Shown: piece after piece, positions 1 through 64,000 of the stretch | How positions within the stretch are numbered: position 1 is the stretch's first letter | How the letters are laid out: each line of letters begins with the position of its first letter | NCBI RefSeq assembly: GCF_006345805.1 | Contig: NC_042998.1 | Location: 168,206,001 to 168,270,000 of the forward strand | From: Octopus sinensis | Taxonomy: Eukaryota | Length of the DNA stretch: 64,000 bases | Direction of reading: 5' to 3' | Notes under the pieces: model-generated | What the model saw: only the letters and a program-made list of their open reading frames with translations | Databases searched by the model: none | What the model was told of the DNA's origin: nothing | Program-made: the position numbers and the translations under genes

Positions 1-1093
1 TAATGCTCTTCTCAGTACATGAGTCGTTCCAGTTAACACGATTTTTTGCACTTCCTGAAGAGATGGTAAGCCTGGTATCATTTTCAAATAGGTTTCAGTA
101 CCTTTTTTTTATTATTTTTCATAGAGATAATACAATCACTGGTACTGTAGTCACTCTGAGATGCCACATTTCTATTAGCAAGTCTTTATATTTACTAATC
201 TTGTCAAATTCTTTCGCCGCTATTTTGTGATGGCAATGAATACTCATGTCAATTAATAAATACACATTTTTTATCTGATCTTTTATAATAATATCCGGTT
301 TATTAGCTTCTATAGTTTTGTCGGTATGTACGAGAAAGTCCCAGAGAATCGACACATTTTCTCCCTCAGTCACAGCTTCAGGATGGTGGTTATACCATTT
401 GTCAGCGGTTTTGATTTTATGATGCCGTCATATTGTCCAATGTAAATACTGGCCAACTCTGTCATGTCTTGCTTTATATTCTGCAGGTGCTAAGACACTA
501 CACCCTGAGATTAGGTGGTCTATAGTTTCAATCTCATCATTACAGAATCGGCATTTTGGGTCAGCTCCATTTTTTATCACATTGGCTTGGTAGTTCCGGG
601 TTAATAAGCTTTGGTCTTGAGCAGCTAATAGGAAACCTTCACTCTCTGCTTTTAGCCCTGAGCTTCGTAACCATTGGTGCGTGTGTTTCTGGTCGACATC
701 AGTTTGTTTGCTATGGGCCACATACTTGCCATGCAGAGGTTTCTGTTTCCATCTGCTAGCTAATTTTTCATGTGCTTTTGTCTTTGTAATTAATTTTATT
801 TTCTTTGCAGCAGCAGTTGGCGCATTTCCTTCAACCTGATCAATCTGGTAGGTATCTAAGAGATCAGTAGCGATTTTTTTGCTCTCTTTCAGAATAGAGT
901 GAAGTTTTTTCGGTCTTTCATGTTCTTCAACAAGTTTTAGCATCCTGCTTTTGTCTTTGCAATTAATTTTCTTTTCTTTGCAGTAGCAGTTGGCGCATTT
1001 CCTTCAACCTGATCAATCTGGTAGGTATCTAAGAAATCATTAGTGATTTTTTTGCTCTCTTTCAGAAAAGAGTGATTTTGCTCTCTTTCAGAA

Positions 1094-1095
<2 letters not shown>
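1..1095 (-). mobile_element. R4/Dong-like non-LTR retrotransposon 3' fragment (CCHC knuckle + restriction-like endonuclease), 5'-truncated, frameshifted
   Basis: ORFs 428-943 and 119-373 give CRFC..ETIDHLISGC..RHDRV, then ILWDF..TDKTIEANKPDIII..LIDMSI. The 5' end abuts (TAA)n at 1094-1143. Confidence 0.85.
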
Positions 1096-1143
<48 letters not shown>

Positions 1144-1354
1144 GAGGGTTAGCATGCCTGGCAAAACGCTAAGATCGACTTTTATCCTTTTCGGGGTCGA
1201 TAAAATAAGCATCAGGTTAGTACAAGAGTCGATGTAATCGACTAGCCTCCTGTGCTTATAATTGAAAGAAAAAAATGATTATTGACTGAATGAGAACAGT
1301 AGAATATGTGCGTGGCTATCTTTGTACAAAAATACACACACACACACGCACGCA

Positions 1355-1414
<60 letters not shown>

Positions 1415-1659
1415 TGCGTTCACTTGGGCAAATACTAAAATACACATACAAACATAATAGCTTGACTCTAATTTCCATAACAATATTAAGCAAAAAAGAA
1501 AAGGAAGAAAAACAATCATGATGAAAGTAATACACAAAAAACTTAGGCCGACTAGTTATGAAAATGAGTTATAGAGAGGCTCATGAAACAAGCTTAAACA
1601 ATTGTATACAATAAATAACTTGCAATAACCGGTGGGAGATTTTTTTCCTTTTATTTGTT

Positions 1660-2005
1660 TTATTATTGGACTCTTACCATGCTGGGTCGCCGCCTTGAAG
1701 TTTTTAGACGAACAAATCAATCACAAATAATTTATTTTCTTATGTCTGATAATTATTCTATCGGTCTCTTTACTAAAGGGATGTAATCAAACATCACTGA
1801 TTGACACACACGCACACACACTAACATACACATGTATTTATATGACAAGTTTCAACACAGTTTTCGTCTACCAAATTTTCTCACAAGTTTTTGTCTGCTC
1901 TGGATAAAGTAGAAGATTCGTGCCTAAGGTGCTGTGAAATAGAACTGAACCCGAAACACGTGTTTACAAAGCAAGCTTCTTAACCACATAGCCACGCATG
2001 TACCT
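1660..2005 (-). mobile_element. tRNA-derived SINE family 2 (internal CA/TG microsatellite), degenerate
   Basis: Reverse-complement similarity to the copies at 39770 and 55388. Confidence 0.6.
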
Positions 2006-2259
2006 AAAAAAAATTATGTACTTCACGAATATAGGTTTTAACTTTATATCTATTACCAAAACATATAAGTCAAGTACCTGTTTATTTACTCATCAAATTG
2101 TACGTGTCAAATTAAAATTATGGAAACGCAACATAGGCCTAATATCCATGTTTTTCTCAATACACTTATAACAGGAAACCTTAAAATCTTCTCAATTCAT
2201 TCAAATGCAAAATTACTTTCGATAAGAAAGCCGTAAGAATAAGAAAAAAATATGTCCCA

Positions 2260-2409
2260 AGGCGTGGCTGATTGGTAGGAAACTTGCTTCCTAACCACGT
2301 GGTTCAGTCTCTCTGCGTGGCATATTGGGTAAGTGTTTTTTACTATGTCTTCGAGCCGACCAAATCCTTGTGAGTGGATTTGGTGGACGGAAACTAAAAG
2401 AAGCCTGCC

Positions 2410-2447
<38 letters not shown>

Positions 2448-2655
2448 ACGCGCGTCTTTGTCTATGTGTTCGTCCACCACCTCTGCTTCACAACCTGTTT
2501 TGGTGTGTAACTTCGCGGTTCAGCAAAAGGAGGCTGATAGAATATGTACTACACCTAACAAAAATTAAGTACTGAGGTCGATTCATTCCACTAAAAATTC
2601 ATCAAGGCGGTGCCCCATTAGGGCCGCAGTCTAATGACTGAAACAAGAAATAAAA
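2260..2655 (+). mobile_element. tRNA-derived SINE family 2
   Basis: ggcgtggctg..tggt head, ttgggtaagtg CORE-like segment, internal (TG)n, atgactgaaacaag tail. Confidence 0.75.
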
Positions 2656-3368
2656 AATTAAGGAGTTGGCAGGAAAGAATCATAATCAACTTTCTACACA
2701 ATAAATAACATCAATACAAAGAAATTTTTAGCAACGGTACTAACTCTATATCAACACATACACAAACGTATAAAAGCATCCATAAAGTCATTTGGCCTCA
2801 TAGAAATAGTAAATAAATCTGCCTCAGATCACAACTAACATGAAACGTAGATTATGCATCTCGAGCTACATTGTCCTACATCTGCATTAAGATTAATGAT
2901 CTAAGTTAAGCTGCCTTGAAAAAAATATATATATATATGTTACAATGATTCTCGAATAAACTCCCCTTATAACTGTAAATAAATGTTTTTAAGGCCATAT
3001 TTCTTTAAATATTTCCTAATTTCGAGTTATGTTCTTTTGATATTGTAGCATTCAGTATTTGGTCATTGGGCTGCACTAAAACCACGGCACCTTCTGAAAG
3101 GGTTTACTCAATCACATAAACTCTATTACTTGGTTTAAGTTTGTTACTTACTTCGTCATTTTGCATTGAGAGGAATAAAAAGGAAGTGGAAGAATGCCAC
3201 TAAAGCTGTTGCAAAAAATTTGTCCCCATGACACGGCTAGAATCAGCAGGAAAATATTAGGTACTTGAAGAGAACGAATAGCGTTGTACCGTAGGTTGCT
3301 GGTAGCAAGCCACTTAGTCATGCGAGACTCCAGGAGTTCCAACAAAACCTAAGTTAAAATAATAATAA

Positions 3369-3399
<31 letters not shown>

Positions 3400-3403
3400 A
3401 AGA

Positions 3404-4270
3404 GGACGACATCAGGCAGATCGAAGAGAAGCTTTTGCATGGTCAATTTTGGAGAGACACTGAAGACGTATGTGGAACAAAATCCTGGGCCTGGTTTATA
3501 AAAAAGGGGCAATTAAAAAATGAAAGAGAGAGCCTAATTGAAGCAGTCCAAGATCTAGCAATTAAAACAAACAACTTGAGAAAATATATATAGGGAGAGA
3601 ATGTGTCCGAAAACTGTAGAGCCTGTGGAACTTGGAACGAGACAGTGGCACACATTATGAGAGAATGTCACAACTTGGCACAGGAAAAAAAAAAGAAATG
3701 GAGACACGACCAGGTTGTAACAGTTTTGTGCCAGAAATAGGGATTTGAAGCAGGGAACACATGGTAAATTCATCGAGTCGAAAGAGTGCTACAGTCGGAG
3801 AAATGTAAGATTTTGTGGAACTTTCTTCTTCAAACGGGCAAGAAGTTAGCAAATAATAGACCAGATATTACAATCATAGACAGGAAAAGCAAAGTTGCTT
3901 GCTTATCGACTCATCATGCCCGTTTGATTCCAGGATCGTAAAGAAAGTGGAAGAAAAACAAAGAAAATACAATCCTTTAAAATCTGACATAGGATGATTG
4001 TGGAGCATGCGAACAGTAAAGGTCGTGCCTATAATAACTGGTGCGTTGGGAGGAGTAAGACAAGATATAGACAAATAACTGGAGGAGATTGAAACAGAAT
4101 ACCCGGTAGAGGTCCAACTGAAAGTTTGCCTCTTAGGGACAGCAAGGATTATTAAGAGGGTTCTAAGCACTTGAAAGACTGACGAAAATGTGTGGATACC
4201 TAAAGTTACATGTAGTAACCCGGTACCACATAAATCCTACCAAGAATAAGACCAAACCTGAGCTTTGTAA
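3404..4270 (+). mobile_element. R4/Dong-like non-LTR retrotransposon 3' fragment
   Basis: Translates with stops/frameshifts to ESLIEAVQDLAIKT..CRACG..ETVAHIMREC..RHDQV..NNRPDITIID. Flanked by (AAT)n(AAG)n and a short (AAT)n tail. Confidence 0.8.
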
Positions 4271-4411
4271 TATAATAATAATAGTTTCATTTTGAAAAGG
4301 AACAATCTGGTATTTTGTCCTTGATTAAACACAAGCTTTCATGCATGAAAACACACACATACATTTACGTATGCATGTGTAGCAATATATTTATGCACAT
4401 ACAATATATAC

Positions 4412-4455
<44 letters not shown>

Positions 4456-4786
4456 GGTGGTAGCTTTTAGATACCTTTAATTATAATTTTAATAATAATT
4501 ATTACCTATCAGGTTTTTATTCCCATGCTGACCGCTTGATATGATCGGTATTTTAAATAACGATCTTATCCTTATATATGTGTGTGTGTGTGTGTGTGTG
4601 CGTGTGTATGTATGTATATACATATATATTGTATGCGCATATACACAATATATTATACACATGCTGTATATGTTTATATATATATATATGTATATGTGCA
4701 CACGCACACATATATGACGAACAGTTTATACAAAAACAGTCAAACCGTTAGGGAAAGATCAGTATGTTTGTGTGTGTGTGTAATAT

Positions 4787-4861
<75 letters not shown>

Positions 4862-5261
4862 TATCATATATCACACACTCAGTTTTACACACATACATAC
4901 ATGCACACACTTGCACTCACACACACGCTATGTTGTACATTCACCTCACAAGCAATGCACGTCAGGCGGTGTGTTCATCACGTCTCTCTCAAAATGGCTA
5001 TGGTTAGCAACATGAATAGACATTTATTTCATTTGATAGAGACATGATGTCTGGTAAAATGTTTGCAGTCATTTTAAATTCTGTAAAATGTCAAAAGGTT
5101 TGTTGTGCTTTAGAAACGATAACCATGAGAAAAAATTCATTACTCTTAACTATATGAAAATCTACAATTTTATTTATTTGCAATTAATTCCTTTTTCATC
5201 CTTTTAATAATCCTTGTTGAGTGATTATTAGAGAAACATATTTTTTTGCGACGTGTACTTT

Positions 5262-5736
5262 TAGATCTGGGTTCCATCGAACAACTAACGACAGATTTTT
5301 TTCTGTAGGTTTTTTCTTTCTTTTTTTTTCCTCTTCTTCATGATAATAGGAGAAAGAGACCCCCTTCGGTCATGAAATATGTATCTTTTAGCAATTTAGT
5401 GTTCCAATTGATCTGAAAATTTATTTCTACGTGTTCTGTTAATGTTATGCCTGTCTATGAACATACATAATCTTTTTTCTACTTTTGTTTCTAACCACCT
5501 TGACGCTTCAACTAAAGGCGGCAGTGTGTAATTTACTATGCATCTATACGTTTTAAAAAGCTTAACTTGTTCTAGGTGTGTAACAAAGACGCTGACATGG
5601 GTGTATGGTAAGAAGTTACCATAGATCTGGGTTCCATCGAACAACTAACGACAGATTTTTTTCTGTAGGTTTTTTCTTTCTTTTTTTTTCCTCTTCTTCA
5701 TGATAATAGGAGAAAGAGACCCCCTTCGGTCATGAA
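5262..5736. repeat. 115-bp identical direct repeats (5262-5376, 5622-5736) around a 245-bp insert
   Basis: Direct sequence comparison. Confidence 0.9.
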
Positions 5737-5989
5737 TGACCGTGGGATTGCCGCCCATGCGTACCAGCCTCTCCTCTCCACACCACTGATGTTTTCCAAG
5801 GAAAAGGCAAAGGCCGATACAGCTTGGCACCAGTGATATCGCAACTCATTTCTACAGCAGAGTAAACTGGAGCAATGTGAAATAAAGGGACTTGCTCAAG
5901 AACACAACACACAGCCCGGTCAGGGAATCGAACTCACAACCTCACTTTTTTAAGTTCTACACTCTAAAAACTGAGCCATGCGCCTTCAC
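5718..5989 (-). mobile_element. tRNA-derived CORE-type SINE family 3, internally deleted
   Basis: Reverse complement begins gtgaaggcgcatggctcag and matches 17360-17695. Confidence 0.75.
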
Positions 5990-6011
5990 TTCATGATATA
6001 TATATATATAT

Positions 6012-6154
6012 AGTTCAAATTCCGCCGAGGTCGACTTTGCCTTTCATCCTTTCGGGGTCGATAAATAAAGTACCAGTTTCGCACTGGGGTCGATGTAATC
6101 GACTTAATCCCTTTGTTTGTCTCCTCTATGTTTAGCCCCTTGTGGGCAATAAAG

Positions 6155-6158
<4 letters not shown>
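6012..6158 (+). mobile_element. SINE family 1, 5'-truncated
   Basis: gttcaaattccgccgaggtcgactttgcctttcatcctttcggggtcgataaa core and the family tail. Confidence 0.8.
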
Positions 6159-6187
<29 letters not shown>

Positions 6188-7167
6188 AGCATCATATATT
6201 ACACACTCACTTATACACACACACACATACATGCTTACACTACACTCACACAGACGCTATGTTGTGCATTTACTTCTCAAGTAATGCACGTCAGGTAGTT
6301 TGTTCACGTCTCTCTCATCTATACTCGTTGTCTCAGGATTGATCCAAGAAAGCCATCGTGAAACAAATCTTTTGCATGTGATACTGGCAAAGTCATTTAG
6401 CAAAATGTAGCTTTAAGTTAACTTCTGCCTAATCTCACCCACAGGATATAATATAAATTTGTGGTTTCCGTCTTATCTGTATTTTAACTAATGAATTCTC
6501 GAAAACGCTAACCTCCATCTCGAAATTATTTATACTCACTTCATGCTTTGTGAAAGCTATTTTATTTGTCTATCCTAAAGCACCTATTTAAATATGAAGT
6601 CCGTCATTCCAAGAACTACTGGTTCGTAGAAATTTAATCTTTCACAGAAATTTTAGAAATACGCAAGTCGTTCAATTTGCACTAACCACCACAATAAGTT
6701 TGCAAAAATTCTCATCATCTGTGGGTAACCAAATTTCCCATGAATTCACGAATGATAGAAATGCGAAAACAATATATCTCATAAATACAGACAATGCAAC
6801 CACCTCTCTATAAATAAATAAATAGATAAATGAATAAATGAATATATATGTATATTCTTGCATATATATATATATATATATATTGCACACCCACACACTT
6901 ATACACAAATACATATATACATATATATATATATTCTTACACATACATTCTCATATACACATATATATATCAGAATGCGCACGCTTACGTTGAGTTCAAA
7001 ATGTTCACCTGTATATATGTGAATGTGTCCGTGGGAATGTGCATGGTTCTGAATTTACATACGAACAAGTGATCGAAAACGAATAAGCGTAAAGAGATGT
7101 AAAAATGCATGCATGCCTCCGCCACCTTGTGTCATTTAGGGTGTCACATCCTACATAGTGTATTTTT

Positions 7168-7233
7168 TGATGAATTAGTTAATTGAGGAATTAGTTAATT
7201 TGATGAATTAGTTAATTTTGATGAATTAGTTAA
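7168..7233. repeat. minisatellite, 4 x ~17 bp (tgatgaattagttaatt)
   Basis: Visible tandem units. Confidence 0.8.
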
Positions 7234-8263
7234 CACATACACGCACACGCATATATATATAATGTGTGTGTGTGTGTTTCAGCGTGTGACTGAGTTCGTG
7301 TACGTGTTGAAGCCGTGTAGGGTTGCATATATTTATAAGAGATAGGAGAGAAATGACTTTTAGATAGATTGCAGGCACACGCTATGGTATACAACATAGA
7401 AATTAATTTTTTCCTTGGCGTGTGCCGCTGAGATGAATTTCAGAATATTTCTTAGTCTCTCTCATCTTACACGCCCAACAAAAATCTCCTTTGTCTCTAC
7501 AAGTTTGCATTGCTGATTTGTCATGTTGACAAAGAACTTCACATGATCACCTGCCACAAACAAAATATTCAAATAAGTAAGGAGGGAGTATATCATTTGA
7601 ATAGTGTATCTACCTGTCTAATCCCTCTACCTTACCTACCTGTCCACCTAACCGACCTACCTATTTCTCTAACTCCCACACAACCTAACTGCCTTGATTT
7701 TTAAATTGGAAATCTTAAATAAGAAACGTGGCTTGGCTGGGAACAGACACTGGGAAATTCATTTTTCGTTTTTGTGTATCTAAAAAATATTGTTATAACA
7801 GAAGAAAAGGTATGTGTGAGGGGGAAAAGGAGGTTAAAATATTGTGATTTTAATAATGATGATAATTATAAAATTCAGCAATGACAATAGAAGGAAAAGA
7901 AAGACAAAATGGGAATGGGAGAATAATTTTAAGAAATAATAATCTAAAAAATATTTTAAGAAAAGACTCCTTCGTGTCGTCGAATTATTAACGCTGTCAA
8001 TGGAAACGAGAGAATTTAAGTAGGGCTGTCTGCGCTGTAATTGTGGATGTAGTAGCTTTTAGTGCAAATAATAGTTTGACTGGCACCTTTGATTGAACGC
8101 TAGAAGAACACAGAGTATGGGAACCGAAACTCAGCACATGCTAGAACCGGCCATTCCCCTTTATAGATGAGTAGAGTGTGGGGAACATAGCTGGGTTAAT
8201 TATCACACGTACGCTGAATCAGGCCCGGGTCACTTTTCACAGACACGTGCACGAGTTCAGGAG

Positions 8264-8305
<42 letters not shown>

Positions 8306-8424
8306 GCTTATGTTATTTTGTTCTGAGATATTATATTACAGTATACTTGCGTGCACGCTTGCTGTGTGTACGCGTGCATATTTAGTGTCTGTGGGTGTGT
8401 TTCAATTCACTCACACGCACCTAT

Positions 8425-8505
<81 letters not shown>

Positions 8506-8515
8506 GTATATATGT

Positions 8516-9250
8516 ATATTAAATTAATAATAATATACATATGTATATAAATATATTCACGTGATCACGTGACCGACCAGTCCATCAGATGTAGTTACAC
8601 ATCGCTGGTCACAATGTGTTCGCATTGTTTTAGCCTTCGAATGACGCCGCCCCGCTGGCTAAGCGAGCAGGCCAACAGAAGAAAGAGTGGTGAAAGAGTA
8701 CAGCAGGGATCACCACCCCCTGCCAGAGCCTCGTTGAGCTTTTAGGTGTTTTCGCTCAATAAACACTCACAACGCCCAGTCTGGGAATCGAAACCGCGAT
8801 CCTACGACCGCGAGTCCGCTGCCCTAACTACTGAGCCATTGCGCCTCCACATATAAATATATTAAGGGAGCAAAAGCGAAAACGACCTATCTCCAGCATT
8901 CTTGAAGTGCCGATACCTTAAAAAGAAACTAACAAAAACTCCAGATAAATATACACATGGCTGAAAGTGGGCTAGTGAATGAATATTAAAAAGACTTCAC
9001 GTTCATTGTGAATTGTTTTGACGAAGGAATAAAGCCTATTTTTGCCTTTAATCCAGAAATAGAAACCAATTCACAATTAACGTGAGGTATTTTTAATATT
9101 CTTTCATTCAGCCATGTTTATATTTATCTGGAGTTTTTGGTAGTGTTTTGAAGGTATCTACACTTGATGCATGCTGGAGATAGGTCATTTTCGCCTTCAC
9201 TTGCTTAATATAATTATATACATATGTATATTATTATTAATTTAATGTAT
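8516..9250. mobile_element. imperfect foldback element (second copy ~9478-10211), left arm interrupted by a SINE
   Basis: 8864-9018 is the reverse complement of ~9062-9210, and 8516-8550 pairs with ~9214-9250. Confidence 0.75.
8558..8850 (-). mobile_element. tRNA-derived SINE family 4 with 13-bp TSD (duplicate copy 9520-9812)
   Basis: Minus-strand head gtggaggcgcaatggctcagtagttagg..ggtttcgattccc (A/B boxes). TSD atataaatatatt at 8545-8557 and 8851-8863. Confidence 0.85.
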
Positions 9251-9384
9251 AAATTGCCTATAAATTTTTATAGCATTCTGACTACCTGATAAAAACCATT
9301 AACGTGATTTTTATCCTCATATTCAATTATGAATTAATATCTCTCTCTCTCTCTTTCTCTTTCTCTCTCTCTCTATATATATAT

Positions 9385-9467
<83 letters not shown>

Positions 9468-10345
9468 GTATATATGTATATTAAATTAATAATAATATAC
9501 ATATGTATATAAATATATTCACGTGATCACGTGACCGACCAGTCCATCAGATGTAGTTACACATCGCTGGTCACAATGTGTTCGCATTGTTTTAGCCTTC
9601 GAATGACGCCGCCCCGCTGGCTAAGCGAGCAGGCCAACAGAAGAAAGAGTGGTGAAAGAGTACAGCAGGGATCACCACCCCCTGCCAGAGCCTCGTTGAG
9701 CTTTTAGGTGTTTTCGCTCAATAAACACTCACAACGCCCAGTCTGGGAATCGAAACCGCGATCCTACGACCGCGAGTCCGCTGCCCTAACTACTGAGCCA
9801 TTGCGCCTCCACATATAAATATATTAAGGGAGCAAAAGCGAAAACGACCTATCTCCAGCATTCTTGAAGTGCCGATACCTTAAAAAGAAACTAACAAAAA
9901 CTCCAGATAAATATACACATGGCTGAAAGTGGGCTAGTGAATGAATATTAAAAAGACTTCACGTTCATTGTGAATTGTTTTGACGAAGGAATAAAGCCTA
10001 TTTTTGCCTTTAATCCAGAAATAGAAACCAATTCACAATTAACGTGAGGTATTTTTAATATTCTTTCATTCAGCCATGTTTATATTTATCTGGAGTTTTT
10101 GGTAGTGTTTTGAAGGTATCTACACTTGATGCATGCTGGAGATAGGTCATTTTCGCCTTCACTTGCTTAATATAATTATATACATATGTATATTATTATA
10201 ATTTAATGTATAAATTGCCTATAAATTTTTATAGCATTCTGACTACCTGATAAAAACCATTAACGTGATTTTTATCCTCATATTCAATTATGAATTAATA
10301 TCTCTCTCTCTCTCTTTCTCTTTCTCTCTCTCTCTATATATATAT

Positions 10346-10412
<67 letters not shown>

Positions 10413-10413
10413 T

Positions 10414-10895
10414 ATCATCATCATCATCGTCCTTCATGGTGTGCACAAACGTTTTACTTTCGGAACCAATGTTCTTGATACGGAGTCACAATCAGCTTCC
10501 TTAGATGTCGACGTTCTTTCTTACAATCCTTGTTCTTCCCAATAGACCAGATTTCTGAATTAATGCAACTTTCGTCGCCCCACTAATCACATGAGAAAAC
10601 TGCCAAGTCTGTTGGTGACACAATCTCGGGCAACTATAACTGGCATTACTTTTGTAGAATCTCTCCATGGTCTTCGCATTTCCCGAGCATAATCCTATTA
10701 TTGTCCTATTTTCTCTTGTTCTTTGACCACTACATTCATGTTCGCAGATATAGCTGCATCTATGATGATGCATTTTTCCCCCTTGCCCAGAACAATAAAA
10801 TCTGGTTCTTGAATGAAGTTCGTGATTAGTCTGTACATTAAATACCGTAAGACCTTATACTGGTCATTCTGTATTACACTCTCCGGTTGATGTTT
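10414..10895 (-). mobile_element. R4/Dong-like endonuclease 3' fragment
   Basis: PESVIQNDQYKVL..PDFIVL..CIIIDAAI..KEQEKI..IQKSGLLG, with a (GAT)n tail. Confidence 0.7.
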
Positions 10896-10896
10896 G

Positions 10897-11370
10897 CGAC
10901 GAGCTGGTAGAATCGTTAGCATGCTGTAGCAAATTCCTCAGCGGCATTCCGTCTGTCTTTACGTTCTGAGTTCAAATTCCTCCGAAGTTGACTTTTCCTT
11001 TCATCCTTTCGGAGTTGATGTAATTTATTCACCACGATCTTGCTGGCCTTGTGCCAAAATCTGAAATTATTATTATTATTGTTGCTGTTGAAGGCTACGA
11101 GCTGGCAGAATCGGTAGCACACTGGGCGAAATGTTTAGTGCTATTTCGTCTGTCGTTACGTTCTAAGTTCAAATTCCACCGAGGTCAACTTTACTTTTTT
11201 TATCCTTTCAGCCTGATTAAATAAGTACCAGTTACGCACTGGGGTCGAACTAATCGACTTAATCCCTTCTCGGTGTCGATAAAATAGGTACCAGTTGCAA
11301 ACTGGAATCGATGTAATTGACTTAACCACTTCCCCAAATCCGCTGGCCTTGTGCAAAAATATGAAACCTT
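10897..11370 (+). mobile_element. two adjacent SINE family 1 copies
   Basis: gcgagctggcagaa-type heads at ~10897 and ~11092 with the family core. Confidence 0.7.
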
Positions 11371-11419
11371 TTTTTTAATTATTTTTTGTGCCCTAAAGAT
11401 ATCAATCTTCAAGGATCCC

Positions 11420-11810
11420 CTTCATGCCCATGTTTTTTTTCTACTGCAGCAATCAACAGCTATGGAAGACAAATCTTTATCTCAGCGATTTTAAAGGGTC
11501 TGCAAAGGCAAGGTGCTCAGCAACTTTCCCCTAGATCATTTTATCCATCCATTTTCTCCGCAAACTATTTCTGATAAGGTCATAGGGATAGTGTCTTTAG
11601 GAACCTCCTCTGCAGATTCTTATCGGAAGCAATCGTCTTAACACTTTCCGGCTTGATTCCCAAGCGTGACGAACGGAGACTATGGATATTATCCAACCAA
11701 CTCGTTCTCTGTATACTTCTAGGTCTCCTGCCGATTGGCTGTTTGAAGAATCCAATTTGTGATTCTTTCCTGCTATAGTCTAACATATCCGTTAAACCAC
11801 AGCTGTTATC
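11420..11810 (-). mobile_element. RTE-like LINE C-terminal remnant
   Basis: GRRPRSIQRTSWLDNI resembles the GRRPRGRPRTRWxD RTE C-terminal motif. Confidence 0.45.
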
Positions 11811-12279
11811 TCCAGATCAAACCAAAACAACAAAAAAGAAAGACTTAATCCCTCTCCAGCTGTAGTGACGACACCCGGTACAGGGATGCCTTAACAGTGT
11901 CTACTCTATCGCAAACAATTGGATCGTTTATTCTAGCCTGAAAATAATTAGCCAATACCACTAGAAGTCACGAAAGCCCCGAGAACTGCCGTGCGTTCTT
12001 TCTTTTCTCCTCTGACCTTTGTATGAATATTTTACGTTATAGTGTGATATATTTGTGTATGTTGTATATGCCTTCGTGTACGTGTTTGTTACTGGTGTTG
12101 TTGCTTTGACTCATGTGAACCATGATCGAGTGAGCCTAAGAGGAATTGTATTCTAGTTGCAACCATTTTGTCTTTTTCCTGTGAATATAATTCAGTTATA
12201 TATGTTAGTATGTATATAGATGCATACATACACATACAGATGTATATGTATGTATGCATATAAATATTACGTTGCTTTA

Positions 12280-13130
12280 CATGAAATGTCGTATTTGAAA
12301 GGTAACAATAAAATGTTTCAGAAGTGTTAGAGAACTGTCTTATTTAATCAAAGTATGATCCATGTTCATTTATGACGTTTGCTCAACGTTTTTCTATGTC
12401 ATATATTCCACTTTAAAAATAAATTCATCTTTTGCTGTGATAAACTGTCCGAATGCTTCAATTAACTTTTCGCTATTTAAGAATGATTTATTGCTTATAA
12501 AAAGCTCAAAATGCTTAAATAAGTGATGATCAGTAGGAGAGATATATAGGGAGGATGTTGCAAAATCCCATAAGTCAGGCTTTGCAACTTTAGGACCGTA
12601 GCTTGAGGAGTGTGAGGACGTGCATTGTCGTGGAGCAAAATTGGGCCATCTCTATTCACTAGCCTGTGTTGCTTCTTTTTCAAATTCTCATGCATACAAT
12701 CAACTTTCTGGCTATACGATATTGCAGTTACCGTTTTTCCTTGTTGCAAAAATGAATAATGAATAATTCCCTTCGCAGACCACCGTAGAGTGACACTAAC
12801 TTTTTAGGATGCAATGGTGGGTTTGGGTAGTGTTTAGGTGACTCTCCCGCATCTAATCACTGTCCTGTTTTCCTGCTGCTGTCAAAGAGTATCCATTTCT
12901 CATCACAAGTAATGATTTGATGCAAAAATGGTATTTTTCCAGTCGAGAAAGCAATAAGGAGCACACTTCGAGGCGTCTGTTTTTGTTCAGTTGATGTGGA
13001 ACAAACCTATCCGTTTTCTTGACTTTTCCAATTTTTTACAGGTGTCCAAAAACAGTTGTGCGAAAAACAGTTGGAGTTCTGATGAAAGTTTGCGAACCTT
13101 AACTGATTTTTTCATTCATTTAAATATCCC
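12280..13130 (-). mobile_element. mariner transposase pseudogene fragment
   Basis: NRDGPILLHDNARPHT..LQHPPY (DD34D region). Confidence 0.8.
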
Positions 13131-13499
13131 GCCCGCCTACAAATAACATGCCTTTAAAGAAGAATCTTTCTTTTCGTGATATGGTTCTTGACTGCCCTTT
13201 CTAGCATGTAAGAAATCCACATAGTTAATCTCTCTTTGTGTATAAAATCTTATGTACTATTATATAGAAATATTCATGTCTTCTGATTTTTAATTACGCA
13301 TGCTGACCACTAGTAAAAAATTACCATTTTTTAATAATTCTTCCCCTGTAATTATATACATATACATATATGTGTGTTCGTGTTTATGCGTGTTTATGCG
13401 TGTTTGTTTGTGCTTACGCGTGCGTGTATGTGTATTTGTGTGTGTGTGTGTTATATTATAGTACATATTATATAATGGGTGTAATATGTAGAGGGAAAT

Positions 13500-15244
13500 T
13501 TCACAGTCTAATTACTCGAGAGTCTCGTCAGCGAACGGCAGTCACCGGTTGAATACTTGTCAATCTTTGTAGGTCTTTTGCTAGTTTTGTCTGAGCACTG
13601 TCATTACTAGTTTTTGTTCTTTCTATGACTCATCAAATGCTTTTGTTTTTGAAGTACTTGTTTTGTTTTTGTTCATGTCATGTATTCCTTTTTGCGTGTT
13701 TGTTTTTATTTTGCTACTTTTTAGTTCTGGATCACTCACACTACAAAAAAGCCCATAGTGAAAATCATTTCAGCCACCTTTCATTAAGTTACATTGGTTA
13801 TATTACCCAATGTGTCTTCTCTAATTGAAGAGAAGGCAATGTTATATAGTTTGTTAAGGATTTAGCTGCTATTTCTAGCAGGTCGAGTATTTGCGTATAA
13901 GCTTTTTTTAACCCTTTACCTGTCCAAAGCATTTCCATGATATTCTCCAAAACGTTGTGGCTTGTTTCCAGGCTTTCAGTTAGCCTCTGTTTTGTACGTT
14001 CTTAGTAATATAAAACTTTCCTTTCATACGTCCCAAGTTACTCTGGTGATTAAAAAAAGTGGTAAAATGTATTATATATTATGCGTGGACGCCAGAAAAT
14101 ATGTCGTATGTATCACGAGTGATGCACGGAAGAAGCAAAGGGTTAAAATTGAAAGGGTAGTATTTGAGGGCGGTTTGGCTGATGTTTCTCGCAAAATGTC
14201 GTCAGCAATTGTGAGCCATTGTATTAGCGACTTGTGCGTTGTTCATGAGTTGGAAGGATCTTGTATTTCATGATTACTTCTTTTATAAGCACCTGTTGAA
14301 GTGCTAAGTCGTCATTTTCGTATTTGAGGATTTAATCAATTTCACTCGTTGTTCGTAGAAACAGTGCAAATCATATAAGGGGTACTTACGTGCAACAGTT
14401 TATGGAAGACTGCAAGGTTGTACAATTTGCATAAGACTGTGAGTGGTTCAATTCAATAAGATAACAATCAGTTCATAAATGTACAGAAGAAAATGTAGGA
14501 GGAATAATTAAAATCTAAATCAATAGAATATTGGTCATGAAATTCATTGATGTGTGATATATAGAAGCAGATTTCCGGTATATCTGGGCTCCAACGAAAA
14601 CGTACTGGTGGTTGTTATGAAGGGTCAGAGACTCAAGGTGATCGAGTAAGAAATCTTTACGACTGTCTCCATTACTTTTGAAACGTTGGAATTTAGGTCA
14701 CAAAGTCGGTAGTTGACAGGGTCAAAGAGTTTGATTTTATTTAAAGCTATGACTCACTTGTCTGACACTTATTTTTGTTGGTTGCGATAGTCATGTAAAG
14801 AAGCAAAATTTTTATTATTATAGAAGCATGTATTGTAGCGGGTTGATTGAGTTCAATATAGGCAAATGGTCTGCATGTATCAAAGAAGTTGTTGCTGGAT
14901 ATATATGTGTCCCTAGATCAGCCTTGATCGAGCTGACATAAATAGTCGATCGAACAACTAGTTGTGATCCACGGGTTTATTCACGTGTATATGTCATATT
15001 CTAGGTCTAGTTGCCGACCGTGCTCCACATTCTGATTAACAAACAGTGGTTAAGTGTATGGGATACAGTGTAGAAGTTTGAAAAAGCGGCGAATCCGCAG
15101 AATAACTCGAATGTTGGATCAAATGCTTTGCGATATTCATTCCGGCATTCTGTATTCTGTGTTCAAATCCCGTCACAGTCAACTTTGCTTTAAATCTCTT
15201 CGGAATCGAGATAAAGTCCCAATTCAACAATGGATTCGATTCCC

Positions 15245-15328
<84 letters not shown>

Positions 15329-16450
15329 GTAAATCAAAGGATCAGCCTCGTAACACTGTGTCACGCTGATTTAGCCAAAGACTTCTTTCAAGGTGCAAAG
15401 AACAGGAATTCAGTTAGTGAACAATTGAATACTCATCATCGACATCCACGGATAATTCAGCAACCGTTCAGAACATGTTGAATTTTCTTTTCTTGGTTGG
15501 CAAATATCTCTCTGAGTGATTATAGATTACGAACTTAGGGGAAGCGCACAGTTTGAACTCGGTCCGAGTACATCAGATACTATCCTATCCCTTTGCATAT
15601 ATTATTGTTACTACTGCCCTTTTTTCAGTATATAATTTTAATATTTGTCTAATGCATTTTTAGGATTATGCTAGGATTGTATTTATGGGTGTCGTACATA
15701 TATTTGTTGATTTAAAGGTGATTGAGCATGTAGTAGTAAGATCTGTGAGAATTGGATCTTGCTGCAGATCTTTCATTTTATTATTTTAGATTAGTTAAGC
15801 AGGAGGTCAGTGGTTAAGATTTACACCTGGTGAAAATATACATAAGGTGGTAAAGAAGTTGAAGTTCATTGGTTTTGTTTACTGTGCACAAATGCGGTAA
15901 TTTTAGCTACATAGTGTGCATGTTATTTAAATAACGCCAAGAAGAAGGCTTCCATTATTAGAAGGGCCTTCTTGGAAAGGTATCAAAATTCCTCTTGCAA
16001 TTTGGGGGAAACGAAAGCTTCCTGAGCGAGCAATGTACGGAGACATTCCTTGTTTTCTTGAGGGATAACTTTAGGCTTTGCGACAGTGGAGCAACCCCTC
16101 TCAGTTGCTGACGGCTAATGACTTCTTTCAGTGGTTGAAATATGTGCGCTGTACTCACCGAACAACAAAACCATTTTGTATAAAGCGCTTGAGCAGTTGT
16201 ATGATTGTAGGTGTAAGGCTTTGAAAGAGATCATACTTTGGAGGAGGTATGTTAATCATTTATATAGTGGTTTTAAATTTATTAGAAGTATAGCACGTTC
16301 GATGCTAAGGCTGTTGTTATTTCAAAGGTTTCGGAAAACTGCATTGTACGTTGAGATAATGTGATTGCAGCGATCAGAAAATGCAATGAGGGGAGAGAAT
16401 AAGACGGATAGATAACGTTTGAGTTTGGATATAAGAAAGAGGACAATGGT
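13500..16450 (-). mobile_element. possible highly decayed Penelope-like element, interrupted by a SINE and (CT)n
   Basis: Minus-strand patches KDFLLDHLESLTLHNN..VFVGAQIYR (~14570-14665) and ILPLF..KESF..RTYK (~13980-14070) weakly resemble PLE RT and the GIY-YIG C-terminus. Confidence 0.3.
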
Positions 16451-16699
16451 GTCACGAGTTACGATGGATATATATTATTTTCTACGTAAAATGTGAACTG
16501 TTACAAAATAAATTTTACAGAATAACAAGTTAAATCTTTATTAAACATATTGTAGGCATGAACGCCATCCCGTTTCCCTCATTTTTGACCCAGCGGATGC
16601 GACAGCTGATGGAAAAGAGGTCAGTACCAGGTGGTGCTGATAAGTTTTTGTTATCCGGAATATATGTATTCTAGCTTCAAGGAATGGGCGTTGTGAATA

Positions 16700-17060
16700 A
16701 ATTATAGAACCCTGCATATAGAACGTAGTGAGTCAGAAAACTCAGTTTATATTATATGGTTTTAAATATAATTTCTGTAATACCAATATAGTTCATTACG
16801 GATCCATCAGGAACTGATTTCATTGTTATGTGCAAAAACACCTATGTAAGGTGCTTCTGAAATTGCATTCGAGTAGCTAGGGTTTGTATATCTGTTTGTG
16901 GGACTTCTGATGTAGTTTGCTATTTAAGATGCGATATGAAGCACCTGTGGCTAACCTTAACATTGTTCTTATTGGAAAGTCTATAATTGTTGACGGGAAA
17001 TTGTTGACTTATAAGAGTGAACAGTTTATAAAAGAAGTTGCAGACTATATTGGATACTAC
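16700..17060 (-). mobile_element. Penelope-like element remnant with degenerate 3' HHR-like motif
   Basis: Minus strand gives SNIVCNFFYKLFTLISQQFPVNNYRLSNKNNVKVSHRC, resembling the PLE RT-EN linker (..FL.LI..HFP...FN.N.VKVSYSC). Followed by CTGATGG-stem-GAAA at 16810-16772. Confidence 0.5.
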
Positions 17061-17359
17061 ACTCTTGCTATACAAAAGTTAATTAATCAGAGACTAAAAA
17101 TATTTTCGTGTGCAAGCATATGAAAAGTTTCTCCTAAAAATATATAGCAGTTATATATGTGTGTGAGTTTGTGCGCGCACGTGTATGTATGTATGCATGT
17201 ACACAAACACACACACACGTACGCACGCACGCACACGTATATATGCGGCCACATAAGCGCATTTACACGACGCACAAAGACACATATGGACATTCATCCT
17301 CACACTTAGTAATTTCCTTCAGTCTATCTTATTATTATTTTTTTATTTTATTTTTTTTA

Positions 17360-17695
17360 GTGAAGGCGCATGGCTCAGTGGTTAGAGCGTCGAGCTTACG
17401 GTCGTGAGGTTGTGAGCTCAAATCCCGGACATGGCTGCGTGTTGTGTTCTTGAGCAAGACACTTTATTTCACGTTGCTCTAGTTCACTCAGCTGTAGAAA
17501 TGAGTTGCGACGTCACGGGTGCCAAGCGGTGTAGGCCTTTGCCTTTCCCTTGGATAACACTGGTGGCGTGTAGAGGGGAGGCCGGTATGCATGGGCGACT
17601 GCTGGTCTTCCATAAACCTTGCCCAGACTTGTGACTAGAAGGGTAACTTTCTAGGTGCAATCCCATGGTCAGTGTCGTGACCGAAGGGGGGCCCC
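17360..17695 (+). mobile_element. tRNA-derived CORE-type SINE family 3, full length
   Basis: A box tggctcagtgg, B-box-like gagctcaaatccc, CORE-like gtgttcttgagcaagacact. Confidence 0.8.
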
Positions 17696-17728
17696 CCCCG
17701 ATCTTATTTTTTAACTGACTGACTCACA

Positions 17729-17760
<32 letters not shown>

Positions 17761-17895
17761 TGCATGCACATTCACTCAAGCATCCGCAAGCAAATACGTA
17801 CCTGCATATAATCAGAATGTGTGAATATACTTTTATACATCTCTCAATATCTCTCCCTCTCTCTCTGTATGTATATATACATACATACATGTATA

Positions 17896-17945
<50 letters not shown>

Positions 17946-18224
17946 TTCTCATTAGGAAAATCAAGGAACTTATGTCGACATCAAAATGCACAAAAAACTT
18001 TTAGCTGACCGCTCTCAAGGAGCCCATGGCGATAATGAGTGTTTCATTTATAAATAAACATACAAATTTCCGCAAGAAGACACGTAGTCTAAGCCCTAGG
18101 GACGTAGCTTCAACCGTGTTCTTTCTGATGTGAATTTGCTACCCAGGTATCGGTTATCTTTCGAATTATCCTTAATAAGATAATTCATTCAATTATTCAA
18201 ATATATATATATATATATATATAT

Positions 18225-18299
<75 letters not shown>

Positions 18300-18300
18300 C

Positions 18301-18504
18301 TACTAATATAAGATGAAGTTTTTTCACAGAAAAAAATTCCATCAAAAAAATGTGGCAGCATATTAACCTTTAAGGTTAAAATTATAAACAACTTATAAAT
18401 AAGGGCTAAAGAAAATTATTTCTATGCCAATATGCTGCTATCAGTTATCTGTTATCAGCATATTGGCATAGAAATAATTTTCTTTAGCCCTTATTTATAA
18501 GTTG

Positions 18505-18505
<1 letters not shown>
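18301..18505. mobile_element. short foldback element, family B
   Basis: Perfect 50-bp arms at 18388-18437 and 18456-18505. Homologous to 23665-23794 and 56972-57120. Confidence 0.8.
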
Positions 18506-18556
<51 letters not shown>

Positions 18557-18725
18557 TGTATATATATATATATATATATATGCATGTATATATGTATATG
18601 TATATATACATATGTATATATGCATGTTTGTATGTATGTACGTACGTATTTATGTATGTATATATATACGTGTAATGGACGCATGTATATTCATGTATAT
18701 ACGCACACACACACACACACACACA

Positions 18726-18764
<39 letters not shown>

Positions 18765-19394
18765 TTTTGTTCATGCATACATACATGTGCACAAATATAT
18801 ACGCACATAGACGTATTGAAACACATTTCACAAGCGCAATCTATCTACGCTTTACATGCATGAACACACTTAACTACCTTTCACTCGTGTCCAGTGGTCA
18901 GAAGAAGAATTAGTTGATGGTGGTGGCGGTAGTGGTGGTGCTCTTTTTCTTCATCCTCCTCCTATTCATCGTCACCATCATCATCATCATCATTTACCCC
19001 CACCCATAACACTTCACCTAGATAAGTCAAGTGACATTTACCACAGGTGTTAATCGACACGAAATACCTCAACTTAAACGGAAGAAGCCGTTTTGCTAAG
19101 CACGCGCCCAGACACACTTCAACAAAGCTGTCTTTACCTGGGCATACGATTACCTTCGCACCGAACGGAAAACTAATCCCCCTTTGTATGCTTCTGTGTG
19201 TGCGCGCGCGTGTGTGTGCGTGTGCGTGCGTGCATGCGTGCGCAGATGCGTGCCTGTGTGTACACATGCGCACGCATCGCTGTATTTGAGAGTGTATGTG
19301 TGCGTGACATGAGTGTGTATATGTATATACATAGGTTGACTTCTTTGTTCTAGTGCCTCTCCTCTTGTTGCTGTTTCTTCCTTCGTTCTCGTTT

Positions 19395-19444
<50 letters not shown>

Positions 19445-20623
19445 TTCTTCTTCTTGTTTCTTATTATTCTTTCTTATTATTCTTATTATTAAGGTGGTGA
19501 GCTGACGAAATCGTTAGCACGATGGGCGAAATACTTTGCGGTATTTCGTCCGTCTTTACGCTCTGAGTTCAAATTCCGCTCTGAGTTCAAATATTGTAAT
19601 TGTTGTTGTTGTTGTTATTATTATTTTCATCATCACAATTTTCAGCTGTAAATAAATTTTACTCGGTCTTATATTCTTTTCCTCTTCCTTAGCAAAACAC
19701 TGGAAATATTGAATCCATTTCAATCCATATTAGCTGTTGCTTGATTTAATATTCATTGAAACTTCAAATTATTGAGCGTGTTGGTAGAAAACTGACGAGC
19801 TTTTCTCCTTTGTACGTTGTTGTTTTTTCCTGCACCGTTCCTCAGTACATCGTATGCTAAAATAGAGAAATAAAAACTTCAAATTATCATTTCTAAGTCT
19901 TAACGGAATTTGTAATCTTGCCTTCAGTCAAATATTTCTTTCGTAAATTCTAAGGCAGTATTTCCCAAATATTTTCAAGCTACTTCCCTTTTTCTCTTAA
20001 CGCCTCAGTACACTCCAAGATGATTCATTGGCAAGTAAATTTTAATAAATCGTATTACTACAAGTATAATTTTACAAAAGTATCTAAAATTATTTTTAGT
20101 TGTGTATTGATATGAAGGAAGGGCCTGATGCTGTGTAACTAAAACTTCCCACATCCGGTTCAATATTTGTAAGAAGCAGAGATCAACGAGCTTATAGACT
20201 CGTTAGCACGCCGAGCAAAATGCTGAGCGGCATTTCGTCCATCTTTACGTTCAGAGTCCCCATTTCGTCGAGGTCGACTTTGCCTGTCATCATTTTCGGG
20301 CTCGATAAAATAAGTACTAGTTGGTCACTGATGTAATCGACTAACCCCCGCCTCCGAAAAATAAATCGAAACCAATATCAGTAAGAAGCAGTCATATGCG
20401 TCCGTTTAAGTATTTTTTGTCGGTTTCTCTTCCTCCTCAAATGGTAGTACTGTTCTGTTGGTTGAACTATTCTATTGAAGAGCCAAATTCTTGTATGTAA
20501 GCCTATGGTGTTGGAGGACCAGAAAACGCACATTTTCTGGAATACCACCGCAGCTTTGCCAGTTCAATGGTTGACGTTGGACTCAATATCCTCATTGTTA
20601 CTTCGTTCAGAGATTTATTATTG

Positions 20624-20771
20624 ATATCAACAATAGTTATTAAAGAACTAGAAAGAGAGACCTTGAATTTGGATAATTTGGACTGAAGGATAAGGCGCAA
20701 ATATGGACAAAATATGTGGTGATATGTATGTGTGTGTGTGTATGTGTGTGTATGTATGTGTATGTATGTGT

Positions 20772-20819
<48 letters not shown>

Positions 20820-22774
20820 AGAGAATGCAAAAACAAATATGGTATTTTTAACACTAAAGTGTTAATTTGGTAAGATTACATGAGGTTACATTACGCAATC
20901 ATGCAATCCTTCAAATATTTTGCCAAGCGTGTATACTGTCTACTGTCTACTGTCTCGATATCTTGCAGATTGATGTTTATGATCGCTGTTGTTAAATGAT
21001 CATTATTTGCAATGGTACTCGTTCTTAAATTTCAACTTCAACTGTTCGTTGGCTTTTAAATTCAAACGATTATTCTTGTAAACGCATTTTCATTTCCCCA
21101 GTACTTCGATCGTTCAGATTACGCCGTTCTTCATCGGTGTATCTTGTATACATCATGATTCCATGCCACAATGACAATTTCTTACCGTAAAATCTGTAGT
21201 TTTTCCCTATAGTATATAGCTTCGAATTTCATTTTGAAATCCATAACAACCGTAGCATCTTCTAAACGTAAATTGAACATTATTTCATCAATCCTATTGC
21301 GTTGCTTAAGTACTCTTACACGATGACCAAATGAAAGACATAATTTTTCCATAGCATCATTCAATAGAATTTCATGTTCTGGGCTCACATGCTGCTTAAT
21401 GTATTGTATTACATGGTTGAAGAAGCAACAAACACCACATTATTTCATTTCCGCTCCAGAGATGGATAAAGTAACCTCTTTATTCGTGACACTACATGTA
21501 GAAATGTGTCCCTTCATAGGTTGTCTTAATGTAAGCTTCTAAACCATTCACAATAGAATTCAAAGATTCTGATTCGGCACTGGTAGCAACAACAGTCTTC
21601 AATCGTGCAAAAATAATCGACCGCTTGTTTAATTATTTGATCCTTGATAGTTAACGTTTTGACTATCTTCCGGAATGATGTAGAGCCTAATTTCCTATTT
21701 TTAGGTATGGTTTCTTTGTAATCACGTAGCATTATAGTTGTATTCTTTTTCCTAATCAGCTTAAGGAGATGTATTTCGTCGCCATTAATCGTAACTGTTT
21801 AGGTACCCCATGGGATTCGGCATACATTAGCATCCGACAAAACAAACTCCACTGCAGCTTCCATTTGATCACGATCGTATCGTATAATTAATCTATTTGA
21901 AGGTGTAAGCTGCTTTCCACTTGCCATATGCTTATACTTTCGTCTTAATGAAGCTACTTTCTTCATACCAATACCAAAACGATCTTTCAAAACACTTGGA
22001 ACTAAGGATACCGCTAATGGAGCTGTAACAGCATCAGCTTGTATAACATTTCTCGGCAATGCATCTCGTACTTTAATGATATTTTCCGCTAATTTGCCTT
22101 CGTCGATGACACCTTCTCCTTCGTTTATAACAACCTCTTTCATAAGGCCTTCGGCATCATACGCACTAATGATAGAGCATACTTTTTTCATTATGGTACT
22201 GGTTAGTTTCACTAGTCGTTTTTTAGCTGCTTCGTCAAAGTCTTCCATTCGGGTACTTTCACGTTTAGCTTTTCCCGGTAATGATGATACTGATTTTAAA
22301 CCAAATGCTTCATACAATGCCTCCACTGTTGAAACAATTCGTGATGGATCGCTAAATGTGCTTACAAAGAATAAGTCTTGGGGTCAATTTGTTCGAGTAA
22401 AAGCAAAATTAGAAATAATGACCAAGATGCGAGTAATAAAAGAATATATTAAAAAAATATATCAACAATAGTTATTAAAGAACTAGAAAGAGAGACTTTG
22501 AATTTGGATAATTTGGACTGAAGGGTAAGGCGCAAATATGGACAAAATATGTGGTGATATGTATGTGTGTGTGTATGTGTGTGTGTATGTATGTGTGTGT
22601 GTATGTATGTGTGTGTATATATGTGTGTATAGTAGTAGTAGTAGTAGTAGTAGTAGTAAGAGAATGCAAAAACAAATATGGTATTTTTAACACTAAAGTG
22701 TTAATTTGGTAAGATTACATGAGGTTACATCACGCAATCATGCAATCCTTCAAATATTCTGCCGAGCGTGTATA
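20624..22774. repeat. ~310-bp direct repeats (20624-20935, 22459-22774) flanking a transposase remnant
   Basis: Direct comparison. Few substitutions; the internal (TG)/(GTA) microsatellites differ in length. Confidence 0.9.
20950..22340 (-). mobile_element. Sola3-like DDE transposase pseudogene fragment
   Basis: VVMDFKMKFEAIYYREK, then after a frameshift DFYGKKLSLWHG, matching the D.(A/K)MKF...RE....GK.G.SWH motif I associate with Sola3. ORFs 21799-22326, 21526-21732 and 21182-21388 are colinear. Confidence 0.6.
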
Positions 22775-22964
22775 TGTTTTAATAAGCATAAAATAGTGTA
22801 TTTTATTAATACTTATTATGTAGCTAGTATCCTGCACACTAGCCTATCCCCTCGTTTGACGTCCCGCGTTATATTTCACTGGATATAGGAGTGGAATGTA
22901 GGACCTACAACTGAGCCAGAACTTTGTTTACGTGTTGTGCGTCACAACCTCTCTCTCTCTCTAT

Positions 22965-23006
<42 letters not shown>

Positions 23007-23369
23007 CAGCCGCAATTGCAAAGATAATCTGGAACTGGACTGACGGAATAAAACTCCGAATGACCCGTCCTTGTTTTCTTTGTATCGTCTGTCTGGATGT
23101 TTTGTTGTCCCTTTTTTGTATCACCTAACTGCCTGGATGTTTTGCGTTCTTGTCCCATTTTGTATTATATATAAAAACATATAGCGGCGTACGTACACTT
23201 TGGTTTCTTATATGTAAGTACATATATATATATATGTATGTATTTATTTCTAATGCCAAATATGCCGAAAAATTGGACATATTGTCCTTTACCATATAAT
23301 TTTTCACAATACGCACGCTACTCGAAAAAAAAAAGCCGACAGAAATTTCTAAAAAGTTCCATCATTACC

Positions 23370-23424
23370 ATATCGGACCGATTTCAGGGTTAGTTCGTAA
23401 GAACCCTCCCTTCGTCAGTGATAC
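23370..23424 (-). ncRNA. type I hammerhead ribozyme motif (inverted copy of 23892-23946)
   Basis: Reverse complement of the plus-strand motif. Confidence 0.65.
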
Positions 23425-23891
23425 ATGTGGCATAGAAATAAATGAAATACTTACTCATACCCACGGAAGAAGCAAAATACATGTGGCAAAGAAATAAATG
23501 AAATACTTACTCATACCCATGGAAGAAGCAAAATACTAAGTCATGAGCACAATTAAGTACCCCAAATACATCCAAAATAGAAATACTCCTGCCCATTCAA
23601 GACACGTGCGATTTGAACTGAGGTTCTCACAGAGTGAGAGAGTCCGGAAGTGAGCACTTAAATTTATATTTAATGTAGGAAAAATTTTTTTCGAAAGAAA
23701 AAAATTTTATCAATGGCCAGCATATTAAAAAAATACCTTTAACGGTTAAAATTATAAACAACTTATAAATAAGGGCAAACGAAAAGTATTTCTATTTTGG
23801 ATGTATTTGGGGTACTTAATTGTGCTCATGACTTAGTATTTTGCTTCTTCCATGGGTATGAGTAAGTATTTCATTTATTTCTTTGCCACAT

Positions 23892-23946
23892 GTATCACTG
23901 ACGAAGGGAGGGTTCTTACGAACTAACCCTGAAATCGGTCCGATAT
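23892..23946 (+). ncRNA. minimal type I hammerhead ribozyme motif
   Basis: gtatca CTGACGA [aggg..gttc ttac gaac..ccct] GAAA tcg GTC cgatat. Stem I tatc/gata, GUC triplet. Confidence 0.65.
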
Positions 23947-24186
23947 GGTAATAATGGAATTTTTTAGAAATTTCTGTCGGCTTTTTTTTTTCGAGTAGCG
24001 TGCGTATTGTGAAAAATTATATGGTAATGGACAATATGTCCAATTTTTCGGCATATTTGGCATTAGAAACTTTTTCGTTGGCCCTTATTTATAAGTTGTT
24101 TATAATTTTAACCGTTAAAGGTATTTTTTAATATGCTAGCCATTGATAAAATTTTTTTCTTTCGAAAAAATTTTATCCTACATTAA

Positions 24187-24221
<35 letters not shown>

Positions 24222-24227
24222 TGTATG

Positions 24228-24255
<28 letters not shown>

Positions 24256-24258
<3 letters not shown>

Positions 24259-25202
24259 GATGTTCAACTTCACTAGAATTTCCTCGTGCCATTCAGTAAC
24301 AACTTTAGCTGTGTGGATTGGTGCATTATCACCCTGAAAGATTACGTTTCCCTCTATAGGATGAATTTGATTACATAAAATGCTTAAATAGTCTTGACTA
24401 TTAATTCCGCCATGAAGTGAAACAATTGGGCCGGCGGATTTCCAAGATCATTACAGATCCTCCTCCATGTTTAACAGTTAGAAGAAGGCAGTCTAGGTCA
24501 AATGCTTCTTTTGGCTGTCTCCACACCTATACTCGGCCGATGGTTGGAAATAACGTAAAGAATGACTCACCCGAGAATATAACATTCTTCCACTGCTCTA
24601 GGGACCAATTTTGTAGGTTTTTACTCCATTCTAAACGCTTTGTAAATCTTAGTTTTTGAAAGTAGTTTTTTTCTGATTGCAGCCCTCCCGTGAAATCCGA
24701 CTTTGAGCTGCTTCCGGCGAAGAGTTTTTCAGGAAACTGAGTTCTCGAAATGGTCATTAAGCTCTGCAGTAAATTTGGGAGCTGTACTTTTGGGATCCTT
24801 TCTAACAATTCGCGTAAGAGTCCGACGGTCCCTATCTGAAACTTTTGGTATTCTTACGGTGTTTTGTTTTGACGAGGAGGTTTTTTCCCTCTTTCTCAAA
24901 GGCTGTCAGTACTTTCGAGACAGTACTTCTTGATACACCAAACATTTCAGCTGTTTTCGTTATGCTAGCACCTGCCATACGAGCACCAACAATTTAACAT
25001 CTTTGAAAATCCGATAGATCTATCATTTCAATGGATTTAAACTATCCTTTTCTGATGATATCTGAAAAGAAACAGCAATTTTAGCAAAACATATTAAGCA
25101 ACGTAGATGATAAATGATAAAAACATAAAAGTAAACAAGCTTTTGACGGTTTCAAAATCCCGATGCTATGATGCTAGGTGTTTCCATTATTTTGTCCAAC
25201 CC

Positions 25203-25206
<4 letters not shown>
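24256..25206 (-). mobile_element. Tc1-like transposon, 3'-truncated pseudogene
   Basis: RLEWSKNLQNWSLEQWKNVIFSGESFF. Left end TA-caggggttggacaaaataatggaaacacc sits in (TA)n. Confidence 0.85.
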
Positions 25207-25270
<64 letters not shown>

Positions 25271-25280
25271 CTTTCACACG

Positions 25281-25369
25281 AATAGTATTGACAGTGTCTT
25301 CCAAGTTTCGGCCAGCTAAACCAAAATCAGATTGGCCGCTGAAACTTTGATGTCATTGTCAATACTATT
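25281..25369. repeat. hairpin with HHR-like 3' halves in both arms
   Basis: aatagtattgaca/tgtcaatactatt arms. GAAAC-N6-GTC on plus and GAAAC-N6-GAC on minus. Confidence 0.6.
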
Positions 25370-25454
25370 ATTATTGTCAATGAATAATAAACTTGTACTC
25401 TACAAATATATTGAGTAATACTTCTGTTTAATGTAAAATTGTTTTATGATAACA

Positions 25455-26020
25455 CTAGCAGTATCGCCCGGCGTTGCTCGGGTTTGTAAGGGAAATAACT
25501 ATATAAGCATTTTTAGAGAGTTATAGCCAAAAAATAGCAAAAAGAAAATGCATTAAAAATGGAAAAAAAATTATGGTAAATTTTTTTTTAAATCGTTGAC
25601 TCATCGTAGACATTTTCTGTTTTGGTGTCTTCAAGCCATGAAGTCGTTGTTCTAAAAGAACGCTGGTCTCCTTGACAACGCTTTACGACGTTGATTTCCT
25701 TACACTCCCTTCCCCACAGCTTCACGAGGGAGGGAAGAAGGGGGAGAAGCAAACAGGTGCAGGTGTGACCATGGACGCCAACTCCGCCGCCATCGACACA
25801 CGAAAAATTATGCATTAAAATGGAATAAAAAATGATGTTAAATTATTTTTAAAATTGTAGACTCATCGTAGACGCGCGCTAATACTCAGACGGGCTCGAT
25901 ATGAATCACGACTATAAGATACCCGGTTTTGGTTAAACTGCACTGCAAAATGTGGGAGTAGTTAGGAATCTAAATCGTAGGAGACAGACACTCACACAAC
26001 TACAGTTTTATATATATAGA
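25455..26020 (-). mobile_element. non-autonomous Helitron
   Basis: Minus strand A|TCTATATATATAAAA...cccgagcaacgccggg hairpin..CTAG|T. Second copy at 48340-48850. Confidence 0.85.
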
Positions 26021-26129
26021 TAACCTAAAAACAAACATTTATATAACATATGGTATATATATATAAATATATATATATAAAGAGTGTGAAATAAAAGACT
26101 GTGACAAATGAAAGTATAAATTTTTTCGA

Positions 26130-26131
<2 letters not shown>

Positions 26132-26182
<51 letters not shown>

Positions 26183-26343
26183 TCACTGCCTGGAATCGAA
26201 CTCGGAATCTTGGGGTTGGTACCCCGCGCATATGGCGTAGTGGTTAAGAGCGCGGGCTACCAACCCCAAGATTCCGAGTTCGATTCCAGGCAGTGACCTA
26301 AATAATAATAATAATGATAATAATAATAATAATAATAATAATA
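26132..26343. mobile_element. short tRNA-like SINE with inverted head-to-head partial copy, both ending in (AAT)n
   Basis: A box tggcgtagtgg, B box gagttcgattcc. Perfect 42-bp arms at 26180-26221 and 26258-26299. Confidence 0.8.
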
Positions 26344-27950
26344 TTGTTTGAAGGAGAATGCATATATGTATGTGTAAGAGATATGTATAAGGAGAGACAT
26401 TGATATAATCAGTTCCAAAGTGAGGGAAATAGAGAATGAGATTGAACATAGAAATAGGAGAAAGAAAAAGAGAGAAATAAAGAAAAGAAAGAAAAAACAA
26501 ATATAGAAATAAAGTGAACAAATGTATTACGCGGAAGTTGATTTGTATTTGATATTTCATTTGCACTTAAAACGAGAAATTAGACCCAGGAAACATAATT
26601 TCCGTAAAAATTTTCAGACCCATTAGACTGAAGCTCCTTATCTTTTAATGCCTAAAATCTTTCATACATTAAAAGTGTATCTAGTTCCTATAAGTAATAT
26701 TAAAATCATTTAAAGAAATCCACCGAGATTTAGCTATGAAAGTTTCACTTCCAAACAATCAGTGTAAGGGAAACGTTTATTTAAGATGCTTTTATTTAAA
26801 CACTAAGTTTCCATTTCTACTTTGCTTTAATCTATTCTCATGTTTTCCTTCCAGTCTCCCATTTCCCACCCAACAACCTATTTTTATCTAAGTGTTTTTC
26901 TTACATGTTCATGTTTTCTCTTATTCATATTTCCGCGAGTTTTGTATTTTCAATATTCTTTTTCACGATTTTTCTTTATTTTTAATTTTTCATTTTTGCA
27001 AATTTTCGCTTCCTATTATTTTTCTATTACTTTCCTCTAATACATTTTGTTTGTATTATTTTCATGCTTACTGAAAGCGGTGAGCTGGCAGAATTGTTAG
27101 CATGCCGGACGAAATGCTTAACTCTATTTCATAACGTATTAAGTTCAAATCTCGCCCAGGTCGAGTTTGCCTTTCGGAGTCGATATATTGAGTACTATTG
27201 AAACACTAGAGTCGGTGTAATCGACTAGTCCCCTCTCACAAATGTTTGGACTTGTACCTATAGTAGAAAGGATTATTTTCATACTTACTCTTTGATATTT
27301 CTTCGAAAACTTTCTGGATTATCTCTACTTCCATTTCTTCCCAATTTCCTCTTTTTGTTTTCCTGTCTACTTAATGCCTTGCTTTACAAATTGCCTCATA
27401 AATTGGTATATCTAATTAAATATAAAGCTTCCATGTTAAAAGCTTGTAGCATTTTCAATATTTCTAATGTATCAGTTACCAAATTTCGTGAATAGTTAGA
27501 AAAGAATTTCCTTTCACCATGTTCTTATTTTTCAAAGATAAAATAGTTACCTACTACAAATGCTTCGATCTATCATTTTTACTTGTTTTCTTTCAAATCC
27601 GATGATATTTTGTATTCACAAGAAATTCCTTTGACATCTCAATGAAATAATTTCGAAATAACAGGTAAAAACTTATATCATATTGAGAAAATACTGCCTT
27701 ACACGCATGAATTACCAACTATTTCACTCGTGATGCTACATTCTGACCAATGGATACAGTTAAATTTCTATTAAGAAGTATAAATAAATTACTAATCCTA
27801 CCGGATAAAATAAACCTAAAGAGCCGTAGAAAAGTACAAAAATCTCAATATATTACGATAATTACATTGTATACTTGTCTGATTATGATAAATAATGATG
27901 ATAATAGTATCGGAAATGTATATCTAAAATCAAGTGGTCTAAATAGTAAA

Positions 27951-28542
27951 CAAGAGCACTCAGAAAGCGCAAACCTCCGCCAAGGCAACACCAACGTCCT
28001 CTCGACGATTAGCCAGAGGTGAATTTTTAAAATGAGAACATCTGAAATAAACTCGACTGTTCCCACAAACGAGAATGCTAAAAATGAACCCGACTGCTTT
28101 CAAAAATTAAGTAACAAAAACCAGAAAAATAATCCAGAATCCTTGTCCGGTACCGGATCGATCTCAATGGTAGTCAGGGAATGTAACTGTGGCTGTAGAA
28201 AATTTAGTAACAGTAATAAATAGTTTATCCTTATCTAATACAAGCCAAAGTTAACAAATTCGCCATTCAAAATAGTTCCAACCTAAAGGGAGATAATTGA
28301 GAAAGATTTGAAAGTTAACGTAAGATCGTAATCACGTAAAGTAAATATAACAAATAATCCAGAATCCTTGTCCGGTACCGGATCGATTTTAAAATATAAT
28401 CAGTTCGTGCCAGTCACGAGGCCAAACATCCCTGAAAGTTTCATCCAAATCCATTCAGCGGTTCTTGAGATATCCTGTCCACAGACAAACAAACAAATAC
28501 AACTAAAAACAATACCCCCGCCTTCGCTAAGGCGGGGGTAAT
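27951..28542 (-). mobile_element. Helentron-associated non-autonomous element (HINE/DINE-1-like)
   Basis: 5' attacccccgccttagcgaaggcggg stem-loop/subTIR, (GTTT/GTCT) run, 3' subTIR ttggcggaggt plus terminal stem-loop. Internal ~35-bp direct repeat at ~28128 and ~28354. Confidence 0.65.
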
Positions 28543-29303
28543 GATACTAAGACAGTCAAAACACCGAAGAAACTGAGGATGGAAAACTAAATCGGCAGAC
28601 TTGGTTACAATATCTTCGGTATACGCTACTGGGGAAAATTGAAGTTAATCATCACATCTTCTTTATATTCAATTGCACAGCTTTTATGACTCATATTAAC
28701 TATCAAGCATGCACATTTAACATGTTCAACAAAATAAAAAACAAAAAAAACATCGTCGTTCTTAAAATCATTTTGACATCCACCAAATTTCCTGCTATTT
28801 TGCAACCAGCGTGAAAGGTAGGATGTATAGCATTAAAAAAATTGAAAAAAATCTAAAGATGTCTACAAAATAAAAATAAACGCTTTCAAAAGAAGAGTTA
28901 AACTAGTGGAAATAGCTTTCAAAGTTTCAGTATTTTTTCGTAAGACACTGTAAAATGAAAAGTTCATGAAAAATCCAATTTCGGAAAACTAAAATAAATG
29001 CCAACCTGAAACAGCTACTGAGAGTTGTCATGATCGAATTTTGCAATGAAGGGAGTGCTCTAGAATACAACTAGGAAAATATATTTATTACGGGATACTG
29101 CACAGTTTTCTTCAAGCGAATTCCTTTCACACGATATTAGTAAGGACGATGCTTAATGTGTCATGCAATGAATTCGAGCTCGGGACGACGAATCATATTG
29201 GTACAGAGCTCATCTCCAAATGTATATAACTAATTCTCTTATTCTTAGTTGCTGCTCAGCGCTTATAATTTTCCGTTCATCGGACAGTTTTTGCTAGCAA
29301 AAA

Positions 29304-29341
29304 CTGTCCGATGAACGGCAACGCGAAACTCAGAGTAACAG
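29304..29341 (+). ncRNA. minimal type I hammerhead-like motif (CCGATGA core variant)
   Basis: ctgt CCGATGA acggcaacgc GAAA ctcaga GTA acag. Stem I ctgt/acag; stem III actc-a-gagt. Preceded by a perfect 46-bp palindrome, followed by AATAAA and (TA)n. Confidence 0.6.
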
Positions 29342-29381
29342 GCTTTGTAGAATTTTCTGCTGCTTTAAATAAAGTATATAT

Positions 29382-29418
<37 letters not shown>

Positions 29419-29439
29419 TACTTTGCTTATATGCGCATA

Positions 29440-31120
29440 CCTGTCAATGCCCTGTGGTGTGCCGTAAGGCCACAAAAGACATTTTAAGACCCTCAAAGAT
29501 CCATATTTAACTACAGCTCTTGGTGGTCCAAACCTTCTGAAAGTGCGTACACTTCTAGAGGATAATTTCAACAAGAGGCCAGAAGGACGTACTGTACTTA
29601 TTGCATGTGAGCTTAAAAAATATTACCTTGATATAGCTGCGGTCTCTGAAACTTGTTTCTCCGATGAGGGTCAAATAAATGACCCTACTTATGGATATAT
29701 TATCTTCTGGAGAAGCTTACCTGAGGGTCAGTGTAGAGAATCTGGTGTTGGGTTTGCTCTCAAGAATTCATTAGTATCCTCCATTGCAGATTTTTCAAGT
29801 AATATATCTGAACGATATACCATGCCGTATAAAACTGACAAAAGCTAAGTTTCTTACCGTTGGCAGTATTTATGCACCAATAAAGTCTCATTATGATGAC
29901 ATCGGGACTAAAGGATCTGTGCGGTAATTTTCGTCTGATTTCACTTTTCTGTAGTTGGAAGGTTACTTGCCCGTATTCTGTTAGAATGTTTAACCTCCTT
30001 CATAGTTCCGAATATAGTGTCTAAGTTACAATGTGATTTTCGATCTAGTCACTCACTCTGTAACGGGCCTGCAATCTCATGTATCTGCATTTCACACAGC
30101 TAGTGTCTTGACCATCAAGTTGAAAAAAAAAACATTTGTAATGTTTCAATCTGCACGTAGTCCTGTTTGCAACCCCACCTAAGATTTTCGTTAAGGGTAA
30201 GTTACTTGAGGTTGTCGAATCTTTCATTTGCCTTGGATGATCTGTACAAAATGATGGAAATCTGGATACAGAAATACGCCTGCGAATTCAAAGGCCAGCC
30301 TGAGCATTTGTTGATTTAGAGTTACGTGTTTGGCGTAATAAAACACAAAATTGGCTCTTTACAAATCATTTGTCTTACCATCCCTGTTGTATTCTTTTGA
30401 AACATGGAATTGATATGAAAGACATTTCAAATTATTCTACCAAAAATGCATTTGCCGCATTTAAAACATTAAATGTTTTTTTTTTTACTCCAGACACAGA
30501 TGTCTTTGCGTCTTTAATTAAATCAATGATTCAATTAAATCAAATGAGATAGTTTGGCCATATTGTTCGAATGACGGATGAACGCACACCCAAACTGCTG
30601 TTTTATAGCGAACTTGCAGAGGGGAAATGCAATTGGTGTAAATCTAAAAAGAGGTTTAAGGACCGGATAAATATTACCATGGAGTCACTTGGAATGAATC
30701 CAAAGGCCATAGAAACCCTTGCTTCGGATCGAGCTGGATAGCAAATAAAAGTGTGGAATCGAGTAAAATCGTTTGAGGAGGCCAGGATAACTCATGCAAG
30801 ATTCAAGAGAGATTTAAAGAAGAGTGTTGCGATCGAGAAGGTGAATTTCAGTGACATTTTTGTGTGCACAGTTTGTGACAGCCCATGCCTTTCTTTTACA
30901 GGGCTCAAACCTCTCCAACAACTATTCTGCCTGTATATCTGCGCACACCTTTCCATGACGTGTATGCCATAAGGTTTGCAATTCTAACGGAGGCCTTTTA
31001 TGATACACAAAGATCAGAACTTAACTGCAGCCCTTGGTGGTCCAAATCAAATATGCAATCTATGTGGGTGTCTTTTCAATACATTGCCTGGTTTAAAAAG
31101 CCACATCAGACCCTTTGATG
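29440..31120 (+). mobile_element. RTE-clade LINE, internally deleted pseudogene
   Basis: APE: VRTLL..RPEGRT.LIACEL..Y.LDIAAVSET..GVGFA. C-terminus FGHIVRMTDERTPK.LFYSEL and CTVC zinc finger. Confidence 0.85.
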
Positions 31121-31224
31121 AATCTAAGGTGTAGGTACAAGAGGTGGTCAGGCTCATGTGTGTGTGTGTGTGTTTATGTATGTGTGTGTGAGAGTGTGTG
31201 TGTATATATATATATATGTGTGTG

Positions 31225-31265
<41 letters not shown>

Positions 31266-32271
31266 CGTCCTCGTATCTTTTAATATCTTATTTTAATTCC
31301 AATTTCTTCTCTTAGGAATATATTTCTTTTAAATTAATCCTAATGCGTCCTTATTATACCAATTTTTTTTCTTAAAGATAAACTAAATAAACTTTATTCG
31401 CCTTCTATTTTCACAATCGTTTATTTGTGAAAAGCTGCATATTTTAGATGCAAAAAGTTATCTCCTTTTACAATCCAGTACTATACTAATTATTATTACA
31501 TGTCGCTTCATTCAAAATTGTTATGTAACCGCCTTTCTCTAATACTCACTCCACCAACCTGATTTTACTCTACCCATTCTCTAATCCTAACTACTCACCT
31601 TTCTCCACAGTAGTTGATAATATCCCTATATATGTATGAACACACACACACACATACACACACGCACACACACGCACACACACATGTGTGTGTATTTATG
31701 ATTACATGCATGTATGTATGTTTGTATGTATGTATGTATGTATGTATGTATGTATGTATGTATGTATGTATGTATGTATATATGCCCGCATATATACACG
31801 TTCCTTTTCTCTTCAGCCGACTGAAAAGTTCTATTCAATAACGAAAGCCACTCTTACACTTGTCGCATACTTAATAAAAAAAATATTTTACACGCCACTG
31901 CATTAAGCATTGACTCCTTATTTAATTTGTGGTACGTGTCGGGCAAAATGTATGTGTTATTTAGTTACGAATTATTAGGTTCTGAACTCAAATGACGTCG
32001 ATTCAACCCTGCCTTTCGCCCCTCTGGATCGATAAAATAAAGTAACGTCTAGGTACTGACGTCGATATCATCGATTAACCCTTCCCCCAATTCTCAGGCC
32101 TTGCGCCTAAATTAAAACCATTCTAATACACAAGCTTATACACACACTCACACACTCACACACTCACACACACACAGACGCACGCATACACACATGTACG
32201 CACAGATATATATCAACACATATGTAATCATATTTGTATGTATTTATATGTGTGTGCGTGTATATATATAT

Positions 32272-32328
<57 letters not shown>

Positions 32329-32599
32329 TTGTGTGTATACATGTATCTATGTATATATATATATGTATGTATTATGTGTGCATGTATGTATATATGCACA
32401 TGTATATATACATGTGCATTTATATATGTAAATGTATGAATGCTCGAAATGAGGCGTAGATAGACGGCCGACAACTGATGAAGGGTCCTTTCTCTGTGTC
32501 GTCATTTTTTCATTTTTTTCTCTCGTTTACGTATTTAACTCGTTTGTTTATGTAATTCATGTTGTTTGTACCGTTGATGATATCCTGTACCCATATATG

Positions 32600-32636
<37 letters not shown>

Positions 32637-32641
<5 letters not shown>

Positions 32642-32741
32642 CCGACGAGATACGTCTGCACCGCCGGATGCTCCTGTACCAGTTTTTTGTGTGTCCCACA
32701 TGAGGAGTCGATGCTGGATGCGTCGAAACAATTGTTGTGAT
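32637..32741 (+). ncRNA. type I hammerhead-like motif with long stem II (CCGACGA variant)
   Basis: atcac CCGACGA [gatacgtctgcaccg..cgatgctggatgcgtc] GAAA caatt GTT gtgat. Stem I atcac/gtgat, palindromic acaattgt stem III. Directly after (TA)n. Confidence 0.6.
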
Positions 32742-33956
32742 TAATAATATATTCTCGCATATTCCATCTTCTGTCTTTTATTGTTATATATGCGTGTATA
32801 TATATTATTTATTATTATTATTTAATTGAACGCGACGTATCCATTTCCAAATAGGTTTGTGTATGTGTGTGTGTACGTGTGTGTGTGTATGCATACATAC
32901 CTATAGTCAAGCAGAACATTATAAGCGCTGTAAGTCAGCGCGCGCGCATGTGTATGTGAATGTAAGTGCGCTTTCGAGCATATAAGCTCGCGCGCGTGTA
33001 AGTTTGTCATATCACAATGACATAATTTCCTTTATAGTCACTGGTAGATCTATTTTTATATTTGCACTTAGTCCTCCCTACACGTTCATGATATAGCTAA
33101 CCAAGTTTTGTAAAAGTCCTTTAGGCCAGAGCATCTAAAACATATTGTTATGGATAAACGTACTCGTTTCTTCATCGTTCGCTCAGGTCGATCTCAATAC
33201 CTTTTGTATTTTTTCTTATTATTATAATACAATTATCAAACATATGTATGACTAAACTTTCAATTCGTATTACGTACCGATTAACCTGAGTGTCTTGACT
33301 TGTTTACAGCCAGTGCAAAATCTGCACATTATTCTTTTGCGGAATGTTAAGGTGACTACTTTATCTGGTTAAGTGAAGTTATGACTATGAGATACACAGT
33401 GTTTAGGTACAGCTGAACAATGGGAAACAAAAGCTCATGATCATACAAGCGCTAAATTTCAGAATAAAGATTTTCTTAACGCTGGCACAAGGCCACAAAC
33501 TTCAGGGGTGTGGTGTAATCGAGTGAATCGACCTTATGAAAAGCGACGTCAAACCCAACGAGATTTTAACTCACAATATAAGACATGTAACCGAATACCA
33601 CAAAATATTTCATCCGATGTTGTACCGATTATGCCACCAAACGCCCCTAATAAATTTCAAGTACTTATTTTTCTAACAATAAGACTGACGTTGGGGAAAC
33701 AAGTGCTTCTGAAACAAGAATTATAGCAACTTGTTGAAGTCTATTGTTTTCATTCTTTGCTATTCATATATCAATCTATCAAATTACAAATTCAAAACAA
33801 AAAAAGTATTACATCATTAGTTTAATTAGTCGTTTGATAAAATATTTAGCTTATTGTATGTGTTATTTGACCCTGCAGAATATCTGGGCGGGTTTTCGTC
33901 CGTTGTGTTCATGTGTATATATATATATATATGTATGTGTCTGTGTGTGTGTGTGT

Positions 33957-34005
<49 letters not shown>

Positions 34006-34929
34006 ATGACCACATGCATATACACATGCGTGCACGCATATGAACATTTCTTGTTTATGTATAAATATTCATCTATGTCTATCAATTGTTTCTATTTTTA
34101 TTTTTATTTTTGTTTTGTTTTTCTTTCTACAACAGGTATAAAGCCTGAGATTCAGGTTGAGAGTAAGTAATCGATTACATTCACCCCAGTGCTTAACGGG
34201 TACTTATTTTATCGATTCCGTAAAGATGAGAAGCAAAGTCGACCACAGTGGAATTTGAACTAAGAACGTAAAGCCAGAAGAAATGTCGCTAAGCATTTTA
34301 TCCGACGCGCTAACGATTCTGCCAGCTAACCGTCTTCCCGGAGTCAGTTGTTGTTGACGTTGCTGATTTATTCCCTGAGATAGAAAGCTGTTACGAGACT
34401 ATTTTAGTCCCTATGAGTGAGTATTTACTTGCAGCTCCACCTTTCAAACAAAACTGCCGTCGTCGATTTTAAAAAATAAATGTTTTATAGAAGAAAAAAC
34501 TCTACAGAACTGGAAACCACGAATTTCAAACTAAATTTTCTAGAATAAATACTAATACATCAATCTTTGATTATCTTTCTGTGATACAAAAGAAAATACT
34601 TTGGCGTAAAATTAGTTTCAGGTGAAGGGTATCCGGTGGACTGCACCGTTCACCATGAGCAACGCGGCATGAAAGGTTCTTATTTTGCACCCAAGGGCAT
34701 ATAAGCTTTAAGAGTACTTTCTGTAACAAAACCGTCTTGCTTTAAAAACAGTTTGAACATAGTAACATAAGAAGAGAAAGGCCTCTACTTTATCTGGTTA
34801 TCTGCATGTCGGAAGCACTAATCTTGTTAATGGTGTTGTTAAAATTCAAGTCTCATAAAAGTTTCGTGTTTAGGTTAATAAAATTCTCATTTGCGTGTTT
34901 TCTCCTTTGCAAATTTTGTCACCAATTCA

Positions 34930-35300
34930 ATTAGATTAAGTGCTTTTACTTGGATCATGTTCAGTTGATATCGCTTCGAAGTCAACTGTTTTCTTTTGCA
35001 ACATTATCGAGCATGCATAAAGTTTTATAAGTTTGAGCTTTGAAAAACTATGTTCGCAACATCCTGCTGATACCAACAGTGTGAGGAAGAACTTTAGTGC
35101 TAAGAAAACAGGCACACGAGCCAAACGTTTCTTTTGTAATATGAAGAGAACTCCCTTTGATAGCAAAAAATATTTGAAGTTTTCGAACCATTACTAAGTT
35201 TACAGCACAAAACTTCAGCATCACTATCTTTCTTATTTATACTCATTAATGATTTTCCCAAATTCTTGCAACTCGTAAGTACATAGTCGATAGATTTTTT
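34930..35300 (-). mobile_element. hAT transposase C-terminal dimerisation domain remnant
   Basis: FLTLLVSAGCCEHSFSKLKLIK resembles TxPVTxAxxERSFSKLKLIK. Confidence 0.7.
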
Positions 35301-37454
35301 TCTTTCTACTTTATGTGTAAGAGTGCACCTTTAGATGTATGTTTGATGAAGTACTACTCTAATAGAATCAGCCACAAATATTATACAACTCTTCAAATGA
35401 AATCATTTGCATGCAGTGACATTAAAGACGGAGGGGTAACGAAACAGCTGTAACTAGTAATAGAGATGTGCTAAAGCCTTTATTAGTCTTCTTATTTCGA
35501 TTCTATATAGCTCTTCGTAAGCGCATACATTAGATTTACTGATAATGAGCCAGGAATTTCAATCTGCCTCAATACTCCAGTTCGAGAGTGTAGATAACTA
35601 CAAGTTCGAGTTTAATGCTTCAGTGGAAATACTTCGATTCTCTATCCTGTCGGAACCCAAATACTTTATACGTCAAGAAATCATTTGATCGAAGCAAGAT
35701 TTAGTCAGTGTCGAAAACTATGAAGTGTTTATGATCTAACAATGAATTGTGTGAACTGCTACGAGCACTGGCGTTTATTTTCTTTAAGTGATTCATTTGT
35801 ATAAAACTATGGACTAATGGACTACATGGATCAATACTACACTCGAGACGGCTGTCGAGGTTAACCTAATCGTAGAATATGACCTGACCTTAGGTTAGTT
35901 CTGACTGAGAAAACCTATGTGTATACGTTAATGTTTGCGTGTAGCGTATATCATTTAAATATACAAACTTCAACCGTTTTCTCGAATTTGTCGAGTTAAG
36001 CTCGCATAAAGTCACGCAGTTCAAAACTGTTATTGTTGCTATTGTTGTTATTGCTGCTGCTGTTACTGTTATTGTTGTTGATTTTGTTACTGCTAGTGTT
36101 GTTCATTTTCTTTTCTTTTTTCTTGTTTTCTTGGCATTTAGCTTTTTTATCGCTTTCTTCTAATATATTATATAAAGGTATAAGGGTATTTTAATACACC
36201 TAAGTGTAAATATTTACACCGAAACAGTTTTAAACAGTATGTACTTCAGAAAACGAACACTACTTAATACATGAGTATTTTGTTGAGTGTAAATACTCTA
36301 ATGAGCCTGAAAATCCATTCCATTTCTTTGTCTCAACTCAGAGAACTCACTCATCTTTGCTTAACTATATTGAATCGAAGTTCTTATTCTAATTCCGGCT
36401 GAATAGTAACGCTAGTATTCAATGGTACATGCCTCGTGAACTTCCTCCGCGTAAGCTTCCACCACCAACGAGATATCTTTCACTACTGCCATGTATTCTA
36501 TGACGACAAATATGACAATAACAACAATGAGTAAGCACTCGATCATGTGACTAAGCATCGGCCTCGCCATTCTTCTTTTTTTTTTTCAGTCTATATATTT
36601 ATAATACAAAAATAGTATTGTTTATTAAATCATATGTATTTCGCAAATTTTTAGACTGAACATTGAATAGAAAATAATACAGGGCTCCGTGTCAGTTTAG
36701 TACTGGGTAAAAACCCATAAGCTTTGAAATGAAAAATAGAATAGAAAGAAAATATGCTGATTCTAATATATCGATACTGATTCATACAATTTTGTGAAAT
36801 AATAGATTTCTATTCACCATGGCTTGCTATAGAAATTGATATCTGTTCTATTGAGTGTGTAAGTCAAACTAACTCTATGGTTATATACCGAACTCCTGGC
36901 AAATGCATTCCAAATCACGAGTGCGTACCTTCCACATAATTTTCCCTATTATACAATTAAGCTGATGTTTGACACGAGTTTCAATTAATTCTGGCAAAAT
37001 TCACAATTCAGACCAAGAACGTACATTCAGATTCAGTAAGCAGCTTAAAAACGGGTAGAAATATTTGATAAGGTAGTCTTAGATATATCATACATGACAA
37101 AACGTGGATTCATAGCTGGAATGTTTATATATATATGTATATATATATATATATCTGTTTATTCAGGGCTCATCTTTGGCGAAGCAATAACAACAGCAAC
37201 AGCTCAGATTATTGTCTCAGAAGTGCAGAAGCAAATGTCTGACTAAATGTTAAGGAGTTTTATAAAACTCAGTAACTTGAAAAATAACGGCTTGATACAA
37301 CAGATACGTAAACTCACTATTTCAATACATCCACTCAAATATAGAAACAATCATAAGTCAGAAGTCTCACTTTCAAAGAAAATACAAAACCTTAAGAAAT
37401 AAACATAAAATTCGAAAAGGGAATTAAATTTTCATTATAAATGAAAATATATAG

Positions 37455-37800
37455 GTACATGCATAGTTGTGTGGTTAAGAAGCTTGCTTTCAGCCACGTG
37501 GTTTCGGGTTCAGTCCCACAGCACTGCCCCTCAGTAAGTGTTTACTATTGCTCCACGTTGACTAATGTAATGTGAGAGAATTTGGGAGAAGGAAACTATG
37601 TAGAAGACTAACGCCGATATGTGTGTGTGTCTTTGTGTTGCTGTCTCCACCGCTTGACAACCAATATTAGTTTACTTATAATCCTTGTAATCTAGCGGTT
37701 TGGTCAATGAGTCCCAAAAATAAATACTGAGATCGATTTCTTTTACTAAAACCTTCCAAGACGTTTTCACAACAAAGCCGTAGTCTGACAACTTAAACAA
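37455..37800 (+). mobile_element. SINE family 2, degenerate
   Basis: Head gtgtggttaagaagcttgc..gggttcagtccc and family body. Confidence 0.6.
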
Positions 37801-39404
37801 ATCGAAGACCAAAACATTTCTTTGAACAGGGAAATTATTCGCAGAATCAAGATCCTTTTTTTGAGATGCAGACACTTATTTTAAAATGGGAATCTTCTTT
37901 ATATAGAATTAAAAGTAACTGATACGTAAAACTCATTTTCGCTGAAGTTGCATGAGAATGAAGTTTATAATTGAAACTTTGACAATTACCGAGCAACAAG
38001 CTATTCTGCAATAAACATTGAAGACATTCTCAGATCTCAGAATGTATTCAAAGAAGTAATGGGTCTGTCATAATTGTAATCCTACGAAACTGCTTAATTT
38101 TCCGAATACGTAAATATTATCTGCATCTAGTTATAGACACTCTCCTGCCACTGTTGCTGTCAGAGAAGCAGTGAACTAATAGCTAGAATTCTGTGGTGAC
38201 CTTAGATATTTCTACTATACGGATACACCCTGAAATTTATTTGGGGAAAGGGGCTAGTCGATTATATCGACCCCGATGAACAACTGGATGAAAGGTCAAG
38301 TCGACGTCGGTGGAATTTGAACTCAGAACGTAGAGACGGATGAAACACCGCTAAGCATTTTGTCCAGCGTGCTAACAAATCTGCCTGCTCGCCGCTTGGT
38401 TCTGCTAAATATTAATAAAAGTTTTCCGTAATTTGTTTATATTCATATGTTAAACATTTTTTAATCCACATCATTAACTGGTTGTTATATTATTGTTTTT
38501 ATCTCCGTTCATAGTAGATGATCCAAATACTAGGAACATACGACTTAGAGAACTCAAAGTATTTCTGCTCATGCAAAAATACCCACTCCTACTTATAGAA
38601 AATAGCATACAACGAGCAAAACAGATACCTATAGAACAACTTAGGGCAACACGAGAAAGACGAACCCGTCAACGGAACACAATACCATTTCTAGAAACAC
38701 ACAATCCGCATCACCAAAACAGTTTTAACATCATCAAAACAAGTTTGCCAGTCACGAAAAAAAGTTAAAAATTAAAAAACTTAACTAATCAAGCACTTAT
38801 CTTAAACACAAGCAACCACATAAGCTAAAAAAAGAATTAACAAATGCAAAATTCAACACGAACAAACAGGATAAAACATTCACAGTATCCAATGATAACA
38901 GATGTGGAACGTGTCAATAGATGCATACTGGTAGATCCATTAGAACAAAAAATGGGCAGATTTTCACAAAAGCAGAAATTTGATCTACTGCATTAAATGC
39001 CCTAATTTCGGGGGACTATATATTGGCGAGACAAGGAATGTATTATCGGAACGCTCACGAGTTCACAGACAACAAACCCGGAACACCAATGTTCTCCAAA
39101 TTCCATATTCCATAGAACAAACAGACGGTCAGAAAATGTTTCTAATTTTTCCTTTCCACAAACTACATGACATAAGTGAGGTTGGAAGAAAGATAAAAGA
39201 AAAAACGTTTTATTAAAATGTTCAAACCTGTTCTGTGCGGGAATAACAACAATAATATAACAACCAGTTGATGATGCGGATTAAAAAATATCTTTAACAT
39301 ATGAATATAAGCAAATTACAGAAGACTCCCACCAACTGAAATAAAAAAAAACGATTGAGACCAACTAATTTTGCTCTCTCATAAAAAACATTACATGTAA
39401 ACTG

Positions 39405-39535
39405 CAAGCTAATTGGTCAAAATAAAGGCGGGATCTATTCCAGTAATATCGGTGTACCTGGCAAACCGTGACGTTTAAGCTACATACTGATTGGTCAAAA
39501 CTGCATTCGGAGCCTTCTAAAAGGTATAAAAAGGA
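39405..39535 (+). promoter_or_regulatory. putative PLE pseudo-LTR Pol II promoter
   Basis: Two ATTGG (CCAAT) boxes, GGCGGGA, and TATAAAAA at 39525-39532, ~70 bp upstream of the HHR core. Confidence 0.45.
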
Positions 39536-39593
39536 AGACAGTCATTTTACTACAATTGTCAAACACTCAAGTACTGTCAGTTAATACATTTTG

Positions 39594-39633
39594 AAATCTG
39601 ATGATTACTACGAGCGTATGAAAGCTCTAATTG
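39594..39633 (+). ncRNA. minimal type I hammerhead motif in PLE pseudo-LTR
   Basis: aat CTGATGA t[tac tacgagc gta]t GAAA gct CTA att. Confidence 0.65.
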
Positions 39634-39769
39634 AACCTTATGAACATTACTAAATATATTTTAATATTTAACACACTTCAACATTGTAAAAAATCTTTTA
39701 AAATTCAATAATAAAAAACATGAAAACCAGACCCTTTTGTAACTTTATTCAATTGTATATATATAGAGA

Positions 39770-39941
39770 CGTAGGCGTGGCTATGTGGTAAGTAGTTTGC
39801 TTTCCAGCCACATGGTTCCGGGTTCAGTCCCACTGAACCCTTGGGCAAGTGTCTTCTACTATAGACTCAGGCCGACCAAAGCTTCGTGAGTGGATTTGGT
39901 AGACGGAAACTGAAAGAAATCCGTCGTATTTGTATGTCTCG

Positions 39942-39997
<56 letters not shown>

Positions 39998-40220
39998 GTG
40001 TGTGTGTGTGTGTGTTTGTGTGTCTGTGTTTGTCTCCCCCAACATCGCTTGACAACCGATGCTGGTGTGTTTACGTCCCCATAACTTAGCGGTTCGGCAA
40101 AAGCGACCGATAGAATAAGTATTATGCTTACAAAGAATAAGTCCTGGGGTCGATTTGCCCAACGAAAGGCAGTGTTCCAGCATGGCCGCAGTCAAATGAC
40201 TGAAACAAGTAAATAAAATA
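39770..40220 (+). mobile_element. SINE family 2, near full length
   Basis: tRNA-like head, ccttgggcaagtgtc CORE-like block, (TG)n, gactgaaacaagtaaa tail. Confidence 0.85.
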
Positions 40221-40864
40221 TATATATATATTATACGACGTGCAATTTCCAGTTGTCGTATACCAAAGCCACTCACAAGGTTTTTGGTCGATTAGGATCC
40301 CATGTAGTTTGGAACCATGTTGTTGGGAAGCTAATATGTAGAATTTTAAAAATTACAAATGTATACTTGATGAGACAAAACAAAAGCGAAGAAAAAGAAA
40401 TCGATTATTGCTCAAATACATTTACCATCGGTTCGCGTCCCATAGAGTGACGCCCTAACACATTTAATTTATGCACAACGCTTAATTGTTGATAATAATA
40501 TAATTTTAATACATTAATATTTAAGTAGCAAACAATAGCGATAGTAGATTCTATCTAGCAGCGACAACAGCCCATTAACAACAAAATCTAGTGAAAGAGG
40601 GAGAAGGGTTATAGAAGGTGTCAAGATGATAATAGATCAAAAAGTCAAGAAAATACTACACATAATGTGATCATATGTTTTTAGCTTTTTTAGTTGCTGG
40701 TTCTTTTTTGTGTATGTCTGAGCGTGTGTAGGTTTCGATATGTAGCGAAGTATGTTAGTACATATGTATATATGTATATGTCCGTGTATGTAAATGTGTA
40801 TGTGTGCGCGCGTGTGTAAATATATGTATATATATGCATATATTATATATATATATATATATAT

Positions 40865-40904
<40 letters not shown>

Positions 40905-40938
40905 GCACATGCACATAAAGATTGTAATATATATATAT

Positions 40939-40994
<56 letters not shown>

Positions 40995-40998
40995 ATAT

Positions 40999-41030
<32 letters not shown>

Positions 41031-41221
41031 ATATATATATATATATACATATATATACATATATATATATATATATATTCATACATAAAGCATACAACAT
41101 ACATACATACATTATCACACACACACACCACACACACACACGCACACACACACAAAACATCATACATACACATTTATACACTCACACAGTTTTGTAGACT
41201 TCTTTTTATTTTTCTTTGATA

Positions 41222-41280
<59 letters not shown>

Positions 41281-43322
41281 CACTTCAACCCCATAAAATT
41301 CGGAAACAACATTTAGAATAAGACACGTGTCAGCATCTCAGCATGACGAGCTGCCTGAGGAGCCCATTGAACTTGCCCCTTTGTTCTTTGTATCCTCCCT
41401 CTCCTAACGAAAATTCGGTCCGCCACCAGCCTTGCCAAGTGTTATTAGCCTCGATATCCAACAACCCTTCATGCCCTCTCCACCACCTCCCATCACCACT
41501 CTTTCACCTGTCATCATCACAAAACTTTCAACAGACGTCATTTATTTTCTGTCGTTAAAATAGGAGTCCTGTTGCTCATTCAGTCCTGCATCCATCCTAC
41601 TAGTTAAATCATGTTTCGGAAAGAAGAAAGAAAAAGCTGAAAGAGAGAAAAAAAATCGTTAGGGCCTGTTTTACCTGAGAGCCTTCTTTTTACATTTAAA
41701 CGGTTAGTAAACGGGCGCCCTGTTCTTTTTTTGAAAGGACAAAGCAAATTGACGCGAAATACGTTTCCTAAGTGTTTATTTGTGGTCCCGTTTGTAAGCG
41801 TATGTTATCTTTGTATAGTGTAGAATACAATGTATTTGCATTAACTTGCTTTATTACGTATGGACGTCAGACGGTGAGCTGGTAGAATCTTTAAAACGCC
41901 GGATAAAAAGTTTACAGACATTTCGTCTGTCTTTATGTTCTGAAATCAAATTCCGTCGAGATCGATTCTTTTTAAATATATATATATTTGTCTATCGGAG
42001 TCGATAAAATTAGCACTAGGATCGATGTGATCGAATAGCCTCTCTCTCCTAAATTTTAAGTCTTGTCCTTATCGTAGAATCATCGCGTATGTGTGTACAC
42101 ATAGCCGAGCGCATGTATTTAAGTAATGAATCTATGTCTACCTGGCTTTTAGCTTTTATCAGTCGGCTTTTACAGCAGACTCGGCTGCTCAGCGTGCTAT
42201 TTATATTTTCTTCAAAATCGAAATAGCTGATATTATCAGAGTTACCTAATTAGGCGAGCTGGATGAATCGTTTGTACATTTCGAGAAAATGCGTAATGGC
42301 ATTTTTACGGTTTTACGTTCAAAGGTCAAATGCTGCCGAGGTGGACTTTGCATTTTGTCCTTTCGAGGATCGATAAAATAAATACGAATTAAACACTGGG
42401 CGCGATGTCGTCGACTTACCAGCTCCCACTAAATTTGCTGGCTTGTGTCAAAATTTGAAATCATTATTAGTTATCTCATGTTTGTTGTATTTAAAGTTTA
42501 AATAACCCTACTGGGAGTTTTTGTTCTTTAACTGAAAGGATCATTTTTGTTAATCGAAGTTTTATAATTAACTATATTACATTTAAGAGACTCAACTCTG
42601 CGTGTATTTGACATATTATTCACCATTCCTATTGTTAATATTGTGCCGATGACGTCTATTGAGGCAGAAACACGGGTCAAATGCAGTGTTCTTTAAAAAA
42701 AAATGACAAAACGACAGTTTTTTTTAATGGCATATCAATTCCGAAGAATTTCTCATTCTTGAAATTATCTTTTCATCCGGAGTCGGTCGCAGTTGCCACC
42801 AGGCATTTTTACCTTCCCTGGAAGCAGAAATATTGTCAAGAAATCATGAATTCGCCATGTATGGCATTTCACAGGTCTTTCTTGTCCAAATTCATACCCC
42901 TGGCCGTTCTGAGTTATTGCTGGTAGTTCACTTTTGTTATATTCTGTTATTCCTTCATTCTTTTATTTGTTTCAGTCATTTGAATGCGGCCATGCTGGAG
43001 CACCGCCTTTAGTCGAGCAAATCGACCCCAGGACTTATTATTTGTAAGCCTAGTACTTATTCTATCGTCCTCTTTTGCCAAACCGCTGAGTTACGGCGAC
43101 GTAAGCACACCAGGATCCACTGTCCAGCGATGTTGGTGGGGGGCGGGACACACACACACACACACACACATACACACACACATATATATTTTATTTATTA
43201 CACTATTCTATGACTGAGCGCCCTCGCGTCGTTTCGTTTCGTCTCCTCCAAGTAAGTTTTTATATATAATTATGACACGAAACTCTATAACCCTTTGCTT
43301 GACCTTCCCTTCCTCCTTGTCT

Positions 43323-43422
43323 NNNNNNNNNNNNNNNNNNNNNNNNNNNNNNNNNNNNNNNNNNNNNNNNNNNNNNNNNNNNNNNNNNNNNNNNNNNNNN
43401 NNNNNNNNNNNNNNNNNNNNNN
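43323..43422. other. assembly gap (100 N)
   Basis: N run. Confidence 1.
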
Positions 43423-44837
43423 TCAACAATGGATAGGGATAAGAGTAGAAAATTCTGGGTAAAATAAATTAAATAAAAATAAATAGAATTAAATAGATAA
43501 ATTACATGAATAATAAAAAGAAATATAATGAAAAAGAAGAAAAGGAATAGTTGTCTGAATAAATAGATCAAAATAAATGAAGTAAAAGGTAACGTAATGG
43601 AAGTGTAAACCAATCCACACATAAGACAGAAGTTTGGGTAGAATTTAGTAAACTAAAGGGGTGGTTGCCAGAGATAGGGAGAGGTAGTAGCAACACATAC
43701 TTTGTGTTAAAAAGAAAATTAGCGTGATAAAATAAACTTTGGGGTGAATTAAGTGTAGTCATTTATTGACTGACAGGGGTATCGCTTCGTGATGAAGAGA
43801 CTGGATTTGGCATCGTTTATGTAGGAAAAGTGTGCGGTTGGGTGCGTTAGTGGTAGGAGTTTAACTTTATAAAGCAGGTATACTGAAAAGACTAAAAGAC
43901 AAAAGCAAAGAAAAATGTCTTTGCGCCTGAAATCATCGTTAAAAATTGCTTTCACATAATGTGTCTAGGGCAAGTCAGTAAATAAGGCCTATCCATTCCT
44001 ATGTTAATAGGATAAGCTGAAAACTACAGGCAATGTGCGTAAGTCATACGAAATGACTCAAAAGGAGATCCAAATTAGATTACAAAACTCGTCGCGTGCC
44101 TATCATTGTTCTACGACCGACAATTCCCACTAATACGTATGTAAAACGGGCGGAAACATACTCAACATCCTATGCACCAGATAATACAAATACAAAAATT
44201 CTCACAGACCAATAAACAAAAGTAGTCAAGTAAAATTTACGCACTGAAATATACAAATTCAGACAGGAACAAATGAGCACTAGCTGGGAAATGTAATTCT
44301 CATTTGGTTACTTTCCCAGGAGGTTAAATATACCATGGTCATATGAAGGACAAAAGCTGTCAGTGGTTCGTCTTAAGGCTCCAAAAGCATTATTTTTGTA
44401 GAACTTCTCAATTAGAGATGTCAATATATTCTTTTATTCTCTTACTTGTCTCAGTCATTTGATTGCGCCCATGCTGAAGCTCTGCCTTAAAAGTTTCATA
44501 TATATATGAACTGTTTTTAGAAATTAATTGTGTAAGCAATTACAGGTGATATACATGTGAACACAGAGACAGATAAGAACCGAATCATTAACACCACCAG
44601 GAGATTTTTCCTACTGATTGAGAGAACATGTTTAAGAACTGTAAACATTTCAGTTTAACTCTCGTCGAAGCTGAAACGGTTGGATACATTTTTTAAGAAA
44701 TGCAAAGAATGAAAGTAAAGGCTGTGTCTTCCGCCAAAACAGCATTCATTGACTCAATAAGAAAATGTATTAAAGAGTTTTCATCACAAACTTTCTCCAG
44801 ACCACTTCTGAGTCAATATATTTTATGATAAATACTA

Positions 44838-45252
44838 ATTTCTTTACTACCCACAAGGGGCTAATCACAGAGAGGACAAACAAGGATAGACAAACGGATT
44901 AAGTCGATTATATCGACCCCAGTGCGTAACTGGTACTTATTTAATCGACCCCGAAAGGATGAAAGGCAAAGTCGACCTCGGTGGAATTTGAACTCGGAAC
45001 GTAGCGGCAGACGAAATACCTATTTCTTTACTACCCACAAGGGTCTAAACACAGAGGGTACAAACAAGGACAGACAAACGGATTAAGTCGATTACATCGA
45101 CCCCAGGGCGTAACTGGTACTTAATTTATCGACCCCGAAAGGATGAAAGGCAAAGTCGACCTCGGCGGAATTTGAACTCAGAACGTAACGGCAGACGAAA
45201 TACGGCTATGCATTTCGCCCGCAGTGCTAACGCTTGTGCCAGCTAATCGCAC
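44838..45252 (-). mobile_element. SINE family 1 head-to-tail dimer
   Basis: Two ~182-bp units; the second lacks the first ~50 nt of the head. Confidence 0.85.
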
Positions 45253-45524
45253 TTAAGGCATTTAAGTCCTGTATTTTTTGTTGTTGTTGTTGTTGTTTTG
45301 CGAATACTATTACTGTTGTCTTTTTGTCTAGGTGGATTGTGTTGAAAGATTCATATCTTCATCATCTAACATTCAAGAACGATTGCGACAAAGAGAAAGG
45401 AAATTAAATAGTTACTGCGTAGATATGTTCAAGAACGAAAACCAAACGAAGAAACTACCATGCATTCTTCAATCACTGAGCAAGAAGGGCGAAGAAATAA
45501 TCGGTTAAAATGTAATCACAATAT

Positions 45525-45847
45525 TTTTTTTACGTAGGACACAACTTCTAAGTAACTGATTCTTAAGTAAAAACCTTGAATCTCTAGGCATAACTAGCCT
45601 GGGGTGGAGTTCGAATCATTATGATCATTTTAAAAAAGTTATTATACAATTTGTTGAATTGTTCGACTAGTTAGTTAGTTAGAAAATTAACTAACTAACT
45701 AACTAGTCGAACAATTCAATAAATTGTATAATAAATTTTTTTAAATGATCATATTGATTCGAACTCCACCCCAGGCTAGTTATGCCTTGAGATTCAAGGT
45801 TTTTACTTACGAATCAGTTACTTAGAGGTTGTGTCCTACGTAAAAAA
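45525..45847. repeat. ~320-bp near-perfect palindrome with (TTAG)n/(CTAA)n centre (MITE/foldback-like)
   Basis: Arms of ~160 bp are reverse-complementary with scattered mismatches. Confidence 0.9.
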
Positions 45848-46739
45848 TAAATAAAAAAAACCTTCAAGGTGGTGCTTCAGCATGACTACTGTCAAACGAC
45901 TGAAACATGTAAAAGAATAAAAGAAAAAAATAAAGTTCTAAAATTCTTACAGTTCTGTGTTTTATTATTGTAAAATATCATTTGAAAGGATGTTAAGATG
46001 TTTAAGAGTGATATGATCTACGATATCTGAGCCAGAGTGGTGGTGAAACTATAATTAATGTCTCCAAAATGTAGCAAATAAATTCCTGGATTAGCATATC
46101 TAGCTGAGATATGTATCAAATTCTTTTACAGTAGATTTGTTACTTCACTGTTTCAAGTTGAGTTCAGTGTTATCTAGTGTGATTTTCATTTTTGTGGTTG
46201 ATAAATAAATAGCTGTGAGATATTGATAATCATTATACGAACAATTACCTCCAGTCACAAAATTCTACTGAGCCTTGGAAAAAAAAAATGCCCATTGAAG
46301 TGAAAGGAGTAGTAGCAACTATGGGAGCTCTGTGAGACTTTTGAATTTGATAAGTTTGATGTTCTGTTAGAACATTTGTAATTCGATATCGGAAAAATAA
46401 AAGGGAGAGAGAAAGCGCGAAAAAAAAAAAACGAACTCGAGTAGAGAGGAAACAACAAAGTAATGACGTTCTAGCAAAGCAAAAATATTGGGTGAAGAAG
46501 TTAATACGGTGCCTGTGAGAAGAGACAAGATACTGTCATGAAACAAGATGGGAGGAGGAGGAGGGTTGGATGAGACTACGTGGAGGTGAGAGGCAACCAT
46601 TATAGTTCCGAAAGAAAGCAAAACGAGAATGAAGATAGAGAGATGGGTGTGCTAGAAGCTTTAGTGAGTGATCGGTTGTGAATCAAGTTCATTGCTTTTT
46701 TTTTGCGTCTTAGGGTTAACGAGTCATGTTGAATAATAA

Positions 46740-47520
46740 TAACGTTTCTACCATTTGTACAAGGCCTGAAATTTGGTGGGACGGGTAAGTCGATTACATC
46801 GATCCCAGTGCGTAACAGGTACTTAATTTATCGACCCCGAAAGGATGAAAGATAAAGTCGACCTCGGCGGAATTTGAACTCGGAACGTAACGGCAGACGA
46901 AATACTTATTTCTATTTCTTTACTACCCACAGGAGGCTAAACACAGAGAGGACAAACAAGGAGAGACAAAGGGATTAAGTTGATTACATCGATCCCAGTG
47001 CGTAACTGGTACTTAATTTATAGACCCCGAAAGGATGAAAAATAAAGTCGACCTCAGCGGAATTTGAACTCGGAACGTAACGGCAGACAAAATACCTATT
47101 TCTATTTCTTTACTACCCACAGGGGGCTAAACACAGAGAGGACAAACAAGGAGAGACAAACGGATTAAGTCGATTACATCGACTCCAGTGCGTAACTGGT
47201 ACTTATTTAATCGACGCCGAAAGGATGAAAAGCAAAGTCGACCTCGACGGAATTTGAACTCAGAACGTAACGGCAGACGAAATTCCTATTTCTTTACTAC
47301 CCACAAGGGGCTAAACATAGAGAGGACAAACAAGGAGAGACAAACGGATTAAGTCGATTACATCGACTCCAGTGCGTAACTGGTACTTATTTAATCGACC
47401 TCGAAAGGATGAAAGGCAAAGTCGACCTCGGCGGAATTTGAACTCAGAACGTAGCGGCAGACGAAATATGGCTACGCATTCCGACCGGCGTGCTAACGTT
47501 TGTGGCAGCTCGCCGCCTTC
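46740..47520 (-). mobile_element. SINE family 1 tetramer with 13-bp TSD
   Basis: Four units with ~181-187 bp period. TSD tgttgaataataa at 46727-46739 and 47521-47533. Confidence 0.85.
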
Positions 47521-48039
47521 TGTTGAATAATAAATATGATGCTCGTAACTGCCATTTTATTGGTGAACTTATGATTGATAAAGATTTAAACGGCAGTTCT
47601 TATTTCCATAGTCAGTATAATGATGGAGAAAAGAGTGAATTCCTTACTAAATAATATTTTATTTGGGTGGCACTTTTTTCTGTTATTATCAACATAAAGC
47701 TGCATACACACATACAACTCAGACACAACACGCATGCGCACATATATGATCAGAAAGAAAAGTGCAGAGATCTTGTTAAAGAAATATAAAATCAGCGAAT
47801 ATTGTGTAGCTATAAGTATAGAAATATAGAGAATTTTGTGTTATGAGAGGATTGTAGGCAAGTGCATTTGCACTCACACTCTTACACACCATAGACATTT
47901 AATAAAAAAAATACTTATTAGCGACAGAGTCAGTGTTAATACTGAGAGGTAGTATTTATCCCCACTTAAACGCGGATGTTCTGTTAGAGCAAACTACACT
48001 ATGGTAATTGCGGTCATGCAGTAATACATAAATACACAT

Positions 48040-48286
48040 CTCTTTTACTCATTTACTAGTTTCGGTCATTTGACTGCGGCCATGCTGGAGCACCGCCTTT
48101 AGTCGAACAAATCGACCCCAGGACTTATTCTTTGTAAGCCTAGTACTTATTCTATCGGTGTCTTTTGCCGAACCGCTAAGTTACGGGGACGTAAACACAC
48201 CAGCATCGGTTGTCAAGCGATGTTGTGGGGACAAAACACCAGACACACAAAACACACAAACACACACACACACACACACACAACAC

Positions 48287-48341
<55 letters not shown>

Positions 48342-49055
48342 ATATATATAAAACTGTAGTGTGTGAGTGTCTGTCCCCTTCGATTTAGATTCCTAACTAC
48401 TCCCACATTTTGCGATGCAGTTTAACCAAATTCGGGTATCTTATAGTCGTGATTCATATCGAGCCCGTCTGCGTATTAGCGCGCGTCTACGATGAGTCTA
48501 CGATTTTAAAAATAATTTAACATAATTTTTTATTCCATTTTAATGCATAATTTTTCGTGTGTCGATGGCGGCGGAGTTGGCGTCCATGGTCACACCTGCA
48601 CCTGTTTGCTTCTCCTCCTTCTTCCCTCCCTCGGGAAGCTGTGGGGAAGGGAGTGTAAGGAAATCAACGTCATAAAGCGTTATCAAGGAGACCAGCGTTC
48701 TTTTAGAACAACGACTTCATGGCTTGAAGACACCAAAACAGAAATGGCTAAGAAAGCCCGAATTCGCATCTATAAGGGAAGTAACTCTCTAAAAATGCTT
48801 ATATAGTTATTTCCCTTACAAACCCGAGCAACGCCGGGCGATACTGCTAGTATATATATATATATATATATATATATTGTATATATATGTATGTATATAC
48901 ATATATACGACGTCTTTCAGTTTCCGTCTACCAAATCCACTCACAAGGCTTTGGTCGTCCCAAGGCTATAGTAGAAGACACTTATCCAAGGTGCCACGCA
49001 GTGGTACTGAATCCGGAACAATGTGGTTGGTAAGCAAGCTACTTTCCACACAGCC
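48040..49055 (-). mobile_element. SINE family 2 interrupted by a Helitron in its internal microsatellite
   Basis: Tail half 48040-48240, head half 48905-49055. Confidence 0.8.
48340..48850 (+). mobile_element. non-autonomous Helitron (same family as 25455-26020)
   Basis: Ends cccgagcaacgccgggcgatactgCTAG|T. The 5' end merges with (TA)n. Confidence 0.85.
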
Positions 49056-49371
49056 AGTTTGTGTATGCATTATGCTTGTGTTTCTATATATCTATGTTTG
49101 TACGTTTGTGTTGTCTATTTTCGAATTCTAATCAACTAATACAACACAACTAACAATATACTAACGTGTCTCTGTTGTACATAAAACAGTGAATTTCCGG
49201 GAGTTTTCTGCTCTGTTAACTCTTATTCAACAGAACCTTTGACTTTCCATTGACGCCCTATTTCTGCTCTTAATACATACACAAACTATATATAAATACA
49301 CAAAAAAAAATCCTTTAACATTTCTTACGCGCTGACACAAGCGCCACATTTACATATATACATACATACAC

Positions 49372-49602
49372 AGGCGGTGAGCTGGCAGAAACGTTAGCAC
49401 GCCGAGCGAAATGCGAAGCCGTATTTCGTCTGCCGCTACGTTCCGAGTTCAAATTCCGCCGAGGTCGACTTTGCCTTTCATCCTTTCGGGGTCGATAAAT
49501 TAAGTACCATTTACGCACTGGGGTCGATGTAATTGACTTAATCCCTTTGTCTGTCCTTGTTTGTCCCCTCTGTGTTTAGCCCCTTGTGGGTAGTAAAGAA
49601 AA
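49372..49602 (+). mobile_element. SINE family 1, full length
   Basis: ggcggtgagctggcagaaacgttagc head, gagttcaaattcc B box, family tail. Confidence 0.85.
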
Positions 49603-49832
49603 AAAATACATACATACATACATACATACATGCATGCATACATACATACATACATACATACATACATACAAGCATGCATACATACATACATACATACATA
49701 CATATGTACGTACATACATACATACATACATACATACATACATACACTTCAGATATGTTACCTCACGTGGACTGTTGGCGATTTTTTCCCTCCTTCTTTC
49801 TTTTTTCCCTTTGGGTTTCCCTGTTTTTTCCT

Positions 49833-49868
49833 GTTACTGAAGAAGAGCTGTCCTCGAAACGTAAAATA
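49833..49868 (+). ncRNA. minimal type I hammerhead motif in ~190-bp element between (TACA)n tracts
   Basis: CTGAAGA a[gag ctgtc ctc] GAAAC GTA. Palindromic acgt stem III; weak stem I. Confidence 0.55.
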
Positions 49869-49954
49869 ATTACTCATCTTCCTCTCACGTTTGTTATTTT
49901 TTCATTTTCTTTTTCTCAGTGTGTTTTTCTAATTGACTACGTACATGCATAAAT

Positions 49955-49985
<31 letters not shown>

Positions 49986-50427
49986 TACACATACATACAT
50001 ACATACATACATACATACATACATACATACATACATGCATACATACATACATACATACATGCATACATACACACACACACACACATACATACATACACAC
50101 ATACACATACATACAAACATACATACATACATACACATACATACATACATAATACATACATACATACATACATACATACATACATACAAACACACATACT
50201 CATACATACATACATACATACATAAATATATACATACATACAAATATACATACATACATACATACATACATACATACATACATACATACATACATACATA
50301 CAAGTGTATGAGTCAAGGTGTAACTAGTGGTTATTTCATATTTCTTTATTGTACTTAAATTTGTTATACAGCTGTTTCCGGTAACCATTGTAAGTTCCTT
50401 ATTGATTGGTTTACTTAGTGTACACAG

Positions 50428-50539
50428 TGACTCTGATGAGGATACCATTAATTCTCTAGGTCTCAACCGATCAGTGGACCGACTGAGTAAAGCGATCAAT
50501 AACGAACATATAATGACTACCGGAAACAGATGTTAGTCA
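50428..50539 (+). ncRNA. type I hammerhead motif with long stem II, in foldback element 50320-50578
   Basis: tgact CTGATGA [~83 nt] GAAA cagat GTT agtca. Perfect 5-bp stem I. An inverted 3'-half copy (GAAACAGCTGTA) lies on the minus strand upstream. Confidence 0.7.
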
Positions 50540-51043
50540 AATTTACTGCAATTAAGAAACATGTAGTAATCATTATTTATGCTTTGTCTTTTATATCACT
50601 CTGTGTACAAGACCAGTATAACAGGGGATAGAAACGTGGGTTTACAGTATCGAGTGGTGATAAACTGTAACCTCGGACCATGCAACAAGAATACGCAGGA
50701 TTCTTTACTAATCTAAAAAAAAATATTGTTAGCCTGATGTATTTATTAACAGAGAGCTTATAAAGTATTTCGCACGAATTTATAATCCCTTGTTAACATT
50801 TCGGGATTCTCTCTTTTTATACTCTTACTTGTTTCAGTCGTTTGACTGCGGCCATGCAGGAGCACCGCCTTTAGTCGAACAAATCGACCCCAGGACTTTG
50901 TAAGCCTAGTACTTATTCTACCGGTCCCTTTTGCCGAACCGCTAAGTTACGGGGACATAAGCACACCAACATCAGTTGTTAAGCGATGGTGGGAGTACAA
51001 ACACAGACACACACATACACACACACACACACACATACACACA

Positions 51044-51098
<55 letters not shown>

Positions 51099-51307
51099 CT
51101 GTTCATTTTTTTTTTTTGCCAAATAAACTAACGCACAATATTTTCGTTTTTCACTCCGTTATTACTGTTCTTATTTTAACTGATGTCCATTGTCCGGAAA
51201 TATTTTGTCACACATTTGTGACCTCTCCAGCTACACTTTCCGTCCTCGTGTATCCTCATGCTCCGCTTAGTCCATTCTTTTCTTCTATGGATGAAATATA
51301 ACACTAT

Positions 51308-51960
51308 TTGGACGTGGATTTTGCGGTGGAGAAGTGCGTGGAGTTGATCAGCGAGAGCGAAGTAGAGTTCCGCAATGACAACACAGAGGAACTGGGCCCC
51401 CTACTTAGACTGACATATGACAATGAATATCTAGACAAACATGACCTTAGAAATATCTGCCCCAGAAGACGTTTAAGAGGTAGGCCACCCATAATTATAT
51501 CTATGGCTAGGAAGGCTCCTATAGAGGGATGGAGCGGATGGACCAGAACCTTACAGAACCCCGAAAACGAATATCAAGTAAAGAAAATGATCGCACATGC
51601 ACTAGGAGCTCGTATAAAAGTTACCCTAAAAGGCCACACGTTTAAGTTTAACAACAAAATATACGCCCAGGATGAGGGGGCAGCCATTGAGGTTAGCATC
51701 GCCGGTGATGTGGCCAACATTTTCATGGTATGGTGGGACAAAAGGCTTAAAGAACGCCTGACACAGAACTACATGTTCATGAACATGTACTCTCGCTATG
51801 TCGATGATATCAACATAGTGGTAAGGGACATCACCAGACTATCTGATGACGGCAGGCAAGCTGAAACTTCGAAATTGCTGTTGACCATTTCTTTGCACTC
51901 AACAAAAATGTATTGAATGACCCTTCACTGCAATATCAAATTGTTTTTATAACTTCTAAC
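51308..51960 (+). mobile_element. Penelope-like reverse transcriptase fragment fused to an HHR-like 3' end
   Basis: FKFNNKIYAQDEGAAI..VANIFM..YSRYVDDI. CTGATGA c[ggc aggcaa gct] GAAA cttcgaa at 51843-51873. Confidence 0.8.
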
Positions 51961-52132
51961 AAAACAACCGTTAATATACACATGTATATGAGAGCGCGGG
52001 GAGAGACAATGACTCAACGCATTTTACTTAATGAGACTAACAATACACTGTCGCTTGCCGTAAGAGTTACAAAATCTATCTAACAATCTATCTATCTATA
52101 TAGCTAGCTAGCTAGCTTTTTTTTATATCTAT

Positions 52133-52227
<95 letters not shown>

Positions 52228-52625
52228 GTTATATCTATATAATATAATTTATATATATATATAATAATATATATATATATATATATATATATGAGATGTG
52301 TGTGTGTTTGTGTGTTTATTGCGTGCGTGTGTGTGTGTGTGTGTGTGTGTGGTGTGAGCGCGTGTGTAATAAAATTAAAGGATAACAGGCAAATAACTGT
52401 ATCGGATCAGATTATATTGTTATACAACAAATACGGTGAATGCATAAGAAAGTTTAGATCACAAGCGATCAATAAAAGTTCCATTCAGAAATATGATATA
52501 CTCCATGAGTAGTCATAAGATAAGTCTATAGTACTGATATGACATACTTCGGTAGGTAATGGCAGATCATCACAGGTAAAACCTTAAAAATGAAAGAGAA
52601 GAAAAGATAAAGTGTACAGATAGTT

Positions 52626-52726
52626 TTTTTACAGCTGTTTCAAGAATAGATGCTTAGTTAACGCAGTGTTCTGCAACCTGTCGGCAACTAGCATTTCAGT
52701 GGCAGTGTATTCTATCGTCGGAGAGA
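52626..52726 (-). ncRNA. hammerhead-like motif (CCGACGA variant) with long stem II
   Basis: Minus strand: CCGACGA t[agaata..tattct]t GAAA cagct GTA. Palindromic acagctgt stem III; stem I decayed. Confidence 0.5.
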
Positions 52727-53129
52727 AGGTGCATTAGGATTCGGCGGGTGATATATATATGAGAAGTGATGGATGCCCAGAAGTGAGCATGGGAGAATAG
52801 AGGTATTATAAATAATGTCAAAGATAGAGGAAGAAAGATGAAAGCGAACACAGGGGACGATAACTAGATTAATTAAGGTCCATAGCTAGAAAAAAGATAA
52901 ATAGAAAGCAATGCCATGCAGTTAAGGGAAGGAGGATACTATATGAGATAGTATGAAAGAGACAAGGCATGAAAGTATATATATATATATATATATACAC
53001 CCATCCATGCATAAATTTACACACACACACACACATACATATATACATACATACATACATATATATATATATATACACGCACACACACGCACACACACAC
53101 ACATACACACATACACGCACGCACACACA

Positions 53130-53160
<31 letters not shown>

Positions 53161-53831
53161 CACCACACACATATATATAAACATAGGATGTTCCACACTT
53201 TACTTATGAAACTAGTGAGGTCAGACGAAGGCCATAAAACCACAGAATAGACTAATGTACGGAATATGAGCCACGTAATAGCGTTAACAACAAATACAGA
53301 AAACATAATTCGCATTTTATGCTTATATAAATTTAAAATACCCGTTAAGTTTTCTGTCCTGTTAAATACTTTACATACATGCATACATACATCTAGATAG
53401 AAATCTTTTATCTTTTACTTGTTTCATCCATTAGACTGAAGCCATGCTGGGTCACGAACCTGAATAATTTTTAGTCGAATGAATTGACTCAGGACTTTAT
53501 TCTTTTGTTGAGCTTGCTACTTATTTTAACTTTCTCTTTTGCCGAACCGCTAAGTTTCGGGAACATAAGCACACCAACACCAGTTGTCGCGCAGTTGTAG
53601 GGAACAAACAGACACAAAGACACACACTACCAAATCTACACACAGGGCTTCGGTCGGCCTGAGGCCGTAGTAGAAAATATTTGATCAAGGTGCCACGGTG
53701 GAACTGAACCCGCAACCTTGTCTTTGTATATGTATGTATGCATGGTATGTATGTGTGTGTGTATGTGTATTATGGTATGTATGTATGTGCGTATGTATGT
53801 ATATATGTATAGATATATATTTATATATATA

Positions 53832-54064
53832 AAGGCGGCGAGCCGGCAGAAACGTTAGCACGCCGGGCGAAATGCGTAGCCGTATTTCGTCTGCCGTTAC
53901 GTTCCGAGTTCAAATTCCGCCGAGGTCGACTTTGCTTTCCATCCTTTCGGGGTCGATAAATTAAGTACCAGTTACGCACTGGGGTCAATGTAATCAACTT
54001 ACTCCCTTTGTCTGTCCTTGTTTGTCCCCACTGTGTTTAGCCCCTTGTGGGAAGTAAAGAAATA
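53832..54064 (+). mobile_element. SINE family 1, full length, TSD-flanked
   Basis: Family consensus; atagatatatatttatatatat on both sides. Confidence 0.85.
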
Positions 54065-54635
54065 TATATAGATATATATTTATATATATATTCATACATA
54101 TAAATATGTAAGTGTATGTGCTGTGTGTGTGCTGTGTGTGTGTGTGCTGTGTGTGTTGTGTGTGGGGGGGTTGTTATGTATGTTTATGAGTATGAATGCA
54201 TTGTTATGCATGTGAATAGTCAAGCTTACTTGAAATCTAATCTAAATTCGAAATATAATCCAGAGCTTTTGAATTCTGTCTGATATTTTATGATTGCATT
54301 TACAAGAAATCATTCAACCGTACAATTGTTGGTACCTCTTTTCTTTGTTTCATGGCGAACAAATATCCCCTTTGCTAAGGCATCCGATACGTAAACCCAC
54401 ATTGCGCACGCGTATTTACACACTTACATACACATACGTACACACACACACATACACGCACATACATACATACATACATACATACATACATACATACATA
54501 CACTCGTACAAGCATTTATACACACCTATGCACACGCAAAAGGAGTGCCATCTGTGCATGAAACACAAAAGTTACGCTTCGTGAGCATGCGTAAATAAAT
54601 ATAAAGATGTGCAGATGAATAGTTACATGTTCGTG

Positions 54636-54666
<31 letters not shown>

Positions 54667-54881
54667 TATTTATGTGTGCATGTGGACACGCTTCGACTGT
54701 GCACTTTTGTTACGTAATTTGTGAAGGTGTTGAAAGTTTATTCTCAATTTTCCAGACTGTTGTACATAAATTTTATTCATACTAATCTATGCCAAAATCT
54801 CTTAGTACCTTCCCATATCCCCCTCTCTTCTCCTCCCCCCTCTCTCTTCGACTGTTCGGGCTTATTTCTTATATATATATG

Positions 54882-54966
<85 letters not shown>

Positions 54967-55013
54967 ATATTATATATAATTATATATATAGATATATATA
55001 TATATATATATAT

Positions 55014-55047
<34 letters not shown>

Positions 55048-55325
55048 CTTCTTTTATCTTTTGTGTTTTGTTTCAGTCATCGAATAGGGACCATGCCGGG
55101 GTACGCTTGAAGAGTTTTTAGGCGAACAATTTGCACCTAATATACATAGTTCGTTCTGTCTGGAGATCATTCAATCAGTCGTTTTGTCGTGTTTGCCGAA
55201 CCGCTAAGTTATGTAGACGTAAACAAAGCAACATTGGTCAACGAACGCTTGAGAGGACAAAGCGGAACACAAAACACACATGCATACATACGTACGCATA
55301 CACACACACACACACACACACACAC

Positions 55326-55387
<62 letters not shown>

Positions 55388-55552
55388 AGGTGTAGGAGTG
55401 GCTGTGTGGTAGTTAGCGTGTTTCCCAACTACATGGTTCCGGGTTCAGCCCCACTGCGTGACACTTTCGGTAAGTGTCTTCTACTATAGCCTCGCACTGA
55501 CCAAAGCCTTGTAGGTGGATTTGGTAGAAGGAAACTGAAAGAAGCCCGTCGT

Positions 55553-55587
<35 letters not shown>

Positions 55588-55820
55588 GTATATGTATGTG
55601 TGTGTTTGTTATTTGTGCCTGTGTTTGTCCCCCTCATCATTGCTTGTCAACCGATGTTGTTATGTTTACGTCCCCATCACCTAGTGGTTCGGCAAATGTG
55701 ACCGATAGAATAAGTACTAGGCTTAGAAAGAATAAGTCCTGGGGTCGATTTGTTCGACTAAAGGTGGTGCTCCATCATGGCCGTAGTCAAATGACTGTAA
55801 CAAGTAAAAGAATAAAAGAA
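55388..55820 (+). mobile_element. SINE family 2
   Basis: Matches the 39770 copy. Confidence 0.8.
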
Positions 55821-56149
55821 TATATATATATATCCAAACATGAAAACACAAAGAGAAAACAACAACGCGAGGACGTGGAACATGTGTGCACACATTCGTA
55901 CTGCATATACATATACATATTCTTTATTTTGTATGTCTCGTTTCTCTGTTTGTATTTTTGGTTGTTTGAAAAAAAGTTCGTTTCTATGTTTTTGTTTTTA
56001 TGTTTTCGTTTCTCATTGTGTTCAACGATTTTTTTTTATGTCCTGTACCCATATATGCATGTATATATACACACATATGTAGGTATGTATATGTATATAT
56101 ATATGTATATATGCATATATTCATATATTATTTATGTTATTATGCATAC

Positions 56150-56189
<40 letters not shown>

Positions 56190-56508
56190 CAAGATTAGTT
56201 TGAAGTGAGAACTAGATTATGACAAGGATGCGAAAATTCCCACTACTCTCTTTTCCATCTTCTCAGCTTTGCACGCGTTTACAATGGGCAAACGCCCATA
56301 TGGCGTTGAGCTCTCATACCGCACAGATGGTGCGCTATTCAAACCCTGGCAGAACAAAGGCCAAAACTATATCAGTCATTGATCTCTGGTGCACAGATGA
56401 TACCGCACCCAATTAATGCAAGCGACAGTTAATTACTGACGTTTTCATTGACACACGTTAGAATCGCCTTAACACTAAACGTAAATAAAAGTACTTGCGC
56501 ACTAACTC

Positions 56509-56558
<50 letters not shown>

Positions 56559-56922
56559 ACACACACACATGCCATAAGAAGGACTCTTTACTATTTGATA
56601 GTCAGAGAGGTGCTGTTGTGACATACTACGTGTTTTATGTATTTGTAGGCCTCGTGGAGCCCATCCGTATGCAGAGTCTGACCAAAGGGGATTGCTCCAA
56701 GAAGGAAAGAATGAGACAGTCAGAATGAAAGATTTAGAAAAAGAGGATCCCATTGCAGGGCTGGTACTTTATTCCACAAACCCGCAAATGATGAAAGGCA
56801 AATTTAACATTTGTTGGATTTGAACTGAAAGCCCCGAAGCAGGATCGATACATACACACACACACAGACACACCACACAGACACACACACACTCTCATAT
56901 ATATAGAGTCACGAATCACCAC

Positions 56923-56971
<49 letters not shown>

Positions 56972-56972
<1 letters not shown>

Positions 56973-57120
56973 CAAACTTATAAACAAGGGCAAAAGAAAA
57001 TATTTTCTTTTGCCCTTGTTTAAAGTGTTTTTAAATTTAACTTTCAAGGTTATATAATATGCTGCCACTTTTTCTTGATGAAATTTTTTTCTGTAAAAAA
57101 AAAACTTCATCCTATATAGT
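56972..57120. mobile_element. short foldback element, family B
   Basis: Perfect 42-bp palindrome 56981-57022. The long arm is homologous to 24070-24190 and ends in (TAG)n. Confidence 0.75.
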
Positions 57121-57185
57121 AGTAGTAGTAGTAGTAGTAGTAGATATATATATAAATATATATATATCACCTTTTTGTTTTGGTG

Positions 57186-57396
57186 TACGGGTGCTGAAAA
57201 GTTTCTGGCTTTGGGTAAAAGAAAATACAGGAAGGTCATTTAATTATGTTTATTTGACATACTCCCCTCTCAGATCCAGACACCTAGTGCAGCGGTCCTT
57301 CAGTTTTCTAATTTATGCAAAAGAACTCAGAAGTTTGGGCTTCCAGACAGGCCTTCTGCGATATACTTAAAGCCAGGAACGTTCAAGACCCCTTGT
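57186..57396 (-). mobile_element. mariner-derived MITE
   Basis: Imperfect TIRs gggtgctgaaaagtttctggcttt / aaagccaggaacgttcaagacccc. Internal KLKDRCTRCLDLRGEYVK* matches a mariner C-terminus. Confidence 0.65.
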
Positions 57397-57514
57397 GTGT
57401 ATCTCTCTCTCTTTTTTCTCTCTCTCTATCCTCTCTCTCTCTCCTCGCCGCTCTCTCTATATATATCTGTGTGCATATGTTATATTATATATATATATAT
57501 ATATATATATGATA

Positions 57515-57577
<63 letters not shown>

Positions 57578-57582
57578 AATAT

Positions 57583-57615
<33 letters not shown>

Positions 57616-59023
57616 GCTTATATATGTATATACATACATATATACATGCGTGTGTACGCGCGAACATGTGTGTGTGTACGATTATGTAATTACTTCAGGA
57701 TGAATTCTCGTGACATTTTTCCTAAATTATCCCGTAAATTATTAAAGTTTGTTGGTTCCGTAGAATAGTTTTCCTTTCCAAATCGATTACTCCATGAACA
57801 GGAATGCTAGTCAATTTATGACTCAAAATGTACATAATATGCATTTTAGGGTGGGTTCTCACATAGTTGATTACTCTCTGTTAAATGCTTCTTAGTAACT
57901 GGATCTCCGTATTTCCTTATAAGAAGATACTTCAAGCGAACATTCATTTTAAGGTTAATTACTCTCAATAACCAAATAATGCTGATTCTTTCAATAGTTT
58001 CCTCAAATCTTCATTTTGATACATGGTGCACTCTCAGTGAAAACATGTTCGTTTTCTCTCTTTGAACTTTGCAATGCTCAAGCTAATACTGAACTATCAT
58101 TGAGTCGACTTTACCCTCTTTTGTGTGTGTGTGTGTTACAGACACTTCCTTATATTTTCGAAGAGTGATTTCTAATGCTGTGATATGACAGCCGAATGTT
58201 GTGCTTTGCTGTTCGTAATGCTATTACTATCGGAAGAGAAGTGTACTTACTTAGTAATGTATTAGTGCAAGTGAGGAATTTCAAGTCGGAAAGCAAAGCC
58301 AATAACATTTTGGAGCAAACTTATTGAGAGCTTAGCGTTTTAACTACAAAGTCAGCTCTTCTAATCCAGAGTTAAAGATATCATTAGTGTCAAAAACAAA
58401 ATAGAAATGTTTGAACGCCAGATTAAAGGGCCTTATATTATTTAGGTTCATTTCACTACGTTTTGAGCATAAATTCCTATCTGCTCATAAGTCATATATT
58501 TGACAAGGAGAATAGTAAAACTATAACAGAGCTGGATTATTCTTTATGTTACTATATTAATTTCAAATTTTGGAACAGGCAGCAATTTCGAGTGAGAGGA
58601 AATCGATTACATCGACCCCAATGGTTAACTGGTACTTATTTTATCGACCCCGATATGATGAAAGGTAAAGTCGACCCCTAAATGATGGAAGGCAAAGTCG
58701 ACTCCGGCGGAATTTGAACTCAGAACATAAAGACGGAGATAATGACGCTAAGCATTTTGGCCGGCGCAGTAACGATTCTGCCAGCTTGCCGACTTATCCT
58801 TATGTTAACATAAGGTACCACTGCTGTTGTTTCAATAAATTTTGAGAATAATAAAGAACTCCATATTTCAGTGATGATAAATTAAGTACTGGCCCGATGT
58901 TCATGTGCACATTGTAAAATGTAATATTAAAACACTATTTTGATTACCAGATCAATCAGAAATCTAGTTGAAAGAAAAATAAACGATAACAAATATTGAT
59001 TTTGTTATATAAATTAAATTTCT

Positions 59024-60732
59024 CTGGTATCAAAAGATTCCCGAACTAGTTCTGTAGCGTGCCAACAGATGGCAGCACACGGTTGCGTGCGCAGTGAGAG
59101 TTAACTGTGACCTCCATGAAACAGTATGTCGAGTGACATTATTGTGTTTAGTTTTTAAGTAGTGAAATTTGTGATTTTGTGATCACGTGTACGCTATGCT
59201 CTTTTACTCTTTTCCTCTTTTACTTGTTTCAGTCATTTGACTGCGGCCATGCTGGAGCACCGCCTTTAGTCGACCAAATCGACCCCAGAACTTATTCTTT
59301 GTAAACCTAGTACTTATTCTATTGGTTTCTTTTACCGAACCGCTAAGTTACGGGGACGTAAACACACCAGCACCGGTTGTCCAGTGATGTTGGGGGGACA
59401 AACACAGACACAAAAACATACACACACATATATGTATATATATATATACATATACATATATACGACGGGCTTTTTTCAGTTTCCGTCTACCAAATCCACT
59501 CACAAGGCTTTGGTCGGCCCGAGGCTATAGTAGAAGACACTTGCCCTAGGTGCCACGCAGTGAGACTGAACCCGGAACTATGTGGTTGGTAAGCAAGCTA
59601 CTTACCACACAGCCAGTCTACGAGTTTGTCATGGACAGGAAGGTGAACAAAGAGCCAACGTGAAATTTTGCGTTAAACTTGGGAAGTCTGCTACGAAGAC
59701 ATTGAGCATGCTTCGGCAAGTTACGATGATGCGGCAATGGGTCGTGCACAATGTTTCGAGTGGCACGAACGTTTCAAAAGCGGAAGAACATCTCTAGAAG
59801 ACGATGAGCGATCTGGAAGACCCACTACGAGCGTCACCTCTGTAGATGTGGAGAAAATTCATCAGCTTGTCGGAGGACAATCAGCCACATCAGTGACGTA
59901 TAGGTCCGTGCAGGCAATCCTGACGTCTGAGTTGAACATGCAGCGTGTCTCTGTCAAGTTTGTGCTCCGCCTGCTCGCCACTGAGAAGAAAGGAGAACTC
60001 GGCAAAGTCTATCAAGATATACGTCAGCGTTCCGTTGATGACCCAGGCTTCATATCGAGGATCAACACCGATGACGGGAATTGGGTCTACGGGTACGACC
60101 CTAATACGAACCAGCAGTCGTCACAATGGAAGAGCCCTTCATCTCCACGACCGAAGAAGGCACATACAGCTGCAGCCCAATCAAGGGCATACTCCTCGTT
60201 TTTTTTTTTCGACATCCCTGGTATTGTGCATCGAGAATTCGTTCCCCAGGGCCAGACCGTCAATCGAGAGTTCTACTACGAAGTTTTGAAGCGTTTGAAG
60301 GAGGACATTCGGCGAAAGCGACCGGATCTGTGGAGCGCGAAGAATTGGATTCTTCACGACGACAATGCTCCTTGTCATCGAGCTTTGTTCACTCGTGAGT
60401 TTCTCGTCAAAGCAATATGGTATCATATCCGCGCACCCGCCCTATTCTCCAGATTTAGCACCTGCGGAATTCCATCTCTTCCTTAACATGAAACTGCAGC
60501 TTAAAGGTCACCGTTTTAACACCAACGTTAAGATCCAGAGCGAATCGCAGAAGGTCACCGACTCGCTTATGGAAAACAACTTCCAGGCCAGATTCGACAA
60601 GTGGCAGGAACGCTCACTAGGAGCGGTACATTGCTGCGCAAGGTATCTATTTCGAAGAAGATGATGCTAAAACTAAGGCAAATAAGTTATTTTTTATCAA
60701 GCATAGCTAGTCCGAGAACGCTTTGATTCCAG
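59024..60732 (+). mobile_element. mariner transposon, near full-length, frameshifted, with SINE insertion
   Basis: EQRANVKFCVKLGKSA, SLEDDERSGRP, WILHDDNAPCH, HPPYSPDLAP. Imperfect ~28-bp TIRs. Confidence 0.9.
59200..59615 (-). mobile_element. SINE family 2 nested in mariner 5' UTR
   Basis: Reverse complement of the family 2 sequence. Confidence 0.85.
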
Positions 60733-61769
60733 TTTATGTCTCAATTCCTAATAATTCAAAAACTGCTAAGACATTCTTGAATCTATGAAACATAGAGCTT
60801 GAAATAAGTTGTTACCTATTTTCAGCATAGAGGAGTTCTGATACAATATTGTCACTAATTCAAATGCTCAGGTTTCATTCTATGATCCAAACATTTAGAT
60901 CGTGTTCTCGTATGTACAAAAATTGATTAATTACCCACTTAAAAGTCAACCTCGAGTGGCATTGCTTTTTCTCGAGCTACGGTGTTTTGCTCATCAATTG
61001 CCCATAAAATTTCCGTTCAAGGAAAATAGGCATTCAACTTTTAACTAATAGATAAATAAATAATATAGATAAAATAGATAAATAAATAATATATTAGTTT
61101 CGCCTCCCTCTACTTTGCTTCGTCATTCCTCCCTGTGGCCCATCAGGTGGAGTAAAATGGGGCTGTGAGAAATGGTTAAGGAGTCAGACAATATCGGATT
61201 TACAGTAAAAAAAGATATCCAGAATTTTTTTTTTTCTATAAGTGATACCACTGAAGACAAATTGAAATCCTTTTGAAGCTGATGTAGACAGGATAATTAT
61301 TCGAAAAAGTGATTGATGAGTACATTCCCGCTAAACTCTTTGTTGGAAGTGGCAAAGAGAAAGCTATCAAATAACCGGTTAAAACTAGATATACTTTTGT
61401 GGCGAGCTATTTATAAATCCGAATTTTCCCAAGTCTTGAAGAATTCAACGATTTTTTTGAAGCCGCAAACGGCTGTCGTAACACAGACAATGGCCCGTGA
61501 ACATAAGAAAAATAAAAAAAAATATAGAGCAGATAAAGTAAAGAGAAATAATTAAAGAGTATCCAGAAAACAGATATAAATGGTTGCAGGAATATACTTC
61601 ACAAAGAGAACCCCCAAGTTATAAAGGAGATCGATTAACCCTTTTGTTACTATATTTCTGTAATCACACCACTGTTTTTGTTTCAATTAATTTTGAAAAT
61701 AATAAAGTATTTTATAGGATAACTTTGTCGTTATCGAGTTGATGTTTGAACATAAATTTATAAGAAATT

Positions 61770-62190
61770 AAAGGCGGCGAGCTGGCAGACTCGTTAGCAC
61801 GCTGGGCGAATGCTTAGCGGAATTTCGTCCGCCGTTACGTTCTCAGTTCAAATTCCGCCGAGGTCGACTTTACCTTTCATCCTTTCGGGGTCGATAAATT
61901 AAGTGCCAGTTACGCACTGGGGTCGATGTAATCGACTTAATCCGTTTGTCTGTCCTTGTTTGTCCTCTCTATGTTTAGCCCCTTGTGGGTAGTAAAGAAA
62001 TAGGTATTTCGTCTGTCGTTACGTTTTGAGTTCAAATTCCGCTGAGGTCGACTTTGCCTTTCATCCTTTCGGGGTCGATAAATAAAGTACCAGTTTCGCA
62101 CTGAGGTCAATGTAATCGACTTAATACATTTGTCTGTCCTTGTTTGTCCCCTCTCTGTTTAGCCCCTTGTAGGCAATAAAGAAATATTTG
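61770..62190 (+). mobile_element. SINE family 1 dimer with 15-bp TSD
   Basis: TSD aatttataagaaatt at 61755-61769 and 62191-62205. Confidence 0.85.
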
Positions 62191-62604
62191 AATTTATAAG
62201 AAATTTTGATGGAAGGTTTTAGATACATGTTTATATTCATGATTGACTATTGCAGTTAGATTATACTCTAATTTGTGATTTCTCTTATTGTAAAGAAAAC
62301 TAAGATTTTAATGAATAAAAAATTTATTATTTCTCTAGCTGAGAAGGAGGGAAATTTGTTATTGTTCTCACGTATAATAAAGTCAACGACTGGAAAAAAA
62401 TGGGATGTGTGGAGCTTATTGAGAAAATTTATTTGAACTGGTACAGTTCAAAAAATATCATAGCAAGAAAGAGCCAGATGTATAATATACACAATATTAA
62501 AATGAGTGATTAAGCAATGATCAGCATAAGGTCCAGAAGGGAAAATTGAATGCGGAATAACCGAATCGATTAAGTAGTGAATTTAAGGATGCATAGGTAA
62601 TAGT

Positions 62605-62841
62605 GTTTCAGCCACCGAACAGTAGCGATGCTGGGGCACAGTCTTGAAGAGTTTTTCGTCGTACAGATCGATCCCAGTACTTATTTTAAGCCTGATGAGT
62701 TTTCTTCTTTTGCCGAACCGCTAGCTTCGGGGACGTAAACAAACGAATACCGGCTGCCAAGCAGTAGAGAAACAAGGGGAAAACACACGTATTGATACAC
62801 ACACACACACACACACACCCACACTCACACACTCACAGAAT

Positions 62842-62889
<48 letters not shown>

Positions 62890-63058
62890 GTATATGTATA
62901 AACAACAAGCTTCCACACAGTTTCCGTCAACCAGATTCACCCACAAAGCGTTGGTTGAGTCTATAGTAGATTTGCTTAAGATGAGACTGAACCCAAAACG
63001 ATGTGGTTATAGGTGTGAGGTGAACAATTGCATCTTAACCACACAGCTATGCCTGCAC
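62605..63058 (-). mobile_element. SINE family 2, degenerate
   Basis: Family motifs ttgccgaaccgct, tttccgtc, taaccacacagc. Confidence 0.65.
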
Positions 63059-63267
63059 TTATGGTGCTGGAAGAAATAGAATGACTGGATAATCCTTGAT
63101 GCACACGACCCCTTTTGAAAAGTGCCAAATAAAGTTGATTCTATCTAATTTTACCTCTCCATGAACCTTAGCTTAAGCATTCACTCTTCTTGGAATCCAA
63201 GTATTATGCTTTTGTATTCTTTGAATTCTAATTACATTATAATAAATATGAGCAACTATTGAAAGTC

Positions 63268-63540
63268 CCGAGTATGACTATAAACTACATCCAGTAGTGG
63301 GACCTGGGGCCCTGGTTTCAGGGTTTGTGGAGTGTGGAACCATCTCTTAGCCACATTTGTACCCAGGTCTACTCTGGCCTGGAGTTGTAGCACCTGTAAC
63401 GGTCCCAGCTGTAGGTTAACTAGCAAACACCACAGCGACTGGAGGTGGGGTCGGTAGAATGCAGTCGCAGTATTCCCTACGTGGCGTAAGAGGCAACTAA
63501 AATGGATGGAAGCGAAGGGATTGGGAATCCACTCCTCCTA
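63268..63540 (+). mobile_element. degenerate GC-richer SINE-like repeat (possibly Ceph-domain type)
   Basis: cccaggtctactctggcctggagttgtagcacctgt and cgtaagaggcaactaaa resemble mollusc SINE central domains. Recalled from memory, not verified. Confidence 0.35.
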
Positions 63541-64000
63541 GTAATTTCATATTCCTAAAAAGACAAGAAAACGATAAAAAAAGATACTATATATTTGTGA
63601 GGCTCAAAGAATCATTATACAACCAACTTTAAAACTTTATGTACATCGCATAAAGCAGTTTACATAAGAAGTGAATGGGACAATTGTTATTTGAAAAAGG
63701 TATTGCTTTATTTTATCTGGTTATTTCATTCGATGTGTATTCTGTTTAAAATTTCTGACTATAGGTAATGGAAAATTGAGGAAATACAGTATATAAGCGA
63801 CTTTATTTGGCGCTCTCATTGAGACTGAGAGCGTTTACCATGAAAACGGAAGCTCACGCGAGGTATCTTCTAATGAGGAAATAAAGAGGCATAGTTATTA
63901 AATGGGACTTAACGGAGCTTCCAGTCAAGTGATTTAGATTCTGAATCAGCTCGATATTTAGCTTTATCACTGAAGCGTGGAATTATTTATTGTTGATGTT

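What the first reader, a model, noticed from the sequence alone, without database searches (positions are those of the whole stretch)
23245..24191. Best-preserved example: divergent double-HHR element containing a circularly permuted unit
The plus strand from 23785 reads A'(HHR)-B'. The minus strand from 23794 reads B'-spacer-A'(HHR), starting and ending on the same tagaaata. That is one permuted unit of ~490 nt once a 56-bp internal duplication (23421-23536) is removed. The two arms join at a 10-bp microhomology, agtatttcta. Inference: the template was a circular or multimeric HHR-processed RNA as in retrozymes, or a PLE-type partial tandem. Read-through transcripts would form long dsRNA.
Basis: partly seen in the sequence, partly recalled or inferred. 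Interest (0 to 1): 0.75.

Follow-up and report, generated by a model that had tools for sequence, protein, structure and literature searches.

The report
Two-armed hammerhead retrozyme insertion
This is one copy of a scattered, protein-free repeat family with a predicted self-cutting RNA motif, inserted as two back-to-back arms in an AT microsatellite, likely by a borrowed Penelope-type reverse transcriptase copying an RNA circle; the kind is known, and the copies make that copying route testable.

Summary
The anatomy is real. A 540-nt minus arm (one ~486-nt unit, permuted, plus a 56-bp duplication) sits head-to-head with a ~405-nt plus arm, and each arm carries a type I hammerhead. The spacer is part of the unit: 44 of 108 loci show the end-to-start junction. 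Three details are corrected. (1) Covariation puts the cut at AUA (23945), not GUC (23940). (2) The '10-bp microhomology' is right-arm sequence: the switch shares 1 nt, next to a 7-nt inverted repeat. (3) A one-unit arm is no commoner than chance (5 of 120 arms). The two-arm form is normal for the family (60 of 108 loci). Outer ends pile up at two sites 89 nt apart, which is the Penelope-like (PLE) 'inverted copy plus tail' signature. A young sister subfamily has arms of up to 7.5 units, and each locus carries one haplotype, which favours repeated copying of one monomer, likely a circle. No partner PLE was identified, and cleavage and circles could not be tested. This scan reached the same reading earlier on other DNA of this genome.

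The parts
23220..23245 (.). Left target: (TA)n/TATG microsatellite
   Evidence: Sequence; family copies end in (TA)n
23246..23785 (-). Inverted arm, read B'-S-A' (unit positions ~u365-486, then u1-363): one unit less 1-2 nt, plus the 56-bp duplication. Outer end at the minor site u363
   Evidence: ends at or near u363 also in L045, L085, L032, L058
23366..23423 (-). Type I hammerhead, copy 2; predicted cut after A23371
23421..23532 (.). 2 x 56-bp tandem duplication (96% identical), found in the left arm only
23588..23666 (-). Segment S (u1-79): part of the unit, not flank
   Evidence: End-to-start junction in 44 of 108 loci; 21 exact hits of the 25-nt junction, control 0
23667..23785 (-). B' (~u365-486) of the preceding unit
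   Evidence: 116 of 120 aligned bases identical to B
23782..23794 (.). Head-to-head junction: 1-nt exact overlap at 23785 beside a 7-nt inverted repeat (u83-89 against u357-363)
23785..24189 (+). Direct arm A-B (u80-486); outer end at the major site u486
23893..23950 (+). Type I hammerhead, copy 1: stem I UAUCA/UGGUA, core CUGACGA...GAAA, stem III AUCG-GUC-CGAU; predicted cut after A23945
   Evidence: Covariation over 15 variants: 87.9% of cells paired, 13 pairs with two-sided change, 0 of 500 shuffles
24105..24189 (+). 'Tail' between the family's two fixed ends (u397 = 24104, and u486)
   Evidence: Of 168 outer ends, 55 are at u397 and 66 at u483-486; position
24190..24256 (.). Right target: TA/TATG microsatellite

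Best explanation
This is one dispersed insertion of a protein-free ~486-nt repeat with a predicted type I hammerhead (a non-LTR retrozyme), likely written into a TA microsatellite by a borrowed Penelope-type enzyme that primed both target strands on the element's RNA, probably a monomer circle. Shown: unit structure, copy number, two fixed outer ends, variable inner ends, TA targets, multi-unit arms and one haplotype per locus in the sister subfamily. Inferred steps: (1) tandem transcripts are cut at AUA and ligated into ~486-nt circles; (2) a GIY-YIG endonuclease cuts both strands of (TA)n; (3) each 3' end primes reverse transcription at an AU-rich internal site (u397 or u486; here the minor site u363 and u486); (4) both cDNAs run toward the 5' side, past the hammerhead and the unit boundary, and stop at random; (5) the two cDNA ends are joined head-to-head through 0-5 nt of overlap or a small insert.
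For: Family F1: 91 exact 37-nt core hits, control 0. The wider clan has 1611 descriptor hits, control 0. Two-arm form in 60 of 108 loci. Of 168 outer ends, 55 are at u397 and 66 at u483-486. 50 of 60 two-arm loci have an end at u387-397 and 33 of 60 pair it with u477-486. The 120 inner ends are flat across the unit and none lies within 5 nt of the cut. 142 of 226 segments run through the cut site. Junction overlap is 1-5 nt in 26 of 60 loci, more than 5 nt in 7, blunt in 4, an insert in 23. Sister families at 58-65% identity end at the homologous sites. Young subfamily F3: 20 of 20 fetched loci have an end at u393-395 followed by (TA)n; arms reach 7.55 units; three loci have multi-unit arms on both sides (2.7+5.5, 4.1+4.3, 3.0+2.1). 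All 18 multi-unit loci carry one haplotype at a G/T marker (log10 P -16.6 if units were drawn independently; one C cell set aside). Locus-variant pairs: 23 fixed in all units, 8 partial, 135 single. 69 of 73 units read an unscarred cut site. In F1, tandem neighbours are as alike (0.65 of between-locus divergence) as arm segments of the same index (0.69). Literature: an inverted 5'-truncated copy, a tail and (TA)n bias are PLE hallmarks (PMC8557442 passages). A purified PLE protein cuts and extends both strands and starts at two internal RNA sites that define the tail (PMC11167929).
Against: No autonomous PLE shares sequence with the unit. A 12-sequence profile hit only one passenger copy among 46 GIY-YIG loci. 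PLE fragments near unit loci were not placed like a pLTR, judged from coordinates only. The multimer and haplotype evidence comes from F3, not from the focal family, whose longest arm is 940 nt; the F3 loci were chosen for having several hits. In F1, cross-arm segments of different index are as divergent as unrelated loci (ratio 1.02, CI 0.61-1.5, 584 sites). In 10 loci, different-unit pairs were more divergent than same-unit pairs (0.67 against 0.47, P=0.051), which leans toward a linear tandem template for F1. The tail (89 nt) is longer than the 30-40 bp reported for PLEs. The second end is looser than the first (434-489 in F3; past the unit boundary in several F1 loci). The one-unit arm of this locus is at chance frequency (5 of 120 within 10 nt, about 5 expected).
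Confidence: 0.62

Rival explanations
1. Same PLE-type two-strand priming, but on a linear, uncleaved tandem read-through RNA (or one monomer re-read by template jumping). The hammerhead is a passenger and no circle is needed.
For: In the anole PLE, hammerhead mutants insert normally and unprocessed RNA is the main substrate (PMC11167929). F1 arms never exceed two units. F1 different-unit pairs are somewhat more divergent than same-unit pairs (P=0.051). 8 of 9 Xenopus retrozyme dimers did not cleave in vitro (bioRxiv 10.64898/2026.07.22.740005).
Against: F3 loci are each homogeneous, carry locus-specific fixed variants, and share no unit-specific variants apart from homopolymer edges and array ends. 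That needs a frequent monomer bottleneck. The hammerhead fold is kept with compensatory changes across 15 variants. Unit joints at the cut site are unscarred in 69 of 73.
Confidence: 0.24
2. Units are solo pLTR remnants of a PLE that inserted as monomers; arrays grew later by unequal crossover, as proposed for vertebrate retrozymes.
For: Local amplification would also give one haplotype per locus. 8 partial variants exist. The model is proposed in bioRxiv 10.64898/2026.07.22.740005. Later local duplications do occur here (the 56-bp duplication; L019).
Against: Both arms are multimeric in three F3 loci and share variants (a T5 run in all 9 units of L215). The young family (0.5% within-locus divergence) has long arrays and the older one (4.5-4.8%) has short ones, the opposite of growth with time. 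No parent PLE was found.
Confidence: 0.09
3. The inversion arose by fold-back self-priming or a DNA-level rearrangement (or assembly error) after a single-arm insertion.
For: Self-priming on an antisense template was proposed for PLE head-to-head junctions (PMC3846280 passages). No listed contig from other runs bridged this junction (uninformative).
Against: The left arm holds S and B', which the right arm lacks upstream, so it cannot be a copy of the right-arm cDNA. Inverted arms end at fixed unit positions against TA repeats in 50 of 60 loci. The arms carry private differences (282 of 285 and 116 of 120 identical, plus a duplication), unlike a read artefact.
Confidence: 0.05

Closest known systems
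Metazoan non-LTR retrozymes (Cervera and de la Pena 2020, PMC7229834, passages and Discussion read; Li, Clavereau and Pollet 2026, bioRxiv 10.64898/2026.07.22.740005, parts 1-3 of 5 read)
   Same: Short non-coding tandem unit with one type I hammerhead each, low GC (31%), monomers to multimers, proposed circular intermediate and PLE mobilisation.
   Different: The unit is ~486-505 nt against ~170-400 nt circles in the first paper (within the 51-972 bp range of the second). Copies are dispersed, and over half of those sampled are two-armed with two fixed ends. 'Inverted' has 0 occurrences in the main text of PMC7229834. RNA circles are not shown here.
EN+ Penelope-like elements: pLTR, inverted 5'-truncated copy, tail (PMC8557442 passages; PMC3846280 passages; PMC11167929 parts 1-2 of 4)
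   Same: Partial tandems, head-to-head inverted copy, two alternative ends, TA-rich targets, 5' truncation, hammerhead upstream of the ends.
   Different: No RT or GIY-YIG ORF, and no homology to the PLEs examined. The tail is 89 nt rather than 30-40. The hammerhead has a 4-bp stem III rather than the minimal PLE form.
Opposite-strand dual hammerheads 100-700 bp apart in Schistosoma mansoni (PMC4209133, part 1 of 4 read)
   Same: The same divergent double-hammerhead geometry (480 bp between cores here).
   Different: There they were minimal motifs read as truncated PLEs; here the whole unit is non-coding and tandem.
LINE-1 twin priming (recalled, no call)
   Same: Both target strands prime on one RNA, giving an inverted 5' part joined by microhomology.
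   Different: No poly(A) priming; both starts are internal and fixed; arms overlap widely and span several units.

Membership tests
Non-LTR retrozyme | Type I hammerhead with intact core in the unit | tested here: met
   Covariation; no Rfam hit
Non-LTR retrozyme | [quoted passage not shown] | tested here: met
   F1 near-dimers L012, L018, L104; F3 up to 7.5 units. The focal locus itself has one hammerhead per arm
Non-LTR retrozyme | No ORF, no LTR/PBS/PPT layout, GC below 45% | tested here: met
   No frame of 100 aa or more over the element; GC 31%; no LTR-flanked interior in 108 loci; PBS and PPT were not searched separately
Non-LTR retrozyme | Self-cleavage of the transcript | not testable with these tools
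   Only contigs were available
Non-LTR retrozyme | Expression as monomer linear and circular RNA | not testable with these tools
   No listed holder is on record as RNA, and contigs cannot show ends or circles
EN+ Penelope-like element (autonomous) | ORF with RT and GIY-YIG endonuclease between pLTRs | tested here: not met
EN+ Penelope-like element (insertion signature) | Partial tandems with an inverted 5'-truncated copy | tested here: met
   60 of 108 loci two-armed
EN+ Penelope-like element (insertion signature) | Two alternative ends defining a tail | tested here: met
   u397 and u483-486; 89 nt, longer than the reported 30-40 bp
EN+ Penelope-like element (insertion signature) | AT-rich or (TA)n target | tested here: met
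   Flanks printed
EN+ Penelope-like element (insertion signature) | Short target-site duplication | tested here: inconclusive
   Both flanks are TA/TATG repeats, so a duplication cannot be delimited
Non-autonomous PLE derivative | Sequence shared with the pLTR of a named autonomous PLE | tested here: inconclusive
   None among 46 loci, drawn from 147 listed matches (150 of 5029 GIY-YIG candidates scored); most PLE families were not sampled

The most novel reading that the evidence does not exclude
The copies record twin-primed rolling-circle reverse transcription: a PLE enzyme primes both cut target strands at two fixed sites 89 nt apart on one hammerhead-made RNA circle and runs round it several times. 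This would explain retrozyme arrays as made at insertion, and would explain the PLE pLTR, tail and inverted copy by one mechanism. The loop III triplets GUC, AUU and GAC are all self-complementary at their ends, which hints that two hammerheads pair as a dimer, so tandem RNA would cut and a lone circle would be spared.
Probability: 0.45. Interest if true: 0.65.

Novelty: new member of a known kind. Interest (0 to 1): 0.4.

Why it matters
Which enzyme mobilises animal retrozymes, and whether their arrays come from rolling-circle copying or from later local amplification, is stated as open in the 2020 paper and the 2026 preprint. This clan supplies at least 1611 hammerhead copies, two mapped start sites and young homogeneous two-arm arrays. 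That allows a direct test with RNA ends and a purified PLE protein. The focal locus itself is an ordinary, older member. Its hairpin could be a dsRNA source if transcribed, which was not shown.

Tried and rejected
Rfam found no hammerhead. Single-sequence folds of the hammerhead were unremarkable (z -1.3 to -1.7) and did not give the active fold.

GUC cleavage was rejected. A 10-bp exact microhomology was rejected. The one-unit arm as proof of a circle was rejected. A pile-up of 5' ends at the cut site was not seen.

L031 and L032, with two cores 3.1 and 1.5 kb apart, were checked as possible pLTR-ORF-pLTR elements; both are segmental or tandem duplications. L146, with the unit on both sides of an RT/GIY-YIG ORF, is a passenger case: a 1.68-kb repeat carries the unit, and the other copies of that PLE lack it.

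The third candidate family (56998-57122) is the same as F2. An apparent within-array polymorphism at u193 of F3 was an alignment artefact. The same-unit against different-unit test in F1 was underpowered.

RNA: no RNA holder listed; contigs only, with no ends, editing or circle information. No listed contig bridged the junction.

Paper searches. No listed paper held both 'twin priming' and 'pLTR', and I saw no description of two-armed retrozyme arrays in the parts read. Supplements were not read and may hold such cases (e.g. Figure S9 of PMC7229834; bioRxiv supplements were closed).

Full report
Observation. The window shows three inverted pairs and a 56-bp tandem duplication at the stated places, and two hammerhead cores at 23898 (+) and 23418 (-). 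The genome is a 2.72-Gb assembly; I did not establish the organism (earlier scan notes call it a cephalopod). A search with the right arm gave 81 matches from 40 scored of 3787 candidates. The exact 37-nt core has 91 hits, control 0. I mapped 110 loci: 30 best hits plus 7 more, and 73 regions. Two overlapping duplicates were dropped, leaving 108. The reference was a natural 486-nt unit from L018. The loci are biased toward copies ending at u486.

Unit and locus. The unit reads S (u1-79), A (u80-363, with the hammerhead), B (u364-486). End-to-start junctions occur in 44 of 108 loci, so the spacer is not flank. The focal locus is an inverted arm running u363 to u1 and on to about u365, joined to a direct arm u80-486. 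The inverted arm is 484 nt without the duplication, one unit less 1-2 nt. Both arms share four minor variants, consistent with one source.

Junction. In other copies the A/B boundary reads mostly TAGAAATTTTTTCG, and 0 of 112 read TAGAAATAC. The 10-mer is therefore right-arm sequence, and the switch shares one A at 23785. A 7-nt inverted repeat (u83-89 against u357-363) lies beside it, and L036 joins at the same pair. The 7-mer at u357-363 is also a minor outer end in other copies. This double use explains the one-unit arm without a circle. Arms within 10 nt of a whole unit are 5 of 120, about what chance gives.

Hammerhead. Rfam misses it. Sister families supply covariation. F2 (504 nt) and F3 (about 494 nt) are 65% and 58% identical to F1. 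A descriptor requiring the AUA arrangement has 1611 hits, control 0 (100 listed). Over 15 variants the AUA fold has 87.9% of cells paired, 13 pairs with two-sided change, helix I 97% and helix III 100%. With a GUC cut, helix I falls to 40%. An 8-sequence alignment gave the same contrast. The variants are related, so the shuffle control overstates significance. The loop III triplet varies (GUC, AUU, GAC), so GUC is not conserved. The predicted cut is after A23945, and A23371 on the minus arm. Activity is untested.

Insertion signature. 60 of 108 loci have two divergent arms. Of 168 outer ends, 55 are at u397 and 66 at u483-486, and the u486 ends printed run into (TA)n. Inner ends are flat across the unit with none at the cut site, and 142 of 226 segments cross the cut site. 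The template was therefore uncleaved or re-ligated. Several second arms run past u486, so u486 is an internal start and not the RNA end. F2 and F3 use the homologous ends. This matches PLE anatomy (PMC8557442 passages; PMC3846280 passages). It also matches the in vitro behaviour of an anole PLE, which cuts and extends both strands and starts at two internal sites (PMC11167929). Opposite-strand hammerhead pairs were noted in Schistosoma (PMC4209133).

Circle or linear template. I fetched 20 F3 loci, picked for multiple hits from the first 100 of 306 matches; L226, an inverted duplicate of L225, was dropped for the variant counts. All 20 have an end at u393-395. Arms reach 7.55 units, and three loci are multimeric on both arms. 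Divergence is 0.49% within loci and 0.94% between. Over 84 aligned units, 23 locus-variant pairs are fixed in all units, 8 are partial and 135 are single (singles probably include assembly errors). All 18 multi-unit loci carry one haplotype at a G/T marker. The P value there assumes both haplotypes were available at once, which may not hold. 69 of 73 units have an unscarred cut site. This favours repeated reading of one monomer. Against it, for the focal family: arms stop at 940 nt, and different-unit pairs were a little more divergent than same-unit pairs in 10 loci (P=0.051). Over all loci, however, tandem neighbours (0.65) matched same-index arms (0.69). Local amplification is not excluded for single-arm arrays.

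Partner enzyme. The genome holds intact, near-identical RT plus GIY-YIG ORFs of 781 aa that end in TA repeats, so a capable enzyme exists. None of 46 such loci shares sequence with the unit, apart from one passenger copy. The partner is unidentified.

RNA. Only contigs of runs guessed to be RNA were available; they cannot show ends, circles or editing. The read-through hairpin is a prediction.

Verdict. This is a new member of a known kind: a non-LTR retrozyme by sequence criteria, with its RNA criteria untested, inserted with a PLE signature. It is not an autonomous PLE. Earlier reports of this scan reached the same reading on other pieces of this genome. I saw them after forming mine, and they are not independent support. 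Interest 0.4. The locus is ordinary for its family, and the family makes an open mechanism testable.

Noticed in passing
window 18304-18505 and 56965-57123: Two short two-arm remnants of sister family F2, with the same pair of ends and TA flanks.
   Followed up: yes
G000:C1:73243884-73247941 (L215 1885-5942), also L213, L218, L223, L227: Young F3 arrays of ~494-nt hammerhead units, up to 7.55 units per arm and multimeric on both arms; the best material for a mechanism test.
   Followed up: yes
L146 636-5479 (G000:C1:207474135-207478978) and L147-L152, L154: Young PLE family (98-99% identical) with a 479-aa upstream ORF without a convincing Pfam hit and a 781-aa RT/GIY-YIG ORF. Its 3' repeat holds what looks by eye like a U3-A8 minimal hammerhead (near L146 5350-5390; untested).
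   Followed up: partly
L155 7484-9153 and L146 4917-6591: A 1.68-kb, 99.3% direct repeat holding the PLE 3' end, host flank, an F1 copy and another repeat flanks the PLE on both sides: possible 3' transduction of a retrozyme by a PLE, or a segmental duplication.
   Followed up: partly
L031 (G000:C5:117016000-117025900): Tandem array of metazoan SRP (7SL) RNA genes with ~3.1-kb period, carrying a truncated F1 copy in two repeats.
   Followed up: partly
window 51302-51916 (+): 204-aa open frame with a YVDD motif that resembles a reverse transcriptase fragment by eye; no Pfam hit.
   Followed up: partly
window 49837-49870 (+), 13499-13531 (-), 19502-19531 (+): Further CUGANGA...GAAA motifs unrelated to this unit; not tested as hammerheads.
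   Followed up: no
window 44822-45250, 46786-47520, 61771-62203: Another dispersed repeat occurring as ~185-190-nt tandem dimers to tetramers.
   Followed up: no
window 8422-9455 and 9382-10415: A 960-bp-period tandem duplication at 99.5% identity with an internal inverted relationship.
   Followed up: no
L232 (G000:C1:12994800-12996150): A two-arm copy of a further subfamily with loop III GAC, duplicated in tandem at 916 bp.
   Followed up: partly
G000:C4:7500-14500 and 83500-90500 (L225, L226): The same F3 array appears twice in inverted orientation near a contig start; a large inverted duplication or an assembly artefact.
   Followed up: no
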